From: an uncultured Clostridium sp.
Lineage (GTDB): Bacteria > Bacillota_I > Bacilli_A > RF39 > UBA660
Length of the DNA stretch: 64,000 nucleotides
Direction of reading: 5' to 3'
Assembly (NCBI GenBank): GCA_947427095.1
Contig: CANEGO010000002.1
Location: 27,888 to 91,887, forward strand
Of the stretch, positions 1 through 64,000 are shown piece after piece. Within the stretch, counting starts at the first letter, position 1. The number at the start of each line of letters is the position of its first letter. Both the position numbers and the translations under genes were made by a program. The notes below the pieces were generated by a model. It did not search any database. It saw only the letters and a list, made by a program, of their open reading frames with translations, and was not told the origin of the DNA.

Positions 1-31
1 AAGAAAAGAATAAATTGTTGAATTTTATTCT
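1..31 (-). terminator. putative rho-independent terminator after tpiA
   Basis: Minus strand just 3' of the tpiA stop: AGAATAAA, 9-nt loop, TTTATTCT, then TTTCTT. Sits at the window edge. Confidence 0.4.
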
Positions 32-39
32 TCTTTACA

Positions 40-747
40 CTATTTTATACACTCTATTATTTTTCTTAACTCATCAAACGAAACTGAAGATAATCCAAGT
101 AATAAACCATCTAAACAATCAATTAATACAGAATCTACATTTTTCGAATTAACTGATCCTCCATACAAAAGTTTATAATTTTTAATACCCATATAATCTA
201 TTATTTTTTTAATATAACTTATAGCATCAATTATTTCAGTTTTAGATAAAGCATTTTTCCCTCCGATTAAATACCTGGGCTCATACGCAACGTACAAAGT
301 TTGATAATTATCCAATTTAATATCACTTAATGCAGTCTCTAATTGTTTTTTTATTACTTCAGGAGTTCTTCTTAATTCCCTATCTAATTTAGTTTCACCA
401 ACACAAAGAATTGGTGTCATAGAATTTCTTAAAATCGCTTTAAGTTTTAAATTAATTATTTTATCATCATCATGATCCCTTGTTTCAGAATGCCCAACTA
501 GAGAATACTTAATTCCCCTAAGTGACAATTCATAAGCTGAGACTTTGCCAGTATATGGGCCTTTATCTTCATAAAATGAATCTTGAGCACCTAGTAGGTA
601 CTCATTAAACACTTCATAGTTTAAATAACTAGGGCAAATAACTAATTCAATTTTTGATACATCTAAAGTATCAATTTGATCTTTGAGCCTTTTGGCCTCA
701 TCCGGCGTTAAATACATCTTTTGATTACATACTAAAATTTTTTTCAT
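40..747 (-). CDS. tpiA: triosephosphate isomerase (divergent)
   Basis: TIM motifs present: CNQKMY (N-x-K), GHSETR, CVGE, AYEP, YGGSV. Lies in a glycolytic gene context. Confidence 0.85.
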   Translation of the reverse strand: MKKILVCNQKMYLTPDEAKRLKDQIDTLDVSKIELVICPSYLNYEVFNEYLLGAQDSFYEDKGPYTGKVSAYELSLRGIKYSLVGHSETRDHDDDKIINLKLKAILRNSMTPILCVGETKLDRELRRTPEVIKKQLETALSDIKLDNYQTLYVAYEPRYLIGGKNALSKTEIIDAISYIKKIIDYMGIKNYKLLYGGSVNSKNVDSVLIDCLDGLLLGLSSVSFDELRKIIECIK

Positions 748-1976
748 TTTTTATCACCACTTCTAAAAAGTACCCTTTTTACGTTATGAATAGTTTTTTT
801 CAAAATGTTAGTATCTTTGTTAATAACTTTTTCATATACCTCAAGAACCCTTGTTGCATAAACCGTTGGATTATATGCATTCGCGGTTATTCTAGCTTGC
901 TTTGCAATCATCTTGCTATATTCTTTATCTTTATACAATTTTATAATCAATTCCTGATAATCCTTATCAGTTTCAAAAAACAATCCATCTTGTTTATCAG
1001 TCATAACAAGAAGAAAGCTTTCATCTCTAACTGCAACAACCGGTTTTTCTGAAGCCATCGCCTCTATTACGGTAAGCCCTTGTGTTTCGGTTTTTGATGC
1101 CGTTGCAAAAACATCTGCCAATCTATAATATTTTGGAACATCCACCCAAGGTACTTTTCCAGTAAAAGTAACATGATTATCCAATTTATTTTTATGAGCT
1201 AACAAAACAAGATCATTAACGTCAGGCCCATCACCAACGATTATCATTCGGGCTTTTGGAACCTTTTTAATTATTTCCTTAAGATTCTTTATTAAAAAGT
1301 CTATACTTTTTTCCTTCGCTATTCTACCAACATACAAAATTATAAAATCATCGCGTTTTATATTAAGTTCCTTTTTTAATTCCAAAACCGATTTAGAACT
1401 TACGTTTTCTTTATAAAATCTACTTACATCTATTCCACTTGGAATTATGTGAACATCCCTTTTAACCTTATATTTTTCTTTAAATAAATCATATGTTTTT
1501 TTCGTTGGGACAATAAGTTCTTCAACTGTTTTATCACACAAAAACAACGTTAAATACTCAACTAATTTCTTAGAAGCTCCATCAAAATAGCCTTTTGTTA
1601 TATAGTATATATATTCTTCATACATCGTGTGATACGTATGTACAAGTGGTATGTTGTATTGCTTGGCAATTAATCTTGCAAACGAACCAACCGCAAACTC
1701 GGTATGAGTATGAATGACATCAAGATTCCAACTCTTTATTATTTTTTGCGCCTTTAGTGGGTATAGGCTAGTCATTCTAAAGTCATATATACCAATTGGA
1801 ACCCCTGGTATCATTAAAACATTATCCTCTTTTTTATAATGAAAATTCTCGCTATTAACCGTAACAACATATACTTCGTGTCCTAATTTTTCCAAACCTT
1901 GTTTGAGCATTAAAACGCTGGTAGAAACACCATTAATATATGGTGGATAAGTATCTGTAAAAAGACCTATACGCAT
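744..1976 (-). CDS. GT4 glycosyltransferase, alpha-monoglucosyl-diacylglycerol synthase-like
   Basis: N-terminus MRIGLFTDTYPPYINGVSTSV...LGHEVYVVT is typical of the alMGS/CpoA-type GT4 family. C-terminal E-x7-E region (TETQGLTVIEAMA). Overlaps tpiA by 4 nt. Confidence 0.8.
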   Translation of the reverse strand: MRIGLFTDTYPPYINGVSTSVLMLKQGLEKLGHEVYVVTVNSENFHYKKEDNVLMIPGVPIGIYDFRMTSLYPLKAQKIIKSWNLDVIHTHTEFAVGSFARLIAKQYNIPLVHTYHTMYEEYIYYITKGYFDGASKKLVEYLTLFLCDKTVEELIVPTKKTYDLFKEKYKVKRDVHIIPSGIDVSRFYKENVSSKSVLELKKELNIKRDDFIILYVGRIAKEKSIDFLIKNLKEIIKKVPKARMIIVGDGPDVNDLVLLAHKNKLDNHVTFTGKVPWVDVPKYYRLADVFATASKTETQGLTVIEAMASEKPVVAVRDESFLLVMTDKQDGLFFETDKDYQELIIKLYKDKEYSKMIAKQARITANAYNPTVYATRVLEVYEKVINKDTNILKKTIHNVKRVLFRSGDKK

Positions 1977-2983
1977 TTTTTATCAACTCCTTTTTTTAAA
2001 GCTAAAGTAATAAATCCGATTAACATTCCAAGAAAATATGTAACAAATCTCCATAATAACATTGCGCCAGATAAAACTGGATAAGAAGGAGTAAAAATAC
2101 TAAAGAAACTGATAAAACCATACTCAATTCCTCCGGTTGCACCAGGGATTGGAATAAAATTACCAATTAACATAACAAACGAGGTAGCAACAATCGATGA
2201 TAATATAGTAATATTACAAGGCCCCATAGCCCTAAAAATTATAAATGGAACTGCGTATAAAAACAAAAGATTAATCAAATTGGTTATGACAGCCATAACA
2301 AGGTTTTTCTTATCATTTTTAAGTTCCATCCCGCCTTCATAGAAATGTTCTAATCCGTCCATTATTCTTTTTTTACTTACTTTTAATTTTTTTATCAATT
2401 TAAAACTAAAGAAAAAATCAAGTGCTTTGTTTATTATTCCGAGTGAAGTCTTTTTTGCCACCGTTATAAAAATTAAAAACAGAAGAACTATTATGTTTAT
2501 AAAAAAGCCTAATCCAATCAACCAAATTAAATATGATTTTAAAGAGATAATCCCCAACCAAAAATTAGCAAAAATAGACATTATCCCCATTAATATAAGT
2601 GCAATTTGAAAAGAAATAAAGTCTTTTATCATTGCATTTGTCGAATCACTTATTCTAAGACCATCTTTTTTTAAAAGATAAACTTGGAATGGTTGTCCAC
2701 CGGATTGAAATGGTGTTATCCCATTTAAAAATTGACCAATTAAGGTTAATTCAAACGTTTTTTTAAGAGAATATTTTTTATCATGTTCCTTAATAAACAT
2801 ATATAAACTTATTGATTTGAAAAATAATGATGTGATGAACACCAAAATTGAAACAAAAAATATAAAAACATTTACTTTTGATAATTCACGGATTACTAAA
2901 GTAAAGTTATCTTTTAAAGTAAAATAAAGAACTAGTGCTAATGCAAGCATTAACACAACTATATTAATTTTCTTATTTTTCAT
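1967..2983 (-). CDS. UPF0104 / LPG-synthase-TM (flippase-like) membrane protein
   Basis: Polytopic membrane protein with the GQFLNGITPFQSGGQPFQ motif typical of the MprF-TM-like family. Overlaps the GT4 gene by 10 nt. Confidence 0.65.
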   Translation of the reverse strand: MKNKKINIVVLMLALALVLYFTLKDNFTLVIRELSKVNVFIFFVSILVFITSLFFKSISLYMFIKEHDKKYSLKKTFELTLIGQFLNGITPFQSGGQPFQVYLLKKDGLRISDSTNAMIKDFISFQIALILMGIMSIFANFWLGIISLKSYLIWLIGLGFFINIIVLLFLIFITVAKKTSLGIINKALDFFFSFKLIKKLKVSKKRIMDGLEHFYEGGMELKNDKKNLVMAVITNLINLLFLYAVPFIIFRAMGPCNITILSSIVATSFVMLIGNFIPIPGATGGIEYGFISFFSIFTPSYPVLSGAMLLWRFVTYFLGMLIGFITLALKKGVDKKCV

Positions 2984-2991
2984 GAGTACTC

Positions 2992-4176
2992 CTATTTTTC
3001 TTCTATTACTTCTATTCCTGGCAATTTCTTACCTTCTATAAACTCTAGTGATGCACCACCACCAGTTGAAACGTGTGAAAACAAATCTTTATAACCAAAC
3101 CTTATGGCAGCGGCTGCTGAATCCCCGCCACCAACAATAACTTTAGCGTCGCTTTTTATTAATGCTTTACAGATTTCTTTTGTACCATATTCAAAGTTTT
3201 TAAACTCAGATACTCCAACCGGTCCATTCCAAAAAACAGTTCTAGAAGATTTTATATATTCAGAAAATAACGCTACTGTTTTTGGTCCGATGTCTAAAAC
3301 CATAATTCCTCTTGGAATATCACTAACATCTAAGTAAGTAACTTCTAATCCATCTTGATATGATGACGACCCATAACCATCCACTGGTAAAATTATTTTA
3401 TCACCATAATTTTCTAACATTTCATTCGCAAAATTAAGACTATCTTCATCATAAATTGATTCTTTTAAATCCACGCCCTTAGCCTTTAAAAAAGTATTAG
3501 CAATCCCGCCGCCTAATAATATATAATCTGCCTTTTTAACTAACTTATCAATAACTTTTATTTTATCACTTATTTTTGCGCCACCCATAATAACTACATA
3601 TGGTCTTGAAGGATTAGTTAATGTATTTCCAAGCATATTAAGCTCTTTTTCTACTAAAAATCCGATTCCAGAAGGAATATTACTTGCAATACCAACGTTA
3701 GAAGCATGAGCCCTGTGAACGGTACCAAAAGCATCATTTATAAATATATCACCCAAGCTCGCCCAATATTTTCCTAGTTCCTCGTCATTTTTGCTTTCCT
3801 TTGCCGTTGGAAAGTCTTCATATCTAGTATTTTGCACTAAAACAACATCACCGGCACGCATATTATCAACTGTTTCTTCTAACACAGCTCCACGTGTTTC
3901 ATTAATAAAAGTAACATCTCGTTTTAATAATTCTGCTAATCTTACAGAAATTGGGTAAAGATCATTTTTAATCTTGTCCTCTTCGCTTTTAACTCTTCCT
4001 AAATGTGACAAAATTATTATTTTAGCACCTTTGTTCAATGCATAATCTATGGTCTTTATACTTTCTTTTATACGATTATCATCTAAGATAACGCCATTAT
4101 TTAAAGGTACGTTTAAATCACACCTTATTATTACACGCTTATTATATAAATCAAAATCCCTTATTGTCTTTTTCAT
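2992..4176 (-). CDS. pgk: phosphoglycerate kinase
   Basis: Full-length PGK similarity (RCDLNVP, hinge, GGGDS, STGGGASLE). Start moved to MKKTIRDFD, which has a GGAGG 7 nt upstream. Confidence 0.95.
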   Translation of the reverse strand: MKKTIRDFDLYNKRVIIRCDLNVPLNNGVILDDNRIKESIKTIDYALNKGAKIIILSHLGRVKSEEDKIKNDLYPISVRLAELLKRDVTFINETRGAVLEETVDNMRAGDVVLVQNTRYEDFPTAKESKNDEELGKYWASLGDIFINDAFGTVHRAHASNVGIASNIPSGIGFLVEKELNMLGNTLTNPSRPYVVIMGGAKISDKIKVIDKLVKKADYILLGGGIANTFLKAKGVDLKESIYDEDSLNFANEMLENYGDKIILPVDGYGSSSYQDGLEVTYLDVSDIPRGIMVLDIGPKTVALFSEYIKSSRTVFWNGPVGVSEFKNFEYGTKEICKALIKSDAKVIVGGGDSAAAAIRFGYKDLFSHVSTGGGASLEFIEGKKLPGIEVIEEK

Positions 4177-4192
4177 CGTTTCCTCCATTTTT

Positions 4193-4201
4193 ATTATAAC
4201 A
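4193..4201 (-). promoter_or_regulatory. extended -10 promoter (TGTTATAAT) for pgk
   Basis: Minus strand reads cgTGTTATAATaaaaATGGAGG, directly after the upstream terminator. Confidence 0.4.
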
Positions 4202-4208
4202 CGTATGA

Positions 4209-4235
4209 CAAAAAAATAGGAACTAAATTCCTATT
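4209..4235 (-). terminator. rho-independent terminator of the surface-protein gene
   Basis: Minus strand: AATAGGAA, TTTAG loop, TTCCTATT, then TTTTTTG. Overlaps the stop codon. Confidence 0.6.
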
Positions 4236-5529
4236 TAACAGTAACCCTTGCTTTATCCGTTTTTCCGTTTGTCGATTTAACCGTGATTATTGCAGTTCCA
4301 CGGGTTCTTGCATAAACTACACCATTATTTACTGTTGCAACCGATGGGTTGTCACTACTCCAAGAAATAGTCTTATCAGTTGCGTTAGTTGGGGTATAAT
4401 AAACCGTTAAGGTTTTACTTTGGCCAGGTGTCATATCAAGTGTATTAGGAGACAATTTTACACCACTCAAAGCAATCAAAGATTGTTTAACGATTATCGT
4501 TCTACTAGTACTTGCTTTGTTTCCATAATTGTCGGTAACCTGGTAAGTAACATAATAAGTTCCAGGATTACTAATATTTAAATTGGATGAAACTCTAACC
4601 GATGAAGTTATATTTCCACCTAAAGAATCAGTTGCAGAATAACCGGGGTCATTATACATTTCTCCTACGTTAATAATAATTGTTTTACTACCATATAAAG
4701 TTATTGTTGGAGGGGTTGTTGGTCTTCTTGTGGTTGCCTTGGTTGTCACTTTAGAAGTTGATTTTTTTGTAGTTTGTCTAGTAGTAGTAATAGGCTCACT
4801 TGTTGTTGGAGTGGGTATAACTTTAACAGTTCTTTTAACATCTGCTTTATTACCAGCCTTATCAGTTACTGAATATGTAATTACGTAACTCCCTACTTTT
4901 TTTGTATCAACACTTCCACTTTTTACAATTTTAGACGTTATATCTCCATCAATGTTATCAGTTGCTTTTGCACCTTGATCCTCAAAATTAGCCCCTTGAT
5001 TAATAGATATTTCACTTTCACCCACAAGTGTAATTGTCGGTAAAACAGTATCTTTAACAGTAGTTGTCGTTGTTTTATTATTTTCCTTATCATTACTAAT
5101 ATATCCGGTTGTGGTATACATGTTTCCACATTTTATATACGATGAATACTTTTCACTTTCCTGTTTTGAAGCAATAACGTAACCATTACACACCTTGGCC
5201 GCTTTTACCTTGGCAGAATCGATAAATCCTCCATTTTCTATTAACAATTCTTTTAAATCTATTCTTATTTCTTTATCTGTTAATATTATACTCTTTTGTG
5301 ATATATAGGTTGGTGCCTCCTCTATCATCCTAGCCTCTAACTTATTAAAATCAGCACTAGTATATTCTTCTTTTTTTCCAGAAGTAGTTACCTTTACAAT
5401 TATAATAATTATAGTAATTAAAATAACTAATGCTAACACTGCTAAAATAACCATTCCACGAGTTATTTGAAACTTTTTTTTATCCTTGGTTTCATATTCA
5501 ACGTCAGTAGAATAATTTGTCTCGCTCAT
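4231..5529 (-). CDS. membrane-anchored surface protein, 2x DUF5011 Ig-like plus Big_2 domain
   Basis: N-terminal TM helix. Two repeats of P(T)ITL.G...I..G....D.G..ATD...G(D/N)ITS......G.Y.(I/V)TY.VTD..GNKA...R(T)..V. C-terminal Big_2-like segment. Thr/Pro-rich linkers. Confidence 0.7.
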   Translation of the reverse strand: MSETNYSTDVEYETKDKKKFQITRGMVILAVLALVILITIIIIIVKVTTSGKKEEYTSADFNKLEARMIEEAPTYISQKSIILTDKEIRIDLKELLIENGGFIDSAKVKAAKVCNGYVIASKQESEKYSSYIKCGNMYTTTGYISNDKENNKTTTTTVKDTVLPTITLVGESEISINQGANFEDQGAKATDNIDGDITSKIVKSGSVDTKKVGSYVITYSVTDKAGNKADVKRTVKVIPTPTTSEPITTTRQTTKKSTSKVTTKATTRRPTTPPTITLYGSKTIIINVGEMYNDPGYSATDSLGGNITSSVRVSSNLNISNPGTYYVTYQVTDNYGNKASTSRTIIVKQSLIALSGVKLSPNTLDMTPGQSKTLTVYYTPTNATDKTISWSSDNPSVATVNNGVVYARTRGTAIITVKSTNGKTDKARVTVK

Positions 5530-5633
5530 TAATATCACCACCATTTATTTTTCAAAAATATTATAACATGAATATTAAAAAAATACTAACATTTATATTA
5601 GCATTTTATATAGTTAAATCAAAGTAAAGTTTT

Positions 5634-5667
5634 TATAAAAAAATCCAAGTTTTTCACTTAGATTTTT
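5634..5667 (-). terminator. rho-independent terminator after gap
   Basis: Minus strand: AAATCTAAGT, gaaaa loop, ACTTGGATTT (one G-U pair), then TTTTTT. Confidence 0.55.
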
Positions 5668-5669
5668 AC

Positions 5670-6677
5670 TTACTTTTGCATTAAATATTTAGCAGTTCTA
5701 ACCATTTGTGCCGAATAACTCATTTCGTTATCATACCATGCTACAACCTTAACTAGTTGTTTACCATCTACCTCAATGACGTTAGTTAATAAACCATCTA
5801 CTAAGGCTCCACACTGCATACCAATTATATCACTAGATACGATTGGGTCTTCAGTATACATAATGGTTTGGGACTGATTTTCTTTAAATAGTTTATTTAT
5901 CTCTTCTTTAGTAACACTTCTTTTAAGTTCAAGTGTTAAATCAATAACTGAACCAGTAGTAACCGGAACACGCATTGCCGTTCCATCTAATTTACCCTTT
6001 AATTCTGGAATTACAAGGCCTATTGCGCTTGCTGCTCCAGTTGATGACGGAACAATGTTTGCTGCAGCTGCTCTTCCTCTTCTTGCCATATGACCTTTTT
6101 TATGTGCAACATCAAGGGTTGACTGATCGTTAGTATACGCATGAACAGTAGTCATAAAGCCTTTTTCTACACCATAGTTATCACAAAGTAACTTCATAAC
6201 AGGGGCTAGGCAATTAGTTGTACAACTTGCAGCACTTATTATCTTTTCATCACCAGTTAATTCTTCATGATTAACGTTGTAAACAATTGTTTTTAAATCA
6301 CCTTTAGCAGGTGCTGAAATAATTACTTTTTTTGCTCCTGCTTTTACGTGTGCTTCCGCTTTTTCCTTACTAGTAAAAAATCCGGTGCATTCAAATACTA
6401 CGTCAACATCAAGACTTTTCCATGGTAATAAAGATGGATCAGACTCACTATATATCTTTATTTTATCACCATTTATTATAATGTTATCGTTATCATTTGT
6501 TATTTCATCTGGTCTATACCTTCTATGCGAAGTATCATACTTAAGTAAATATGCAAGTTGGGAAGCGTCAGTTAAATCATTTATCGCAACGACATCAAAA
6601 CTAGGATCATCTTCCATTAATCTAAACACTAATCTTCCAATTCTACCAAAACCATTTATCGCTACTTTAATAGCCAT
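5670..6677 (-). CDS. gap: glyceraldehyde-3-phosphate dehydrogenase
   Basis: INGFGRIGR NAD-binding motif, SCTTNC active site, WYDNE near the C-terminus. Confidence 0.95.
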   Translation of the reverse strand: MAIKVAINGFGRIGRLVFRLMEDDPSFDVVAINDLTDASQLAYLLKYDTSHRRYRPDEITNDNDNIIINGDKIKIYSESDPSLLPWKSLDVDVVFECTGFFTSKEKAEAHVKAGAKKVIISAPAKGDLKTIVYNVNHEELTGDEKIISAASCTTNCLAPVMKLLCDNYGVEKGFMTTVHAYTNDQSTLDVAHKKGHMARRGRAAAANIVPSSTGAASAIGLVIPELKGKLDGTAMRVPVTTGSVIDLTLELKRSVTKEEINKLFKENQSQTIMYTEDPIVSSDIIGMQCGALVDGLLTNVIEVDGKQLVKVVAWYDNEMSYSAQMVRTAKYLMQK

Positions 6678-6711
6678 TATATCATCTCCTATGTTTATAT
6701 TGTATCATTTG

Positions 6712-8370
6712 TTAATCTTTAAAACAACTTCCCCCAATAAATTCTCTTATTATCGAATCATTTGGAACATCATCACTTGGCATTCCTAAAATCACCCTAA
6801 ATAAGTTTATTAGTCTAATTGCTTCATCGTAATTAGGATCGTCTTCAGGTACAGAAAACAAAAGTGGCTCCGCATATGTTTTTAAAACTCCAAGTTCATA
6901 AGCAAGTGATGTATTAAGAATATAATCTGCATCTTTTACATATGGTACAATCATTTCTTCTTCAGCTTTTCTTACGTTTTTCCACGTCTCTAAAGTAATG
7001 GATGCAGATACTCCGCGCGACATATTGTCTCTTACTATCCTTCTTAAAAGCCTGTTATCGGTTTGCTTAAATAAATTATGATTATCTACGTTTAGAGGGG
7101 TAAGTGGACATATATATATCTTAGACTTGTTTTTATCTGGAATCATTTCAGTAAGCTTTTCGTTAAAAGCATGTATTCCTTCAATTACAAGTACACTTTT
7201 TTCATCCATTTTAATTAAATTATCGCTTTCCTCTTGCTTACCTGATATAAAATTATATTTTGGCAACCGTACTTCCTTACCGTTTAATAACTCTGATATT
7301 TTTTTATTAAACTGACTTGTATCAATTGCTTCTATTCTTTCTTTTTCAGGTTCCCCATTTTCGTCTAAAACCCGGTCTTTAATATTAACATAAAAATCAT
7401 CGATTGATATTGGTAATGGCTTTAACCCCTTGCTCCTTAAAAATAAAGTTAACTTCTTTGAAGTGGTTGTTTTTCCAGATGAAGATGGACCAGTAATAAG
7501 AACAACCTTTAAATCCTTATCTTTACTTATTTTATCAGCTATTTCAAAAATCTCATTATTTAAAATAGATTCACTAATTCTTATTAAATCTCCATAATCC
7601 CCCGTTGAAATCATACGGTTAAGTTCTACCGAGGTACTTATTCCTAAACTATTTAAATATAAATCGTTTTTTTCAATAGCTTTAAGTAACTTATCATTTT
7701 TAGTTAATTTTATATTTTCAAAATCATCTATATTATGGTGCCCCGGTATCATAAGAATCATCTTATTATCTTTTAAATATTTAACGTTATACTTTTCTAA
7801 CTTACTTGTGTTATTAGGTAAAACACCATAAAAGAAATCAAGAGTATCATCTAATTTATAAAGACTTATGCTAGAATTACTAATATATCTAAGAGAATTT
7901 GCTTTATCCATTTGATTTATTTTTTCATAATAATCAATAGCATCTAATCTAGATACCATAATCTTAGTTATTGGGATTTTTGCTTCACATAACTCTCTCA
8001 TTCTTATTTTTATCTTTTCTGCAGTAACCTCAGAAATTAAATTATTTGTTAAAATCTCAACATATATTCCGTCATCAACCATATGGAGCATGCGAACATC
8101 GCAATTTAGTACGTCTTTTACTGCCGTGCTAAATAAAAATAAAATACCTCTCTCATACGTTTTTATGCCTACTTGTGACGTAACATCAAAAAAATCAATG
8201 GTACAATTTTTAGTTAATTTGCAATCTAACCCAGTTAATCTATTATTAACAGAAGAAACAATAATCTCTTTTTTAAAATCATCTTTCACTAAATTTGCAA
8301 TATCGCTAATTAATGTACCTTTTTCCTGTTCAAATTCCTTATCTTTATACTTGATTTTTATAACAGACAT
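6712..8370 (-). CDS. TGS/ThrRS-SAD-like N-domain fused to uridine kinase-like P-loop kinase
   Basis: Walker A GPSSSGKTTTSKKL in the C-terminal half. N-terminal TGS-like fold pattern. Only 34 nt upstream of gap. Confidence 0.7.
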   Translation of the reverse strand: MSVIKIKYKDKEFEQEKGTLISDIANLVKDDFKKEIIVSSVNNRLTGLDCKLTKNCTIDFFDVTSQVGIKTYERGILFLFSTAVKDVLNCDVRMLHMVDDGIYVEILTNNLISEVTAEKIKIRMRELCEAKIPITKIMVSRLDAIDYYEKINQMDKANSLRYISNSSISLYKLDDTLDFFYGVLPNNTSKLEKYNVKYLKDNKMILMIPGHHNIDDFENIKLTKNDKLLKAIEKNDLYLNSLGISTSVELNRMISTGDYGDLIRISESILNNEIFEIADKISKDKDLKVVLITGPSSSGKTTTSKKLTLFLRSKGLKPLPISIDDFYVNIKDRVLDENGEPEKERIEAIDTSQFNKKISELLNGKEVRLPKYNFISGKQEESDNLIKMDEKSVLVIEGIHAFNEKLTEMIPDKNKSKIYICPLTPLNVDNHNLFKQTDNRLLRRIVRDNMSRGVSASITLETWKNVRKAEEEMIVPYVKDADYILNTSLAYELGVLKTYAEPLLFSVPEDDPNYDEAIRLINLFRVILGMPSDDVPNDSIIREFIGGSCFKD

Positions 8371-8492
8371 ATAATCACCCTACTTTATTCTTCTACTATA
8401 TTATATTTTATCAGAAATGATGAAAAAAGTCACAATATTTTAGGTAATATTTACAAGCTTACCATACATAATATTACTAGGGTGATAAAAAC

Positions 8493-9062
8493 ATGAACGT
8501 AATTCCAAGTGTTATTGAAAAAACTAAAGGGGTTGAAAGAGCATATGACATATACTCAAGATTATTAAAAGATCGGATAATATTTATAAGTGGAGAAATC
8601 GACGATGATTTAGCAAATAGTGTAATTGGGCAATTATTATTTTTAGATTCCCAATCACATGAAGATATAAATATATACATAAATAGTCCAGGTGGAAGTA
8701 TTACCGCTGGAATGGCAATATATGATACAATGAACTTTATAAAAAGTGACGTTTCAACGATATGTGTTGGCATGGCTGCATCCATGGCATCAGTTTTACT
8801 TGCAAGTGGGAAAAAGGAAAAAAGATTCATTTTACCTAATAGTGAAGTAATGATTCACCAACCTCTTGGAGGGGTAAGCGGGCAAGCTACTGAAATAAAA
8901 ATAGTAGCAGATCGAATTTTATATTTAAGAAACAAGTTAAATAAAATCTTATCAGAAAAAACAGGACAAGATATAAAAATAATAGAAAAAGATACCGAAA
9001 GAGACCATTATTTATCAGCTGAAGAAGCTTTAGAATATGGTTTGGTTGATAAAATATTATAA
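8493..9062 (+). CDS. clpP: ATP-dependent Clp protease proteolytic subunit
   Basis: [25 protein letters not shown] (Ser), MIHQP (His). Full-length ClpP similarity. Confidence 0.95.
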
Positions 9063-9096
9063 AAAAAACTCTATATATCACGATAGAGTTCTTTTT
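9061..9096. terminator. bidirectional terminator between convergent clpP and lipoprotein gene
   Basis: AACTCTAT, 8-nt loop, ATAGAGTT. Flanked by A8 on the 5' side and CTTTTT on the 3' side. Confidence 0.6.
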
Positions 9097-9097
9097 A

Positions 9098-9550
9098 TTA
9101 ATTCAAGGTTTTTGATTGATTAGAAATCCTTTGTTCAATTTCTATTATATCTGCATCAGTAAATTCATCTTTCTGAGCTTTTTTTAATTCATCAGCAGTT
9201 AAATAAGGTGTAATTGATTCTATTTTTGTATCAGGATCTAATGTTTTTATATCTGTGTATTTGCAAATTTCGGTGCCTTCATAATTCTCATTTTCGACAT
9301 GGTAAATTTCACCGGAAACTATATCTTTATAATGTTTACCATTGCAATTATCATAACGTGGATAATAATAACTCATTACCAAAGGTTGGTCATCAACATA
9401 TACCACTGCCGTCCTTTCTAGAATTGTATCTTCTAACAAAGCTTCCTTTTTCCCACATCCAGTAAATACCGTTGCTATCAACGTTCCTGCTACTAGTACT
9501 GCAACACCCTTCTTAACTAATTTTTTCTTTAATTCATTATCTTTTTTCAT
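9098..9550 (-). CDS. lipoprotein, unknown function
   Basis: Signal peptide with lipobox VFTGC. Strong GGGGG SD. Confidence 0.7.
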   Translation of the reverse strand: MKKDNELKKKLVKKGVAVLVAGTLIATVFTGCGKKEALLEDTILERTAVVYVDDQPLVMSYYYPRYDNCNGKHYKDIVSGEIYHVENENYEGTEICKYTDIKTLDPDTKIESITPYLTADELKKAQKDEFTDADIIEIEQRISNQSKTLN

Positions 9551-9585
9551 TCAAATATTCCCCCTTCTTCATTTGAATGTGCATT

Positions 9586-9616
9586 ATTATAACACGACCC
9601 CCCCCCCACTTGTCAA
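9586..9616 (-). promoter_or_regulatory. sigmaA-type promoter with a G10 tract in the spacer
   Basis: Minus strand: TTGACA, agt, G10, tcgTGt, TATAAT. Perfect -35, extended perfect -10, 19-nt spacer. Confidence 0.6.
9598..9607 (-). repeat. homopolymeric G10 (C10 on plus strand)
   Basis: By eye, the only G/C run longer than 5 in the whole window. Confidence 0.9.
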
Positions 9617-9682
9617 TACTTTTTTGTGGAAAACTAGAAAAAAATAAAAAGCATCTTTGCAGACACTTTTTACTCTTAAAAA

Positions 9683-10213
9683 TCATAACTTTTTCTTATC
9701 AATGAAGGTTTTCATGCAGTCCATTATAAATAATATTAAAAGTGAAATTGTAAGCCATCCAGGAATCTTCTTTATTATTCCTTTTAAAAGAGGATGAATT
9801 ATATAAATGAAAATCACACTTGCAATTCCCCAAGTAATCGTCATTTCTAAAGAAATATATTTTCCTATATGGTATTTATGACTATTATAATTCCAAAAAG
9901 TAAGACCAAACATTTTTTCAATTAATACTCCGCCTAATGCCTCTATTGTTGAAAGCACTATCGCAACCACAAAGAAAACTATCACCGTTTCATAAACACG
10001 GTTCATATGGAGATTTTTAAATAAATATTCTGAAACAAATAAAATAGTAACCGCACCTATTCCATATACTGGTGTCCAAAAACCGTTTAAAATACCACTT
10101 TTAAAGTTCGTATGAGTTAAAAAAGCTACCAACGTTTCTAAAATATGGCCTAACACAGAATATACAAAAAAACAATTTAAATAATACATAATATCACCAA
10201 TCATAGTATGCAT
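9683..10213 (-). CDS. PF06541-type (CmpB-like) membrane protein
   Basis: MYYLNCFFVYSVLGHILE start is typical of this family. About 5 TM helices. The true start may be the internal MYYLN. Confidence 0.55.
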   Translation of the reverse strand: MHTMIGDIMYYLNCFFVYSVLGHILETLVAFLTHTNFKSGILNGFWTPVYGIGAVTILFVSEYLFKNLHMNRVYETVIVFFVVAIVLSTIEALGGVLIEKMFGLTFWNYNSHKYHIGKYISLEMTITWGIASVIFIYIIHPLLKGIIKKIPGWLTISLLILFIMDCMKTFIDKKKL

Positions 10214-10234
10214 TATTAAATTGCTTTCTATTCA

Positions 10235-11641
10235 CTAAACCTGGTTCCAAATGGTTCCTTCTCTAGTATCTTTTAATTCAATTCCTTTTTCTAGTAAATC
10301 GTTTCTTATTTTATCTGCTAAGATAAAATCTTTATTTTTTTTAGCTTCCATTCTTAAGTTTATTTGTTCTTGTACGTATTTTACTAAATCAGTATCAATA
10401 CTATTTTGTCCTTTTTCTAATAAATCCAATGATAAAACACTATCAAAAGATTTTACTAATTCTTTTTTTGTCAAATCATTTATATCATTATCTTTTAAAA
10501 CATCGTATAAAACAGTTATAGCACTTGATGTGTTCATGTCTTCATTAATATATTTTAAAAATTCATTTTTATAATAATTAAACTTATCTTCATCTAATAT
10601 TCCATCATCTTTTAAAGATAAAGTTTTTTGTTTTAACTTTTTATATGCTTGCCCTGCATTATCTAAATTTTCATAAGTAAATATAAGTTGTTTTCTATAA
10701 TGAGATTGTAAGCACATCAAACGATACGATAACGGATTATATCCTTTTTCTTCTAATAATGAAACTGTTAAAAAGTCTCCGCTACTTTTACTCATCTTAC
10801 CATTTTTATCATTTAAATGTTCACAGTGTACCCAATAATTACACCACTTATGTCCTAAATACGCCTCACTTTGAGCGATTTCATTAGTATGATGTGGAAA
10901 TATGTTATCTACCCCGCCACAGTGAATATCTAAGTATTCTCCGCAGTGCTTCATGCTGATGCATGAACACTCTATATGCCATCCTGGATATCCTAATCCC
11001 CATGGAGAATCCCACTTTAGCTCCTGGTCTTCAAATTTAGATTTAGTAAACCATAACACAAAGTCAGCTTGGTTACGTTTATTATCGTCATTTTCAACAC
11101 CTACACGCGCTCCAACTACCATCTCATCTTCTTTATGGTTAGTTAAAACGTAGTAATCATCTAATTTAGACGTATCAAAATAAACGTTCCCACCAGATAA
11201 ATAGGCAAAGCCCTTAGAAAGTAAGTTTTCTATCAAATTAATATATTCCGGAATTAAGTTTGTAGCAGGTTCTATCGTCTCTGGTTTTTTAATATTTAAC
11301 TTTTCAAAATCTTTAAAGAATGCATCAGTATAAAACTTAGCAATATCTAAAACACTTTTATGTTGCTTTTTAGCGCTTGCTACCATTTTATCATCACCAG
11401 TATCAGAATCGCTTGATAAATGACCAACATCGGTAATATTCATTACCCTTTTGACATTATAACCATTATACATAAGTGTTTTTTCTAAAATATCTTCCAT
11501 TATGTAACTTCTTAAATTCCCGATGTGTGCATAATGGTATACCGTAGGCCCACAGGTATACATCTTAATAAGTTCAGGATTATGAGGAGTAAATTCCTCT
11601 ATTTTTCTCGTAAGCGTATTATATAATTTCACATTCATCAC
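10235..11641 (-). CDS. cysS: cysteine--tRNA ligase
   Basis: HIGN and KMSKS class I motifs. Full-length CysRS similarity. Confidence 0.95.
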   Translation of the reverse strand: MMNVKLYNTLTRKIEEFTPHNPELIKMYTCGPTVYHYAHIGNLRSYIMEDILEKTLMYNGYNVKRVMNITDVGHLSSDSDTGDDKMVASAKKQHKSVLDIAKFYTDAFFKDFEKLNIKKPETIEPATNLIPEYINLIENLLSKGFAYLSGGNVYFDTSKLDDYYVLTNHKEDEMVVGARVGVENDDNKRNQADFVLWFTKSKFEDQELKWDSPWGLGYPGWHIECSCISMKHCGEYLDIHCGGVDNIFPHHTNEIAQSEAYLGHKWCNYWVHCEHLNDKNGKMSKSSGDFLTVSLLEEKGYNPLSYRLMCLQSHYRKQLIFTYENLDNAGQAYKKLKQKTLSLKDDGILDEDKFNYYKNEFLKYINEDMNTSSAITVLYDVLKDNDINDLTKKELVKSFDSVLSLDLLEKGQNSIDTDLVKYVQEQINLRMEAKKNKDFILADKIRNDLLEKGIELKDTREGTIWNQV

Positions 11642-11690
11642 TTCCTATTCATTTAATTATACACTAAATAATAAAAGAAAGAAAGAAAAA

Positions 11691-13967
11691 TCAATTCAGT
11701 GTTCCTGCTTCTTTTCTTTCTTTAATCATCTTTATAGCTACTTCTTCCTTATTATCCAAAACCGCATCCATTATCTTAAACTCAAATTCATTTTCTACCA
11801 GTTTCGATATACTACAATAATCCTTAGTCAATGAAACATTATTAAAAATATGATTTATGATACCCTCATCGTAACTTACTTTTATTTGTTTATACTTTTT
11901 AATAACCTTATGAATATTATCTTCTATTATTTTTTTAATAGTTAAATCGCATGGATCTTCCATTTCTATTGAAACAGATACTTTTCCTAAAAGGCGATCA
12001 TCATCTGAAAAGCTATGTTTTTTTACTTTGCTAAAGCCTAGCTGTTTATGATCAGAAGTATTACATGTTATGAAAAATATTACAGTGTTACTGAAATCTA
12101 TTATTTTACCAGCAGCATCTTCTACTTTTCCAAACTGCAATATCCTTATAAATAAATTTTTAAATTCATCACATGCCTCATCATAATTATCAACTATTAT
12201 GGCTGAGTTAGGGTTAGTTCTTATTCTTTCAAAAATATTGTTTTTATTATCATACCCTAAATACCCTGCAGTTGTTCCAATTAATTTACTAATTGTATGA
12301 TGTTCAGTATACTCTGAGCCGTCTATATTTATTATATTTTTCTCATTAACAAGCTTTTTCGAATAATTTTGTGCAAGTAAAGTTTTGCCAACACCATGAT
12401 TACCATTTATATGGATTGAATAACATGATTTATCTTCTAAAAGTTCTTTTTTTCTAAGTGACCTTACAAGCTTTTCTATATTTTTTTCTTGGTCATAAAT
12501 AACACTATTTAATTCAGCCTCTAAAGATTTATAAAATTCTTGTCTTTTATCTTCTAAAGAAAAAAACATAACGTTGCCCTTCGCCTTTATAACATCTATT
12601 ATTTCTTTTTTCGTTACTTTCTTTCTGCTCTTTTTAATATCTTGCAAGCTTAACATCAATTTATTTTCTTCTGTTTTTAGTTCATATGCTCTTTTAAAAT
12701 TCTTTTTTGATAAAGCCTTAACTTTTTCATTTTTTATTCTTTCTAATCTTTCACTAAATACTCTTTTTTTTCTTTCATTGTAATTTTCAGAAACTGATGC
12801 TTTTGCACATACCTCATCTAGTATGTCTATTGAACGGTCTGGTTCAAACCTATTATTTAAATATTTCTCTGATAAAAAAACAATATCTTTTAACAAGTCA
12901 TCACCAATTGTTATATCATGGTATTTTTCATAAAGTGGTTTTATTCCTTTTAAAATTTTTATCACGTTTTCTAGTGAGGGTTCTTCTACATTTACACTTT
13001 GAAATCTCCTTGCTAAAGCCGCATCTGGTTCTATAAATTTTTTATATTCATCTAGCGTAGTTGCTCCTATTATTCTTATCATTCCACGAGCTAGAGCTGG
13101 TTTAAATATGTTTGAAGCATCTATTGCACCTTCTGCTCCTCCCGCACCTACCATTGTGTGAATTTCATCAATAAAAAGAATTATATCGCTATTATCTTCT
13201 AATTCTTTTATTAAAGTTTTCATTTTTTCCTCAAACTCACCACGATATTTTGTACCAGACACTAACTGAAAAATATTTAATGAAATTATCTTTTTATCTT
13301 TTAGAAAAGATGGGCATTTATCAGAAACCATAAGAAGAGCAATTCCCTCTACTATAGCAGTTTTACCAACTCCAGCCGGCCCAATTAAAATAGGATTATT
13401 CTTTTTTCTTCTTAGTAGTATTTCTAACGCCTTATTAATTTCTTTTTCTCTACCTATTACTGGGTCAAGTTTCTTTTCCTTTGCAAGCCTAGTCATATCG
13501 ACCCCTAAATCATCTAATAAAAGTTTCTTTTTTTTGTTACTTTTAACATTTTTAACGTTCCTAAGGTCAAAATATAATCGGTCTAAGTTTACTTTCATAC
13601 TTCTTAGTATTGTGTAAGCAACGCCATCTTCTTCATCTAGAATATTAATAATAAGTAGCTCCGGATTAACACTTTTGCTATTATCTTCTCTTGCTTCTAT
13701 TACCGCGTTTTCTAACACTCTTTTTAAAAGTGGGGTATACAAAACAAAATCATTTTTTTTAGTTCCTATTCCAACTAGAGAAACTAACTTTTCCTTAAAC
13801 TTTTTATAAGTTACTCTATGTTTTTTTAAAATCGGAACTAATTTACTATCCTTTAAAATTGATAATAGTAAATGTTCACTTCCAACATAAGGATGAATTA
13901 ACTCCTCTTTTTCTCTTTCTGCTTGCTTTAAAAGATGCCTTGTTTCTTCACTAAAATTAACAAACAT
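11691..13967 (-). CDS. clpC: ClpC-like AAA+ chaperone with degenerate D2 Walker B
   Basis: Clp_N repeats. D1 has GPAGVGKT and ILFIDEIH. Coiled-coil middle domain. D2 has GNHGVGKT but [12 protein letters not shown] loop present. Confidence 0.8.
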
Positions 13968-14027
13968 AGAATTCTCCTTCCATTTTCATTCTATGTTTGT
14001 TATGGTTATAATATTTAATTTTAATAC

Positions 14028-14049
14028 AAAAAAGACCTTAAGGTCTTTT
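14028..14049 (-). terminator. rho-independent terminator
   Basis: Minus strand: AAAAGACC TTAA GGTCTTTT then TTG. Overlaps the stop of the upstream membrane-protein gene. Confidence 0.6.
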
Positions 14050-15739
14050 AAACTAACACATATATAACGATGGATGTTATTATGATAATAACAAATAATA
14101 TAAGTAGTAATTTCCAAATAAACTTAAACCATTTATTATAAGGAATATCCAAATAATATAATCCTATTATTAAGCCTACTGAAGTAGGTGCAATAATCAT
14201 TATTAAATTATAAACGCTTTGCATAATAAATGCAACAACACCATAATAATCTTGGTTAGCTATAGTGGCACTAAATACCGTTCCAACAGTTGAAATAAGG
14301 TAATAGAAATCAGCTGTTAAAAAACTGCCTATCATCGTAGCTAAAGTAGCTGTTGCAACATTAAATCCATCTATCAATTTCAAAATCGCATTAGCTATTG
14401 TTACGTTTATACCAGTTGTTACCATTATTATTAAAACCACGCTTATAAGCATAGCTGTTAACGCTATTGGTAAAACTTTCTTTGTTGCTCCCGTAACGGT
14501 TGCAATAAAATCGTTAACCTTAGTCTTGTTTATAACACCAATAATAAGTGTAAGAATAAATAACAATATTGCAACATCATTCATTGTAAATGTTCCAAAA
14601 ACGCTAATCGTTCCGTTTGCTCCACCGGTTGTTTGATCAATTACCACAGGGACACCAATTATGTTTCCAAATATAGTATAATCACCTATTTTAATATTAT
14701 TTAACCAAACATTAACATCACTAAACAAAGAACAATTTTCTATTAATGATTCCCATGGAATTATAGAACCAATAATAAATAATGTGAATAATACTAAACT
14801 AGTACCAAATAAAACGTTATTTCGCCTTGAGCTAGTTACGGAAATCATACCATTCTTATCAGCTTTTTCTGTTAAAACAGTAATAAATTCTGCTATTGAT
14901 AAAATGGTTGGAATTCCAGTCCAACAAAATAGTATACTTAAAATTCCACTTCTTACTTTACCAGCATAGAATTTATTTATACCAATTGTTCCAAATAAGA
15001 TAGTTAAAACGGCATAAATTGTTTTATTTACTTTCTTTTCATTAGTTTTGACAACTACCTTTTTCTCTTTCTTTTCTTTTACCAATTCTTTAGTACTTTT
15101 CTTAACTGTCTTAGCTGTAGTCTTTTTAGCATTAGACTTGACACTACCGCTTTTAGGTGCGATTAAAATTATTAAAACACAGATAGAAACAACAAATAAA
15201 ATAACTTTAACTAATAATAAAGTATTTAATTCTAATCCAAATGTAGTAAATAAAGAATTATTATAAATTCCACACATAGAACCAATTAGTCCTGCTACCA
15301 AAGTAGAAGATAAAATTATTTTTTTATCTATTTCTAGTTCCTTCATAACCTGATAAACAAAAGGAGCAAATACTAATAAAATTAGAAAATCACTAACAAA
15401 AAGTGAAATAATTCCAAATATTATCGTAACAATAGAAACTAATAATCTTTCCTTTCCTTTAAAAATGCTTGCTGTTTTACTTACGAAGGCATTATAAACA
15501 GAAATCTTATTTAAAACGGCATAAAAACATGCCAAAGCAATTAAGAATACCGCAATCCCATTAAAATATGATATAGAAATGCTTAGGTTTGATAATAAGC
15601 CCCATATTCCAACCCCGGCAACACCAGTTGACGTAACAGAGCCTGTATAATCAACATATGAACCTGGAATAAGCAAAGTAAGTAACCAAGCTACAAATAC
15701 TGTTATTGCTAAAACCTTGAATAAATTATACTTTTTCAT
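14048..15739 (-). CDS. YfcC/DcuC-like polytopic membrane protein with internal Lys-rich linker and TM2 domain
   Basis: N-terminal LLIPGSY pattern resembles YfcC. Central KK-rich stretch followed by NKFYAGKVRSGILSILFCWTGIPTILSIAEFI (TM2). Start set at MKKYNLF, preceded by GGGAGG. Confidence 0.55.
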   Translation of the reverse strand: MKKYNLFKVLAITVFVAWLLTLLIPGSYVDYTGSVTSTGVAGVGIWGLLSNLSISISYFNGIAVFLIALACFYAVLNKISVYNAFVSKTASIFKGKERLLVSIVTIIFGIISLFVSDFLILLVFAPFVYQVMKELEIDKKIILSSTLVAGLIGSMCGIYNNSLFTTFGLELNTLLLVKVILFVVSICVLIILIAPKSGSVKSNAKKTTAKTVKKSTKELVKEKKEKKVVVKTNEKKVNKTIYAVLTILFGTIGINKFYAGKVRSGILSILFCWTGIPTILSIAEFITVLTEKADKNGMISVTSSRRNNVLFGTSLVLFTLFIIGSIIPWESLIENCSLFSDVNVWLNNIKIGDYTIFGNIIGVPVVIDQTTGGANGTISVFGTFTMNDVAILLFILTLIIGVINKTKVNDFIATVTGATKKVLPIALTAMLISVVLIIMVTTGINVTIANAILKLIDGFNVATATLATMIGSFLTADFYYLISTVGTVFSATIANQDYYGVVAFIMQSVYNLIMIIAPTSVGLIIGLYYLDIPYNKWFKFIWKLLLILFVIIIITSIVIYVLV

Positions 15740-15825
15740 TTTTCCTCCCAATAATATATTATTTCTTTTTTTGGCCAAAATTATGACAATACGCACCAGA
15801 TTCATAACTTTGTCCTACAATTAAA

Positions 15826-16812
15826 TTATACCATATTTTTGGATAAGTTTTCCATATATTCTTTTATGAGAGAAACAAACTCATTTTTTGTCTTAACTTC
15901 ATATAATCTTTTTTTTACAGATACTCCATTTGGTAAACCTTTTAAGTACCAAGCTCCATGAGTTCTCATCTCTAGAACAGCTACCTTTTCTGGCTTTATT
16001 TGTAATAAATAATCAAAGTGTTTAAGACAAGTATTCATTTTATCTATTGGGGTTTGATTAGTTAGTAGTTCCCCCGTTTCTAGATACGCTATAATTTGTT
16101 TTATTAAATAAGGATTCCCTAAACATCCCCTTCCAACCATAACCGCATCACAACCAGTTTCATCAATCATCCTTTTAGCATCCTCAGCGCTTAAAATATC
16201 ACCATTGCCAATTACCGGAATACTAACATTTTCCTTTACATCTTTTATTATATTCCAGTTAGCCATACCGTTATACCCCTGGCTACGTGTTCTAGGATGA
16301 ACAGTAATTGCACTAGCTCCAGCCTTTTCACATATTTTTGCAATTTCTACTGCATTAATACTATTAGCATCCCAACCACTTCTTATTTTAACTGTTACCG
16401 GAATATTTACCGCCTCTACTACAGCCCTTACTATTTCATATACTTTTTTAGGATTCTTTAATAGCGCTGAACCAGCCTGCGCTCTTAATGCAACTTTGGG
16501 CACTGGGCATCCCATGTTTATGTCAATTATGTCCGGATGCATGCTTGTTTCAATTATTTTAGCCGCAGCAACGAAACTTTCTTTATCACTGCCAAAAATC
16601 TGTTGTGCTATTGGCCTTTCTTCTTCTGTCATGTAAAGCATATCTTTAGTTTTTTCATTTTCGTACATAAGTGCTTTATCACTTACCATTTCAGCATACA
16701 AAAGAGCACACCCCATTTCCTTTATAATTCTTCTAAAGGCGCTATTACACACACCCGCCATTGGTGCTAAACAAACGTTATTTTTAATTTCTACGTTTCC
16801 TATTTTGAACAT
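15826..16812 (-). CDS. dusB: tRNA-dihydrouridine synthase
   Basis: LAPMAGV, NMGCP, and TVHPRT-type Dus motifs. Confidence 0.9.
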   Translation of the reverse strand: MFKIGNVEIKNNVCLAPMAGVCNSAFRRIIKEMGCALLYAEMVSDKALMYENEKTKDMLYMTEEERPIAQQIFGSDKESFVAAAKIIETSMHPDIIDINMGCPVPKVALRAQAGSALLKNPKKVYEIVRAVVEAVNIPVTVKIRSGWDANSINAVEIAKICEKAGASAITVHPRTRSQGYNGMANWNIIKDVKENVSIPVIGNGDILSAEDAKRMIDETGCDAVMVGRGCLGNPYLIKQIIAYLETGELLTNQTPIDKMNTCLKHFDYLLQIKPEKVAVLEMRTHGAWYLKGLPNGVSVKKRLYEVKTKNEFVSLIKEYMENLSKNMV

Positions 16813-16883
16813 TTTATCACTTCCAACTTTACTTAATTATATAATAAAAAGAACCCTTTTAAAAGTTCTTTACTTTAATAATC

Positions 16884-17021
16884 TTATTTTATCTTCGTTG
16901 CAGGCATACCATCATAATAAGTAACTGATTCACAATTCATATTCTTAAGAAGCATATAATATTCAATTATATCTATTTCGTTGTTTAATAAAGCATTTTC
17001 AAGTATTTTATTATCGCTCAT
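16884..17021 (-). CDS. small hypothetical protein (45 aa)
   Basis: ATG preceded by GAAAGGGGTG. No recognisable similarity. Confidence 0.3.
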   Translation of the reverse strand: MSDNKILENALLNNEIDIIEYYMLLKNMNCESVTYYDGMPATKIK

Positions 17022-17098
17022 AATAACACCCCTTTCAATAAAAAAACAGGCATTATTGTATAAAAAAAATAATGCCATGTCAAGCATTACTTTTAGTT

Positions 17099-18340
17099 TT
17101 ACCTTTTTGAACGAATAAATTTTAATATGCCCATAGCAATATTAAAAATACTAAACCAAAATTTACTAATTACCAAATCAAATTCTCCAACTAACTCTAA
17201 TACCTCTGGATTGAATTTTGATTTGAAGGTAGACAAATGATCATTTAATGAACCATCAACACCTCCCAAGTCTGCATAGTCACATCCATTATCTAAACAA
17301 TAACACAATCTATAAAACATAAGACCATTAGTAATTTTTAAAGAAGGTAATATTTTTGTGTTAGTACCCGCGTACAAAAAAGAGGCTACCCGAGTTCCTG
17401 TTCTACAAGTTGGCATCATAACTATCGTTGCTCCCGCTAATGGTTTAAGACCAAATTCTTTTTTTATTTTTTCAGCTTCAATAATTTGTTTTTCACAAAA
17501 TTCTTTTTTATTTTCATGCTCTTTCATGTCTTTTTTTAAAAAACTTATATACCTATCTATGTTAACCCTCGCAAAAAACAAAACAGCATTATCAGGAAAA
17601 CATTCCATTAGTTTTTTAAAATAATCCTCACTCCTAAGGGCAATGTGCTGTCTTTGTTCAGTACAATGAAGAACAGAAACTAAGTCTTTTACATCTTTTA
17701 AATCTGTAGAGTAACTAAATTCTACTCCCCTTTCTTCTTGATACGAACCAATATAATTTCTAGTGTTTTTAGGAAAAGTACGTTTCAAAGCTTCTTTTTC
17801 GTAAAGGTTACCATCTTTATCCTTAAGCGGTATTACCATGGTATACCTAGGTTGGATATATGCATTCACTTCTTTTTTATAACCACCATGTTTAAATCCT
17901 ACATTTTTTAAATTATCCACTATTTCACTCGTATTACATGTAAAAGATTTTCTTATTTCAATCCCCTTATTCTTCTTAATATTCTGAATATTATCTTCAT
18001 TAAAACAAATAAATGGATCAATTTTTATATCTATGCAGCCATTTTTTTTAGCATAAAGTTTTAAAGATTCAGAAAATTCTTTTAATAATTCTTTATTTTT
18101 ATAATCTAAAATAAAGCCCCTTGGAATATAAAATAGTTTTTTTCCTAAGAAAAGATTTCTTTTTAAAACCATTGAAGCGCAAACCAAGCGTCCTTTTTCG
18201 TACATTCCAACAAAATCACAATCCCAAGCACTTTTAACTAAAGACCAGTTTGAAGTTTGCATAAACGAAGTTGAAGGAAAAAATTTAACAAAATCATCAT
18301 ATTCTTGTTTTGATATACCTGATTCAAATTGATATTTCAT
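17099..18340 (-). CDS. FemAB-family peptidoglycan interpeptide aminoacyltransferase
   Basis: N-terminal F.QS..W..VK pattern and length are typical of FemX/MurM. Confidence 0.75.
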   Translation of the reverse strand: MKYQFESGISKQEYDDFVKFFPSTSFMQTSNWSLVKSAWDCDFVGMYEKGRLVCASMVLKRNLFLGKKLFYIPRGFILDYKNKELLKEFSESLKLYAKKNGCIDIKIDPFICFNEDNIQNIKKNKGIEIRKSFTCNTSEIVDNLKNVGFKHGGYKKEVNAYIQPRYTMVIPLKDKDGNLYEKEALKRTFPKNTRNYIGSYQEERGVEFSYSTDLKDVKDLVSVLHCTEQRQHIALRSEDYFKKLMECFPDNAVLFFARVNIDRYISFLKKDMKEHENKKEFCEKQIIEAEKIKKEFGLKPLAGATIVMMPTCRTGTRVASFLYAGTNTKILPSLKITNGLMFYRLCYCLDNGCDYADLGGVDGSLNDHLSTFKSKFNPEVLELVGEFDLVISKFWFSIFNIAMGILKFIRSKR

Positions 18341-18354
18341 ATAATCGCCTCTTT

Positions 18355-18921
18355 TTATTCCGTAATCAGTTCTGCTTCATCACCATTTTTAATTAAAAAT
18401 GCGTTAGCATCATCTGTATCTAAATGAACCTCGTATGAAAAATTATCACTTATTCTTACGTATACGTTTTCTAGTATTCCACCTTTTTCACCTTTTACCA
18501 TTATTTTAACAAATTCTTTTTTTTCAAAGCCATACTTTTTAGCATCTTCCATCGTCGCATGAACGTGTCTTGTTGCAATAATGGCAGCATCTTTAGTAAT
18601 TTCACCACAAGGTCCAACAATAGTTATTTTAGCTGCACCTTTTAAGTCACCTGAATTTCTAACAGGAGGATTAATTCCTAAAGCAAATGAGTCCGTTTTA
18701 GAAATCTCAGCTTGAGTTTCGCCTCTTTCTGGGCCTAGAATTCTAACCCTTTCTATAATACCTTTAGGTCCTTTAAGAATTACTTGTTCATTGCATGCAT
18801 ATTGTCCTGGTTGAGATAAATCTACTTTTTTAGTTAATTTATATCCTTCTCCAAATAAAATATTTAAATCATCTTTAGTTACGTGAACGTGTCTTGCGGA
18901 CACTCCGATTTTAACTGACAT
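18355..18921 (-). CDS. pduL: phosphate propanoyltransferase PduL-type
   Basis: Duplicated SARHVHV / ATRHVHA motifs. Start set at MSVKIGV, preceded by GGAGA. Confidence 0.85.
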   Translation of the reverse strand: MSVKIGVSARHVHVTKDDLNILFGEGYKLTKKVDLSQPGQYACNEQVILKGPKGIIERVRILGPERGETQAEISKTDSFALGINPPVRNSGDLKGAAKITIVGPCGEITKDAAIIATRHVHATMEDAKKYGFEKKEFVKIMVKGEKGGILENVYVRISDNFSYEVHLDTDDANAFLIKNGDEAELITE

Positions 18922-19015
18922 ATAACCATCTCCTAACTTATTATTCATTATAACATGTATAATTCTTTTAATTCAATCATATGTTTAAATGAATTTGAAA
19001 AAGGAGATTTTATAC

Positions 19016-19432
19016 ATGAATACAAATTATTATTCAAACCCTACTTATCCGAACTTAGGAGCAAGTGGACTACAAGTATCCGCTATGGGTGGCGTAGCAT
19101 CACAACCAAGCGCTAATACAAATAATTCTAGTAATAACAATTTGGCAACAATACAAGCAAATAATAACATGTTAGAACTTGAACAATCTTACGTTGAAAA
19201 TATTTTAAGACTTAACAGAGGAAAACTAGCTACCCTTTATTTTTCTTATCCGGATTCTGTAGAATGGCGTGATAAAACTTATACAGGCATAATAGAAGCA
19301 GCTGGCAGAGATCATATAATAGTAAGTGACCCAAAAAATGGTAAATGGTATTTGCTACTTATGATTTATCTTAATTACGTACAATTTGATGAAAAAATAA
19401 ATTATAGTCCAGAGTATTATCCACAGCGATAA
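19016..19432 (+). CDS. gerQ: spore coat protein GerQ-like
   Basis: SYVENILRLNRGKLATLYF...GIIEAAGRDHIIVSDP...YLLLMIYLNYVQFDE matches the conserved GerQ/YwdL core. Q/N-rich N-terminus. Confidence 0.6.
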   Translation: MNTNYYSNPTYPNLGASGLQVSAMGGVASQPSANTNNSSNNNLATIQANNNMLELEQSYVENILRLNRGKLATLYFSYPDSVEWRDKTYTGIIEAAGRDHIIVSDPKNGKWYLLLMIYLNYVQFDEKINYSPEYYPQR

Positions 19433-19493
19433 ATAATCTTGTAAATATCCTCTAGTTTTGTTATAATCAAAAATAGAATAGAGGTAGATTAAA

Positions 19494-20027
19494 ATGGTAT
19501 TAATAATAGTAACATTAATAATATGTATAATAGTTTTTTTCTGTGCAATAAACAAAGATAAATTAACATTTATATGTGTGAAACTTGAAAATATAGAAGA
19601 AAAAATAAATAGTACGCTTATTAAAAGAAGATCTTTAATACAAGATTCAGAAAAGATAATAAAAGAAGTATTAGATACCAATAAGCAAATTTACGAAAAT
19701 CTAGAAGAGTTATATAAAAGCAACATTAGTATGATGGAACTAGATAGAAAACTTTTAATATACATTAACGAATTCTACTTAATAAAAGATAAGTATAAAA
19801 AATTACAAGGCAACGAATCATTTCAAAAAATTGCATTTCAGGTTAATGAAACAGAAGATAAGTTAAACGCTTATAAAGAGTATTATAATGATACCATAAC
19901 GGAATATAACAAACTAATTAAAAAATTTCCCCAAATTATAATTTCGTTTATTAAAAGAAGAAAAGAAAAAGAATTTTTTGATAAAAAAAGCATTAATGAT
20001 AACGATTATAACGATTTTAAATATTAA
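19494..20027 (+). CDS. LemA-family protein
   Basis: N-terminal TM helix, helical body, C-terminal YN..I..FP..I pattern. Confidence 0.55.
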   Translation: MVLIIVTLIICIIVFFCAINKDKLTFICVKLENIEEKINSTLIKRRSLIQDSEKIIKEVLDTNKQIYENLEELYKSNISMMELDRKLLIYINEFYLIKDKYKKLQGNESFQKIAFQVNETEDKLNAYKEYYNDTITEYNKLIKKFPQIIISFIKRRKEKEFFDKKSINDNDYNDFKY

Positions 20028-20034
20028 AAAGAGA

Positions 20035-20694
20035 TTAAAAATTAATCTCTTTTTTATTATTTTTTCTTAAAAACGCGTTTGTTCTTGAAAATGGTTTACT
20101 GCCAAAGAAACCATTGTATGCTGAAAGTGGCGAGGGATGCGCTGATTCAATTATATAATGACTAGGGTTTGTTATAATTCTTTTTTTATCCCTTGCTTGT
20201 CTTCCCCATAGTATAAAAACAACCCCGTTTAATCTATCATTAATCTGTTTTATTACGTAATCAGTAAATATTTCCCATCCAATATCCTTGTGCGAATTTG
20301 CCTTATCTTTTTCAACCGTAAGAACCGTGTTAAGTAAAAACACCCCTTGTTTTGCCCAGTCAGATAAATCAGTATCGGTTCTATCTATTCCTAAATCATC
20401 TTTCAACTCTTTAAATATGTTTCTAAGCGAAGGAGGTGTTCTAACGCCTCTTCTAACCGAAAAGGAAAGTCCCATCGCTTCTTTTTCTCCATGATATGGA
20501 TCTTGACCTAAAATAACAACCTTAATATTTCCGAAATCCGTTAATTTGAACGCATTAAATAAATCGTTAGCAGGAGGATATATTGTTTTGTTAAGTCTTT
20601 CTTCTTTTACAAAATCTTTTATATACTTAAAATAACTTTTTTTCATTTCATCATGAAGTACTTCATCCCAAGAATTATTAAACATATCAATCAC
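20035..20694 (-). CDS. ung: uracil-DNA glycosylase
   Basis: GQDPYH, SLRNIF, HPSPLS motifs. Confidence 0.95.
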   Translation of the reverse strand: MIDMFNNSWDEVLHDEMKKSYFKYIKDFVKEERLNKTIYPPANDLFNAFKLTDFGNIKVVILGQDPYHGEKEAMGLSFSVRRGVRTPPSLRNIFKELKDDLGIDRTDTDLSDWAKQGVFLLNTVLTVEKDKANSHKDIGWEIFTDYVIKQINDRLNGVVFILWGRQARDKKRIITNPSHYIIESAHPSPLSAYNGFFGSKPFSRTNAFLRKNNKKEINF

Positions 20695-20713
20695 TTCCTA
20701 AAGATAGTATATC

Positions 20714-20739
20714 AAAAAAGAGCTATTTATGATAGCTCT
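20714..20739 (-). terminator. terminator overlapping the last codons of the 583-aa gene
   Basis: Minus strand: AGAGCTAT, cataa loop, ATAGCTCT, then TTTTT. The hairpin contains the TAG stop. Confidence 0.6.
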
Positions 20740-22474
20740 CTTCATTTATCCTGCTCATAAGATTTTCATATTGGTCATTAAATCTTGTTTTTATTCCATT
20801 TATGGGAATCTTACATTCATTTTCTGTTAAAACAGCGCTATCATCATTAGATACGTAATATGTGTGTTCTATCTGATTATCATTTGTTTTTTCATCACTA
20901 TAAATTACTTTGCATACACTAACAAACCCATTTTCTATTGCTTCCTGTATAGTATATACTTTTGAAGGTATATATTCCTTTGTATATTTATTATAATTCT
21001 CAATTTTAATAAGGCTATCAAAATGAATATAATATATTTCATCTTCGCTTCTTACTACTTTACCTCTTATATATTGATTATCATTATAATTTTCTACTAA
21101 TTCATATTCTTTACTATTTAATATCATATCATAAGTAGGATTTTCTACTTTGATATATTCTTTATAACCTATCTTTTTATCTATAATTCCACTTTTAGCG
21201 AGCATAGCAAGCATAATATTATTTGCCTCTTTAAGTTCTATAAATTCCACATCATTCATCTTGGGTGGTATTAAAAATTTTCTTGAATCAAAAACAGATG
21301 TTCTTATACCAAAATCATGACTAGTTACACAACTCATAATATCTTTATTTTCACTTATATCATGACCATACATATTTTTATATAATTTATATAATATTGT
21401 TTCTATTTCCTTGTGCACTTCCGCATCTTCACCAGATTCTAATCCAGAGGTAGCAAGACAATGCTTTAAAGTTAAAACATCTTTGGTTGAAAGATGAGTG
21501 TTTAAAATTTCATTTAATCTATTATCGTCACCACCAAATGATAATTCATATATAACCTCAGGCCCTACAATATTTATTAATAATTTTAAATTATTTACTA
21601 CACTGAAATACTTGTAAGATCCGTAACCAAGTAATTCACTTGACATAAGTTCTGCAACACCCTCGTTTAAATAATAATAGTTAGTTCCTTCTGCTTGAAG
21701 TAAGTGAATAAATTCATGCATAGAATCATGTGTTTTATATGGACTATCCGAATTACAGATATTAATAACATTAGGTTCAGAAGAATTATAATATCCATCA
21801 ATGCTATAATAATTTGGATTTTCAGAACCAAAGTATTCAATTCTTAAATTATCAAATTTCAAGCGTGCAGTATATTCTAATGCTGAACCTTTATAGTAGG
21901 AAAACACAAGTTTTAATAAATCCTCATTTGCTGCAACTTGTTTTAATTCATTTGGAAAATTACTAGAATTAATATAATCTATTGCATCTTTATAATCAAT
22001 AGGTTCATAATTCTTCATGCCAACAACATCTGATATGTTGTGTGATATATAAGCTGATAAATTTGTATTTACATTAAAATTTGTTTTTGCAATAAAAGTA
22101 AAACCAGTTAAAGTTAAAGATACCGTAAGCCCTGCAATCATAAACCTTTTAAAAAAGGAATCAAATTCATCTTCTTTCTTGTATAAGATAGCATCTTTTC
22201 CATTATACTTAAATAACATATCATAATCTTCTTTTCCACTTAATAAGAAATGTTTTAGTCCTGTTAAAGGATTATAATACACATCATATTCTCTAAACTT
22301 AGTTAAGTATTCACAATTATTACCAAGTTTAAATTTAGAAAAAATAGAATTGATATAATGTGTATTCGATTTAGAAAAACCATCTGCCGATACATGTAAA
22401 GAAACAAAAGTATTATCTTTTAAAAATAAATATTCATATGTTTTATCCAAGTTTTTTATAATTCCAACTAACAT
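20723..22474 (-). CDS. putative membrane-anchored gluzincin-type zinc metallopeptidase
   Basis: HEFIH followed by LNEGVAE (HExxH...NEGxAE). One TM helix (MIAGLTVSLTLTGFTFIA). No other similarity recognised. Confidence 0.5.
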   Translation of the reverse strand: MLVGIIKNLDKTYEYLFLKDNTFVSLHVSADGFSKSNTHYINSIFSKFKLGNNCEYLTKFREYDVYYNPLTGLKHFLLSGKEDYDMLFKYNGKDAILYKKEDEFDSFFKRFMIAGLTVSLTLTGFTFIAKTNFNVNTNLSAYISHNISDVVGMKNYEPIDYKDAIDYINSSNFPNELKQVAANEDLLKLVFSYYKGSALEYTARLKFDNLRIEYFGSENPNYYSIDGYYNSSEPNVINICNSDSPYKTHDSMHEFIHLLQAEGTNYYYLNEGVAELMSSELLGYGSYKYFSVVNNLKLLINIVGPEVIYELSFGGDDNRLNEILNTHLSTKDVLTLKHCLATSGLESGEDAEVHKEIETILYKLYKNMYGHDISENKDIMSCVTSHDFGIRTSVFDSRKFLIPPKMNDVEFIELKEANNIMLAMLAKSGIIDKKIGYKEYIKVENPTYDMILNSKEYELVENYNDNQYIRGKVVRSEDEIYYIHFDSLIKIENYNKYTKEYIPSKVYTIQEAIENGFVSVCKVIYSDEKTNDNQIEHTYYVSNDDSAVLTENECKIPINGIKTRFNDQYENLMSRINEESYHK

Positions 22475-22516
22475 AATAACTCCTACCTTTAATATTAATA
22501 ATTATATCAAAACCAA

Positions 22517-22543
22517 GAAAAAAAAGCTACTTATGATAGCTTT
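22517..22543 (-). terminator. rlmH terminator
   Basis: Minus strand: AAAGCTA, 7-nt loop, TAGCTTT, then a T run. Contains the rlmH TAG stop. Confidence 0.6.
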
Positions 22544-22973
22544 CATTATTTATTATTTTAAAGGACCTATATATTTGTTCTAATAATATTATCCTAAAAA
22601 GTTGATGTGGAAAAGTCAAATCAGAAAAAGATAATGCGTAATTAGATCTATTTAGTACATCTTTTGATAAGCCATTTGACCCACCAATTACAAAGGTAAT
22701 ACCTTTTGAAATATTTTTATCAATAAACTCTGATAGTTCTACTGATGAAAGCTTTTTACCATCAATTTCTAGAGTCACGACGTAATCTTTATCAGATATT
22801 TTAGAAAGAATATTTTTACCTTCTTCTAACACTGTTTTAGTTTCATCATAATTATAGTCCGATAATTCAATAATCTCTAATTTTGTATATTTAGTTAATC
22901 TTTTTAAATATTCTTCTATCGCAAGAGTAAAATACTTTTCTTTTATTTTTCCAACACAGATTATCTTAATCAT
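22527..22973 (-). CDS. rlmH: 23S rRNA (pseudouridine1915-N3)-methyltransferase
   Basis: SPOUT RlmH pattern: IICVGKIKEKY ... GGSNGL ... C-terminal YHK. Confidence 0.9.
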   Translation of the reverse strand: MIKIICVGKIKEKYFTLAIEEYLKRLTKYTKLEIIELSDYNYDETKTVLEEGKNILSKISDKDYVVTLEIDGKKLSSVELSEFIDKNISKGITFVIGGSNGLSKDVLNRSNYALSFSDLTFPHQLFRIILLEQIYRSFKIINNESYHK

Positions 22974-23737
22974 ACTTCTATCCAATCCGTCCTTTGTTTT
23001 TGTTTTGCTATTAAAACTTTTTTTACCTTCTTATTCTTAGTGTTTAATACGCCAGTTAACGTATTTAATGCTTTTTCATACGTATTATTATCATCGCTTA
23101 AATGGGCTAATACAATAGTATTTGTTTTATCACCAATAAATTCTGACAAATAAAATGAAGCATCGGCATTTGATAAATGTCCTTTATCACTTAAAATTCT
23201 TTGCTTCAAATGAAATGGGTAGTTACCATTCATTAACATTTCAGTATCATGATTACTTTCCATTATATATAAATTATGGTTACTTAAAGAGGCAAAATAT
23301 TTATTATTTATGTAACCCGTATCAGTTATATATACTAGTGATCTATCATTGCCTTTAATTATGAATCCAACTGAACCTTTTACGTCATGTGAGGTCTTTA
23401 TGACATCTATTTCTATATCTTCTATATTAAAATTTGATGTTTCATATAATTCATAATCAAAATCTTCTATATATTCATGTAATAACGATAGTATAACTTT
23501 ATTAACGTACAATTTAGGATTATACTTCTTAAGAAAAACTTTTAATCCTTGTATGTGATCCACGTGGGTGTGTGTTATTAATATTGCTTTTATTTCATTA
23601 GGATCCACTTTTAATTCCTCTAATTTTTCTTCAACATAAGATTTAGTAACACCAAGATCTATTAAAACCTTGGTGTTGCCTGATTCTATTAAAACACTAT
23701 TACCCTTGCTACCACTAGATAATACACAAACTCTCAT
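22970..23737 (-). CDS. MBL-fold metallohydrolase, YycJ/WalJ-like
   Basis: HTHVDH motif. Position upstream of rlmH matches the walJ-rlmH arrangement in Bacilli. Confidence 0.8.
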   Translation of the reverse strand: MRVCVLSSGSKGNSVLIESGNTKVLIDLGVTKSYVEEKLEELKVDPNEIKAILITHTHVDHIQGLKVFLKKYNPKLYVNKVILSLLHEYIEDFDYELYETSNFNIEDIEIDVIKTSHDVKGSVGFIIKGNDRSLVYITDTGYINNKYFASLSNHNLYIMESNHDTEMLMNGNYPFHLKQRILSDKGHLSNADASFYLSEFIGDKTNTIVLAHLSDDNNTYEKALNTLTGVLNTKNKKVKKVLIAKQKQRTDWIEV

Positions 23738-25212
23738 TACCGATACAAAATAAGTGGATCAAGTGGGGTGCCATCTCTATATGGCATACCATTTTTATAT
23801 AGACCAAAGTGCAGATGCGTTCCTGTTGCAAAACCAGTATGTCCCATCGTTCCAATTTGCTGACCTTTTTCTACTGTCTGTCCAACTTGAACAGTTCTTG
23901 AATGTAAATGGGCATATAATGTATAATAACCATTTCCGTGATTTATTGTAACGTGATTTCCTAGACTTCCTTTATTTTGAGAAGTGACTACCGTACCTGA
24001 CCCTGCTGCAAATATAGGAGAACCTTCCCCAGAACCGGCAATATCTAAAGCTTCATGAACTTTACCCCAACGATAACCAAAGTAACTAGAAATATAATAT
24101 TGAGAAATTGTCGGCCATGCCCAAGAACCTGACATGATAGGTGCAGTCGCACCACCACTTGAAATTTTTGTACCAACTTTTACAACCTTATCAACAGCTG
24201 GCGTTATAACTTCTCTACTTACTATTACAACGTTAGTTGTTTCCCCGTTTACGGTTTTAAGCTTAGTTGTTAAACGATCTATTCCATTTTGACCTTCAAC
24301 TTCAACCTTTTGAATTCCAGCATTCATACTAGCATCATACTCTGTTGTTGTTTTATATTGAGTCTCTTGATCTAATATCGTATGTGATTCGACCACCACA
24401 TCAACAATTGGTGCAATAAGACCTACTTTTACTTGTTGGCCTACCGACAACAAATTATTAGCACTAGTAAACTCAGGGTTAACAACTAAAAATTCTGCCG
24501 TTGCCAATTTATGATCATATGCAATTGAATCAATGGTATCGCCTTCCTTTACGGTATAATATTGGTCTTCTTTTAGATTACCAAAAAGTAAAAACTTAGT
24601 AAGCATTTTTTCATCTGTAAATATTTGTTCATCAGTAGAAACATACCCTTTTTTTATAGTAATATCTTGATCAATATATATATCCTCTATTATTGCACCA
24701 GTTTCCTTTATTTCTGGTTGGGTATCATTCTCATAATTCTTAATTTGTTCAGCACTTATGAAAGCTTCTACAACCGCTCTTAAAGATTTATCAAAAATAT
24801 CCTTATCAAGTACGTTAATTACTATTCTTTCATCAGTTTCACTAGCTGGTTTTATTGTTATCTTATAGCCTTTAACAGTAAAAGGTTTTTCCTCTTTTAT
24901 CAAATTATGAACCTGTTTAGCGGTAAGAACCTCTTTTTCATAAGTTGTACACTTTTGAATATCTACCCCTGTTGGAATATATACCTTTTCCACAGAATAC
25001 TTCTCTTTTAGTTCTTTTTGTTCATCATTTATATATTCTTCTAGCTCTTCTTTATCTTTTATGTTACCAACAACTTTTCCATCCAAATATACTTTATAAA
25101 CTTCTTTCGGACTAAGTTCGTAATTATCAGCAAAATTAACAATCACTACAATTAAAACCGCCAAGAAAAGAGAAAAAACATAAATTAACCCCGTTTTTAT
25201 CACTTTTATCAT
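23737..25212 (-). CDS. M23 peptidase with LysM and G5 domains
   Basis: N-terminal TM helix. LysM (YTVKEGDTIDSIA). G5-like segment. C-terminal HEALDI...HLHFG. Confidence 0.8.
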   Translation of the reverse strand: MIKVIKTGLIYVFSLFLAVLIVVIVNFADNYELSPKEVYKVYLDGKVVGNIKDKEELEEYINDEQKELKEKYSVEKVYIPTGVDIQKCTTYEKEVLTAKQVHNLIKEEKPFTVKGYKITIKPASETDERIVINVLDKDIFDKSLRAVVEAFISAEQIKNYENDTQPEIKETGAIIEDIYIDQDITIKKGYVSTDEQIFTDEKMLTKFLLFGNLKEDQYYTVKEGDTIDSIAYDHKLATAEFLVVNPEFTSANNLLSVGQQVKVGLIAPIVDVVVESHTILDQETQYKTTTEYDASMNAGIQKVEVEGQNGIDRLTTKLKTVNGETTNVVIVSREVITPAVDKVVKVGTKISSGGATAPIMSGSWAWPTISQYYISSYFGYRWGKVHEALDIAGSGEGSPIFAAGSGTVVTSQNKGSLGNHVTINHGNGYYTLYAHLHSRTVQVGQTVEKGQQIGTMGHTGFATGTHLHFGLYKNGMPYRDGTPLDPLILYR

Positions 25213-25214
25213 AA

Positions 25215-26558
25215 CTACTCACCATTCTCCCTTTGAAAATTAACAAACGTACTGGTATCCATTCTAAACAATAACTCAATTGTTTTAGTAGGACCACTTC
25301 TGTTCTTTCCAATTATAAGTTCAGTTATACTTGCATTATCATCTCTTCTTTTTTCTTTATTATAATAATCATCTCGATATAAGAAAGATACAATGTCAGC
25401 ATCTTGTTCAATAGATCCAGATTCACGTAAATCACTCATTATTGGTCTTTTATCTTCTCTTGCCTCTACAGCACGGGATAGTTGAGCTAAAGCAATAACT
25501 GGCACACCCAATTCAAGTGCCATTGTTTTTAAACTACGAGATATTTCCGAAACTTCTTGTTGTCTGTTTCCAGCTGTTTTAGCTGGTCCCGTTATAAGCT
25601 GTAGATAGTCAATTACAACTAGGCCTAATCCTTTATCAGAATTAGCAAGTCTTCTACATTTTGATCTTATTTCGCCAATTGTAATACCCGGAGTATCATC
25701 TAAAAACAAATTAGTATCAGATAATCTACTAATCGCTTCGTTAAGTCTTTTCCAATCATTGTGTTCAAGTCTTCCGGTTCTCATCTTAATTCCATTTATC
25801 TGTCCTAAAGATTGAAGAATCCTATTAGCAAGTTGCTCAGCACTCATTTCTAAGTTAAATAACGCAACCGACTTATTTCCATGCATTGCTGCATAAGTTG
25901 CAAGATTAAGTGCAAAGGCTGTTTTACCCATCGCCGGTCTTGCAGCTATTATAATAAACTGATTAGGTTGAAGTCCAGCGGTTAGTCTATCCAATTCGGT
26001 AAATCCTGTTGCAAGTCCGGTTATTTCAGATCCTTGTTCGGCTAACTTCTCAAGGTTAGATTGTTCACGGTACGCAACATCTTGAATTCTTTGAAATTCA
26101 GTAGTTTTTCTCATGTTTCCAATTCGAAGCATTTTCATTTCAGCACTATCCAAAACATCATAAATTGAATCTTCTGATGCATACGCATCATTAGCTATTT
26201 CGGTTGCCGTTTCTATTATTTTTCTACCAATCATTTTTTCTTTTACAATATTAATGTAATACTCAACATTCGAAGTACTTGGAACAGAATCAATTATCTC
26301 AGATAAATATTCTACGTTTCCAACTTGACTTAATATTTTCTTATCATTTAGTTTATTAGTTAATATTGTTATATCAATTGGCACGGAATTATCATTTAAC
26401 TCTTGCAATGTTTCAAAAATTTTAGCATTTGCCTCGCTATAAAATGACTCAGATGATAATTCATCACAAATTTTCTGTAAAGCATTTTTTGATAAAAAAG
26501 CAGACCCTAACACGGCTTTTTCTGCTTCAACGCTATTTGGTATATTTCTTTCTGCCAT
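25215..26558 (-). CDS. dnaB: replicative DNA helicase
   Basis: Walker A ARPAMGKT, DYLQL, and RecA-like C-terminal motifs. Confidence 0.95.
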   Translation of the reverse strand: MAERNIPNSVEAEKAVLGSAFLSKNALQKICDELSSESFYSEANAKIFETLQELNDNSVPIDITILTNKLNDKKILSQVGNVEYLSEIIDSVPSTSNVEYYINIVKEKMIGRKIIETATEIANDAYASEDSIYDVLDSAEMKMLRIGNMRKTTEFQRIQDVAYREQSNLEKLAEQGSEITGLATGFTELDRLTAGLQPNQFIIIAARPAMGKTAFALNLATYAAMHGNKSVALFNLEMSAEQLANRILQSLGQINGIKMRTGRLEHNDWKRLNEAISRLSDTNLFLDDTPGITIGEIRSKCRRLANSDKGLGLVVIDYLQLITGPAKTAGNRQQEVSEISRSLKTMALELGVPVIALAQLSRAVEAREDKRPIMSDLRESGSIEQDADIVSFLYRDDYYNKEKRRDDNASITELIIGKNRSGPTKTIELLFRMDTSTFVNFQRENGE

Positions 26559-26578
26559 TTTATCACTTCCTTAACTTG

Positions 26579-27019
26579 TTATTTAACTAACGAAACCCTT
26601 ATACTTGCCTTTACTTCTTTATGCAAATTTATTTTTACATCATGAAATCCAAGGGTACATAATGGTTCATCAAGCACTATTTTTTTCTTATCTATTTTAT
26701 ACCCCTTTTTTTCTAATTCCATTGAGATTTGTTTAGTAGATATACTGCCAAACACTTGATCTTGTTTACCAGTTTTAACACTAAAGGTTAAAACTATATT
26801 CTTTAATTCATCCTTTATTTTTTTACATTCTTTAATTTCTGTTGCTAATGCATCAGCCTTATTTTTATTATTTATATCTAATATTTCTTTACTTCTTTTT
26901 GTATAGGCAACAGCATATCCATTTTTAATTAAAAAGTTTTGTGCGTATCCATCCTTTACTTCCTTTATCTCACCAGCTTTGCCTTGGGCTTTTACGTCCT
27001 TTGTAAATATAACCTTCAT
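26579..27019 (-). CDS. rplI: 50S ribosomal protein L9
   Basis: MKVIFTKDVKAQGKAGEIKEVKDGYAQNFL. Confidence 0.95.
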   Translation of the reverse strand: MKVIFTKDVKAQGKAGEIKEVKDGYAQNFLIKNGYAVAYTKRSKEILDINNKNKADALATEIKECKKIKDELKNIVLTFSVKTGKQDQVFGSISTKQISMELEKKGYKIDKKKIVLDEPLCTLGFHDVKINLHKEVKASIRVSLVK

Positions 27020-27123
27020 AATATCCCACCTTTTAATTACAAAAATATGTATAAATATTATATCATAATTTTTATTTAAATAAAAGAAAAGAAAGCTATG
27101 CGATTTTTCACATACTTTCCTTT

Positions 27124-27339
27124 TTATTTTGAGAATGGTAGTAATGCTATCATTCTAGCTCTTTTAATTTGTTGTGCTATATGTCTTTGGTGCTTAGAGC
27201 AAGCTCCTGTAACTCTTCTAGGTAAAATCTTACCTTTTTCATTTATATATTTTCTTAGTATTTCAGGATCTTTATAATCTACGCTCTTTCCAGCACACAT
27301 TTGACATATTTTCTTTTTCTTTCTAAAAAACTCTGCCAT
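27124..27339 (-). CDS. rpsR: 30S ribosomal protein S18
   Basis: DYKD...LRKYI...[10 protein letters not shown]...HQR. Confidence 0.95.
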
Positions 27340-27360
27340 CTGTATTCCTCCTTCTTTTAA

Positions 27361-27831
27361 TTAAAATGCAATATCGTCATCTGATATTTCTATGCTGCTA
27401 CCAAAATCTGCAAAAACATCATCAGAAACATTAGTTTCCTTTATAGGCGCATCAGTTTGAAAATCCGCAGGTGATACATTATCCTCACCAACAGGTGCTA
27501 CTGAGCTCCCAGAATTTCTAGTATCAAGAAATTGTACACGATCTGCTACAACTTCGGTAACATAGACACGTTTACCATCTTTATCTTCGTAATTACGAGT
27601 TTGAATTCTTCCATCAACCGCAACTAAAGAACCTTTAGTAACATATTTTTTTATATTTTCAGCTTGTTTTTGAAATGCAACTATGTTAATAAAATCGGTT
27701 TCCCTTTGACCTTGATTATTAGTATATTGTCTATCTATCGCAATAGAGAAGTTTACTATTGCGGCATTACTAGATGAATATCTAAGATCTGGGTCCCTGG
27801 TTAATCTTCCGATTAAAAACGCTTTATTCAT
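27361..27831 (-). CDS. ssb: single-stranded DNA-binding protein
   Basis: OB-fold N-terminus MNKAFLIGRLTRDPDLRY. Acidic tail DDDIAF. Confidence 0.95.
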   Translation of the reverse strand: MNKAFLIGRLTRDPDLRYSSSNAAIVNFSIAIDRQYTNNQGQRETDFINIVAFQKQAENIKKYVTKGSLVAVDGRIQTRNYEDKDGKRVYVTEVVADRVQFLDTRNSGSSVAPVGEDNVSPADFQTDAPIKETNVSDDVFADFGSSIEISDDDIAF

Positions 27832-27850
27832 TTTGTTTCCTCGATTCCTA

Positions 27851-28135
27851 TTAATCTTCTTTTACTATTATATGACGAATAACGTCTTCACTTATTAACG
27901 CTAAACGATCAAACTCATTAATTGCTTTTGCATCATTTGATTCAATGTTAATTAAGAAGTAGTATCCAGTTTTAAATCCTTTTACTTCATACGCTAATTC
28001 CTTTTGACCTAAATCTTTTGAAGAAGATACTTTAGCGCCATTATCTGCTAAAACTTTTTCAAAGCTTTTAGCAACGTCCTTTACGGCGTTTTCTTCAAGG
28101 TTTGGTCTAACAATGAACATAATTTCGTATTTCAT
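27851..28135 (-). CDS. rpsF: 30S ribosomal protein S6
   Basis: MKYEIMFIVRP...LAYEV. Confidence 0.95.
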   Translation of the reverse strand: MKYEIMFIVRPNLEENAVKDVAKSFEKVLADNGAKVSSSKDLGQKELAYEVKGFKTGYYFLINIESNDAKAINEFDRLALISEDVIRHIIVKED

Positions 28136-28140
28136 TTTAT

Positions 28141-28224
28141 CTTTCCTCCTCTTTTGGTCTATTCGGCTCCTAATCTAGTTAAGAGCAAGAGAGTAAATTT
28201 CCTTACTCGCTTTGTATTATAACA
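28141..28224 (-). promoter_or_regulatory. rpsF operon promoter (TGTTATAAT) and structured 5' leader
   Basis: Extended -10 at 28216-28224. Leader hairpin GAGTAA...TTACTC at 28191-28208. GAGGAGG SD. Confidence 0.4.
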
Positions 28225-28251
28225 AAAAAGAAGATTTATGTAAACCTTCTT
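28223..28251 (-). terminator. ychF terminator
   Basis: Minus strand: AAGAAG, 12-nt loop, CTTCTT, then TTTTTG. Confidence 0.5.
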
Positions 28252-28379
28252 TTTTATATTATATTCATCAACTTTAACTATTAGAATGGTCAATTTTCAT
28301 CATTTGACAACATTTCAAATTTTTTAGTCTTATTTTCAATTTTTTAATTAGTCTGTTTACTTTCTTTTAATAACTATGG

Positions 28380-29477
28380 CTAGTTATTAAACCTAAATAA
28401 ACAAACATCTCCATCTTGCATAACGTATTCTTTACCTTCGCTTCTAAGTTTACCGGCTTCTTTAGCACCTTTTTCACCTTTATACTTTTCATAATCAGAA
28501 AAAGAAATTACTTCCGCTCTTATAAAACCTTTTTCAAAATCGCTATGGATAATTCCAGCACAGGCTGGTGCCTTCATTCCTTTTTTAAAAGTCCATGCTC
28601 TAACTTCTTTAGGCCCCGCAGTGAAATATGTTTGAAGACCCAAAAGTGAATATGATGCCTTAATAAGTTTGTCAAGGCCACTTTCTTCTATACCCAAATC
28701 AGACAAGAAAGCTTCTTTTTCTTCGTCTTCGAAACCACTTAACTCCTCTTCAATCTTGGCGCACAAAACGATTACTTCTGCATTATCTTTTTTAGCATAT
28801 TCTTTTACATCTTTTACGTAAGCGTTATCACTACCTATTTCGTCTTCTTTAATGTTTGCCACGTAAATAATTGGTTTCATGGTAAGAAGATTAAAGGCTT
28901 TTAAAATTTTTAAATCTTCTTCAGTATATTCTAATTTTCTAGCGGGAATATTATCCTCTAATGCCACTTTAATACGTTTTAAAAGTTCAACTTCTTTTAA
29001 GGCGCCTTTATCCTTTGTAGACACCGCTTTTTTTTCTATTCTACTAAGTCTATTATCAATAACTTCTAAATCACAGAAAATAAATTCTACATCTATTATT
29101 TCTATATCACGTAGTGGATTTGCCCCACCTTCCACGTGTGTTATATTAGAATCATCAAAACATCTTACTACTTCTACTATTGCGTCTACATCTCTTATGT
29201 GTGATAAAAATTTATTACCTAATCCTTCTCCGTGTGATGCCCCCTTTACTAATCCTGCAATATCCGTAAATTCAAACGTCGTTGGAACCAAACTATTTGG
29301 TTTTATTAAATCATTTAAAAAATCTAATCTTTTATCCGGTACGGTAACCATTCCAACATTTGGTTCAATAGTTGCAAAAGGATAATTAGCTGCTAAAATA
29401 TTTTTCTTTGTAATTGCATTAAACAACGTTGATTTACCAACGTTAGGTAAACCTACTATACCTGCTGTAAGTGGCAT
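28380..29477 (-). CDS. ychF: ribosome-binding ATPase YchF
   Basis: GLPNVGKST G1 motif. TGS-like C-terminus. Full-length similarity. Confidence 0.95.
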   Translation of the reverse strand: MPLTAGIVGLPNVGKSTLFNAITKKNILAANYPFATIEPNVGMVTVPDKRLDFLNDLIKPNSLVPTTFEFTDIAGLVKGASHGEGLGNKFLSHIRDVDAIVEVVRCFDDSNITHVEGGANPLRDIEIIDVEFIFCDLEVIDNRLSRIEKKAVSTKDKGALKEVELLKRIKVALEDNIPARKLEYTEEDLKILKAFNLLTMKPIIYVANIKEDEIGSDNAYVKDVKEYAKKDNAEVIVLCAKIEEELSGFEDEEKEAFLSDLGIEESGLDKLIKASYSLLGLQTYFTAGPKEVRAWTFKKGMKAPACAGIIHSDFEKGFIRAEVISFSDYEKYKGEKGAKEAGKLRSEGKEYVMQDGDVCLFRFNN

Positions 29478-29546
29478 ATAATCACTTCCTTCTTTTGGTA
29501 TTATATCATAAATAAAAAAAACAACAATGTGTTTTGTTGCTTTTAT

Positions 29547-29831
29547 TTAACGACTTCTGCCATTACTCCTGTCATATTCTTCCTCTGATGAATCCATACT
29601 CTTAACAAGTGTTTTTCTTAAAACCATACCTAATGAATAAGGCATTATACTATAATTGGTTCCCATTAATTCACCCTGTTCATTAACATAGGTTGCATTT
29701 AAATCATCTAATGTTTTATATTTTGCATTATCTACTGATATATTGTTTTTTTTAATTCTTTCAGATATAACCCTTTCTAAGGCAAGCAAAGTTTCAAAAT
29801 ATACTTCTACCCCATAATCAGAATATAACAT
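29547..29831 (-). CDS. hypothetical protein (94 aa)
   Basis: ORF only. No recognised motif. Confidence 0.35.
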   Translation of the reverse strand: MLYSDYGVEVYFETLLALERVISERIKKNNISVDNAKYKTLDDLNATYVNEQGELMGTNYSIMPYSLGMVLRKTLVKSMDSSEEEYDRSNGRSR

Positions 29832-29868
29832 ACTACTATTTTCCTCTGCTATTGAAGTAGGATATATA

Positions 29869-29994
29869 TTAATAAAATCTACTAATTTTAAAAACTCCTA
29901 CTGGTATAATATCTGATATCTCTCCATACGAAAGCATTACACTAACATTTCTTTTAATTGATTCAATTATCTCATTATTATTATCTTTATACAT
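29869..29994 (-). CDS. possible small ORF (41 aa)
   Basis: ATG preceded by AAGGGAG. Sequence MYKDNNNEIIESIKRNVSVMLSYGEISDIIPVGVFKISRFY. Below the ORF-track length cutoff. Confidence 0.25.
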   Translation of the reverse strand: MYKDNNNEIIESIKRNVSVMLSYGEISDIIPVGVFKISRFY

Positions 29995-30007
29995 ATCTAT
30001 ATCTCCC

Positions 30008-31081
30008 TTATTTTAATATCATACTAACTACGGAAACTAAAATAATAGCTGCTATAACACCAGCAAAAATAACAAACCACAATATACTAATGAAAGCGGC
30101 TTCTTTTTTTCTCTTTTTTTGCCACGGAGCTTTTGGCGTTAAAGCTGATCCTTTTTCTTTTTCTATGTCATCAGCATCATCTTTTTGATAAAGTTCGTTT
30201 TGACTTATATTTTCTTCCAATTCTTCATCATAGTATTCACCATCATATCTATAACCTATCTCATTTAATGGTTTTAGAGTATATTTAACGGACGTAACAC
30301 CATTAACGTTTGTTTTTTTCTCGGATTTAAGTGTTTTAACCTCATCTTTTGAGGGATTATTTTCTTCAATCAATACAACTATATTTTCTTCCGGAGATAT
30401 ATAGACTTTTCTATTAAGAATTAAAAGAATTTCTTCTACAGGCTTTTTTAAAAGATCACTTTTATAATCATCTGGACCTTCTAAACTTGTAATTAGTGCT
30501 TTTATAGTACCATATACTTTTTCCTTTTCATCAAACGAAAGTTTTGCATACTCATTAGCTTTAGATACTTCTTTAATATCCCTCATTATAACCTCATGAC
30601 AATCCCTTGCTAAACTTTGCTCAAAAATAGAAGTTGCGTTAGTTATACCGTCTACGCTCATTATTTTTTGTGTACCTTGTAAGGATTCAAACCGTTCTTT
30701 GCCCGTTTTATAAGGATCACTCCGATTTTCTATTATTCTTACATTATCATATGGATAAGGATAATGAATTTTTATATAACTTTTACCGTCTTTTTCAAAA
30801 TCTGTAATATTTTCTAATGACAAAGCGTATTCTACTTTTTTATTAACATCAATAGAATTTGCATCATGCCCCGCTATTTTTTCATCTTTTTTCAATACTG
30901 ATTCTAAAAGTTTTCTATCAAACCTAAGCTTATTTATTTCATCATGGATGATTCTATATGCCCTAGGGTCCTTATTATACACTTCAAAAAGTTTATCTTT
31001 TTGTTCCTCATTTTTCACAACTCCATCATTAAGTAATCTTTGTAATGCTAAATTAAGAGATTTTTGCTCAAAATCCGTCAT
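30008..31081 (-). CDS. hypothetical tail-anchored membrane protein
   Basis: Charged soluble body and a single C-terminal TM helix (AAFISILWFVIFAGVIAAIILVSVV). Start set at MTDFEQ, preceded by GAGGTG. Confidence 0.5.
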   Translation of the reverse strand: MTDFEQKSLNLALQRLLNDGVVKNEEQKDKLFEVYNKDPRAYRIIHDEINKLRFDRKLLESVLKKDEKIAGHDANSIDVNKKVEYALSLENITDFEKDGKSYIKIHYPYPYDNVRIIENRSDPYKTGKERFESLQGTQKIMSVDGITNATSIFEQSLARDCHEVIMRDIKEVSKANEYAKLSFDEKEKVYGTIKALITSLEGPDDYKSDLLKKPVEEILLILNRKVYISPEENIVVLIEENNPSKDEVKTLKSEKKTNVNGVTSVKYTLKPLNEIGYRYDGEYYDEELEENISQNELYQKDDADDIEKEKGSALTPKAPWQKKRKKEAAFISILWFVIFAGVIAAIILVSVVSMILK

Positions 31082-31180
31082 AAATAAAATCACCTCTACT
31101 ATGATTATAACTTAAAAATTATAAATACATATATAAAATTAATTTGTAATGTAAACAAAAAAAAGATGTAATACATCTTT

Positions 31181-32725
31181 TTATACCATTGGATAGACAC
31201 CTGGTCCGATTGGTAATCCTATTATGTACCAACAAATTATCATGAATAACCACATAAGTGCTATAACGGCGAAATATGGAAAAATAACCCTGTAACAATT
31301 TCTTATACTAAAATCATTTTTATTTTTTGTATAAACTTCAATAAAACCAATAAATATTACGAAATACGCAAATAGCGGTGTTACCATATTAGTTATTGAA
31401 TCTCCTGCTCTAAAAACAATTTGAGCAAATTCCGGCGTAATGTTCGCTTTCATTACTGCAGGCATTATATTTGGAGCTATAATGGACCATTTTGCAACTG
31501 GCGTTGGGGAAAACACATTAGTAACTATAGTAACTAATAAAATGAGTAAAATAAGTGGGATGAAAGAAAATTCTGAAGCAGCAATAACATTAGATAAATT
31601 ACCTACTATAACTACTCCCAAATTAGATTCCTTAACAATTGCACTTAATTGTGCCGCAAAAAATATTAATACAAAAATACCACCAATACTTTTTAAATAA
31701 TCGGTCGAAAAATTAACCAAGTCACGAATCCTTTTTATTGTTCCAGTAATAACACCAAAAACAAAGCCCTGAACAACAAGCAAAAATGAAATTATTCCTA
31801 CTAGATTAGTCATTAAAAGCGCATCACTAGAAAAAAGCATCTTTGAATATAAATTTTGAGATTTATCAAGCAATAATCCAATAAAGCCATCTTTTGATGA
31901 TGGTATTAACATAAGAACTATTGGAATAAATAATATTATTGTTGCTATTAGCACTCCAATCAACCCTTTGGTCTCTACTTTTTCATCAAGCATTAACTCT
32001 TCTTCATCAAAAGCATTTCTTCCAAGGCGCCTTGACACAAATTTTTCCGTTATAAAAGTACAAATTCCTGATATTAAAAGTGCTGCTACTATTATAAAAA
32101 TTAAATTACTATTTTGTGATACAACATATTCAGTATCTAAAAGTTTTGCACTAGCTTCAGTATAACTAGATAGATTATAATCAAGAGAGGTTATAAACAT
32201 ACCAGCTCCATGCCCAGAAGCCATAGTAGCGAATCCAAGGGCCAATCCACCGATTGGATTTCTATTCATACTCATAAACAATACAGCACCTAAAGGCAAA
32301 AGAAGAACATAACCAGCGTTACCATCTATACTTGCCATTATACATATTAACGAATATATGAATACTATTATAGACTTAGGAATACGCTTTGTTAATTTGC
32401 TACAAAAACTTTTTAAAAGCCCTGATTTTAGTGCTATTCCAAAAGCTATCGAAGCAATAAGAAGCGAACCAAATGGTGTAAACGAAATCAAATTATCATA
32501 TGCTGACGTTATTAAAAACTTAATTCCATCTAAGCTAAGAAGAGAATTAACCGCCATGGTTGTAGATTCAACTTCCCCAGCAATAGTCGTTAATTTATCA
32601 TACGTAACTTGAAAATTTAAAGCATTTGCAATACCACTTAAAAGAATTACCAAAACCGAGACGTATATAAAAAACATAACTGGATGTGACGATCTTTTTA
32701 TCTTTTTATCTTTCATAATTTTCAA
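31181..32725 (-). CDS. AbgT-family (p-aminobenzoyl-glutamate) transporter
   Basis: N-terminal HPVMFFIYVSVLVILLSG pattern and the polytopic layout are typical of AbgT. Confidence 0.8.
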   Translation of the reverse strand: MKIMKDKKIKRSSHPVMFFIYVSVLVILLSGIANALNFQVTYDKLTTIAGEVESTTMAVNSLLSLDGIKFLITSAYDNLISFTPFGSLLIASIAFGIALKSGLLKSFCSKLTKRIPKSIIVFIYSLICIMASIDGNAGYVLLLPLGAVLFMSMNRNPIGGLALGFATMASGHGAGMFITSLDYNLSSYTEASAKLLDTEYVVSQNSNLIFIIVAALLISGICTFITEKFVSRRLGRNAFDEEELMLDEKVETKGLIGVLIATIILFIPIVLMLIPSSKDGFIGLLLDKSQNLYSKMLFSSDALLMTNLVGIISFLLVVQGFVFGVITGTIKRIRDLVNFSTDYLKSIGGIFVLIFFAAQLSAIVKESNLGVVIVGNLSNVIAASEFSFIPLILLILLVTIVTNVFSPTPVAKWSIIAPNIMPAVMKANITPEFAQIVFRAGDSITNMVTPLFAYFVIFIGFIEVYTKNKNDFSIRNCYRVIFPYFAVIALMWLFMIICWYIIGLPIGPGVYPMV

Positions 32726-32906
32726 CCTCCAACACCTTTTTAATCTTTTTATTAAAATCTAACCTAGATAGCATTATTGTTCTTCCACAGTTTTCGCATT
32801 TTATTTTAATATCTACCCCAATCCTAACTATCCTGAAAATATTACTACCACACGGATGATTTTTTTTCATCTGTACAACAGAACCCAATTCATAATTATT
32901 TTTCAT
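32706..32906 (-). CDS. DUF951-family small protein
   Basis: GSVVQMKKNHPCG...IKCENCGR. Conserved position near parB and ychF. Confidence 0.8.
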   Translation of the reverse strand: MKNNYELGSVVQMKKNHPCGSNIFRIVRIGVDIKIKCENCGRTIMLSRLDFNKKIKKVLEVENYER

Positions 32907-33702
32907 TGTGTACCTCTATTTGCGGATACGGTATTTTTATCCCGTTTTTATCTAACGCATTTTTAAACTCTTTTTTCATTTGTCTTTGAACTTCATAGTG
33001 TTTAGCCGGTTTACATTTTCCAACCAATCTAAATACAACCGCAGAGTCAGCTAATTCTTGCACACCTAAAAGTTCTATATCACCAACCAAAGATGGAATC
33101 TTTTCCTTTAATGTAGCAGCTGTTAACATAAGTATTTTTTCAACTTTATCAATTTTTGATTCATAGCTAACTGCTATATCAACAACTGCTAAAGATTTAT
33201 CCATACTATAATTAATAACCTCCGATATATTTCTGTTTGAAATCATTTTTATTTCTCCAGTAAAAGCCTGCACTCTGGTTGTTTTTAAACCAAGGGATAT
33301 GACAGTGCCCTCGAACTCACCGATTTTAACTAGATCGCCAACGGCAAACCAACTTTCAAAAAGAACTGACACTCCAACTAAAACATCTTTTAATATATCC
33401 TGAAAAGCAAGACCAATTACTAAACTTACAACTCCAAGCCCAGTTATTATTGCCGCGGTATTAACACCAAATACGCTTAATATCCACAAAAAGGCAACAA
33501 TCCATACAACATATTTTGTGAGATTACAAAGTATACTTCTTATCGTATTTATTTTTCTTGAATCAAACTTATGATGTTTTTTTGATGGATTAAATGTTCT
33601 TTTTATAATTAGATTCAAAACCCTTTCTGTCAATATAGTGATGACTATAATGATTATTGGCATATATATTTCTTTAGCAATTGTAAGCCCAAAGATTTTC
33701 AT
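32896..33702 (-). CDS. small-conductance mechanosensitive channel (MscS family)
   Basis: TM3-like GLGVVSLVIGLAFQDILKD followed by a beta-domain (GDLVKIGEFEGTV). Confidence 0.8.
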   Translation of the reverse strand: MKIFGLTIAKEIYMPIIIIVITILTERVLNLIIKRTFNPSKKHHKFDSRKINTIRSILCNLTKYVVWIVAFLWILSVFGVNTAAIITGLGVVSLVIGLAFQDILKDVLVGVSVLFESWFAVGDLVKIGEFEGTVISLGLKTTRVQAFTGEIKMISNRNISEVINYSMDKSLAVVDIAVSYESKIDKVEKILMLTAATLKEKIPSLVGDIELLGVQELADSAVVFRLVGKCKPAKHYEVQRQMKKEFKNALDKNGIKIPYPQIEVHNEK

Positions 33703-33712
33703 ATTAATTCCT

Positions 33713-34609
33713 CTATTCCACATCTATGTTTAATATTTCTAGTATCCTATTAAGATCTTCTTTCGTTGCAAAGGAAATCTTGATTTTATTTCCAGCGATA
33801 GAAACCTTAGTCCCTAATTTTTCTTTTATCGCATCTTCTGCATATTTATACTCTTTACTCTTAACGTTTTTCTTAAGTGGGGCCATTCTCGCGAAAGATG
33901 AAGCCTCAGCAATTTCTTCAAGTTCTCTTACACTTAAAGAATCACTTATAACCTTATTAGCAAGTTCCTCGATTTGGTCATGGCTTTCAAGCTTACTTAA
34001 AACCCTAGCATGCCCCATTGAAATTTTGTTATATAAAACCATGTCTTGAACAGATAAAGGTAGTCTTAAAAGTCCAAGCATATTAGTAATATGACTTCGT
34101 GATTTGCCAAGTCTTCTTGCTAGTTCATCTTGGGTTAATCTTAAAGACTCAATAATTGACTTATAAGCCTTCGCCTCTTCTATCGCCGTTAAATCCTCAC
34201 GTTGAAGATTTTCTAAAAGAGCAACTTGCATCATTTCTTCATCAGTGAAGTCTCTGATTATTGCCGGCACTTTTGTTAAACCTGCAAGTTTAGATGCTTT
34301 TACCCTTCTTTCACCTGCTATTATGTTATATCCTTTAACACTTTTTTTTACTATTATCGGTTGAAAAACGCCATGTTCTTTAATAGATAAAGATAATTCA
34401 TTTAAAGCGTCATCATCGAAAACTTTTCTAGGTTGATATGGATTACTCATCAAATCATCGATGTTAACTTCAACTATTTCATCTTTCGGGGTTTCCTTTA
34501 CTATTTCTTTTTCCACTTGATCAAAATCCAACATTTCTGAGTTAAATAATTGTTCTAAGCCCATTCCAAGAGCTCTTCTCTTACCCGTTTCTTCTTTCAT
34601 TTTGTTCAA
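33713..34609 (-). CDS. parB: chromosome partitioning protein ParB/Spo0J
   Basis: NPYQPRK, IIAGERR, and HTH motifs. Confidence 0.9.
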   Translation of the reverse strand: MNKMKEETGKRRALGMGLEQLFNSEMLDFDQVEKEIVKETPKDEIVEVNIDDLMSNPYQPRKVFDDDALNELSLSIKEHGVFQPIIVKKSVKGYNIIAGERRVKASKLAGLTKVPAIIRDFTDEEMMQVALLENLQREDLTAIEEAKAYKSIIESLRLTQDELARRLGKSRSHITNMLGLLRLPLSVQDMVLYNKISMGHARVLSKLESHDQIEELANKVISDSLSVRELEEIAEASSFARMAPLKKNVKSKEYKYAEDAIKEKLGTKVSIAGNKIKISFATKEDLNRILEILNIDVE

Positions 34610-35375
34610 TAACCTCCTTTGCTAAATTAAGGTATGCCTCAGTTCCACGACTCATTGGATCATACGCAACAATTGGCTTACCATGGCTAGGTGCTTCGGT
34701 TAATCTTATTAATCTTGGGATTAACGTATTATAAACCCTTTCTTTAAAAAAGCCCCTTATTTCCTCTACAACTTCTAGCCCTAAATTAGTTCTAGAATCA
34801 AGCATAGTAAGTAACACTCCTTCTATTTCCAGTCCAGGATTAAGCTTTTTTTGTGCGAGCATAATTGAATTCAAAAGTTGCATAATACCTTCAAGTGCAA
34901 AAAACTCACATTGAACTGGAATTAAAACGGAATTTGAAGCAGTAAGGGCATTAGTTGTCAAAAGTCCAAGAGATGGTGGACAATCTATTATTATAAAATC
35001 ATAATTATCCTTAATCGGCTCTAAGGCTAACTTAAGTTGCATATTTTTTTGAAAATTGGAATCTAACTTTCCTTTTTCAATAAGTTCTATATCCGCACCC
35101 GCTAAATTAATAGTCGCTGGTATAATACTTAAATTCTTAAAATTAGTTCTTATTATAGCATCATTTGGCATGCATCTTGCAAGAAGTAAATCATAGATAC
35201 TTTTAGAAACATCACCCTTATTTATTCCTACTCCTGTTGAAGCATTTCCTTGAGGATCCAAATCGATAAGCAATACTTTTTTTCCTTGAACACCTAAAGA
35301 TGCCGCTAAATTAATGCTAGTCGTGGTTTTTCCAACGCCACCTTTTTGATTTACTAAAGCTATTATTCTGCCCAT
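34581..35375 (-). CDS. parA: chromosome partitioning ATPase ParA/Soj
   Basis: Deviant Walker A NQKGGVGKTT. Start set at MGRIIAL. Confidence 0.9.
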   Translation of the reverse strand: MGRIIALVNQKGGVGKTTTSINLAASLGVQGKKVLLIDLDPQGNASTGVGINKGDVSKSIYDLLLARCMPNDAIIRTNFKNLSIIPATINLAGADIELIEKGKLDSNFQKNMQLKLALEPIKDNYDFIIIDCPPSLGLLTTNALTASNSVLIPVQCEFFALEGIMQLLNSIMLAQKKLNPGLEIEGVLLTMLDSRTNLGLEVVEEIRGFFKERVYNTLIPRLIRLTEAPSHGKPIVAYDPMSRGTEAYLNLAKEVIEQNERRNG

Positions 35376-35484
35376 GATTACACTTCCCCTCACTACTTAT
35401 GTTTTATTATTTTGTATTTTCTATCTTACTTATTATATCATTTATTTTTAATTTATAGTAATTTTTCTTATCAATATATAATTT

Positions 35485-36417
35485 TTAATTTTCTTTTCTT
35501 ACTTTATCAGCAAACTCTTTTATCTTTCTAAAACGATGATTTAGGCAAGATTTACTTATTTTACCACCAGTTTCTAAAGATATTATTTTACTTAATTCTA
35601 AAAGTGACGATTCAGGATATTTTTCTCTATAAATAGCACTTTCTTTTATTTTTTCATCAAGCAAGTCAAACATATCTTTTTCTTTTATATATTTAATATC
35701 ACTAATTAATTTATTAGAAGTAAGCATAGTCTTTTCAACGTTTGCTTGCTCACAATTATTAAGACGGTTAGTCATGTTTATTTTTTCCCTATAAACCCTT
35801 ATCTCTTCATAGTACATAACTCCATTATAAGCTCTAATAAGTCTTAAAAAATCGCTTATTTTTTCTGCTTCTTTAATATATATCATATAACCTTTTTTGC
35901 GGTGTAATATTTTACTATTAAGGCCACTATCAATTAACAAATTATTTAAAAATTTAGCATACTCCGTGTCACCAATTAAAAATTCTAAGTGATACCTAGA
36001 AGTTTTGGGATCGTTTAAACTACCTGAAACTAAGAAGACCCCTCTTAAATAAGCTCTTTTTAATTCTTCATCAGAAAGAAGTGACTGACTAGGTATTCTA
36101 AGAAGCATATTCTTTTCATTTACAATGCCAAGATCCCTTAAAACTTTAAGTGTATCTTTTTTTAATTCTAATACGTAAATTTCATTTTTTTTGAAATTAT
36201 AATTTTTTCTTAAAGTAATATTTAAATTTATATCGTAAAGAATCTTAAACAAACCAAATATTCTATTTGCAACAAACTTATTTTCTGTTTGAATTTTAAT
36301 GTTATATATTTTGATTTCTGCATTAGTTCTAATTATTCCTGATAGCTCAGATAAGTATTCAAGGCGCGTACATTCAGTTGTCGAAATTTCTTGCTTAATT
36401 TTACTTGAGAACGTCAT
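35485..36417 (-). CDS. whiA: DNA-binding protein WhiA
   Basis: N-terminus MTFSSKIKQEIS. LAGLIDADG-like middle region. C-terminal HTH (SKSCLNHRFRKI). Confidence 0.9.
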   Translation of the reverse strand: MTFSSKIKQEISTTECTRLEYLSELSGIIRTNAEIKIYNIKIQTENKFVANRIFGLFKILYDINLNITLRKNYNFKKNEIYVLELKKDTLKVLRDLGIVNEKNMLLRIPSQSLLSDEELKRAYLRGVFLVSGSLNDPKTSRYHLEFLIGDTEYAKFLNNLLIDSGLNSKILHRKKGYMIYIKEAEKISDFLRLIRAYNGVMYYEEIRVYREKINMTNRLNNCEQANVEKTMLTSNKLISDIKYIKEKDMFDLLDEKIKESAIYREKYPESSLLELSKIISLETGGKISKSCLNHRFRKIKEFADKVRKEN

Positions 36418-36441
36418 TTCATCACTTTCCTTACTTTTACG

Positions 36442-36450
36442 ATTATAACA
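36442..36450 (-). promoter_or_regulatory. extended -10 (TGTTATAAT) upstream of whiA
   Basis: Minus strand reads atTTGTTATAATcg, about 25 nt before the whiA ATG. Confidence 0.35.
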
Positions 36451-36583
36451 AATAATGTGTTCTTTTTCAACATATCCAGGTGTTTTTTTATAAAATTATA
36501 ATCACTTTGTACTTTTTTGGTAATAAGTATTGACTTGAATAGTACTTTGTATTAAACTGTAACTATGTAGAAAGGAAACACAT

Positions 36584-37363
36584 ATGAAAGAAGAAAAATT
36601 TAAATTCGCCTACGCAAGCGACTTACTAATATTTGGAGTAGATAACCGTTCTAATGATAATTGTAGATTATTACCAAATAAATATATGAGCATTTTATTA
36701 GTAAAAAGAAAAAAAGAACCATTTAAGGATATGTGGAGTTTACCAGGAGGGTTTGTCGAAGTTATCGAATCATCTAAAGATGCTGCTGCAAGAATACTAA
36801 AAAAAGAAACAAACTTAACAAATGTATATTTAGAACAAATAAATACATATGACTCAGTAGATAGAGATCCAAGGGGTAGAGTTATTTCAACTTCCTATAT
36901 TGCTTTAGTAGATATTAACAAGGTAGGTAAATTAAGTAATGACGCAAAATGGTTTGATATAAAGATTAATAAAGAGAAAAATAATAACACCATAACACTT
37001 GCTAACAATGATGAAAAAATGAATATATCAATTTCAAAAAAATTAAAATCAATAACCACTAAAGAGTATGAATATAAATTAGAAGATAACGGTAAGTTAA
37101 GTTTTGATCACGGACTAATTATTAATAAAGGAATAATCGAATTAATAAATAAAGTTAATCATACTGACATAGTATTTAATTTGATGCCAAAAGAATTTAC
37201 TATTGGTGAATTAAAGCAAGTATATGAATTAATTTTAGGTAAAAAATTAATAAATTCAGCTTTTAGAAGAGTAATTGCTAATAAGATAATAACTACAAAC
37301 AAAATAGTTAAAAGAGGTGGATTTAGACCATCTGCACTAGTTAAATATAAGGAGGAGAAATAA
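36584..37363 (+). CDS. NrtR-like regulator (degenerate Nudix domain plus C-terminal winged helix)
   Basis: Nudix box GFVEVIESSKDAAARILKKETNL lacks the REUxEE glutamates. C-terminal ...FRRVI...GGFRPSALVKY is typical of the NrtR wHTH. Confidence 0.7.
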   Translation: MKEEKFKFAYASDLLIFGVDNRSNDNCRLLPNKYMSILLVKRKKEPFKDMWSLPGGFVEVIESSKDAAARILKKETNLTNVYLEQINTYDSVDRDPRGRVISTSYIALVDINKVGKLSNDAKWFDIKINKEKNNNTITLANNDEKMNISISKKLKSITTKEYEYKLEDNGKLSFDHGLIINKGIIELINKVNHTDIVFNLMPKEFTIGELKQVYELILGKKLINSAFRRVIANKIITTNKIVKRGGFRPSALVKYKEEK

Positions 37364-37364
37364 T

Positions 37365-38033
37365 ATGTATTTAATTGATAAGAAAAAGGAAATTATACAA
37401 GTATATGATTTACAAATAAATAATGATTTAGCATATAATTTTAGAAAAAAAGAAATGGATAAAATAAAAAATAAAGTAAATTCAATAAGAGGTAAAAAGA
37501 TTTCTTATTATTCGGACTATCCATTTGATAGGTTTGATTTCAAAAAAGAAACACCTGATAAAAAAGATGTATTCTTTTATAATTCAGAAGATGATTATAA
37601 TGTTTTAAAAGATTCTGAAGAAGATGAATGCATTAAATACGATTTACTTGAAGAAACATACAACGGAAAAAATAATAAAAAAGAAACTATAAAAGTCAAT
37701 GATAATGGGACAGTAAAATATTATATTTTAGCCATGAATATTTATACTTATTTACCGGATGATGACTGCCATAAAATGGACGGTATTATCCGTATAACTG
37801 ATAAAATGTATAATTTAAAATTAATTGAAACTGGGATGATTAACTCTGTTGGTAGCAATCAATTAAAAGAATTATTAGATTTATTTACATTAACAATAAA
37901 AGAAGAATTTGATAAGAAAACTTACGAAAAAATGAAAAATCTTAATCTTTTATATATTGATTCTGAAAATGCTGTAGAGCTTTCTAACAAAGATAATATA
38001 AAAATTATAAGAAATAAGTTAAAACAAAAATAA
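37365..38033 (+). CDS. hypothetical protein (222 aa), translationally coupled to the NrtR-like gene
   Basis: ATG is 1 nt after the upstream stop, with GGAGGAG in the upstream gene's end. No motif recognised. Confidence 0.45.
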   Translation: MYLIDKKKEIIQVYDLQINNDLAYNFRKKEMDKIKNKVNSIRGKKISYYSDYPFDRFDFKKETPDKKDVFFYNSEDDYNVLKDSEEDECIKYDLLEETYNGKNNKKETIKVNDNGTVKYYILAMNIYTYLPDDDCHKMDGIIRITDKMYNLKLIETGMINSVGSNQLKELLDLFTLTIKEEFDKKTYEKMKNLNLLYIDSENAVELSNKDNIKIIRNKLKQK

Positions 38034-38050
38034 TGTCTTTTATATAGACA

Positions 38051-38959
38051 TTATTTTTTTAAAGCTTTTATAATGCTAGTTGCCGCAATGGCACCTTCAC
38101 TTACAGCCGTTACAACTTGATACAGTTTTTTACTTATAGCATCACCACAAGCATACACATGATCAGAACTTGTTTTCATATCATTATCTACCAATATTCC
38201 TAAATCATCAGTTGCTATTTTTAAATTTTGATAAAAAGCATAGTTGGATTCTTGTCCAATACAAACAAACACACCAGAAACATCATATTTTGTTTGTCCA
38301 TTTACTTCTATAGCAGTTATCTTGCCATCCTCTCCTAATATATTGGTTATTTTACCATCGTATATAATCTCTACGTTTTCATTATTCAAAACATCATCTT
38401 GTTCTTTCTTATCCGCCCTCAAAGCAGAGGATCGGTTAATTATATAAATTTTTTTAGCAATATCTTTCATATAAGACGCTGCTTCCATTGCAGAATTACC
38501 ACCACCTACTATAGCAACATTCTTATTTTTATACAAAGCTCCATCACATATAGCACAATAAGAAACCCCTTTGCCTTCAAACTTGTCTGCGTTAACAGCA
38601 TTTAACTTTCTAGGTGTTTTTCCAGTTGATATAATAATATATTTAGCATTGTAAACTTCATTATTAGTAGTCACATCATATGAATCATCTTTTTCTTTAA
38701 TATTAATTACTTTTTCAGTTTTAAAAGGGACATCTAATTCTAAAGCCTGGCTATACATTCTAAATGCAAGGGTTGTTCCATCTTTATCCGTATAACCTGG
38801 ATAGTTCTCTATTTTATGTGTTTTATTTAATGTTCCACCAGGTGCGTTTGCCTCTAAAATAAGAGGCTCTATACCCGCCCTTTTTAAATAAATAGCAGCG
38901 GTAAGTCCACTTGGGCCTGCGCCTATTATAATAACGTCATAACTAGATTTTGATTTCAT
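38051..38959 (-). CDS. trxB: thioredoxin-disulfide reductase
   Basis: GAGPSG, redox centre CAICDG, second GGGNSA motif. Confidence 0.9.
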   Translation of the reverse strand: MKSKSSYDVIIIGAGPSGLTAAIYLKRAGIEPLILEANAPGGTLNKTHKIENYPGYTDKDGTTLAFRMYSQALELDVPFKTEKVINIKEKDDSYDVTTNNEVYNAKYIIISTGKTPRKLNAVNADKFEGKGVSYCAICDGALYKNKNVAIVGGGNSAMEAASYMKDIAKKIYIINRSSALRADKKEQDDVLNNENVEIIYDGKITNILGEDGKITAIEVNGQTKYDVSGVFVCIGQESNYAFYQNLKIATDDLGILVDNDMKTSSDHVYACGDAISKKLYQVVTAVSEGAIAATSIIKALKK

Positions 38960-39752
38960 TTTCTCCCACCACCTCGTCAGAATAATTTTTACATTTAACC
39001 TTGGTGATTATATACATTATTATTCCAATTATAACCATGAATATTGAAACCAACCTGGCCATCTTAATACTTCCTAGCATTAAACTATCCGTTCTAAGTG
39101 ACTCAACAAAAAACCTAACTACACCATACCATATAAGATATATAGAAGTAGTATTACCTAGTTTTGTATTATTAAGACTTCTAATTCCTATTAAGACAAA
39201 GAATCCAACAATACACAAAACAGATTCATATAAAAACGTTGGATGGTAATAGTTGCCAGCAATATACATACCATTAATGATGAAGTAAGGTAAGTGAAGG
39301 CCCTCTAAAAACGTTCTTGAGACAACACCACCATGAGCTTCGCCATTGAAAAAGTTCCCCCATCTTCCTACTCCTTGTGCTAAAATAACCGCAGGAACCA
39401 CAATATCAAGCATTTTAAGTACGTTTACGCCATATTTTTTACAATAGACTATTAATGTTATTAATCCTGCTATCATACCACCATGGATAGCAAGACCACC
39501 ATTCCATACTTTTATTATTTCAATTGGATTAGCAGTATAATAATCTAAGTTGAATAAAACGTAATAAATTCGTGCACCAATAATACCAAATACAACACAC
39601 CAAAAAATAAGATTTGTTACAAAAGTAGTAGGAATATTATTTTTTTTAGATTCCTTATTTATTATTACCCACGCTAATATTATTCCTAAAAGAATACAAA
39701 TAGAATACCAAGTTATAGTAATTGGCCCCATGCTAATAGCTATTTTACTCAT
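38943..39752 (-). CDS. lgt: prolipoprotein diacylglyceryl transferase
   Basis: GRWGNFFNGEAHG signature. Polytopic membrane protein. Confidence 0.9.
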   Translation of the reverse strand: MSKIAISMGPITITWYSICILLGIILAWVIINKESKKNNIPTTFVTNLIFWCVVFGIIGARIYYVLFNLDYYTANPIEIIKVWNGGLAIHGGMIAGLITLIVYCKKYGVNVLKMLDIVVPAVILAQGVGRWGNFFNGEAHGGVVSRTFLEGLHLPYFIINGMYIAGNYYHPTFLYESVLCIVGFFVLIGIRSLNNTKLGNTTSIYLIWYGVVRFFVESLRTDSLMLGSIKMARLVSIFMVIIGIIMYIITKVKCKNYSDEVVGENEIKI

Positions 39753-39753
39753 A

Positions 39754-40200
39754 TTATTTTTTACACCTTTCTATAAGTGGTTTTATTATAAGACTTTCCA
39801 TAAGAACATTCATTACACTTATAAATATAGACACAACAAAAGGAGAGAAAAAACCCGTCATATAAAAATGTTTACCTAAAATTAAAGTCACCAATAATAG
39901 AATAAAAACATTTATAACAAAGTAAAACAGCCCAAGTGACATTCCAATAAGTGGCAAGGTAAGCGTAACTATAAACGGTTTAATGGTTTTATTAAGAGCG
40001 TAAATTATAATAGCCGCTAAAAATCCATACCAAAAGTTTTCTACATATAAAGACCTAAATAAGTTAGATGTGATTATTAAAACCAAAGCATATCCAAACA
40101 TATATATTAACCATTCTAAGAACAGGTTAAGTCTATATTCTATTTCAGAATTTTTATATTTTTTACTTTTTTTGTTATCATCTACTACGATTACTTTCAT
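39754..40200 (-). CDS. YvlD/DUF360 (phage holin family 4-like) membrane protein
   Basis: NKTIKPFIVTLTLPLIGMSLGLFYFVINV pattern. 4 TM helices. Confidence 0.7.
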   Translation of the reverse strand: MKVIVVDDNKKSKKYKNSEIEYRLNLFLEWLIYMFGYALVLIITSNLFRSLYVENFWYGFLAAIIIYALNKTIKPFIVTLTLPLIGMSLGLFYFVINVFILLLVTLILGKHFYMTGFFSPFVVSIFISVMNVLMESLIIKPLIERCKK

Positions 40201-40376
40201 TTTATCACCAACATAATTATATCATATATAATAAATTTATATATTCTTTTTTGTCGTAAAATCTAAAGTTATACATTTTATTTCGTTAATTATTAGTTCA
40301 TTTAACATGATTTGCTTACTTAACCTCATTACTTGTACATTTTGTTATTTTAATTTCTATATTTACCCTTTAAAAT

Positions 40377-40402
40377 ATAAAAAAAGCCCTTAAAGCTTTT
40401 AG
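40377..40402 (-). terminator. terminator after the ArpU-like gene
   Basis: Minus strand: AAAGCTT TAA GGGCTTT (with G-U pairs), then TTTTTT. Confidence 0.4.
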
Positions 40403-40812
40403 TTTTCTACCTCCTCTATTCCCAAAGAATATGCAAATCTAATTAACGTTTCTTTTTTCTTAATGTAATAATAGCCCAAAGAGAATCCTAAATTATTAGC
40501 AATGAACCTATCATCATAATTATCTTCTTTATCAAAGTAAGTCCAATATATTATCTTTCTTTCTTCAGTTGTCAGTTTATTAAAAGAAGATCTTACATAA
40601 TTAATGAAAACAACTCTATTTTTTAATTCTTGGTTATCCCTTTTAATATAAATATTATCACTTTCATAAGAATTTAATTGTTCTAATAAAAAGTCATCAT
40701 TTATCTTTGATGCAGCTTTATTATCAACTGATAAACTATAATAAATATATTTATCTATTAACTCTTTTACATTCTTTTTGGTTTTTGGCCAATTAACATT
40801 GATTGTTTTCAT
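40399..40812 (-). CDS. ArpU-family (phage late-gene type) transcriptional regulator-like
   Basis: C-terminal sigma region-4-like segment LTTEERKIIYWTYF...IANNLGFSLGYYYIKKKETLIRFAYSLGI. Size about 137 aa. Confidence 0.45.
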   Translation of the reverse strand: MKTINVNWPKTKKNVKELIDKYIYYSLSVDNKAASKINDDFLLEQLNSYESDNIYIKRDNQELKNRVVFINYVRSSFNKLTTEERKIIYWTYFDKEDNYDDRFIANNLGFSLGYYYIKKKETLIRFAYSLGIEEVEN

Positions 40813-40959
40813 TCTGTAGTAACTCCTTTCATAATATATTCTATCATTTACAAAGATTTAAAAGTTAATATTAAATTAACAAAAAACATATAAAAAAATA
40901 AAGTAAAAGTTATATAAGCCTCTACTTTATTAATATTAGTATTTTTTAAAAATCACGCT

Positions 40960-43773
40960 TTATTTTAATATTTTTTTTAAATATTGTCCTGTGTATGATT
41001 CGGTGCATTTAGCCACCTTCTCTGGTGTTCCCTCACAAACTACGGTTCCACCGCCATCCCCACCTTCTGGTCCAAGGTCGATTATGTGGTCTGCAACTTT
41101 TATAACATCAAGATTATGTTCTATTACAATTACGGTGTCTCCATTATCAACTATCCTGTTTAGTATTATAAGTAATCTTTTAATATCATGACTATGAAGA
41201 CCAGTAGTTGGTTCGTCTAGTATAAACACACTCTTACCAGTAGGTTTCTTTTGCAGTTCTTTAGCAAGTTTTACACGTGATGCCTCACCACCTGATAGAG
41301 TTGGTGCACTTTGTCCTAGTTTTATATAACCTAATCCAACATCCATTAATACTTGTAATTTTCTTTTTATCTTAGGATGATTTTCAAAGAATTCTAAAGC
41401 TTCTTCTACGCGCATTTGTAAAACATCATAAATGGTTTTACCCTTATATTTAACTCCTAAAGTTTCCTTGTTAAATCTTGTTCCACCGCATACCTCACAA
41501 GGAACATATACATCTGGTAAGAAGTTCATTGAAATTTTCTTAACTCCGTCTCCCCAGCAAGCTTCACATCTTCCACCTTTGACGTTAAATGAAAATCTAC
41601 CTTTTTCATAACCCCTTATCTTAGCTTCCTTAGTATTTGCAAAAACATCTCTTATATCATCAAATACACCAACATAAGTTGCTGGATTACTACGAGGTGT
41701 TCTTCCGATTGGATCTTGCGTTATATCTATTACTTTATCTACGTTTTCTAATCCTTTTATGCTTCGATGTTTACCTGGAATAACTTTAGAACCATATACG
41801 TTTAGCGCTAAAGCTTTGTATAATATTTGATTTATCAAACTACTTTTACCAGAACCAGATACACCTGTTACTAAAACTAACTTACCTAAAGGAAACTTAA
41901 CGTTAATGTTTTTAAGATTATTTTCCTTAGCACCTTTTATTTCAATAAAGTTACCATTACCTTTTCTACGTTTTTTAGGAACTTCTATTTCTTTTCTTCC
42001 ACTTAGATAATCCCCTGTTAAACTTTTGGTATTTTGCATAACTTCTTCGGGCGTTCCACATGCTACTATCTCACCACCATGATCACCCGCACCAGGACCT
42101 ACGTCTACTAAATAGTCAGCTTGAAGCATAGTATCAGTATCATGTTCTACAACAACTAAAGTATTGCCTAAATCTCTCATCTTTAGTAAAGAATCAATAA
42201 GTCTTTGGTTATCTCTTTGGTGAAGACCAATACTTGGTTCATCTAGTACGTATAATACTCCCGTTAACTGTGAGCCTATTTGGGTTGCAAGTCTTATTCT
42301 TTGTGCTTCTCCGCCTGATAGTGTTCCAGCACTACGAGATAAAGTAAGATATCCTAATCCTACGTTATGTAAAAATTCTAATCTAGATTTTATCTCTTTT
42401 ATCAGAAGTTTTGCTATTTCTTCTTTTTCTTTACTTAGTTTTAATTTATCAAAGAAATCGTATAACTTATCAATGTTCATATCGGTTAAATCAATTATGT
42501 TTTTCTTATTTATTAGAACTGATAAAACACTTTGTTTAAGTCTCTTACCATTACAAGTAGGACAAGTAAGTTCTACCATGTATTTTCCAAGCCATTCTCT
42601 AATAAATTCACTATTAGTTTCAAAATATCTTCTTTCTAAGTTATTTAATATTCCTTCGTAGGCTTCAAAACTATTCATTTCGTTACCACTTCTAGTTTTA
42701 AACTTAAACTCGATAGGCTCTTTCGTACCCCTAAGAATAATATCTAATTCTTTTTTAGTGAAATCTTTCATCTTTTTATTCATATCAATATTAAATTTAT
42801 CACAAACGATTTCTAACTTTTTAATATAGATGTTTTGGTCATCCATCCCTGCAAGTGGTTCAATGCCTCCTCTTGCAAGTGTTTTTTCTTTATCTGGAAT
42901 TATTAATTGTTCACTTATTTTTTGTTTAAAACCTAATCCTTTACAATCAGGACATGATCCATAAGGAGCGTTAAAACTAAACATCCTAGGTTCTAGTTCT
43001 TCTAATGAAAAATCACAATGAGGACATGCGAAAGACTCACTCATTACAATTTCTTCTCTTCCTGGTATTTCTACAACGGCTTTTCCTTTAGATAGCCTGC
43101 AAGCTAGTTCTATCGCTTCATATATTCTGCTTCTTGACTCATCTTTTTTAACTATTCTATCTATAACAACCAATATGTTATGTTTTTTATTTTTATCTAA
43201 AACAATATCTTCACTTAAATCTCTTGTTTCATCATCTATTTTAACTCTTACATAGCCGTCTTTTCTTAAGGTTTCAAGTAAATCTTTAAAAGTACCTTTT
43301 TCACCATACGCTACTGGTGACATAATAATAAGTTTTGTACCATCTTCTTCATTCATTATCTGGGTAGTCATCTCTTCAATAGATTGACTAGATATCGGAA
43401 TATTATGATTAGGACAATATGGCACACCAATTCTTGCAAATAAAAGTCTAAAATAATCATATATTTCAGTTACCGTTCCGACCGTTGACCTCGGATTATT
43501 ATTAGTAGTTTTCTGATCTATCGAAATAGATGGAGAAAGTCCTTCTATCGAGTCCACGTCTGGTTTTGAAGTTCCCCCTAAAAATTGTCTTGCATATGCA
43601 CTTAAAGATTCAACATATCTTCTTTGACCTTCTGCATATATAGTATCAAAAGCTAAACTAGACTTACCACTTCCTGATACACCAGTCATTACCGTTAACT
43701 TATCCTTTGGTATTTCAATATTAATATTTTTTAGATTATTTTCCCTAGCGCCTTTTACTATTATTTTATCCAT
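40960..43773 (-). CDS. uvrA: excinuclease ABC subunit A
   Basis: Two ABC modules (GVSGSGKSS twice). Zinc-finger cysteines. Start set at MDKIIVKGAREN, preceded by AAAAAGGTGA. Confidence 0.95.
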   Translation of the reverse strand: MDKIIVKGARENNLKNINIEIPKDKLTVMTGVSGSGKSSLAFDTIYAEGQRRYVESLSAYARQFLGGTSKPDVDSIEGLSPSISIDQKTTNNNPRSTVGTVTEIYDYFRLLFARIGVPYCPNHNIPISSQSIEEMTTQIMNEEDGTKLIIMSPVAYGEKGTFKDLLETLRKDGYVRVKIDDETRDLSEDIVLDKNKKHNILVVIDRIVKKDESRSRIYEAIELACRLSKGKAVVEIPGREEIVMSESFACPHCDFSLEELEPRMFSFNAPYGSCPDCKGLGFKQKISEQLIIPDKEKTLARGGIEPLAGMDDQNIYIKKLEIVCDKFNIDMNKKMKDFTKKELDIILRGTKEPIEFKFKTRSGNEMNSFEAYEGILNNLERRYFETNSEFIREWLGKYMVELTCPTCNGKRLKQSVLSVLINKKNIIDLTDMNIDKLYDFFDKLKLSKEKEEIAKLLIKEIKSRLEFLHNVGLGYLTLSRSAGTLSGGEAQRIRLATQIGSQLTGVLYVLDEPSIGLHQRDNQRLIDSLLKMRDLGNTLVVVEHDTDTMLQADYLVDVGPGAGDHGGEIVACGTPEEVMQNTKSLTGDYLSGRKEIEVPKKRRKGNGNFIEIKGAKENNLKNINVKFPLGKLVLVTGVSGSGKSSLINQILYKALALNVYGSKVIPGKHRSIKGLENVDKVIDITQDPIGRTPRSNPATYVGVFDDIRDVFANTKEAKIRGYEKGRFSFNVKGGRCEACWGDGVKKISMNFLPDVYVPCEVCGGTRFNKETLGVKYKGKTIYDVLQMRVEEALEFFENHPKIKRKLQVLMDVGLGYIKLGQSAPTLSGGEASRVKLAKELQKKPTGKSVFILDEPTTGLHSHDIKRLLIILNRIVDNGDTVIVIEHNLDVIKVADHIIDLGPEGGDGGGTVVCEGTPEKVAKCTESYTGQYLKKILK

Positions 43774-43835
43774 AACTATCACCTTTTTTCTAATATCAAT
43801 TCTATCATAAATACAAATTATTTCAACCAAAATAT

Positions 43836-43847
43836 GAACAATTGTAC
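43836..43847. promoter_or_regulatory. possible LexA (Cheo-type) box upstream of uvrA
   Basis: GAACAATTGTAC matches the palindromic core GAAC-N4-GTTC at 11 of 12 positions. It lies 63-74 nt upstream of the uvrA ATG. Confidence 0.3.
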
Positions 43848-43918
43848 TATATATTGGCATTTGTTGATATATATTTTAACACACAATTAAAAAAATGATT
43901 ATGTAAAATATAACCATT

Positions 43919-44827
43919 TTATTTTTTAATATAAAAAGTCGTTTTCATACCATGGGCCTCTGTTTCAAAAAAATAATTACTATGTTCATCAACAAACCTG
44001 GGGTTCATTCCATTCTTACCTATTTCAAAACCATCAAATTTATATTTTGCAGTACCATAACCAGCTTGAATAAGGCCACCATCCGTTAAATTATTATTTA
44101 ATGATTTCAATAATTTCAAATAATCCTTTAGCTCTTTTTCAGTAAAATAGCTACTTATATTAGAAAAAACCATTGCTGAATAAGTTTCATTTCCTAAATT
44201 TTGTTTTAAATCAAATATGTTACAGTCAATAAAATCTAATGAAGAAATCTCTCTTATTCTTTGTTTTACTACTTCATAATTTCTTCTTGTTAAATAACCT
44301 GCTAATTTTGGGTAATACTTAATATTAACTAGATTATATTTTTCAACAGCTTTAGCAGTTTTCATAAATTCATAAAGTAATTCAAAAAATTTAGCACAAG
44401 AATAATTCATATTAGAACACACCTTATTATATAAATTAACGTTTGGATTTGTTAAAAAACCTCCTGCTATGGAATTGGAAAATGGAATATATATCTTGTA
44501 TAATTTTATAAATTCTTCATAAGATAAACAATCAATGGCTACAAATTTAAAAATCGCAAAATACTTTGCCAAACGATTAATATCAAACATCTTAACGTAA
44601 GGAGCACCATTTAGTATCGCCATTAAAGCTTGATCTCCTGATGCAGTTACCGTAAGAACACCTTTGCTAGAATCTAATACGTTGAATATATCATTTAGTC
44701 TATCATTAGTGAATGGATAAATATTATCATATTTACTAAAGTTAGGTGAAAACATTCCCTTGCCTACTTTTGCTAACCCTTTTAATTGAAGAAAGTCTTC
44801 ATCAGCCATTTGTTTTGTTATTTCCAT
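43919..44827 (-). CDS. DUF3419/BtaA-like SAM-dependent transferase-fold protein
   Basis: VLTVTASGDQALMAILNGAPYVKMFDINRLAKYFAIFKFVAIDCLSYEEFIKLY follows the DUF3419 pattern (SaGdN.L..L...P..V.avDlN.aQ...l.LK.aa...L.yeeF). Recalled from memory. Confidence 0.45.
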   Translation of the reverse strand: MEITKQMADEDFLQLKGLAKVGKGMFSPNFSKYDNIYPFTNDRLNDIFNVLDSSKGVLTVTASGDQALMAILNGAPYVKMFDINRLAKYFAIFKFVAIDCLSYEEFIKLYKIYIPFSNSIAGGFLTNPNVNLYNKVCSNMNYSCAKFFELLYEFMKTAKAVEKYNLVNIKYYPKLAGYLTRRNYEVVKQRIREISSLDFIDCNIFDLKQNLGNETYSAMVFSNISSYFTEKELKDYLKLLKSLNNNLTDGGLIQAGYGTAKYKFDGFEIGKNGMNPRFVDEHSNYFFETEAHGMKTTFYIKK

Positions 44828-44951
44828 ACTATCCCTCTTTTATTGGTTAAATATAATAACACAAAACAAAGAATAAATGCAAATACTACCTGTTTATAGT
44901 TTAATATTATTATTTTCAGCATTACAATCAAAGTGAGTAAAAATATATCAT

Positions 44952-45171
44952 TCAATAATCTTTAAATCTTCCACGTTTTCAACCCCTTTTATGAATTTTA
45001 ATGGCATAGTTTCATTTTGTAATCTGCTAAAATTGCTTTGATTATTACTTTATTAAAATTTCTCCATTATTTATATTCTAATATCTTTTGTAATTCACGA
45101 GCTTCCCAATACTCATTACCATATTCATCAATATGTTTAATACTTTCATTATACTTTTTTAAATTTATCAT
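44952..45171 (-). pseudogene. decayed dinD-like (DNA-damage-inducible protein D) remnant
   Basis: A good SD (AAAGGAA) precedes MINLKKYNESIKHIDEYGNEYWEARELQKILEYK, then TAA. Similarity continues (W R, then after a 1-nt shift NFNKVIIKAILA...), with further stops. Confidence 0.45.
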
Positions 45172-45338
45172 ACAAATATTCCTTTCGTTTGCATAGTAGT
45201 ATTTATTTAAATAGCATGCAAATTACTAAAATAACGTTTTTATAATTTTTATGGTATAAAAAAAAGAAAAATTGATAAACAAAATTTCTTTTTTTGAATT
45301 ATTTTTCTATTTTTAAAGCATTTTAGTAAAATTATTTT

Positions 45339-47303
45339 TTAACCAACTTTCATCTCAAATATAATATCACGTAATTCCATTGCACGTTCGAAGTCTAGGT
45401 CTTTAGCAGCTTTTTGCATTTCTTCTTCTAATTGTTTAATAAGTTTATCATTGTGTATTTCTTCACGTTTACGATGTTTTTTATCCTTTGATGAATCATC
45501 ATTTACACTTACTACGTCCATTATCTTCTTTTTAATTGTTTGTGGAACAATACCATGTTTTTCATTATATTTAATTTGGATAGCACGACGTCTTTTAGTT
45601 TCCTCTATCGCAGTTTTCATCGCATCACTTATAATATCTCCGTACATAATTACTCTACCACTAGCGTTTCTCGCACATCTACCAATTGTTTGGATTAAAC
45701 TACGATGACTTCTTAAGAATCCTTGTTTATCTGCATCAAGTATTGCAACTAAACTAACTTCTGGGATATCTAATCCTTCTCTTAAAAGGTTTATACCAAC
45801 TAAAACGTCATACTTGCCTTCTCTTAAGTCGTGTATTATTTTAAGTCTTTCTAGCGTCTTTACCTCACTGTGAAGGTAAGCAACCTTTATGTTTAAATTC
45901 TTTAAGTAAGAAGTAAGTTCTTCTGCCATGCGAATAGTAAGTGTTGTAACAAGGGTTCTATCTCCTTTATCTATTTGCTTTTGTATTTCTTCTATTAAAT
46001 CATCTATTTGATTTTTAGATTTTCTTACCTCTATTACTGGATCAAGAAGCCCAGTTGGTCTTATTATTTGTTCTACAACATTGTTATTAACTTTTTGTAA
46101 TTCCTCATCTCCCGGAGTTGCAGATACATAAATAATTTGATTTATTTTTTCTTCAAACTCTTCATACTTAAGTGGCCTGTTATCTAGCGCAGAAGGAAGT
46201 CTAAACCCATAATCAACAAGCATCTGTTTTCTTGCTCTATCCCCGTTATACATAGCTTTTACCTGTGGTAAAGTAACATGTGATTCATCTACTACCATTA
46301 AAAAATCATCTGGGAAGAAGTCTAAAAGACATGTTGGAGTTTCTCCTTCAGCTTTTAAAGCAAGATGTCTTGAGTAATTTTCTACTCCTGAACAAAAGCC
46401 TGTTTCTGCAAGCATTTCCAAGTCATACTTACACCTCTGTTCCAGGCGTTCAGCTTCTAATAATTTACCATTTTCTTTAAAATACTTTAATCTATCATTT
46501 AATTCTTCTCTAATATTGACAATCGCCTTCTTTAATTTTTCTTCACTTGTTACGAAGTGCGAAGCTGGCATTATTGATATAAACTTTTTATCACTAACAA
46601 CTACACCAGTTAATACATCAAACTCTGATATCCTATCTATTTCATCGCCAAATAGTTCAATTCTAATTCCATGAGATTTTTCATAAACAGGAATAACTTC
46701 TATAACATCACCTTTCGCTCTAAAAGTACCACGTACTAAATCAATGTTATTTCTTTCGTACATCATATCAACTAGTTTAGATAACACTTCGTTTCTGTTT
46801 ATTTCCTGTCCAACTTTTAAAGTAAGCATATGGTTTTCATATTCTTCTTTATCACCAATACCATATATACACGAAACAGATGCTACTACTATTACATCTT
46901 TAGCATTTATAAGTGAAGAAGTAGCATAATGCCTTAACTCATCTATCTCATCATTTATTGAAGAATCTTTTTCTATATATGTATCACTAGATGGAACGTA
47001 AGCTTCTGGTTGATAATAATCATAGTATGAGACAAAGTAACAAACCTGATTGTTAGGGAACAACTCTTTTAACTCAGAATATAACTGGCCCGCAAGTGTT
47101 TTATTGTGTGCAAGTACCAGTGTTGGCTTGTTAACTTCTTTGATTACATTTGCTATTGTAAAAGTCTTACCAGTCCCCGTAGCCCCTAGTAAAACTTGAT
47201 ATTTCTTGCCATTTTTAATTCCATCAGAAAGCTCTTTTATCGCTTCTGGTTGATCCCCGCTTGGGTGGAATTTTGATACTAAATTAAAAATACTTTCATT
47301 CAT
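45339..47303 (-). CDS. uvrB: excinuclease ABC subunit B
   Basis: GATGTGKTF Walker A, DESH box, C-terminal UVR domain. Confidence 0.95.
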
Positions 47304-47317
47304 TTAACTCACCTATT

Positions 47318-47587
47318 CTATTTTTTTTGAGGAAATATATCATTTCTAAATGTTGGAATATTAGTCATTTCTTTACCATCAAAAACATAAATTTCGTCTA
47401 GCGATTGAATACTAGAACCATCGTAAAAAAGAACATTAAACTCTCCGTTAGGTAAAGCAATTCCTTGTAAAACAAAGTTATTACGTGTAGCTTCTTCTTG
47501 AGCATCAACTAAAAGTTTAACATCACTTACAGATATGTTTAATCCGCTTTCCCTTAATTTAAGAGGGTTTTCAGACAAATTATACAT
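47318..47587 (-). CDS. hypothetical protein (89 aa), probably the 3' part of a split gene
   Basis: Becomes in frame with the upstream ORF if the A7 run (47601-47607) were A8. Confidence 0.4.
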   Translation of the reverse strand: MYNLSENPLKLRESGLNISVSDVKLLVDAQEEATRNNFVLQGIALPNGEFNVLFYDGSSIQSLDEIYVFDGKEMTNIPTFRNDIFPQKK

Positions 47588-47595
47588 AGAATCTA

Positions 47596-48084
47596 TTATC
47601 TTTTTTTATTTTCAGGTAAATTACTTTCTATATCTATTCTAAATGGATGAGTATGCCCTAATAACAATACTTTATTACTTTTTTCATTATTATTTAGAAA
47701 TGCATTTATTTTCGATAATAGTTCATCACCAATAGTAGTAGAAATTATGCTATTATTACTATTAGTATCCTCTGCATATTCGCTTAAAAATATTATAACT
47801 TTACCATCATTATCCATAATTATTTGTCCAAACAAAGCAAAGGATTGTTCTAAAGATTCAAATTCTTGCTTTTCTCTCATTTTTGAAAGAAAAGTATTTA
47901 CTTCTTTAGCTAATATTACTTTAGAGGGTAATGATTCCTTTATCATTCCAAAACCAAAACCTGCATGGTTTAACATTTCATCAGTCAAATATATATTTGA
48001 TTCCATTAAACCTCTATGAATCATATTAGTTACCCCTAAGTTTTCTAAGACTCTTTTTACATTTTCATTCATATTAATCAACAA
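47596..48084 (-). CDS. hypothetical protein (162 aa), weak JAB/MPN-like motifs, probably the 5' part of a split gene
   Basis: EQSFALFGQI ... LLLGHTHP resembles the E..G.l.G / HxHP motifs. The ORF ends 16 codons after HTHP, at the A7 run. Confidence 0.4.
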   Translation of the reverse strand: MLINMNENVKRVLENLGVTNMIHRGLMESNIYLTDEMLNHAGFGFGMIKESLPSKVILAKEVNTFLSKMREKQEFESLEQSFALFGQIIMDNDGKVIIFLSEYAEDTNSNNSIISTTIGDELLSKINAFLNNNEKSNKVLLLGHTHPFRIDIESNLPENKKR

Positions 48085-48467
48085 ACTTTCTAAAAATTTA
48101 ATTTTAAATATAATATTTATAATTTTATTCTAACATTTAACTCATAACAAAAGCAAGAATGAAAAAAAGCATTATTATATTTTAGTCTTTTCTCTTAATA
48201 ATGCTTTACTAGTTTCATAAAATATATTTTCCAAACTATTTTTTTAAAAATTTCTTTTTGTATAGGATCTCACCCTTCTGTTTTATCACTTCTACACTCA
48301 TAGTATAATTTTCTACAATTCTAACAGCATCTTCCACAATAAATTCATTTTTATTATTATTTTTATACAAGTTATAAATAAGAAATTATCTTATTCTTGC
48401 TATACTTTTCACAAAAAAACTATTTTTCATTTCAAAAAATAGCTCAAACAATATTAATTTCATAATA

Positions 48468-49688
48468 TTAGTGTTTTCTTTTGAATATTTTCGTATTTTC
48501 CTTTACTATTTCTATTAATATATCACTTTCTGCCTGCATATCCTCATAACAAACATATTCATAAACACTATGGAATGCATCTCCACCAACACCTAAATTA
48601 GGGCAAGGAATTCCGTTACTTGACAACCTAGTACCATCAGTACCACCTCTAGTTAACACTTGTTTTGGCTCGATTCCCACGTTTTTAGCTGCCGCTAACG
48701 CATTTTCAACAATATAAAAACTATCTTTAATAACTTCATACATATTATAATAAGAATCTACTATTTTTAAAGTAATTTTAATACTATACTTTTCTGATAA
48801 TTCGTCTACTATCTTCTTTAAGGTTTCTTTTCTATTTTCAAACCCTTTTAAACTAAAATCCCTAATTAGATAGTCTATGGTTGCTCTTGAATGACTACCA
48901 TTGGTATGGAAATGGTGATAAAAGCCCTCATCTTTTTCTGTATTTTCTGGTCTTTCATTAGGAATCATAGAATCTAACTCATTTGCCACCGTTAAAGCAT
49001 TTACCATTTTGTCTTTAGCATTGCCAGTGTGCGTAGATACACCCTCTATTTCTATATAAGCAGTTGCAGCATTAAAATTATTATAAGAAATCTCTCCTGC
49101 TGCATAACCATCAACGGTGTAAGCATAATCTACTGGAAACCTTTCATATGAAAAGTTTTCTACGCTATTTCCTATTTCTTCATCTGGAGTAAAACATACG
49201 TATATATCGCCATGATCACACTCATTTTGTGAAAAATATTCGAGCATATTAATTATTTCAGCAATACCTGCTTTATCATCAGCACCTAATAAACTTGTTC
49301 CATCAGCTGTTATTATAGTCTTTCCTATTTTATCTTTTAACCCCGGATAATTTTCTGGATCTATTATTACCTCATTATTTAATTTTATTATAGAGCCATC
49401 ATAATTATAATGGATAACTGGATTTATCTTAGATGATGGAGCATCTTCAGATGTGTCCACATGGGAAATAAATCCTATTTTATCATACTTTTCATTACCC
49501 TTTAAAACAGCATATATATAACAATTTTCTTTATCATAATATATATCATCTATTCCTAAGTCCTTTAATTCGTCATATAATAAATTTGCTAATAAAAACT
49601 GAGAATTAGTACTAGGTATAGTTTCACTTTTAGAATTTGATGTCGTAGGTATTTTTACATATTTTAAAAATCTATCTAATAATTTCAT
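48468..49688 (-). CDS. pepT: peptidase T (M20B tripeptidase)
   Basis: N-terminus LLDRFLKYVKIPTTS. HVDT, GADDKAG, and DEEIG motifs. Confidence 0.9.
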   Translation of the reverse strand: MKLLDRFLKYVKIPTTSNSKSETIPSTNSQFLLANLLYDELKDLGIDDIYYDKENCYIYAVLKGNEKYDKIGFISHVDTSEDAPSSKINPVIHYNYDGSIIKLNNEVIIDPENYPGLKDKIGKTIITADGTSLLGADDKAGIAEIINMLEYFSQNECDHGDIYVCFTPDEEIGNSVENFSYERFPVDYAYTVDGYAAGEISYNNFNAATAYIEIEGVSTHTGNAKDKMVNALTVANELDSMIPNERPENTEKDEGFYHHFHTNGSHSRATIDYLIRDFSLKGFENRKETLKKIVDELSEKYSIKITLKIVDSYYNMYEVIKDSFYIVENALAAAKNVGIEPKQVLTRGGTDGTRLSSNGIPCPNLGVGGDAFHSVYEYVCYEDMQAESDILIEIVKENTKIFKRKH

Positions 49689-49759
49689 AAAATCTTCCTT
49701 TCTTAGCTTGTATTATATCACAATTATTGTCAAAAAAAGCAAGATAATAAAAGCGTATC

Positions 49760-50548
49760 TTACTTTTTCACTTTATCTATGTAGTCATCTTCAACATAAG
49801 TTACGTTTAACTTAGTCAATTGCTCTTTAGAAATATGAATAACTTTTCCACAGCATGGTTTAAAATTTTCGTTACCATATACTAACCAAATTACATTTAT
49901 ACCTTTCAAATCATCTTTTGGCATAGTACCGGGGCAAGGTTCTCCATCCGTGAATACTATTTTATTAATTTCTTTTTTCTTAGTAAATAATCTTACCGCT
50001 AGATCCCAGTCTTCTGTCCAGGCAAATGAACCACGAACAGCTTCCGGAATAGAAAAATTATCTATATCTTTATTTGATTTAATTTCAACCATTCCCCAAA
50101 ACTTTTCATTAAAACATCCTACTTTTAATTTAGACTGTTTTAATAATGGTTTTAATGTTCTTAAAAAGGCTTTAACCATATCCAATTCTACTGATCCAGA
50201 AACATCTATCATTACTTCTGTTTCAGCATCTTCTTCTAGTTCATTTTCTTCTAATCTATACGCATAGTTATTTTCAGCGATAGAACGCCTATTACTCCAA
50301 ACACTTTCACTTTTTTCTATTTCTTTACGTAGTAATGTTTCCCAAGGAATAGTATCGTTGTCTTCTCCCACATTTCCAAAATTCATCTTATTAGATGAAT
50401 TATCATTTGAAACTTTTCTTTGTATTTCTTCCTTAGCTTTTTGAAAATTTTCTTTAGCAATTCTTTTTCTTTCTTCCCTATTTTGTTGAAACTCATTTTT
50501 TTCATCTATTGAAGGATTATTCATTTTATTTTGGGAATCACCGTGCAT
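49760..50548 (-). CDS. VWA-like (DUF2201-type) domain protein, likely a remnant of a larger gene
   Basis: MIDVSGSV MIDAS-like motif ... VFTDGEP ... VIWLVYG. The reading frame stays open upstream to a TAA at 50711-50713. Confidence 0.5.
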   Translation of the reverse strand: MHGDSQNKMNNPSIDEKNEFQQNREERKRIAKENFQKAKEEIQRKVSNDNSSNKMNFGNVGEDNDTIPWETLLRKEIEKSESVWSNRRSIAENNYAYRLEENELEEDAETEVMIDVSGSVELDMVKAFLRTLKPLLKQSKLKVGCFNEKFWGMVEIKSNKDIDNFSIPEAVRGSFAWTEDWDLAVRLFTKKKEINKIVFTDGEPCPGTMPKDDLKGINVIWLVYGNENFKPCCGKVIHISKEQLTKLNVTYVEDDYIDKVKK

Positions 50549-51084
50549 TGGGTTACTATCATTTGTTTTTTCTTGTTCTTTTTGATCTTTTTCGTACGCC
50601 TCCTGCCATAAACTATGATCATCACCATCATAATTTTCATAATCAAATTTATCAGCTTGACTACTACCATCAGAAGAACTTTTTTCACCATTATCACTAG
50701 AATTATTTTCTTAATTACCTTTATTTTTTTGTTCTTTATCTTTGAATAGCATATCATAAAGTTCTTCAGCTGAATAATTTAAAGCCTCATCAACAGTCTG
50801 TAATTTTTTTATCTCTATTTCAAGCTGTTTTGGCAATTTTAGCGATTTATCCCTACTTACCTGATTCAATACTACCACCACTTACTGCACAATAATAATC
50901 ATTATTTAATAAAAAATTAATACTAATTAAATAATATTTTGATTATAACATTATTGGTAAATTATGTAAAATATGTATAATTTTATATATTTTAACATTA
51001 ATATAAAAATTATAAGTAATTTAAAAAAAGAATAGAAAATTTAAATTCACTTATAAAAAAGTCTATACTTTATAAAGTATAGAC

Positions 51085-51552
51085 CTATTCTACTTTACAA
51101 GTAAATCCATCTTTTTCAGCAGATTTCTTGTTATCTTCTAAAGTACTGTTATCATCTTTTAAATCAGCAAAACCTTGAGCTTCTAATGCTTCTTCACTAG
51201 CATTTTCTACATCAATATCTAAAGTTACTTTATATTCGTAATTTTGATCATCCTTTGTTACCTTTAAACTAACACCATCTTTATCGGACTCTTTGTTTTG
51301 CTCATCCATAGATTCTGTAAACATAGACCAATTTTCCTTTACCTCATCATCAGTAATTTTAGTATTAACATCCATTGTCATATGATTTAATTTATCATTC
51401 TTAAATGTCATAGAAATTACTTGCTCTATATTCATACCTTCTTCATCTTGCGTACTTGTGCAAACTAATTTTCGCTCAGTTTCTTTAGTAGCACATCCCG
51501 TAACTAAGACAACACTAGCTAATCCTAAGAATATCATACCAAATTTTTTCAT
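51085..51552 (-). CDS. lipoprotein (YehR/DUF1307-like)
   Basis: Lipobox LVTGC. Acidic mature domain. Size and pattern resemble DUF1307. Confidence 0.6.
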   Translation of the reverse strand: MKKFGMIFLGLASVVLVTGCATKETERKLVCTSTQDEEGMNIEQVISMTFKNDKLNHMTMDVNTKITDDEVKENWSMFTESMDEQNKESDKDGVSLKVTKDDQNYEYKVTLDIDVENASEEALEAQGFADLKDDNSTLEDNKKSAEKDGFTCKVE

Positions 51553-52202
51553 TATAGTTATCTCCTTTCTAATATTATTGTACCAAATCGTTCATGTGAA
51601 GTCTAGATTATCACTTCGATTAAAAATCATTTACAAACTTAATCTAAAGCATTATATTTTTTTAATTTATATATAAGGTATCCATATTTACTAATCTTAT
51701 AAACGTTGGAACTTTATTTTTAACTTATAATAATTATAGTTAAAACATTACCGATTCTCTTGTTATTAATGAATGAAAATAATACTTTCGCACATTAAAC
51801 ATTAAGGCATTAATAAACGATTACCGATTATGTATAATATCGTTTCAGAATGTATTAAATTTATTTTAAAACCTTAACCGGGGCAAAAAACAACTCTGGA
51901 ATAGCATCACGTCTGATTTCCCTGCTACATAACTTTGTAACATTTTAACTAATAACTCAAGATTTTTTGCCCAAATCATATAATCTTGACGATGAAAAAT
52001 ACTACCATCAATCTTTTTATTCAAATACAACTCTTACTCTTGATAAAGAATTTTTAAGCTTTAATATTTTTGATAGAACTTCTGATTATAATTATTTAAA
52101 TAATAAAATTTTTAATCCTACATTTTTATTTTTTTATCAAAAATCCCCAAAACTCTTTACACTAACAAAAAAATAAAATCATCTTCTTTATTTTATTATA
52201 AC

Positions 52203-52234
52203 AAAAAAATGTAGCCACTTTTTTTGTGTCTACA
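52203..52234 (-). terminator. terminator of the ftsE-ftsX-M23 operon
   Basis: Minus strand: TGTAGACAC, A7 loop, GTGGCTACA, then TTTTTTTG. Confidence 0.6.
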
Positions 52235-52269
52235 TTTATATTACAACTTCATATTTAATACTAACTTTT

Positions 52270-53466
52270 TTATCTATTGTAATAACTAGAACCTTTTGCT
52301 GGAAAGGGTATAACACTTCTTGGGTCTATCGAATTATCTATAAATTGTTGATATGAAGTATAATAGTTAAAATCATACCACTTTCCATGAGCTAAACCAA
52401 AATGTAAATGGGGTCCAGTTGAATTTCCAGTATTACCAGATTTAGCTATCACAGTATCTTTAGTTACTATTGAACCAATATTTACATTAAACGATGATAA
52501 ATGGGCATAATACGAAGTATAATATTTTCCATTTATTTGGTGCCATATTATTACTTGTTTTCCACCGTATTTATTACTATCGATTATTTTAGCAACATAA
52601 CCTGGCGCCGTTGCATACACATCTGTTCCAATAGGCATTTTGATATCAATTGCAGCATGAAAATTTGGTTTATTATAAAGAGTTCTCCAACCATAATTAC
52701 TAGTTATATTACCGCTTTTAGTTGGTCTAAAGAAATTGGTTCCAGAAGGCAAATAATTTGAATCACCTTTATTTGCGTAATAATTAGCAAGACAGGTTGA
52801 AACATTAATATTATCACTGCACCCTAACGAACGGTAATACTTAATTTGCTTTCTTATTTCATTGATTGTTTCTTGTTCAGACATTCCTTCTTCATCTAGT
52901 TTACTTTGTTTTTCATTTAATACGATAATTTGTGTAGATAATTCATCCTTTAGTTTAACTAATTCATTTTTCTTCTGATCTAAATCCTTTTTTATAACCT
53001 CATTTTGCTTTATCATATCATTCATTTCTTTTACTACTTTTTTATTATAATTAGTAATTTGTTCAGTTATTGCTAACCTATATACAAGATCAGTTATACT
53101 TTCTGCTCCCATGATATACTCTAGCATGGTAGAGCCAGATGATGTAATCTGATAATAACGCATCAATTCCTCTGTTTCTTTATTTTTAGTAACTATGTCT
53201 TTTTCTAGTTGTTCACTTTCTTTTGTTTTTGCATCTATATCAGAATTAATTTTTTCTATATTTGATTTTATTGTATTTATTTTTTTATTTGTTTCGTCAA
53301 TACTCTGTTTATTTATTGCCTTTTGTACATTTGTATCATCTAATTTTTTTTGCGTAGCATTTATTTCTTGTTCCATCTGAGCAATTGTCTTAGCATTTAT
53401 GGTAGTTATTGGAATTAAAAGCGCTATTAATATTACTACGCCATATTTCAAAGTTTTCTTTATCAT
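52270..53466 (-). CDS. coiled-coil M23 peptidase (EnvC/PcsB-type FtsEX partner)
   Basis: Signal/TM segment, a long coiled coil, and a C-terminal M23 domain (HAAIDI ... HLHFG). Start overlaps the ftsX stop (ATGA). Confidence 0.8.
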   Translation of the reverse strand: MIKKTLKYGVVILIALLIPITTINAKTIAQMEQEINATQKKLDDTNVQKAINKQSIDETNKKINTIKSNIEKINSDIDAKTKESEQLEKDIVTKNKETEELMRYYQITSSGSTMLEYIMGAESITDLVYRLAITEQITNYNKKVVKEMNDMIKQNEVIKKDLDQKKNELVKLKDELSTQIIVLNEKQSKLDEEGMSEQETINEIRKQIKYYRSLGCSDNINVSTCLANYYANKGDSNYLPSGTNFFRPTKSGNITSNYGWRTLYNKPNFHAAIDIKMPIGTDVYATAPGYVAKIIDSNKYGGKQVIIWHQINGKYYTSYYAHLSSFNVNIGSIVTKDTVIAKSGNTGNSTGPHLHFGLAHGKWYDFNYYTSYQQFIDNSIDPRSVIPFPAKGSSYYNR

Positions 53467-54362
53467 ATCTTTAAATATTTCCTTACTGCACGATAACTAC
53501 CAATCATACCAACAACAACGCCTAATCCCACTAAGATTAGCGCTATTACGTAAACAAAAGGTTCAGCTACAACAAGCTTAAAGAATGGAGAAAATAATTG
53601 ACCACTAAAGTGATTATATAATGCTGAATAACCATAAATAGTTATTATTACTGGTATTAACGAACCTAAAAATCCCAAACATAACCCTTCTATAACAAAA
53701 GGCTGTTTAATAGAAAAGTTTGAGGCACCAACAAGTCTCATTATTTCTATTTCCTTTTTTCTTGAGAAAATAGTTATTTTTATTGTATTAGTTATTAAAA
53801 ATAAGGCTACTAATACTAATGCAATCATTGCAATCATCATAGCTTTTTCAACACCTTTAAAAATAGAAAGTAAGTTTTCTACCATACCTTGACCATATTT
53901 GACATCAGTTATTAATTCCAAGTTATTGATTTTTTCAGCCGTTTTAGAAATAGTTTCGGTATCTTTTACTTTTACTAACATAGTATCATATAACGGATTA
54001 TTATCATCAGACCAACTATCTATTATCTTCGCTAAGTCACTTGATGTATTTTTCATTTCATTTGCTATTTCTTTTTTCGATTGGTGAGTAATCGTTTCTA
54101 CGTTTTCATAACCAGAAATTTCTTTTTTCAAATCATTTATTTGAGCTTCAGTAGCAGAAACATCAACAAAGGCAACAATAGTAAAATCTTCTTTAACCCT
54201 TTTTGTAACACTTTCAACATTATATGAAACAATAAGTGCTATAGCAACAATTAAAAGGGTTATTGTTATACATGAAATTGAAGCTAGTGATAAACTAAGG
54301 TTTCTTCCAACACTCTTAAATCCATCTCTTATGTTTCTAAAAAATATTCTAAGCGCCTTCAT
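53463..54362 (-). CDS. ftsX: cell division permease FtsX
   Basis: 4-TM FtsX layout with a large first extracytoplasmic loop. Start set at MKALRIFFRN. Confidence 0.85.
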   Translation of the reverse strand: MKALRIFFRNIRDGFKSVGRNLSLSLASISCITITLLIVAIALIVSYNVESVTKRVKEDFTIVAFVDVSATEAQINDLKKEISGYENVETITHQSKKEIANEMKNTSSDLAKIIDSWSDDNNPLYDTMLVKVKDTETISKTAEKINNLELITDVKYGQGMVENLLSIFKGVEKAMMIAMIALVLVALFLITNTIKITIFSRKKEIEIMRLVGASNFSIKQPFVIEGLCLGFLGSLIPVIITIYGYSALYNHFSGQLFSPFFKLVVAEPFVYVIALILVGLGVVVGMIGSYRAVRKYLKI

Positions 54363-55047
54363 AATTACTATAACTTCCCTTCTCATAATCTTTAGCTAAT
54401 TTTCCATTATCTAACATAACTACTCTTTTTTTCATTTTATCTACCATTTCTCTATCATGAGTTGCCATGACTATCGTTGTACCTAAATCATTTATCTTTT
54501 CGATTATCTTCATAACTTCTAAACTAGTATCCGGATCCAAATTACCAGTAGGCTCATCACAAATTAATAATTTTGGAGAATTAACAATAGCCCTTGCTAT
54601 TGCGACTCTTTGTTGCTCTCCACCAGATAATTGATCAGGATAGCTCTTCGTTCTAGACTTAAGACCAACAAGATCTAATGCTTTTAAAACTTTTCTTTTT
54701 ATTTCTTCCGTTGGTAATCCATATATTTCAAGAGCAAAAGCAACATTTTCATAAACAGTTAATTTAGGTAATAATTTATAATCTTGAAAGACTATCCCTA
54801 TTTTTCTTCTTAATTTATAAACTTTGTTATTTTTTACTTTAGCAACGTTAACACCACCAACATAAATTTCACCACTTGTTGGTTTTTCCTCACGATATAG
54901 CATCTTTATTAAAGTTGATTTCCCAGATCCTGAAGCACCAATTACGAACACAAATTCGCCCTTTTTTATATCTAAATTCATATTGTAAACTGCGTTAACA
55001 CCATTTTTATACGTTTTATCAACGTTCTTAAACCTAATAAATTCCAT
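54349..55047 (-). CDS. ftsE: cell division ATP-binding protein FtsE
   Basis: GASGSGKST, LSGGEQQR, LICDEPT. Confidence 0.9.
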   Translation of the reverse strand: MEFIRFKNVDKTYKNGVNAVYNMNLDIKKGEFVFVIGASGSGKSTLIKMLYREEKPTSGEIYVGGVNVAKVKNNKVYKLRRKIGIVFQDYKLLPKLTVYENVAFALEIYGLPTEEIKRKVLKALDLVGLKSRTKSYPDQLSGGEQQRVAIARAIVNSPKLLICDEPTGNLDPDTSLEVMKIIEKINDLGTTIVMATHDREMVDKMKKRVVMLDNGKLAKDYEKGSYSNYEGA

Positions 55048-55067
55048 TTAAATCCCTTCCTTTACTT

Positions 55068-55976
55068 CTAAGCAATACTACTATTATCTCCACTATAAGT
55101 TCCACTAGTTTGGTAAGCATCGGTTACAAGCACGACTGCTTTTGGATCAATTTGCTCAATGCCCTCACTTACTTTAAAATATTCTCCTGTAGGAACTACG
55201 CACATAATAATTTGATCTTTTTTATTAGTATATCCACCTCTTGTTTCTATTAAGGTAATACCTAATTTTAGCTCATTTAACAAGTAATCACATACCCTAT
55301 CGTCCTCATTAGTAGTAATATAAACCGCCTTATTTCTAGATATACCTAGTACCACTTTATCCACCATTATGTTTATTATATATAGAACTATCATGGCATA
55401 CAACACCCTGGTCCATCCAAAGAAAAAACCACCGATTAAAACAATTATTCCGTCAGTCATTAACATCGCGGTGCCTATTGATACTTTGAAATATTTAGAA
55501 ACAATTTGGTTTAATATATCTGTACCACCAGTTGTAAATCCACTTTTAAAAACAATACCAGCGGCAAATCCTACACAAACACCCCCAATAATAGTAATTA
55601 AAAGCAAATCTGAATTATCAATTACTATATAATTACCTATATTAGAAGTAAGTTTTACAAAAATGGGAAATAAAAGTGATCCAACAACCGAATCGAGGGT
55701 TTGTTTTTTTCCTAGCAAGAAAAAACTCAAAGTTAGAAAAAATACATTTAATATTAATATCATTATAGATGGATCTATTAAGCTTTGCGTGATTATTGAT
55801 ATACCACTAGCTCCTCCATAGACAATATTGTTTTTGAAAAAGAATAAATTATATGCTACTGCATAAATTACAACCGCTATAACTAATAAAACATACCTTT
55901 TTAATAAATGAGTTTTTTCAACAAGTTGTAGTATATTTTGCTTTCGCTTTTCTTTAAGCCTCTTAAAAAGTTTCAT
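55068..55976 (-). CDS. YitT-family membrane protein (DUF161 plus DUF2179)
   Basis: GGASG motif. C-terminal DUF2179-like ITLIETRGGYT. Confidence 0.75.
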   Translation of the reverse strand: MKLFKRLKEKRKQNILQLVEKTHLLKRYVLLVIAVVIYAVAYNLFFFKNNIVYGGASGISIITQSLIDPSIMILILNVFFLTLSFFLLGKKQTLDSVVGSLLFPIFVKLTSNIGNYIVIDNSDLLLITIIGGVCVGFAAGIVFKSGFTTGGTDILNQIVSKYFKVSIGTAMLMTDGIIVLIGGFFFGWTRVLYAMIVLYIINIMVDKVVLGISRNKAVYITTNEDDRVCDYLLNELKLGITLIETRGGYTNKKDQIIMCVVPTGEYFKVSEGIEQIDPKAVVLVTDAYQTSGTYSGDNSSIA

Positions 55977-57061
55977 TTTGTTTTTCCTTTCTTAAATAAC
56001 TATCTATAAATTCATCTATGTTACCATCCATAACCTTATTAACATTTGAAGTCTCATATCCTGTTCTATGATCCTTCACCATTGAATATGGATGCATTAC
56101 GTAACTTCTAATTTGAGACCCAAATTCTATACCACTATTATTACTTTTTGCCGAGTCTAGTTTATCTTTTTGTTTCTTTTGTTCTAATTGGTATAATTTA
56201 CTTTTTAATACTTTTAAAGCAGTTTCCTTATTTTTTATTTGACTACGTTCATTTTGGCAAGTAACGACTATACCAGTAGGAATATGCGTTACTCTTACAG
56301 CGCTATCTGTAGTATTAACGCCTTGTCCTCCAGCACCACTACTTCTATAAACATCAATTCTTATATCAGAATCATTTATTTGGATATTTATATTATCATC
56401 AAATTCCGGTATAACATCTACCGCCGCAAAAGATGTGTGCCTTCTGTTATTAGAATCAAAAGGCGATAATCTTACTAACCGATGAACACCTTTTTCTGAT
56501 TTTAAATACCCATAAGCATAGCTTCCTTTTACTATGCAAACAACGCTTTTAACGCCTACCTCTTCGCCAGGCTGCTCATCAAGTATTTCACATTTGAAAC
56601 CTTTTTTATCAAAATATTTTAAGTACATTCTAAGTAGCATTTGAGCCCAATCTTGACTTTCTGTTCCACCAGCACCAGCGTGAATTTCAAAAATAGTATT
56701 TTTTAAATCGTATTCTCCACTTAAGAAAGAGGATATTTCTTGTTCCTTTAAAAGAACTAACGTTTCATTATAAATTGATTCATATTCCATTGTTTCCTCT
56801 TTATCAAGTTCAGAAGAAATACACATTTTTAATAAATCTATATTGTCCTTTATCTTAATAATAGGAGTTACAATTTCTTTTAATGAATTAAGTTCTCTAA
56901 TTATTTCTTCGGCTTTTTTAGGATCATTCCAAAACAAAGGATTTTTACAAGCTTCCTCAAGTAATGTTATTTTTTTGATTTTATTATCTAAGTCAAAGAG
57001 ACCCCCATATTTTAATCAATGATTCGCTTAGAGTATTAACATCTTTATTAGTAATTTCCAT
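55963..57061 (-). CDS. prfB: peptide chain release factor 2, needs programmed +1 frameshift
   Basis: Frame 0 encodes MEITNKDVNTLSESLIKIWGSL then TGA (56996-57061). The +1 frame continues DLDNKIKKITLLEEACKNPLFWNDP... (55963-56994). SPF and GGQ motifs present. Confidence 0.9.
56992..57007 (-). promoter_or_regulatory. RF2 autoregulatory frameshift site
   Basis: TGGGGGTCTCTTTGAC has an internal SD-like GGGGG, a 3-nt gap, then CTT TGA C. This is the same layout as E. coli prfB. Confidence 0.85.
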
Positions 57062-57078
57062 ATAATCACCTATTTTTA

Positions 57079-57087
57079 ATTATAACA
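57079..57087 (-). promoter_or_regulatory. extended -10 (TGTTATAAT) upstream of prfB
   Basis: Minus strand reads tttTGTGTTATAATtaaaaataGGTGAttatATG. Confidence 0.4.
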
Positions 57088-57119
57088 CAAAAACCGGATT
57101 TAAGAAATTAAAGTATATT

Positions 57120-57154
57120 AAAAAATACTGGGATTGTTTTCCACAGTATTTTTT
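57120..57154. terminator. bidirectional terminator after the Ppx/GppA-like gene
   Basis: AAAAAATACTGGG, 8-nt loop, CCACAGTATTTTTT (one bulge). Confidence 0.55.
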
Positions 57155-57213
57155 AATATATAGAAAGAAGTATTATTTTTATTTTTCCTTTAATACCTAA
57201 TTAACAACTATTA

Positions 57214-58107
57214 TCAACTATTTAATTTTTCTTTTAATCCATCTTCCATATTAATTTTTGTTGGAATAATATACTTTGCATTTACTTTATGAGAAATTAA
57301 ATTTGTAATTACTTTCATTGCTCTTGAACCATCAAACCATAATGGATTATCACTATTTTGCCTTATTGCTTCTAAAGACGTAATAAGTGCATCACGGTCA
57401 TATTGATTGTTCATTTCTTTAGTTATCATATATTTTTGATTATCACAATCATATAAAGAATTTTCTAATAAATTATATTTAGCATTATTATACCAATATA
57501 AATGATCTCCACCTGCCAAAATCAAAACGTCCGCTTCAATTTCTATATTGCCAATTAAGCCGTCAACATAATTATATACTTCTTCAAAAGTACAAGTTGG
57601 AATATCTTCTTTCAAACTATCAAATTCTCTAGTAATATCTACTACCCCAAAATTATAATATTTTTTATCAATAACTTTTTTATTATTAACAAATATAAGT
57701 TCAATAGACCCTCCACCACCAATAAATATGCATATATTTCTTTCGTAATCAATATTATTATAACAACCTAAAGCTGTATAATAAGCTTCATCGTCTTGGG
57801 ATACAACTTCTATTTCTAAATTGTATTTATTCTTTATTTTCAAATTTATATTTTCTAATTCTTCATTGGAAATATTTCTGAAAATACTACACCCATATAT
57901 ATGCACTTCATTTGTATATTCTAGTGCTTTTTCTATTATCTTGTTAAGAAGATATAAATCATCATCATTTATTTTGCGTCCTTTTTGATAATTTTTCTTA
58001 AATTCTATGGTTGTATTATCTTCATATATCAATTCATCATTATCATAAATATGCGTTTTAGTATTATTACTGCCAATTTCTATTATTGCCAATTTCTTAT
58101 TATGCAT
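57214..58107 (-). CDS. Ppx/GppA-family phosphatase-like (ASKHA fold)
   Basis: AIIEIGSNNTK, IYGCSIFRN, DDEAYY, and IGGGGSIEL match the order of Ppx/GppA N-domain motifs. Confidence 0.6.
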   Translation of the reverse strand: MHNKKLAIIEIGSNNTKTHIYDNDELIYEDNTTIEFKKNYQKGRKINDDDLYLLNKIIEKALEYTNEVHIYGCSIFRNISNEELENINLKIKNKYNLEIEVVSQDDEAYYTALGCYNNIDYERNICIFIGGGGSIELIFVNNKKVIDKKYYNFGVVDITREFDSLKEDIPTCTFEEVYNYVDGLIGNIEIEADVLILAGGDHLYWYNNAKYNLLENSLYDCDNQKYMITKEMNNQYDRDALITSLEAIRQNSDNPLWFDGSRAMKVITNLISHKVNAKYIIPTKINMEDGLKEKLNS

Positions 58108-58140
58108 ATAAACTATTCCTTTCTTTTGGCTCGTCTATTC

Positions 58141-58172
58141 TGTCCACAAAATTAAATTTAATTTTGTGGACA
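58141..58172. repeat. perfect 32-bp palindrome
   Basis: TGTCCACAAAATTAAA|TTTAATTTTGTGGACA, located 34 nt upstream of the Ppx-like ATG. Confidence 0.9.
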
Positions 58173-58306
58173 AGTTGTAAGCAAATTACAATTTACAAAA
58201 TCAATTAATGAATTTTATATATTTTATAAGGACTTATAGATTATTTACCACAACATTGTTTATATTTCTTTCCCGAACCACAAGTTGAAGCAAATCAAGT
58301 ATATAT

Positions 58307-58401
58307 AGTATTTATGTTATTTACTATATTATTGTTATTTCTTTATTTTGCGGATTCCGTAACATCAGTATTTGTGGTATTTATAGTATTATTGTTACTA
58401 T
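58307..58401. repeat. imperfect ~34-bp direct repeat, 60-bp period
   Basis: AGTATTTATGTTATTTACTATATTATTGTTATTT versus AGTATTTGTGGTATTTATAGTATTATTGTTACTA. About 27 of 34 positions identical by eye. Confidence 0.6.
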
Positions 58402-58498
58402 AAATTATTTCTTATCAGCAAACATTTTGCAAACATTGTTTGCATCCTTCACTCACTAAGATTATATCACAAATATTTATTTTTTGTTTTTTTATTTA

Positions 58499-61400
58499 TT
58501 AATAAGTAGCAATTAATTCTAATAATTCTTTTATTGGAGCATTTTCAACTTCGGATGGTATAATTGGGTCGTCATCTTTTTTTATTGCCATAGACTCAGC
58601 ATCTCCTTTTCCAATTTCATAAGCTTGTTTTATATTGACTTTACTCAATTTAATTTCATAATCAGTTAAAGGGTTAATTTGAGAATCATTACACTTTATT
58701 ATCGGAAGTATCGTGATTTTAGGCTTATTTCCATTTTTAATAATATTTTCTAAAACATTTATATTTCTGTCATTATCACAATTCATTTCATGTATACGTG
58801 TTGGCGTTTGTACAATATAATTTTCTTTGACATCTCTAGGAATTTTGGCTTTGCCCATTATCATTATTCTATAATCATAAATACGATTTTTATTTATTCC
58901 CTTTATGAATGACAAAATTATTTTCCCTTCTTTATCATCCCTTCCCACGATGTCAATTAAGTCTTGAAAAACTTTTTTAGCCCCACTTTCATTTTCAAAT
59001 AAGAATCCTATTTTAATAAAATCTTTATTTATTAAATCGCCTATGTACATAGTGCCCTTCCATTGAGCTATATCCCAATGGTTTGTTTTAATTAAACCAG
59101 AGGTAAAAATATTATCATGTGATACATTTTTAAATCTTTTCTTTTCATCTTTTTTATATTCTATTTTATCTTTATCTTCAAAAGGATCTACAAATTCTTC
59201 AGTAGAGTTTTCTATTTCAATACCTGAATACCATTCAACTTTTCTAGTAATTTTGTAATCAGAAGTATTCTTATTCTCTTCGTCAGAGCCAAAGATTTTA
59301 TTAAGATTATATATGGTGTTTGTATGATTTATACTTCTTTCAAAACTTTGATCATCAACCAAAAGTTTCTTAAGAGTTTCTTCATAGTCTTTGTATATAA
59401 AGCTTATAGCTAAAATATTTGCCAATAATTTGAATAAAAAATCTGATATAATTTTATGATTTTCTATATTAATATCATACATTTCTATTGTATCAATCAT
59501 AATGGTATAGGTATCTATACCATCAAAGGAATAATCGATGCTAAATTCACCTGTATTTCTTTCTTGAAGTTCAAGTATAATATCTCCTCGCATAAAAGTA
59601 CTATTAATATGCATAGTTGCTAGAGTATTTTCTAATAAAGCAATAATAAATTCAGAAAAGCGATGCCCTAATCTAGTTGCTTTAAATTTAACTACTATTT
59701 TATTACCATTTAACCAAGATTGAATTTTCTTATCTTTCCCATTTAAAAAAATTGGCTCAGGTAACCCTTGTAATAATGAATCCTTATAAAAACTCAATAT
59801 TATTTTATCAAATTCATTTTTATCTCCATTACATTCTTTTAGCATTTGCTCGTCATATTCACCAATTACGTATTTAGCCATAACTTCTGCAGTAATCAAA
59901 CCAGTTAGCCTGCAGTTGTCTATAATTATATTCATCATATTAAAATCTTCTACTTTAGTCGATAATAATGATGATGATATCAAAGCCTCTCTTTGTTGAA
60001 AATATTCATTTTCTTCATCTAAATTAATTTGTTCATTTTTTTCCAACAAAACACTTAATAATATATTTTTTATTTCAAACCACTTTATTGCTTGTTCTAC
60101 ATTTCCCTGCTGAATTTCTAAATCAATTACTACATTTACAACTTTAATTGAAAAGGCATCTATAGTATTATCTTTCAAAAAAATATCTAAGAATACGGAT
60201 ATTGCTGCAATATAATAGTTTTTTGCAGCATATTTTAATCCAATAGCTTCAAAATTGCCACCAATATTTAAATATGCTTCTACTAATTTACCATCTGATT
60301 CATCTTTATAAAGAAGAGTCAAACACTTTCCTAAAATATTAATTGCATCATAATGATTATTACTTGATGATAGCATTTTAGCTCTTTTTAAATACATATC
60401 TGCTTTTTGTAAATCTGCTTTTCTAGTCGTTAATTCCTCGGTTATTAAATCATATAAAGCAATAAAGTCATCATTGTCATTAAAAACAGGTAAAAGATTT
60501 TCTACCATTTTAGATAATGTTATAAAGTCATATTCTTTAAATGATTTAGCTTCTTCAACAATAGCAATTAATTCCTTAAATTGCTTATTAATATTCTCCT
60601 CTAGAAAAATATTTACAAAGCATAACTTTGTTTTAGCTTCTAATTGGGTAACTCTACTTTTTGAACTTTCTTTTTCCTTTAATAGTTTTAATAATACTTC
60701 AGTTTTTTCTTTAACTGCTTTTTTATCTCTTTGTTTTCTTGTGTACTCCAAAGTCCATAAAGTTGCTAACTTCAGAATTTCTTCTATCTTTTTATCTTTA
60801 CTTACTTCATCCTGATATTCCATATAGTACTTTTCGAAATTGGCCTCATCATTTAGCCACCAATGATAATACCATGCCAAATCATATAAAATATTTCTTT
60901 CATCAACAATATCATTTTTCTCTCTAGCCATCCTCAATGCTCGATTAAACTTCCCAACTACAGTTACTTCATCTTCTTCCAAATCTCTACTTAATATAGC
61001 GGACTCTATAGCCAAATCAATAACATCTTTATTTATTATTTCTTTTACTGAATAATCTTGAAGTTTCTTTTCTATATCAAATATTCTTCTTTGTTTTTTT
61101 AAATCATTTATACCTGTCTGTTTTTCTTTTATAGGAGTAGTAATACCTATAATAACTAATAAATCTAAATTCTTATTATCTAATGCTTTTTCTAATATCC
61201 AAGTTTTATCTAAAATTATTATATCTAATCCCGTTTCTTCTTTTTTAGCATCTTGGTATTCTAATCTTTTATCATTTTTTATTGCTTGATTTGTTACAAA
61301 GAAAATCTTAGTATAACCTCTTTTCGTATCTATAATTTTTTTAATATCCGAATTACATTTCGTTTTCCAAGTTTTCTTTAGGCTTATAGCAAATGCCCAT

Positions 61401-61705
61401 CTGTCGTTTGAGGTATTCAATCCATACCACCAAAATTTTTGAATCTTTTTTGAAACAGGAAAATTCTCTGTATCAACCTTTCCATCTCCTCCGCCTGCTG
61501 GTCCAGTCTCTTCTATTAAATTTGGACATATTTCTCTTTCTAGTAACTTTCTAATAAACTCTTCAAAATTGAAATGCATGTTCTGTTCAGATAATCTTGA
61601 TAGCTGAAAATCTAATATTTCTCTTGAACATTCCACTTTATCGATTTCCTTTGAATCAGAAAATTGATCTGGATGCAATCTTTTTAATAAATCTCTTGGT
61701 TCCAT
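58499..61705 (-). CDS. orphan 1068-aa protein: Mrr-cat-like PD-(D/E)xK nuclease N-domain plus large helical/TPR-like body
   Basis: AGGAGG SD. N-terminal FEEFIRKLLERE...GPAGGGDGKVD...AFAISLKK...IFFVTNQ...IIILD. No Walker A found anywhere. Confidence 0.6.
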   Translation of the reverse strand: MEPRDLLKRLHPDQFSDSKEIDKVECSREILDFQLSRLSEQNMHFNFEEFIRKLLEREICPNLIEETGPAGGGDGKVDTENFPVSKKIQKFWWYGLNTSNDRWAFAISLKKTWKTKCNSDIKKIIDTKRGYTKIFFVTNQAIKNDKRLEYQDAKKEETGLDIIILDKTWILEKALDNKNLDLLVIIGITTPIKEKQTGINDLKKQRRIFDIEKKLQDYSVKEIINKDVIDLAIESAILSRDLEEDEVTVVGKFNRALRMAREKNDIVDERNILYDLAWYYHWWLNDEANFEKYYMEYQDEVSKDKKIEEILKLATLWTLEYTRKQRDKKAVKEKTEVLLKLLKEKESSKSRVTQLEAKTKLCFVNIFLEENINKQFKELIAIVEEAKSFKEYDFITLSKMVENLLPVFNDNDDFIALYDLITEELTTRKADLQKADMYLKRAKMLSSSNNHYDAINILGKCLTLLYKDESDGKLVEAYLNIGGNFEAIGLKYAAKNYYIAAISVFLDIFLKDNTIDAFSIKVVNVVIDLEIQQGNVEQAIKWFEIKNILLSVLLEKNEQINLDEENEYFQQREALISSSLLSTKVEDFNMMNIIIDNCRLTGLITAEVMAKYVIGEYDEQMLKECNGDKNEFDKIILSFYKDSLLQGLPEPIFLNGKDKKIQSWLNGNKIVVKFKATRLGHRFSEFIIALLENTLATMHINSTFMRGDIILELQERNTGEFSIDYSFDGIDTYTIMIDTIEMYDINIENHKIISDFLFKLLANILAISFIYKDYEETLKKLLVDDQSFERSINHTNTIYNLNKIFGSDEENKNTSDYKITRKVEWYSGIEIENSTEEFVDPFEDKDKIEYKKDEKKRFKNVSHDNIFTSGLIKTNHWDIAQWKGTMYIGDLINKDFIKIGFLFENESGAKKVFQDLIDIVGRDDKEGKIILSFIKGINKNRIYDYRIMIMGKAKIPRDVKENYIVQTPTRIHEMNCDNDRNINVLENIIKNGNKPKITILPIIKCNDSQINPLTDYEIKLSKVNIKQAYEIGKGDAESMAIKKDDDPIIPSEVENAPIKELLELIATY

Positions 61706-61731
61706 ACAATACCTCCTTGAAATGCACCTAT

Positions 61732-61740
61732 ATTATAACA
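61732..61740 (-). promoter_or_regulatory. extended -10 (TGTTATAAT) for the 1068-aa gene
   Basis: Minus strand reads aaTGTTATAATataggtgcatttcaAGGAGGtattgtATG. Confidence 0.45.
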
Positions 61741-61774
61741 TTATTATTTCTAATATTAATAGCTAACTATGCCA

Positions 61775-63048
61775 TTAATACTTATATTTAATAATCGTAT
61801 TTATTATATCCGATTTAACTATTTGTTCAAACGATTCGTTAGCACATTTTTTTGTTTCTTCATTGCTACATATATAATAATTTTCTGTGGTTTCTACTTT
61901 ACTATGTCCAAGTACACTAGACACATCTTTAATTTCAACTCCGCTTCTTAATGTCTTAGTTGCAAAGCTCCCTCTTAAATCATAAAATCTACAGTTTTTT
62001 ATATTTAGTTCTTCATGAATAATTTTAAATGGATACCTGAGTAAATCTGTTCCAGAATATTTACCGTCCTTTTTTGTAAAAACTAAACTAACTTGTTCTC
62101 TATTTTTTGATTTGTGCTTAAGATCAACTATTTTATACTCTATAATCTTACCATATTTATTTTTAATTTCTTCTAAATAATAATTATGATAGCTTTTTCT
62201 GTATAGTTTTTTGTTATTTTCTTGATTCTTTTTGTAGTTTTGCAAAGCCATTTTTAAAGTGTCACAGATATAAACATATCTACAACTACCTTGTGTTTTA
62301 GTCGTACCTAAGTACCATCTGCCAGTTTCGTCTCTCTTCTTTGGATATACTGTTTTATTAACTTTTATTATTTGTTTTTCTAAGTCTATATCATCCCATG
62401 TCAATGCTAATACTTCTCCTGTTCTCATTCCTGTATAACATGCAGTTAAAAATGCACAAGTAAATGTATAGTTATTTTTGAACCTTAATAGTATCGTATC
62501 AATTTCTTCTTGAGTATAGATATGTTTTACATCGTTTTTTTTACCTCAAAAAAATAGACTCTTGGCAATTGTAAATCAGCAGCTGGATTGTTTTCAATAA
62601 ACCCAAAATAATAAGCAGCATCTCTTAATGATCTTCTAATCACCTTTTGATAATTTCTTAATGCATCTTTTGAATTTACTCTTTGCGCAATTCTAAGTAA
62701 TGCTTGATTTAGAACATAAGGAGTTAGATATGCTAGTTTATATTTACCTATTTCTTTTTTTATAGTTTCAAATGCTTCAGAATATCTTTTTGCTGTTGTA
62801 TATTTATAATTAATTTCAAAATACTCTTTCATCCAATAATCTAAATAATCGGAATATAACATTTGTGATTGTTTAAATGTTACACCGCCATTTATATATT
62901 TTTCATAAGCAATTTGTCCAGCGGCATATGCTTCGTTCTGGGTTTTAAAGCCTGACTTATTAATAAACTTCCTTTTACCATTAATTGTTCCAATTTCAAA
63001 TTGATATTGATAAACCTTTCCTCTTTTTCTTACATTTACTCTTCTCAT
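61775..63048 (-). pseudogene. int: phage-type tyrosine recombinase/integrase, split by a frameshift in an A8 run
   Basis: N-terminal ORF (arm-binding plus SAM-like domains, MRRVNVRKRGKVYQYQFE...). C-terminal ORF has TGMRTGE, YDLRGSFAT, LGHSKVETTENYY. The frames overlap at 62535-62542, and A9 would fuse them. Confidence 0.8.
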
Positions 63049-63116
63049 ATAATCATCCTTTCCTTTTCTATATAAAATAAAAGAGCATTAACATTATCTG
63101 TTAACACTCTTCCATT

Positions 63117-64000
63117 TTAATCAATTAATAATTTGTCATCATCATTGACTTGTTTTTGTAATAATTCTAATTCTTTGATATTCTTATTGTCTTTTAATAC
63201 TTTCATTTGTCTTCTTGCTGAATTATTGAGTCTAACAAGTCTTTCATTTTGAGGTACTTTTTCTTCAATCAATTCCGCATTTGTATTTTGAAGATTATTT
63301 AATATTACCAAATGTAGTAGATCAGTATAATCCCTCATATTCCCCTCTTTTGCAAGGTCTGGATTATTATCTCTCCATTCTTTAGCTGTCATACCAAATA
63401 ATGCAACATTTAAAACATCTGCTTCTTCAGCATATACAAATTTCTTTTGAGCTTCAGTAAGCGTTGGGACTATATAAGTTTTTACTGCATCAGTGTGAAC
63501 TACATAATTTAACTTTGAAAGTATTCTATTAGCTTGCCAATCTATTTTTTCTTGATATGCCTCATTAGTTTTTAATCTTTCAAATTCAGTTATTAAATAT
63601 AATTTGAACTCTGGAGATAACCAACTAGCAAATTCAAAGGCAATGTCTGGATGAGCAAAAGTTCCAATGCTATACCTTCCACCCTTAGAGATAATACCTA
63701 TTGCATTGGTTCTTTTAATCCATTGAGATGGAGACATTGCAAAAGAATTTCTACCATACTCAGTTTTAATTTGGTCGAATTCGACCAAATTAAAATCAGG
63801 ATTGTGGATTTCTTCCCATAAACCAATGTAATCAATAGTTGTAATCCTTCTTAACCAATTCTTTACTGTAAAAGATGGATCACTAGAATTTTGATACTTA
63901 GCCAAGTCTGTTAATGAAATATAATTAACATTCCCTACTCTTAAAATTCCCACTTTATTTTCCTTTACAATTATTTCTGCTGTTACTTCATCTTTTTTCA
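63117..64000 (-). CDS. KilA-N domain protein (5' end at or just beyond the window edge)
   Basis: NYISLTDLAKY...NWLR...IGLWE...AHPDIAFEFASWLSPEFKLY. The frame stays open to the last base. The last two bases read TG, consistent with an ATG starting at 64001. Confidence 0.75.
   Translation of the reverse strand, partial: KKDEVTAEIIVKENKVGILRVGNVNYISLTDLAKYQNSSDPSFTVKNWLRRITTIDYIGLWEEIHNPDFNLVEFDQIKTEYGRNSFAMSPSQWIKRTNAIGIISKGGRYSIGTFAHPDIAFEFASWLSPEFKLYLITEFERLKTNEAYQEKIDWQANRILSKLNYVVHTDAVKTYIVPTLTEAQKKFVYAEEADVLNVALFGMTAKEWRDNNPDLAKEGNMRDYTDLLHLVILNNLQNTNAELIEEKVPQNERLVRLNNSARRQMKVLKDNKNIKELELLQKQVNDDDKLLID

Follow-up and report, generated by a model that had tools for sequence, protein, structure and literature searches.

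Ten consecutive G residues lie between the -35 box and the -10 box of a predicted promoter in an uncultured member of the Bacilli, raising the question of whether the tract is a length-variable spacer that adjusts transcription of the lipoprotein gene behind it, a site that slips to no effect, a product of poly-G sequencing error, or a binding element. We addressed this question in a 64-kb stretch of DNA, called the window throughout, and in related contigs from public metagenome assemblies.

Promoter, leader RNA, and gene at the G tract

On the minus strand, positions 9616 to 9586 read TTGACA-AGT-G10-TCGTGT-TATAAT, with a 19-nt spacer. An earlier note on this DNA had described a perfect -35 hexamer, a perfect extended -10 element, and a spacer of 19 nt, and had called the G10 run the only long G/C homopolymer present. 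Each of these observations was borne out, as the run (C10 on the plus strand, 9598 to 9607) is the sole G or C run of six or more nucleotides in the 64 kb, at 29% G+C. By chance, only 0.002 (independent bases) to 0.007 (first-order Markov model) runs of at least 10 would be expected. The features of the locus are as follows:

9059 to 9098, no strand assigned: terminator hairpin where the lipoprotein gene and clpP converge, with U8 after a 16-bp stem, -15 kcal/mol, z = -5.6
9098 to 9550, minus strand: monocistronic lipoprotein gene, 150 amino acids, lipobox FTGC with Cys32
9548 to 9579, minus strand: leader-RNA hairpin with a 10-bp stem (CAUUCAAAUG/UAUUUGAAUG), -6.7 kcal/mol, z = -3.9
9586 to 9591, minus strand: -10 hexamer TATAAT, perfect consensus
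9592 to 9594, minus strand: TGn of the extended -10, with TG at 9594 to 9593 giving TGnTATAAT; TG kept in all lineages
9598 to 9607, minus strand: G10 homopolymer within the spacer, hypervariable
9611 to 9616, minus strand: -35 hexamer TTGACA, perfect consensus
9621 to 9633, minus strand: TTTTCCACAAAAA motif just 5' of the -35, one copy in the window, kept in all four poly-G lineages
9640 to 9677, minus strand: terminator-like hairpin 3' of cmpB with a U run after its 17-bp stem, centroid -15.8 kcal/mol
9683 to 10213: upstream gene for a CmpB-family membrane protein, PF06541 match

When both strands of the window were searched for perfect TTGACA-N(12-23)-TATAAT pairs, only the G10 promoter was found. 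When up to one mismatch per pair was tolerated, a 17-nt spacer was the most frequent in the window (6 of 22). A consensus promoter scanner did not list the G10 promoter because it accepts spacers of 16 to 18 nt only. The predicted promoter thus holds the tract entirely inside its spacer (TTGACA-19 nt-TGnTATAAT), and ten residues place the tract above the length of about seven G or C residues taken for this class as long enough to slip. The TTTTCCACAAAAA motif may be a UP-like A-tract or an operator.

Terminator hairpins flank the lipoprotein gene on both sides, and it is therefore monocistronic and reliant on its own promoter. Read-through from cmpB was considered as another source of transcription and rejected, since the hairpin at 9640 to 9677 lies between the two genes. 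The neighboring genes are cmpB, cysS, clpC, and clpP, and none of those adjacent encodes a regulator. The N terminus of the lipoprotein, MKKDNELKKKLVKKGVAVLVAGTLIATVFTGC, has a basic start and a hydrophobic stretch followed by the lipobox FTG-C32, and this combination of signal peptide and lipobox predicts, from sequence, a surface location in the envelope. The mature domain is small and of beta-plus-helix form (AF2 mean pLDDT of 70). Foldseek comparison of the AF2 model with the PDB gave no match at an E value of 0.001 or below, searches of Pfam, NCBIfam, and PHROGs assigned the protein to no family, and no tandem repeats were found in 9098 to 9550. Among 5.8 billion protein clusters, a single-sequence search returned 7 relatives and a profile search 22. 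By these comparisons, the lipoprotein is an orphan of a very small family. The window encodes a second candidate lipoprotein (51085 to 51552, minus strand, beginning MKKFGMIFLGLASVVLVTGC), whose upstream region is AT-rich and unremarkable, lacking both a homopolymer tract and the motifs found around G10.

The leader-RNA hairpin begins roughly at the predicted transcription start, near 9579 to 9580, and none of 200 shuffled sequences folded as well. Its loop holds the GGGGG Shine-Dalgarno sequence (9560 to 9564) and its 3' arm the AUG (9548 to 9550). The arms are identical in lineages 1 to 3 and weaker in lineage 4 (lineages are described below). The hairpin could stabilize the 5' end of the mRNA or restrain translation. 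No Rfam model matched anywhere in the window at the gathering threshold.

The host is judged to be an uncultured, walled, low-GC Bacilli bacterium of the mouse gut. The wall is deduced from a FemX-like transferase and two M23 peptidoglycan peptidases encoded in the window, and on the same evidence we rejected a wall-less Mollicute as the host. The window also carries dnaB, uvrA, uvrB, whiA, and a monoglucosyl-diacylglycerol synthase gene, and the nearest named genome is the mouse-gut metagenome-assembled genome (MAG) "uncultured Bacilli bacterium MGBC118889." Over positions 1 to 64000, the plus strand contains 24659 T versus 20765 A and 11444 C versus 7132 G, and the minus strand holds 50 of the 58 listed open reading frames (ORFs) of at least 130 amino acids. 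This places the window on a single replichore, its genes co-oriented with replication. Five minus-strand ORFs had no NCBIfam match at an E value of 1e-10 or below: 58499 to 61705 (1068 amino acids), 14048 to 15805 (585), 20723 to 22474 (583), 4231 to 5544 (437), and 30008 to 31093 (361).

Tract length within and between lineages

We compared contigs that encode the exact relative proteins, together with their gene neighbors. All compared alleles are consensus sequences of short-read metagenome assemblies, in which poly-G is error-prone. The runs behind the contigs are SRR33448110, SRR10090025, SRR10090038, SRR35232895, SRR34289307, SRR34718509, SRR10445544, SRR15970524, and SRR33448121, and further read sets are the ERR31996xx runs, ERZ4239745, and ERZ13657770. 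A scan of GTDB genomes found one locus, in the MGBC118889 MAG, where the contig begins inside the leader RNA. Pattern scans for more alleles in JGI metagenome contigs and in IMG/VR each gave 0 matches.

Within the species of the window (lineage 1), tract lengths of G5, G5, G7, G9, G10, G12, and G13 were found, with spacers of 13 to 21 nt:

Window and L010: G10 followed by T; spacer 19 nt
L002: G9; spacer 17 nt, the predicted optimum
L001: G12 followed by A; spacer 21 nt
L012: G13; spacer 21 nt
L025: G7; spacer 14 nt, the remainder of the spacer being the variant TATATGC
L031: G5; spacer 13 nt
L049: G5; spacer 13 nt; 1-nt frameshift in the gene
L003: at least G11; contig ends in the tract
L005: contig likewise breaks off inside the tract

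The window, L001, L010, L012, and L025 differ at only a few positions downstream of the tract (1 to 7 of approximately 500 nt, or 1 to 4 when counted over 520 nt), and the G5 alleles belong to more diverged members of the same species. The earlier note had proposed 17 nt as the optimum that loss of G residues would restore, and such an allele does exist in a public assembly (L002). It had also held that invariance across strains would speak against a variable promoter. When this was examined, lengths differed between contigs with identical or near-identical flanks. In one of the G5 contigs, L049, positions 1303 to 1754 carry an interrupted tract (A-G5-TG), and loss of 1 nt puts the lipoprotein gene out of frame (109 amino acids). 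This looks like a decaying copy or possibly an assembly error.

In lineage 2, whose lipoprotein is 68% identical to that of the window, the six contigs that encode an identical 148-amino-acid protein show 0 mismatches over 520 nt downstream and no indels there, and yet their tracts are G7, G9, G9, G10, G10, and G11, with spacers of 16 to 20 nt. These contigs were drawn from NCBI MAGs, ENA SPAdes assemblies, and Logan. In an ungapped comparison of the same 520 nt, no other homopolymer changes length, including the A7 at the start codon. Linked single-nucleotide polymorphisms (SNPs) separate lineage 2 into two haplotypes, ...GAGCTTGACA...Gn-AA versus ...GTGCTTGACA...Gn-A (GAG...AA versus GTG...A), and tract length varies inside each of them, which argues against random read error. 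Thus, polymorphic tracts with conserved flanks occur both in lineage 2 (G7 to G11) and in lineage 1 (G5 to G13).

Since every comparison sequence comes from a short-read metagenome assembly, we considered whether the length differences are technical, with sequencing or assembly errors in poly-G obscuring a tract that is fixed within each strain. Many contigs do terminate at the tract, some alleles carry odd bases (T, A, or AA) after it, and the consensus in lineage 4 is almost constant, all of which would suit such an explanation. Against it, the differences amount to as much as 4 nt within lineage 2 and 8 nt within lineage 1, they lie in contig interiors from three independent pipelines, all other homopolymers in the 520-nt flank are invariant, tract variants are linked to SNP haplotypes, and the G10T allele recurs in two records, the window and L010. 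A purely technical origin of the differences therefore appears quite improbable to us.

The contig breaks themselves deserve a cautious reading. Twelve contigs from k = 31 graphs end in the tract or no more than 30 nt from it:

Contigs breaking at the tract: L001, L002, L003, L005, L018, L019, L022, L025, L031, L033, L034, and L048

Two more contigs, including that of the GTDB representative MAG, begin approximately 50 nt downstream. We left L015 to L017, which end 75 to 94 nt upstream of the tract, out of this count; the ends of L016 and L017 are probably due to an IS30-like (HTH_38) insertion, as in L014. The breaks are no more than suggestive of reads within one sample disagreeing on tract length, as a drop in coverage or poly-G errors would match them too. 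The extreme alleles in L001, L025, and L031 sit in the first k-mer of their contigs, where assembly errors concentrate. The near-constant consensus of lineage 4, with G9 in 8 of 9 contigs, can mean that length is stable across samples or that the samples share one strain.

Beyond these two lineages, a single lineage 3 contig (L023) has G8 and a spacer of 16 nt, and lineage 4 carries the same arrangement in front of an unrelated lipoprotein. The position of the tract between the -35 and the -10 is therefore kept in at least four lineages whose lipoproteins are 68% identical or unrelated. The commonest spacer is 19 nt, found in the window, L010, L016, L021, and eight lineage 4 contigs. More distant orthologues, 31 to 41% identical and adjoining a FemAB gene, have TTGACA and TAGAAT separated by 17 nt without a G tract. 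The spacer is exactly 17 nt in all four of these contigs although its sequence differs, which serves as an internal control: the length is constrained in this promoter family unless poly-G is present. The TTGACA hexamer is identical in every lineage compared, these orthologues included.

These comparisons bear on a second alternative, that the tract is a neutral hotspot that slips without selection because the perfect extended -10 drives transcription whatever the spacing to the -35. Extended -10 promoters of the Firmicutes can function without a -35, TGnTATAAT is perfect here, spacers range over 13 to 21 nt, 19 rather than 17 being the mode, and decayed alleles exist (G5, the interrupted tract, and the frameshifted gene of L049). 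However, neutral tracts of G7 to G13 should decay fast by point mutation at 29% G+C, and this one persists in four lineages, at an unchanged place in the promoter, and before two unrelated genes. An invariant TTGACA is hard to explain if the -35 never acts, and the 17 nt held exactly by the tract-less orthologues indicate that spacing matters in such promoters. We consequently view neutrality as unlikely.

An invertible promoter was also considered and rejected, as the inverted repeats flanking the locus are only AT-rich sequences of 14 to 36 nt that are 73 to 93% complementary, and the alternative junctions seen after cmpB (L004, L006 to L009, and L011) are absent from both strands of the window and represent strain differences. 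The interval between cmpB and clpP is strain-variable in its own right. The contigs with alternative junctions diverge just past the cmpB stop codon into sequence absent from the window, and in L026 (2070 to 2554) another terminator and another gene, of 153 amino acids, come after clpP in place of the lipoprotein. In some lineage 2 strains, an HTH_38 gene (IS30-like transposase N terminus), truncated by the contig end in L014 (1 to 732, minus strand), replaces cmpB just upstream of the tract promoter.

A proposed spacing switch and its known counterparts

We consider it likely that the G10 run is a hypermutable tract in the spacer of a sigma-A-type promoter, which would make this a contingency promoter of the porA, tp0126, or vlp type. 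The proposal of the earlier note that the tract renders the promoter phase-variable thus gains support as a candidate from the length polymorphism between strains and from a tract position kept in at least four lineages. In the mechanism we propose, slipped-strand mispairing at replication would add or remove G residues, and each gain or loss would shift the distance between the perfect -35 and the perfect extended -10. A spacer near 17 nt would give full promoter strength, and the 19-nt spacer of the window would permit either low transcription through the extended -10 alone or none. The outcome would be heritable, reversible cell-to-cell variation in one membrane-anchored surface protein. 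Under this model, transcription would start at the predicted site and depend on tract length, switching would be reversible and frequent within a population, and the selective agent might be, for example, IgA or phage.

The 19-nt allele of the window is probably a low state and plausibly OFF, the latter label being uncertain because 19 nt is the commonest spacer in several lineages. That mode would be odd if 19 nt were simply OFF, and a perfect extended -10 may relax the need for a defined distance to the -35; both points count against a switch. Because the extended -10 is perfect, residual transcription is expected even with the -35 out of register, and strict ON/OFF switching and a graded "volume control" of the porA kind are equally likely.

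In porA of Neisseria meningitidis, a poly-G tract of approximately 9 to 11 residues between the -35 and -10 sets expression, with 11 G giving high, 10 G approximately 2-fold lower, and 9 G approximately 13-fold lower levels (PMC3639595). The locus studied here likewise places poly-G between the -35 and -10 of a predicted surface protein gene. The hosts and products differ, porA encoding an outer-membrane porin in a Gram-negative pathogen and the gene in the window an orphan lipoprotein with a perfect extended -10 in a walled Bacilli gut commensal. Furthermore, the effect of the porA tract was measured by expression, whereas the tract in the window is known from sequence alone.

Treponema pallidum provides a comparison for both position and length. 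The tp0126 gene has poly-G between its -35 and -10, and its transcription is optimal at a 17-nt spacer; the tprL tract ranges from 7 to 11 G within isolates, with G8 ON and G10 near background (PMC7864442). Our locus shares with tp0126 a poly-G in the promoter spacer, and the 7 to 11 G of tprL correspond to the range seen here. In contrast, the treponemal host is a spirochaete, and its tpr tracts are positioned immediately upstream of where transcription starts and not in a canonical spacer. In addition, tpr variation was measured within isolates by fragment analysis, whereas the variation described here is between assemblies.

Closer relatives of the host supply examples with other repeats, namely, the poly-A tract of Mycoplasma hyorhinis vlp and the TA repeat of M. 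mycoides Vmm, both in the promoter spacer (PMC10502178). As at our locus, these are lipoprotein genes of Bacilli/Mollicutes relatives with a simple repeat in the promoter spacer, and the conserved 5' cassette (promoter, leader, and, in one case, signal peptide) found before genes with different mature domains may parallel the arrangement in vlp. Unlike in vlp and Vmm, the repeat here is G rather than A or TA, the host has peptidoglycan genes, and the protein shows no sequence similarity to Vlp. Moreover, the clustered multigene family and the tandem-repeat region in the protein that characterize vlp are absent from the window and from its lipoprotein, respectively.

In N. meningitidis opc, too, a surface protein gene (a predicted one in our case) has a G/C homopolymer in its promoter, and in opc the tract controls the level of transcription. 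The opc poly-C is described as overlapping the -35 region and probably acting through a regulator (PMC7864442). Here, by contrast, the -35 is intact and the tract lies strictly within the spacer. The opc case raises a third alternative, in which our G tract is a protein-binding or DNA-structure element, either an operator together with TTTTCCACAAAAA and CACATTCAAA or an opc-like site acting through a regulator. The conserved motifs on either side of the core promoter in all four lineages fit this idea, as does the suggestion that the opc tract acts through a regulator and not through spacing. However, no regulator gene is adjacent (cmpB, cysS, clpC, and clpP are the neighbors), and a binding site would be expected to have a fixed length. 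We assign a binding role very little probability, and it would be compatible with the spacing model rather than an exclusive alternative to it.

A promoter arrangement shared with other lipoprotein genes

At the DNA level, conservation in all tract-bearing lineages extends from TTTTCCACA through the -35, the G tract, and TGnTATAAT to CACATTCAAA(T/C)GAAGA(A)GGGGG. This cassette occurs once in the 64-kb window. In lineage 4, it is also found in front of P0014, an unrelated lipoprotein family, at another locus that is flanked by a reverse-transcriptase (RVT_1) gene and a Mur ligase gene and where the tract is G9 in eight contigs and G10 in one, giving spacers of 19 and 20 nt. A further protein, P0007, is chimeric. 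Over the -10, the leader RNA, and the signal peptide it matches positions 9596 to 9455 of the window at 94% identity, and its mature domain is of the P0014 family; an MTS methyltransferase gene comes next. One P0007 contig begins exactly where the G tract ends.

P0014 and P0007 sites: L039 to L048 (gene at L039:1501-1896), L033:48-452, and L034:28-432

Because P0007 is chimeric and the cassette precedes P0014 at another locus, we tentatively raise a broader, more doubtful possibility, that the poly-G promoter is a portable cassette of approximately 100 nt, placed before several unrelated lipoprotein genes and exchanged by recombination in a walled mouse-gut Bacilli clade. As proposed, the cassette would comprise the TTTTCCACAAAAA motif, the -35, and the G tract, followed by the extended -10 and the leader hairpin with CACATTCAAA..GGGGG. 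If this were true, vlp-like multigene combinatorial surface variation would exist outside the wall-less Mollicutes, perhaps under selection by IgA or phage.

Repeat-driven phase variation is known mostly from pathogens such as Neisseria, Haemophilus, Campylobacter, Treponema, and Mycoplasma, and in gut commensals attention has so far gone to invertible promoters and methylation. To our knowledge, a repeat-driven promoter switch has not been described before in this uncultured group of gut Bacilli. The length polymorphism at this locus is visible straight from public metagenome assemblies, and the tract fragments the assemblies of the window's species at the G10 site. In practical terms, such loci can be found as G/C homopolymers at contig breaks in AT-rich MAGs. 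These findings suggest that in walled commensals of the Firmicutes type, too, the cell surface is shaped by contingency promoters.

Follow-up and report, generated by a model that had tools for sequence, protein, structure and literature searches.

Avs (AVAST) proteins are STAND NTPases that act against viruses; their effectors, Mrr-like or of other kinds, are N-terminal and their TPR sensors C-terminal. The DSR2/DSR1 proteins do without an NTPase: a chain of approximately 1,000 amino acids combines an N-terminal SIR2 NADase effector with a large helical-repeat and C-terminal sensor, and is activated by a phage structural protein. Among Type IV nucleases, the enzymes of the Mrr family are stand-alone. 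Upx, a single PD-(D/E)xK defence protein of approximately 1,200 amino acids (Gao et al. 2020), has neither a STAND nor any other NTPase, acts alone and senses the phage large terminase (PMC13601566, PMC13099982). Here we examine a 1068-aa protein encoded in a 64,000-nt stretch of DNA from an uncultured Clostridium sp. (contig CANEGO010000002.1; hereafter the window), which a preliminary description had presented as an orphan and as a candidate single-gene defence system. Our leading explanation, which we regard as about evenly poised between right and wrong, makes the protein a mobile, horizontally transferred immune factor that stands alone and is directed against phages or mobile elements, with sensor and effector in one chain and no NTPase.

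The open reading frame stands as first described in position, strand and length on the evidence of the ORF list, and so do its expression signals. Both the AGGAGG 6 nt before the ATG and the TGTTATAAT extended -10 are present, as judged by reading the sequence and by a consensus scan; the latter occupies 61732-61740, is preceded at 16 nt spacing by a TTAATA -35, and falls within the 69-nt gap that follows the integrase pseudogene. Promoter-like matches are common in such AT-rich DNA (47 found in this 27% GC sequence, versus 38 +/- 6 in shuffles), and this site is therefore weak evidence of independent expression. The protein contains no GxxxxGK[ST], as had been noted, and the looser [AG]xxxxGK[ST] is also absent. 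Scans of the protein with Pfam, NCBIfam and PADLOC-DB v2.0.0 (Pfam and PADLOC at E<=1) gave no match, and a named system with a nuclease-like head and TPR body was not found in the literature, in agreement with the view that no named family could be assigned.

Table 1. Features of the 1068-aa gene, its product and the surrounding mobile element, in window coordinates.
Feature	Position	Strand	Basis
3' untranslated tail of the element, up to the host junction near 58223	58223..58498		Comparison with L014
Complete CDS, 1068-aa protein	58499..61705	-	ORF list; stop codon 58499-58501
C-terminal alpha/beta domain 2, residues 866-1068	58502..59110	-	AF2, pLDDT >90
Linker, residues 806-865	59111..59290	-	pLDDT 60-75, no regular structure; poorly conserved, length varies
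C-terminal alpha/beta domain 1, residues 651-805	59291..59755	-	AF2; invariant G667, E692, R790
All-helical TPR-like solenoid, residues 196-650, putative sensor or scaffold	59756..61120	-	AF2, Foldseek, Pfam
Restriction-endonuclease-like alpha/beta domain, residues 40-195	61121..61588	-	AF2 element order, motif spacing, conservation
Signature loop G68-P-A-G-G-G-D74-G-K76-V-D78	61472..61504	-	Invariant columns; strongest motif of the family
N-terminal segment, residues 1-39	61589..61705	-	Alignments; near-invariant hP-x-x-FSDS (P12, F15, S16, D17)
Shine-Dalgarno AGGAGG	61712..61717	-	Sequence read; 6 nt 5' of the ATG (61703-61705)
Promoter-like site: TTAATA, 16 nt, TGnTATAAT extended -10	61732..61759	-	Consensus scan, 10/12 match + TG
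Tyrosine integrase, frameshifted into 173-aa and 217-aa ORFs	61775..63048	-	Pfam Arm-DNA-bind_4, SAM_3, Phage_integrase; three-frame translation
KilA-N protein of the same element	63117..63953	-	Pfam KilA-N; PADLOC candidate family PDC-S22, E 7e-116

The gene had been placed between an island junction and a broken integrase, with a KilA-N gene beyond. This arrangement was borne out by Pfam matches and by comparison with a second locus (L014), which corresponds to window positions 63450-58223 at 99.5% identity and shares nothing beyond them. The element has its junction near 58223 and ends with the 1068-aa gene, which lies approximately 400 bp from the core genes Ppx-GppA, prfB and ftsEX. The integrase is split in the same way at L014-L018, and a protein identical to that of the window (P0001) occurs on 7 other contigs.

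The description of the protein as an orphan did not hold. A word-index search returned 131 matches, a profile search 3,392 clusters at 50% identity, and a search of species-representative genomes with the pattern Px[GA]GGD[GS]K[VT]D 481 stretches, or at most approximately 0.26% of such genomes. The 150 best of the 3,392 clusters, drawn from many bacterial phyla and an archaeon, are all proteins of approximately 1,000-1,140 aa in one piece, with full-length, single-stretch matches. The gene therefore belongs to an uncharacterised family that is large and made up of uniform, single-gene proteins. Family members are present in 26 of 5,426 E. coli genomes (0.5%), and one of these, WP_039268304.1, matches the family profile end to end (E ~1e-300). 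The E. coli and Kluyvera gene copies are 97.7% identical at the DNA level and the element of the window is 99.5% identical in a different background, both of which argue for horizontal transfer. In phage records a family member was found by tblastn only once among 50,697, in an unannotated faecal contig, and PHROGs gave nothing recurrent on 40 members, so that the family is not phage-derived. The E. coli protein is also listed by DefensePredictor as a 'predicted novel defense gene' with a mean log-odds of 8.44 (PMC13092281, Table S10), outside the 94 units chosen there for testing (PMC13092281).

An AlphaFold2 (AF2) model of the full-length protein (pLDDT 87), together with a second AF2 model for the C-terminal region, revises the proportions of the domains. 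A helical body of approximately 650 aa had been described; in the model the helices span residues 199-646, giving approximately 450 aa of TPR-like helices. The TPR-like character of this middle region is upheld by Foldseek, which matched the full-length model to the TPRs of LGN and SPINDLY in the PDB with probability 1.0, and by Pfam TPR_8, TPR_1, TPR_12 and TPR_2, which match up to 6 of 40 members (best E 1.5e-6 for TPR_1 and 5.6e-6 for TPR_8). Searches of PDB sequences with phmmer and with profiles, using the whole protein, returned insignificant TPR-like matches only. We also considered a degenerate STAND NTPase behind the head; this was ruled out, as the segment is all-helical and has no P-loop.

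The last 250 or so residues, in which no motif had been recognised, belong in the model to a final stretch of approximately 420 aa made of two alpha/beta domains and a disordered linker, 22% of whose columns are gapped. Foldseek with residues 640-1068 gave no significant PDB match for these domains; the best defence-related match, Upx 9wuf, was non-significant (E 0.19, probability 0.51). Conserved residues of domain 2 are W877, W882, D924, Y945, R970, N981, D1035 and P1050. Judging by the invariant polar residues E692, R790, D924, Y945, R970, N981 and D1035, the two domains may be enzymatic rather than sensory.

In the AF2 prediction the head adopts the topology alpha-beta-beta-beta-alpha-beta, which is the element order of the restriction-endonuclease fold. 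By DSSP, helices occupy residues 44-58, 113-126 and 144-158, and strands 63-65, 79-81, 103-108, 133-138 and 161-165. The order of elements runs from the F47-E48 helix through a strand, the Gly-rich loop, a strand after D78 and the WAFAIS108-L-K110 strand to a helix, the KIFFVT strand, a further helix and the IIILD strand, and the spacing of the motifs parallels E. coli Mrr. Invariant across the family alignments are G72, G73, D74, K76, D78, S108, K116, D120 and R129, while F47, E48 and K110 are conserved in at least 90% of aligned members. The signature loop has a pLDDT below 50 and is predicted to be flexible. Strand 3 holds the invariant S108-x-K110 where (D/E/Q)xK would be expected; with Ser in the D/E/Q position and a K110 that is not conserved in every member, the head may have unusual catalysis or none.

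Foldseek with the full-length model gave one weak structural match that may concern the head, a 'Restriction endonuclease' in BFVD (A0A8S5QJ85; probability 1.00, E 0.077, 183 aligned columns); against the PDB, the match list of the full-length model was filled by TPR proteins. Pfam at E<=10 on 40 members gave no Mrr_cat match, although one of the 40 weakly matches NA-iREase1 ('inactive restriction endonuclease', E 0.096). A profile of the N-domain alone returned two chance matches from the PDB and nothing else. With hhalign, the family profile did not match a single E. coli Mrr and reached a probability below 1% against a profile of 29 E. coli Mrr orthologues; a relaxed local alignment to the Mrr profile paired the expected motifs without significance (P=0.13). 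Given that this template is narrow (Neff 2.6, all sequences at least 69% identical), the hhalign result is a weak negative. On the basis of predicted topology, motif spacing and the one weak structural match, the head is probably restriction-nuclease-like. The earlier Mrr-like assignment keeps its quoted motifs, which are present and form the most conserved part of the family, but it does not reach significance in the Pfam, PDB-profile or hhalign tests.

These features also bear on an alternative in which the N-terminal domain is not the effector but an inactive restriction-endonuclease-fold or a ligand- or DNA-binding module, with killing or signalling carried out by the C-terminal domains as a new enzyme fold. 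The Ser in place of the acidic or Gln residue of (D/E/Q)xK, the incomplete invariance of K110 and the NA-iREase1 match of one member (E 0.096) all fit this idea, as do the many invariant charged or polar residues in C-terminal domains that match no known fold. Inactive modules, however, usually lose invariant acidic and basic residues, and the head is instead the most conserved domain and holds the densest invariant set of them (D74, K76, D78, K116, D120, R129), whereas the C-terminal domains show no motif that can be recognised as catalytic. We consider this alternative unlikely. Identity to distant members is 44% in the head, the highest of all domains, 20-24% in the TPR region, 19-24% over the range of the TPR region and C-terminal domain 1, and 28% across phyla in C-terminal domain 2. 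As read from these alignments, a conserved head beside a diverging TPR region and domain 1 follows the pattern that effectors and sensors show in known immune proteins. Sensor swapping was considered for those plasmid homologues that tblastn aligned over residues 1-490 only; for the single homologue examined, the Agrobacterium protein, it was ruled out by an end-to-end profile match.

We evaluated the genomic neighbourhoods of 45 divergent groups (<60% identity). The top neighbour family was found in 3 of the 45, at scattered positions, and no partner gene is conserved among them, as expected of a single-gene system. L005, from the close Bacillota clade, has a RhuM/PDC-S05 gene immediately upstream, and the data indicate the same gene upstream at L020 and L022. 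Flanking genes include ShosA/ShosT (ShosTA), PDC-S39, PDC-M62A/B and a type IIG R-M system; GajB, HerA, DRT and a type III MTase are among the PADLOC matches listed for 148 flanking ORFs, and an Avs2-like gene neighbours a family member on an Agrobacterium plasmid. The flanks also repeatedly hold integrases, relaxases, T4SS genes or plasmid backbones, and 13 of the records are plasmids. At one locus (L013) no obvious defence or mobile-element genes were seen in the neighbourhood. Homologue neighbourhoods, the check proposed at the outset, are thus rich in defence and mobile genes, and a conserved core-genome setting was not found in the 45 groups. With defence enrichment judged against general expectation, these variable, defence- and mobility-rich neighbourhoods and the patchy distribution are those of a cargo gene.

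The same neighbourhoods could instead be read as those of a gene that serves its mobile element, by excluding competitors, by addiction or stabilisation, or by processing element DNA. Integrative elements, ICEs or plasmids nearly always carry or adjoin the gene, in the window it directly follows the integrase at the element edge, and phage genomes hardly ever contain it (1 of 50,697 records). We regard such a role as improbable. The carriers are of unrelated types that differ in integrase, relaxase and replicon, and the gene has no conserved element gene alongside, whereas linkage to the element machinery would be expected of a core element function. The family also occurs where no mobile-element gene is near (L013), and competitor exclusion would itself be a defence phenotype.

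A Type IV-like restriction enzyme, either modification-dependent or DNA-sensing, is a further and similarly improbable reading. Here the Mrr-type head would cut, the C-terminal domains would read DNA and the TPR region would serve only as scaffold or for oligomerisation, with no phage protein sensed. This would suit a head whose motifs have the order and spacing of those in the Mrr catalytic domain, a solitary gene in R-M-rich islands such as L012, and a C-terminal domain 2 whose fair conservation (28% across phyla) could be that of a DNA reader. Against it, residues 640-1068 match neither SRA, EVE and winged-helix folds nor any other DNA-reader fold in the PDB, a Pfam DNA-binding match is absent in 40 members, TPR solenoids of 450 aa typically recognise proteins rather than read DNA, and the N-terminal nuclease is the opposite domain order to E. 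coli Mrr. Finally, a housekeeping or core-genome protein misread as defence, suggested by the core genes approximately 400 bp away in the window, is effectively refuted by the distribution (at most approximately 0.26% of species-representative genomes and 0.5% of E. coli genomes), and its contexts are variable, the gene lies inside an element bounded at 58223 and it has no NCBIfam or Pfam family.

These data allow us to propose how a stand-alone, mobile immune protein of this kind might work. The head (40-195) would be an effector module of the Mrr-type restriction-endonuclease fold, with a putative active site formed by E48, D74/D78 and S108-x-K110 together with the invariant K76. The fast-evolving TPR solenoid and the two C-terminal alpha/beta domains would act as a sensor and regulator that holds the head inactive. 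On binding a cue of infection, in all likelihood a phage protein, the nuclease would be released or assembled with no need of an NTPase switch, and the outcome would be DNA cleavage and abortive infection. We infer the nuclease activity, trigger, autoinhibition and outcome; the architecture, the conservation pattern, the solitary mobility and the defence and mobile-element neighbourhoods are shown by the data.

Because members of the family move on mobile elements without a partner and have known anti-phage genes as neighbours, the gene is a good candidate immune gene, a function we infer. Its initial presentation as a candidate single-gene defence system is strengthened by the missing partner, by the defence and mobile neighbourhoods and by an independent prediction; its orphan status and domain proportions were wrong, and the head identity has no significant match. 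A bolder proposal, which we put forward tentatively as the less likely one, would make the protein the founding example of widespread NTPase-independent pattern-recognition nucleases, in which an atypical Mrr-fold head (S-x-K, mobile GGGDGK loop) is restrained by a TPR solenoid and two previously unseen C-terminal folds that recognise a conserved phage component, with members as far apart as E. coli and archaea and no entry in any domain database. The existence of the E. coli member WP_039268304.1, which is directly testable, makes for a tractable experiment, and the approximately 420 confidently predicted residues without a solved relative are likely to contain new folds. An unannotated gene type that recurs in the mobile elements of gut Bacillota is also now filled in.

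Compared with known systems, the head resembles Mrr_cat (PF04471) in the order and spacing of the FE-helix, the GDG(G/K)xD loop and the hhhh(Q/S)xK, hFhT(T/N) and hhLhD strands, and in its predicted topology of alpha-beta-beta-beta-alpha-beta-alpha-beta. It differs in having Ser for the Gln/Glu before Lys and a 14-residue insertion between strands 2 and 3, in being N-terminal and fused to 870 further residues without a winged-helix DNA-binding domain, and in lacking a significant Pfam, HMM or hhalign match. With Avs the protein shares a nuclease-type N-terminal effector followed by a long TPR-like sensor, a conserved effector with a diversifying sensor, and an existence as a single gene in defence islands. 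Unlike Avs, it has no STAND P-loop NTPase (no AAA, NACHT or STAND match in Pfam or PADLOC) and carries two extra C-terminal alpha/beta domains. The layout of DSR2/DSR1 is also alike, with a SIR2 NADase effector in place of the nuclease-like fold; the analysis detected no relation to these proteins in sequence or fold. The DefensePredictor cluster of WP_039268304.1 is the same family, presented there as a machine-learning prediction only, without name, mechanism or domain analysis.

Upx is likewise a single large chain in which a nuclease effector is joined to a large unannotated sensor without an NTPase, with a broad and patchy distribution across phyla, and it provides a precedent for NTPase-less sensor-nuclease proteins. 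Upx, however, has its sensor at the N-terminus and a canonical nuclease at the C-terminus, an order that is reversed in the window protein, and its sensor is not a TPR solenoid; the two have no sequence relation (PADLOC 0 matches), and the sole structural echo is the non-significant 9wuf match. If the window protein is a working immune sensor, it would show that a nuclease effector can be driven by TPR-based recognition in the absence of the STAND ATPase switch of Avs, and the family would stand beside Upx and the DSR-type proteins as another independent way, the second or third, of sensing within a single chain.

The 1068-aa reading frame is present in the ORF list, its ribosome-binding site and extended -10 were found, every protein motif quoted in the preliminary description occurs in the product, and a motif search revealed no Walker A motif, in agreement with the lack of a P-loop noted there. 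Because promoter-like matches are common in the 27% GC DNA of the window (47 versus 38 +/- 6 in shuffles), the promoter read from the sequence is plausible, not demonstrated. No intrinsic terminator was found for the gene.

Features of the 1068-aa gene, its product and the surrounding element
Feature	Window position	Strand	Residues	Basis or details
ORF, 1068 aa	58499-61705	-		ORF list
Shine-Dalgarno AGGAGG, 6 nt ahead of ATG	61712-61717	-		sequence
Extended -10 TGTTATAAT	61732-61740	-		with TTAATA -35, 16 nt spacing
N-terminal segment, near-invariant P-x-x-F-S-D-S motif	61652-61672	-	12-18	alignment
Alpha/beta domain (head)			40-195	AlphaFold2
All-helical region			199-646	AlphaFold2
C-terminal alpha/beta domain 1			about 651-805	AlphaFold2
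Linker, poorly conserved, low confidence			806-865	AlphaFold2
C-terminal alpha/beta domain 2			866-1050	AlphaFold2
Tyrosine integrase, frameshift-split	61775-63048	-		173-aa (Arm-binding/SAM) and 217-aa (catalytic) ORFs
KilA-N protein, 278 aa	63117-63953	-		upstream of integrase; PADLOC PDC-S22, E 7e-116

The protein had been described as an orphan, which it is not. A word-index search returned 131 homologues, full-length at 55-67% identity in gut Clostridia, Bacilli and Longicatena and at 24-30% identity in Bacteroidota, Alphaproteobacteria and one Methanobacteriaceae MAG. Among 1.84 billion cluster representatives the family profile matched 3,392 clusters at E<=1e-3 (1,343 at E<=1e-30), the best 150 of the 3,392 all matching in a single stretch and being 983-1,141 aa in length. 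With one genome taken per species, a motif-seeded scan across 185,579 species yielded 481 family-encoding stretches, in phyla and orders including Bacillota, Bacteroidota, Pseudomonadota (Pseudomonas, Kluyvera, Serratia, Rahnella and Xanthomonas), Chloroflexota, Acidobacteriota, Planctomycetota, Verrucomicrobiota, Cyanobacteria and Parachlamydiales. A copy is carried by 26 of 5,426 complete E. coli genomes, its DNA 97.7% identical to the Kluyvera gene, by 13 plasmid records (6 conjugative, 4 mobilizable) and by 1 of 50,697 phage records. This sole "phage" homologue (MT836254.1 3462-6554, 30% identity) comes from human faeces, on an 11.6-kb contig named "Bacteriophage sp." that has no annotation and whose viral nature is putative. 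Source annotations of members uniformly read "hypothetical protein", and the window protein has zero matches in Pfam, NCBIfam and PADLOC; the family is large, uniform and uncharacterised.

The AlphaFold2 model of the window protein (89-sequence alignment; pLDDT 87.4, pTM 0.76) divides the chain into the domains listed in the table. Because of where it places the helices, the helical body is about 450 residues long, not the ~650 first proposed. Its TPR character holds: the PDB matches listed by Foldseek for the full-length model were all TPR proteins (e.g. LGN and SPINDLY; probability 1.0, E about 1e-3), and Pfam TPR families match up to 6 of 40 members (best E 1.5e-6 for TPR_1 and 5.6e-6 for TPR_8). 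The ~250-aa tail reported to carry no motif is instead about 420 residues of well-predicted structure. When modelled separately (residues 640-1068; pLDDT 87.1, pTM 0.84), this part had no significant neighbour in the PDB (best E 0.012, probability 0.23); the cryo-EM structure of the single-chain nuclease defence protein Upx (9wuf) scored E 0.19, probability 0.51. Ahead of the head, the P-x-x-F-S-D-S motif is kept across all phyla, and no search suggested a role for it.

The invariant residues of the family cluster in the head (G68, G72, G73, D74, K76, D78, S108, K116, D120 and R129), where F47, E48 and K110 reach 90% conservation or more. Its predicted order, helix(FE)-strand-Gly loop-strand-strand(WAFAIS-x-K)-helix-strand(KIFFVT)-helix-strand(IIILD), is the alpha-beta-beta-beta-alpha-beta(-alpha-beta) order of the restriction-endonuclease (REase) fold. 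Alignment with E. coli Mrr pairs the Glu of helix 1 (Mrr E172, window protein E48), the second Asp of GDG(G/K)xD (D203, D78), the (Q/S)xK strand (Q219-x-K221, S108-x-K110), the next hydrophobic strand (F249, F135) and the last strand (L271, I164). Mrr places this E and D 31 residues apart, against 30 in the window protein, which also has a 14-residue insertion ahead of the third strand. A BFVD search with the whole model matched a phage "Restriction endonuclease" (probability 1.00, E 0.077, 183 columns); given that the C-terminal model (640-1068) had no REase matches in the PDB, this match most likely involves the head. Motif order, spacing and predicted topology fit the proposed Mrr-like head, but no sequence-profile test recovered it: Pfam at E<=10 over 40 members gave a single REase-type match (NA-iREase1, E 0.096), PDB profile searches with the family gave nothing relevant, and hhalign found no match between the family and Mrr-orthologue profiles, a relaxed run aligning the expected motifs with P=0.13. 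We consider the REase fold likely, if unproven, for the head; any catalytic competence of this S-x-K variant is putative. A head that is inactive or ligand-binding, with the effector in the C-terminal domains, is unlikely.

Distant members share 44% identity with the window protein in the head, 20-24% in the helical region, and 19% and 28% in C-terminal domains 1 and 2, respectively. Single-chain immune sensors join a conserved effector to a fast-evolving recognition part, and by analogy the regional conservation of this family is of that pattern.

As the preliminary description had it, the gene lies between an island junction and a phage integrase, with a KilA-N gene nearby. The minus-strand order is KilA-N, split integrase, 1068-aa gene, about 390 bp of non-coding DNA and then core genes, all on the minus strand (Ppx-GppA, prfB, a YitT-family membrane-protein gene, ftsE, ftsX and an M23 peptidase); the remainder of the element extends past the window end. 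Since the KilA-N gene matches PDC-S22, a PADLOC candidate defence family, the element holds at least two candidate defence genes. The integrase frameshift, near "...FFEVKKTM" and its stop, recurs in independent metagenome contigs L014-L018 and so is no assembly error of the window; it may have immobilised the element. Contigs from other samples carry an identical 1068-aa protein with the same split integrase. Contig L014 follows window 63450-58223 at 99.5% identity and then has nothing in common with it; this puts the end of the element near 58223 and makes the 1068-aa gene its last cargo gene. A function for the mobile element itself is rather unlikely.

After the element, L014 5230-11802 carries different DNA, which may be a second variable cargo block. 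Genes for a 589-aa unknown protein, an HTH_3 protein with weak RmrA-like matches, a 365-aa BNR/Sortilin-like protein and an adenosine-deaminase-like protein (weak CARF_ADA match) lie there together with two small ORFs, and prfB and tilS follow. In the window, a perfect 16+16-nt palindrome (58141-58172; TGTCCACAAAATTAAA / TTTAATTTTGTGGACA) is found in the host DNA beyond the junction, some 35 nt ahead of the Ppx-GppA start; it may be an operator or recombination site. The window prfB has a programmed +1 frameshift site, GGGGG TCT CTT TGA C (about 56990-57005, minus strand), where the short frame stops after "...IWGSL" and the main frame goes on "DLDNKIKK..."; such a site is classical and ordinary for RF2.

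Neighbours were clustered from crude ORF calls at 99 loci, which sort into 45 groups such that family proteins of different groups are <60% identical. At most 3 of the 45 groups shared any one neighbour family, and no such family kept a fixed position; the family gene travels alone. Defence or mobility genes recur beside it, an enrichment judged against general expectation only. Locus L001 has ShosA (E 2e-68) and a ShosT/PsyrT-like partner directly downstream; in Sphingobacterium PDC-S39 and PDC-M62A/B flank the gene on either side, adjoining a serine recombinase. The Albibacterium copy sits in an integrase-relaxase element with a type IIG R-M, SLFN/AlbA_2, a helicase + T5orf172 pair and an Mrr_cat-nSTAND3 gene, that of Bradyrhizobium in an ICE with a RES-domain protein and TrwB/TrwC, and that of an Agrobacterium plasmid near an Avs2-like/SMEK protein. 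In E. coli the neighbours are degraded prophage genes and a truncated P4-family primase. One locus (L013) is unremarkable. PADLOC (E<=1e-10) on 148 ORFs within 3 genes of the family gene at 26 divergent loci gave GajB, HerA, DRT types, a type III MTase and several PDC families among the matches listed. At locus L005 the family gene is preceded on its own strand, at a distance of about 25 nt, by a 335-aa RhuM-family gene (8967-9974; PDC-S05, E about 1e-157). Same-size ORFs hold this position in L020 (8968-9975) and L022 (4362-5369) and appear to belong to the RhuM/PDC-S05 family, which three neighbour ORFs match in a search set that contains these two. The RhuM gene is absent from distant groups, with KilA-N and integrase instead in the window; the pair could form a clade-specific operon.

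In E. coli E308 (L103 14971-20090) a truncated prophage tail-fibre gene and the truncated primase flank the gene for WP_039268304.1, in a decayed prophage patchwork near paoABCD; in strain H23 the homologue is interrupted by IS1. In unrelated hosts, elements with the family gene also have a release-factor gene or secA close by: prfB in the window (about 55963-57070) and in L014 (12049-13026), an RF-domain gene (PCRF/RF-1) directly ahead of the integrase in Albibacterium (L012 1-2026), and secA directly ahead of the RhuM and family gene pair (L005 6059-9974). This proximity may mark a recurrent integration hotspot or be coincidence.

From the observed architecture, conservation, mobility and neighbourhoods we infer, at roughly even confidence, a stand-alone sensor-effector immune protein with a REase-fold effector head and no NTPase switch. 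An infection cue would act through the TPR region and C-terminal domains, as putative sensor and regulator, to activate the head, which would then cleave DNA. That the protein senses DNA directly, as a Type IV enzyme would, seems quite improbable. A housekeeping role has a negligible chance.

The proposed defence candidate is a real feature and a sound candidate, albeit one neither orphan nor entirely unnoticed. Literature searches for this architecture found no description; a defensive role has already been flagged computationally, as DefensePredictor includes the E. coli cluster WP_039268304.1 (1083 aa) in its Table S10 under the label "Predicted novel defense gene", with a mean log-odds of 8.44 against a strict threshold of 4 and outside the 94 transcription units chosen for testing (PMC13092281). 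This protein matches the family profile end to end (E about 1e-300). Among characterised proteins, Upx comes closest in its logic: one polypeptide that lacks an NTPase joins a PD-(D/E)xK nuclease to a large sensor, and phage terminase activates it (PMC13601566, PMC13099982); unlike Upx, to which it has no sequence relation, the window protein has the opposite domain order. We group the family with single-chain nuclease-repeat sensors, as a putative variant set apart by its lack of an NTPase, its atypical head motif and two C-terminal domains without a solved relative.
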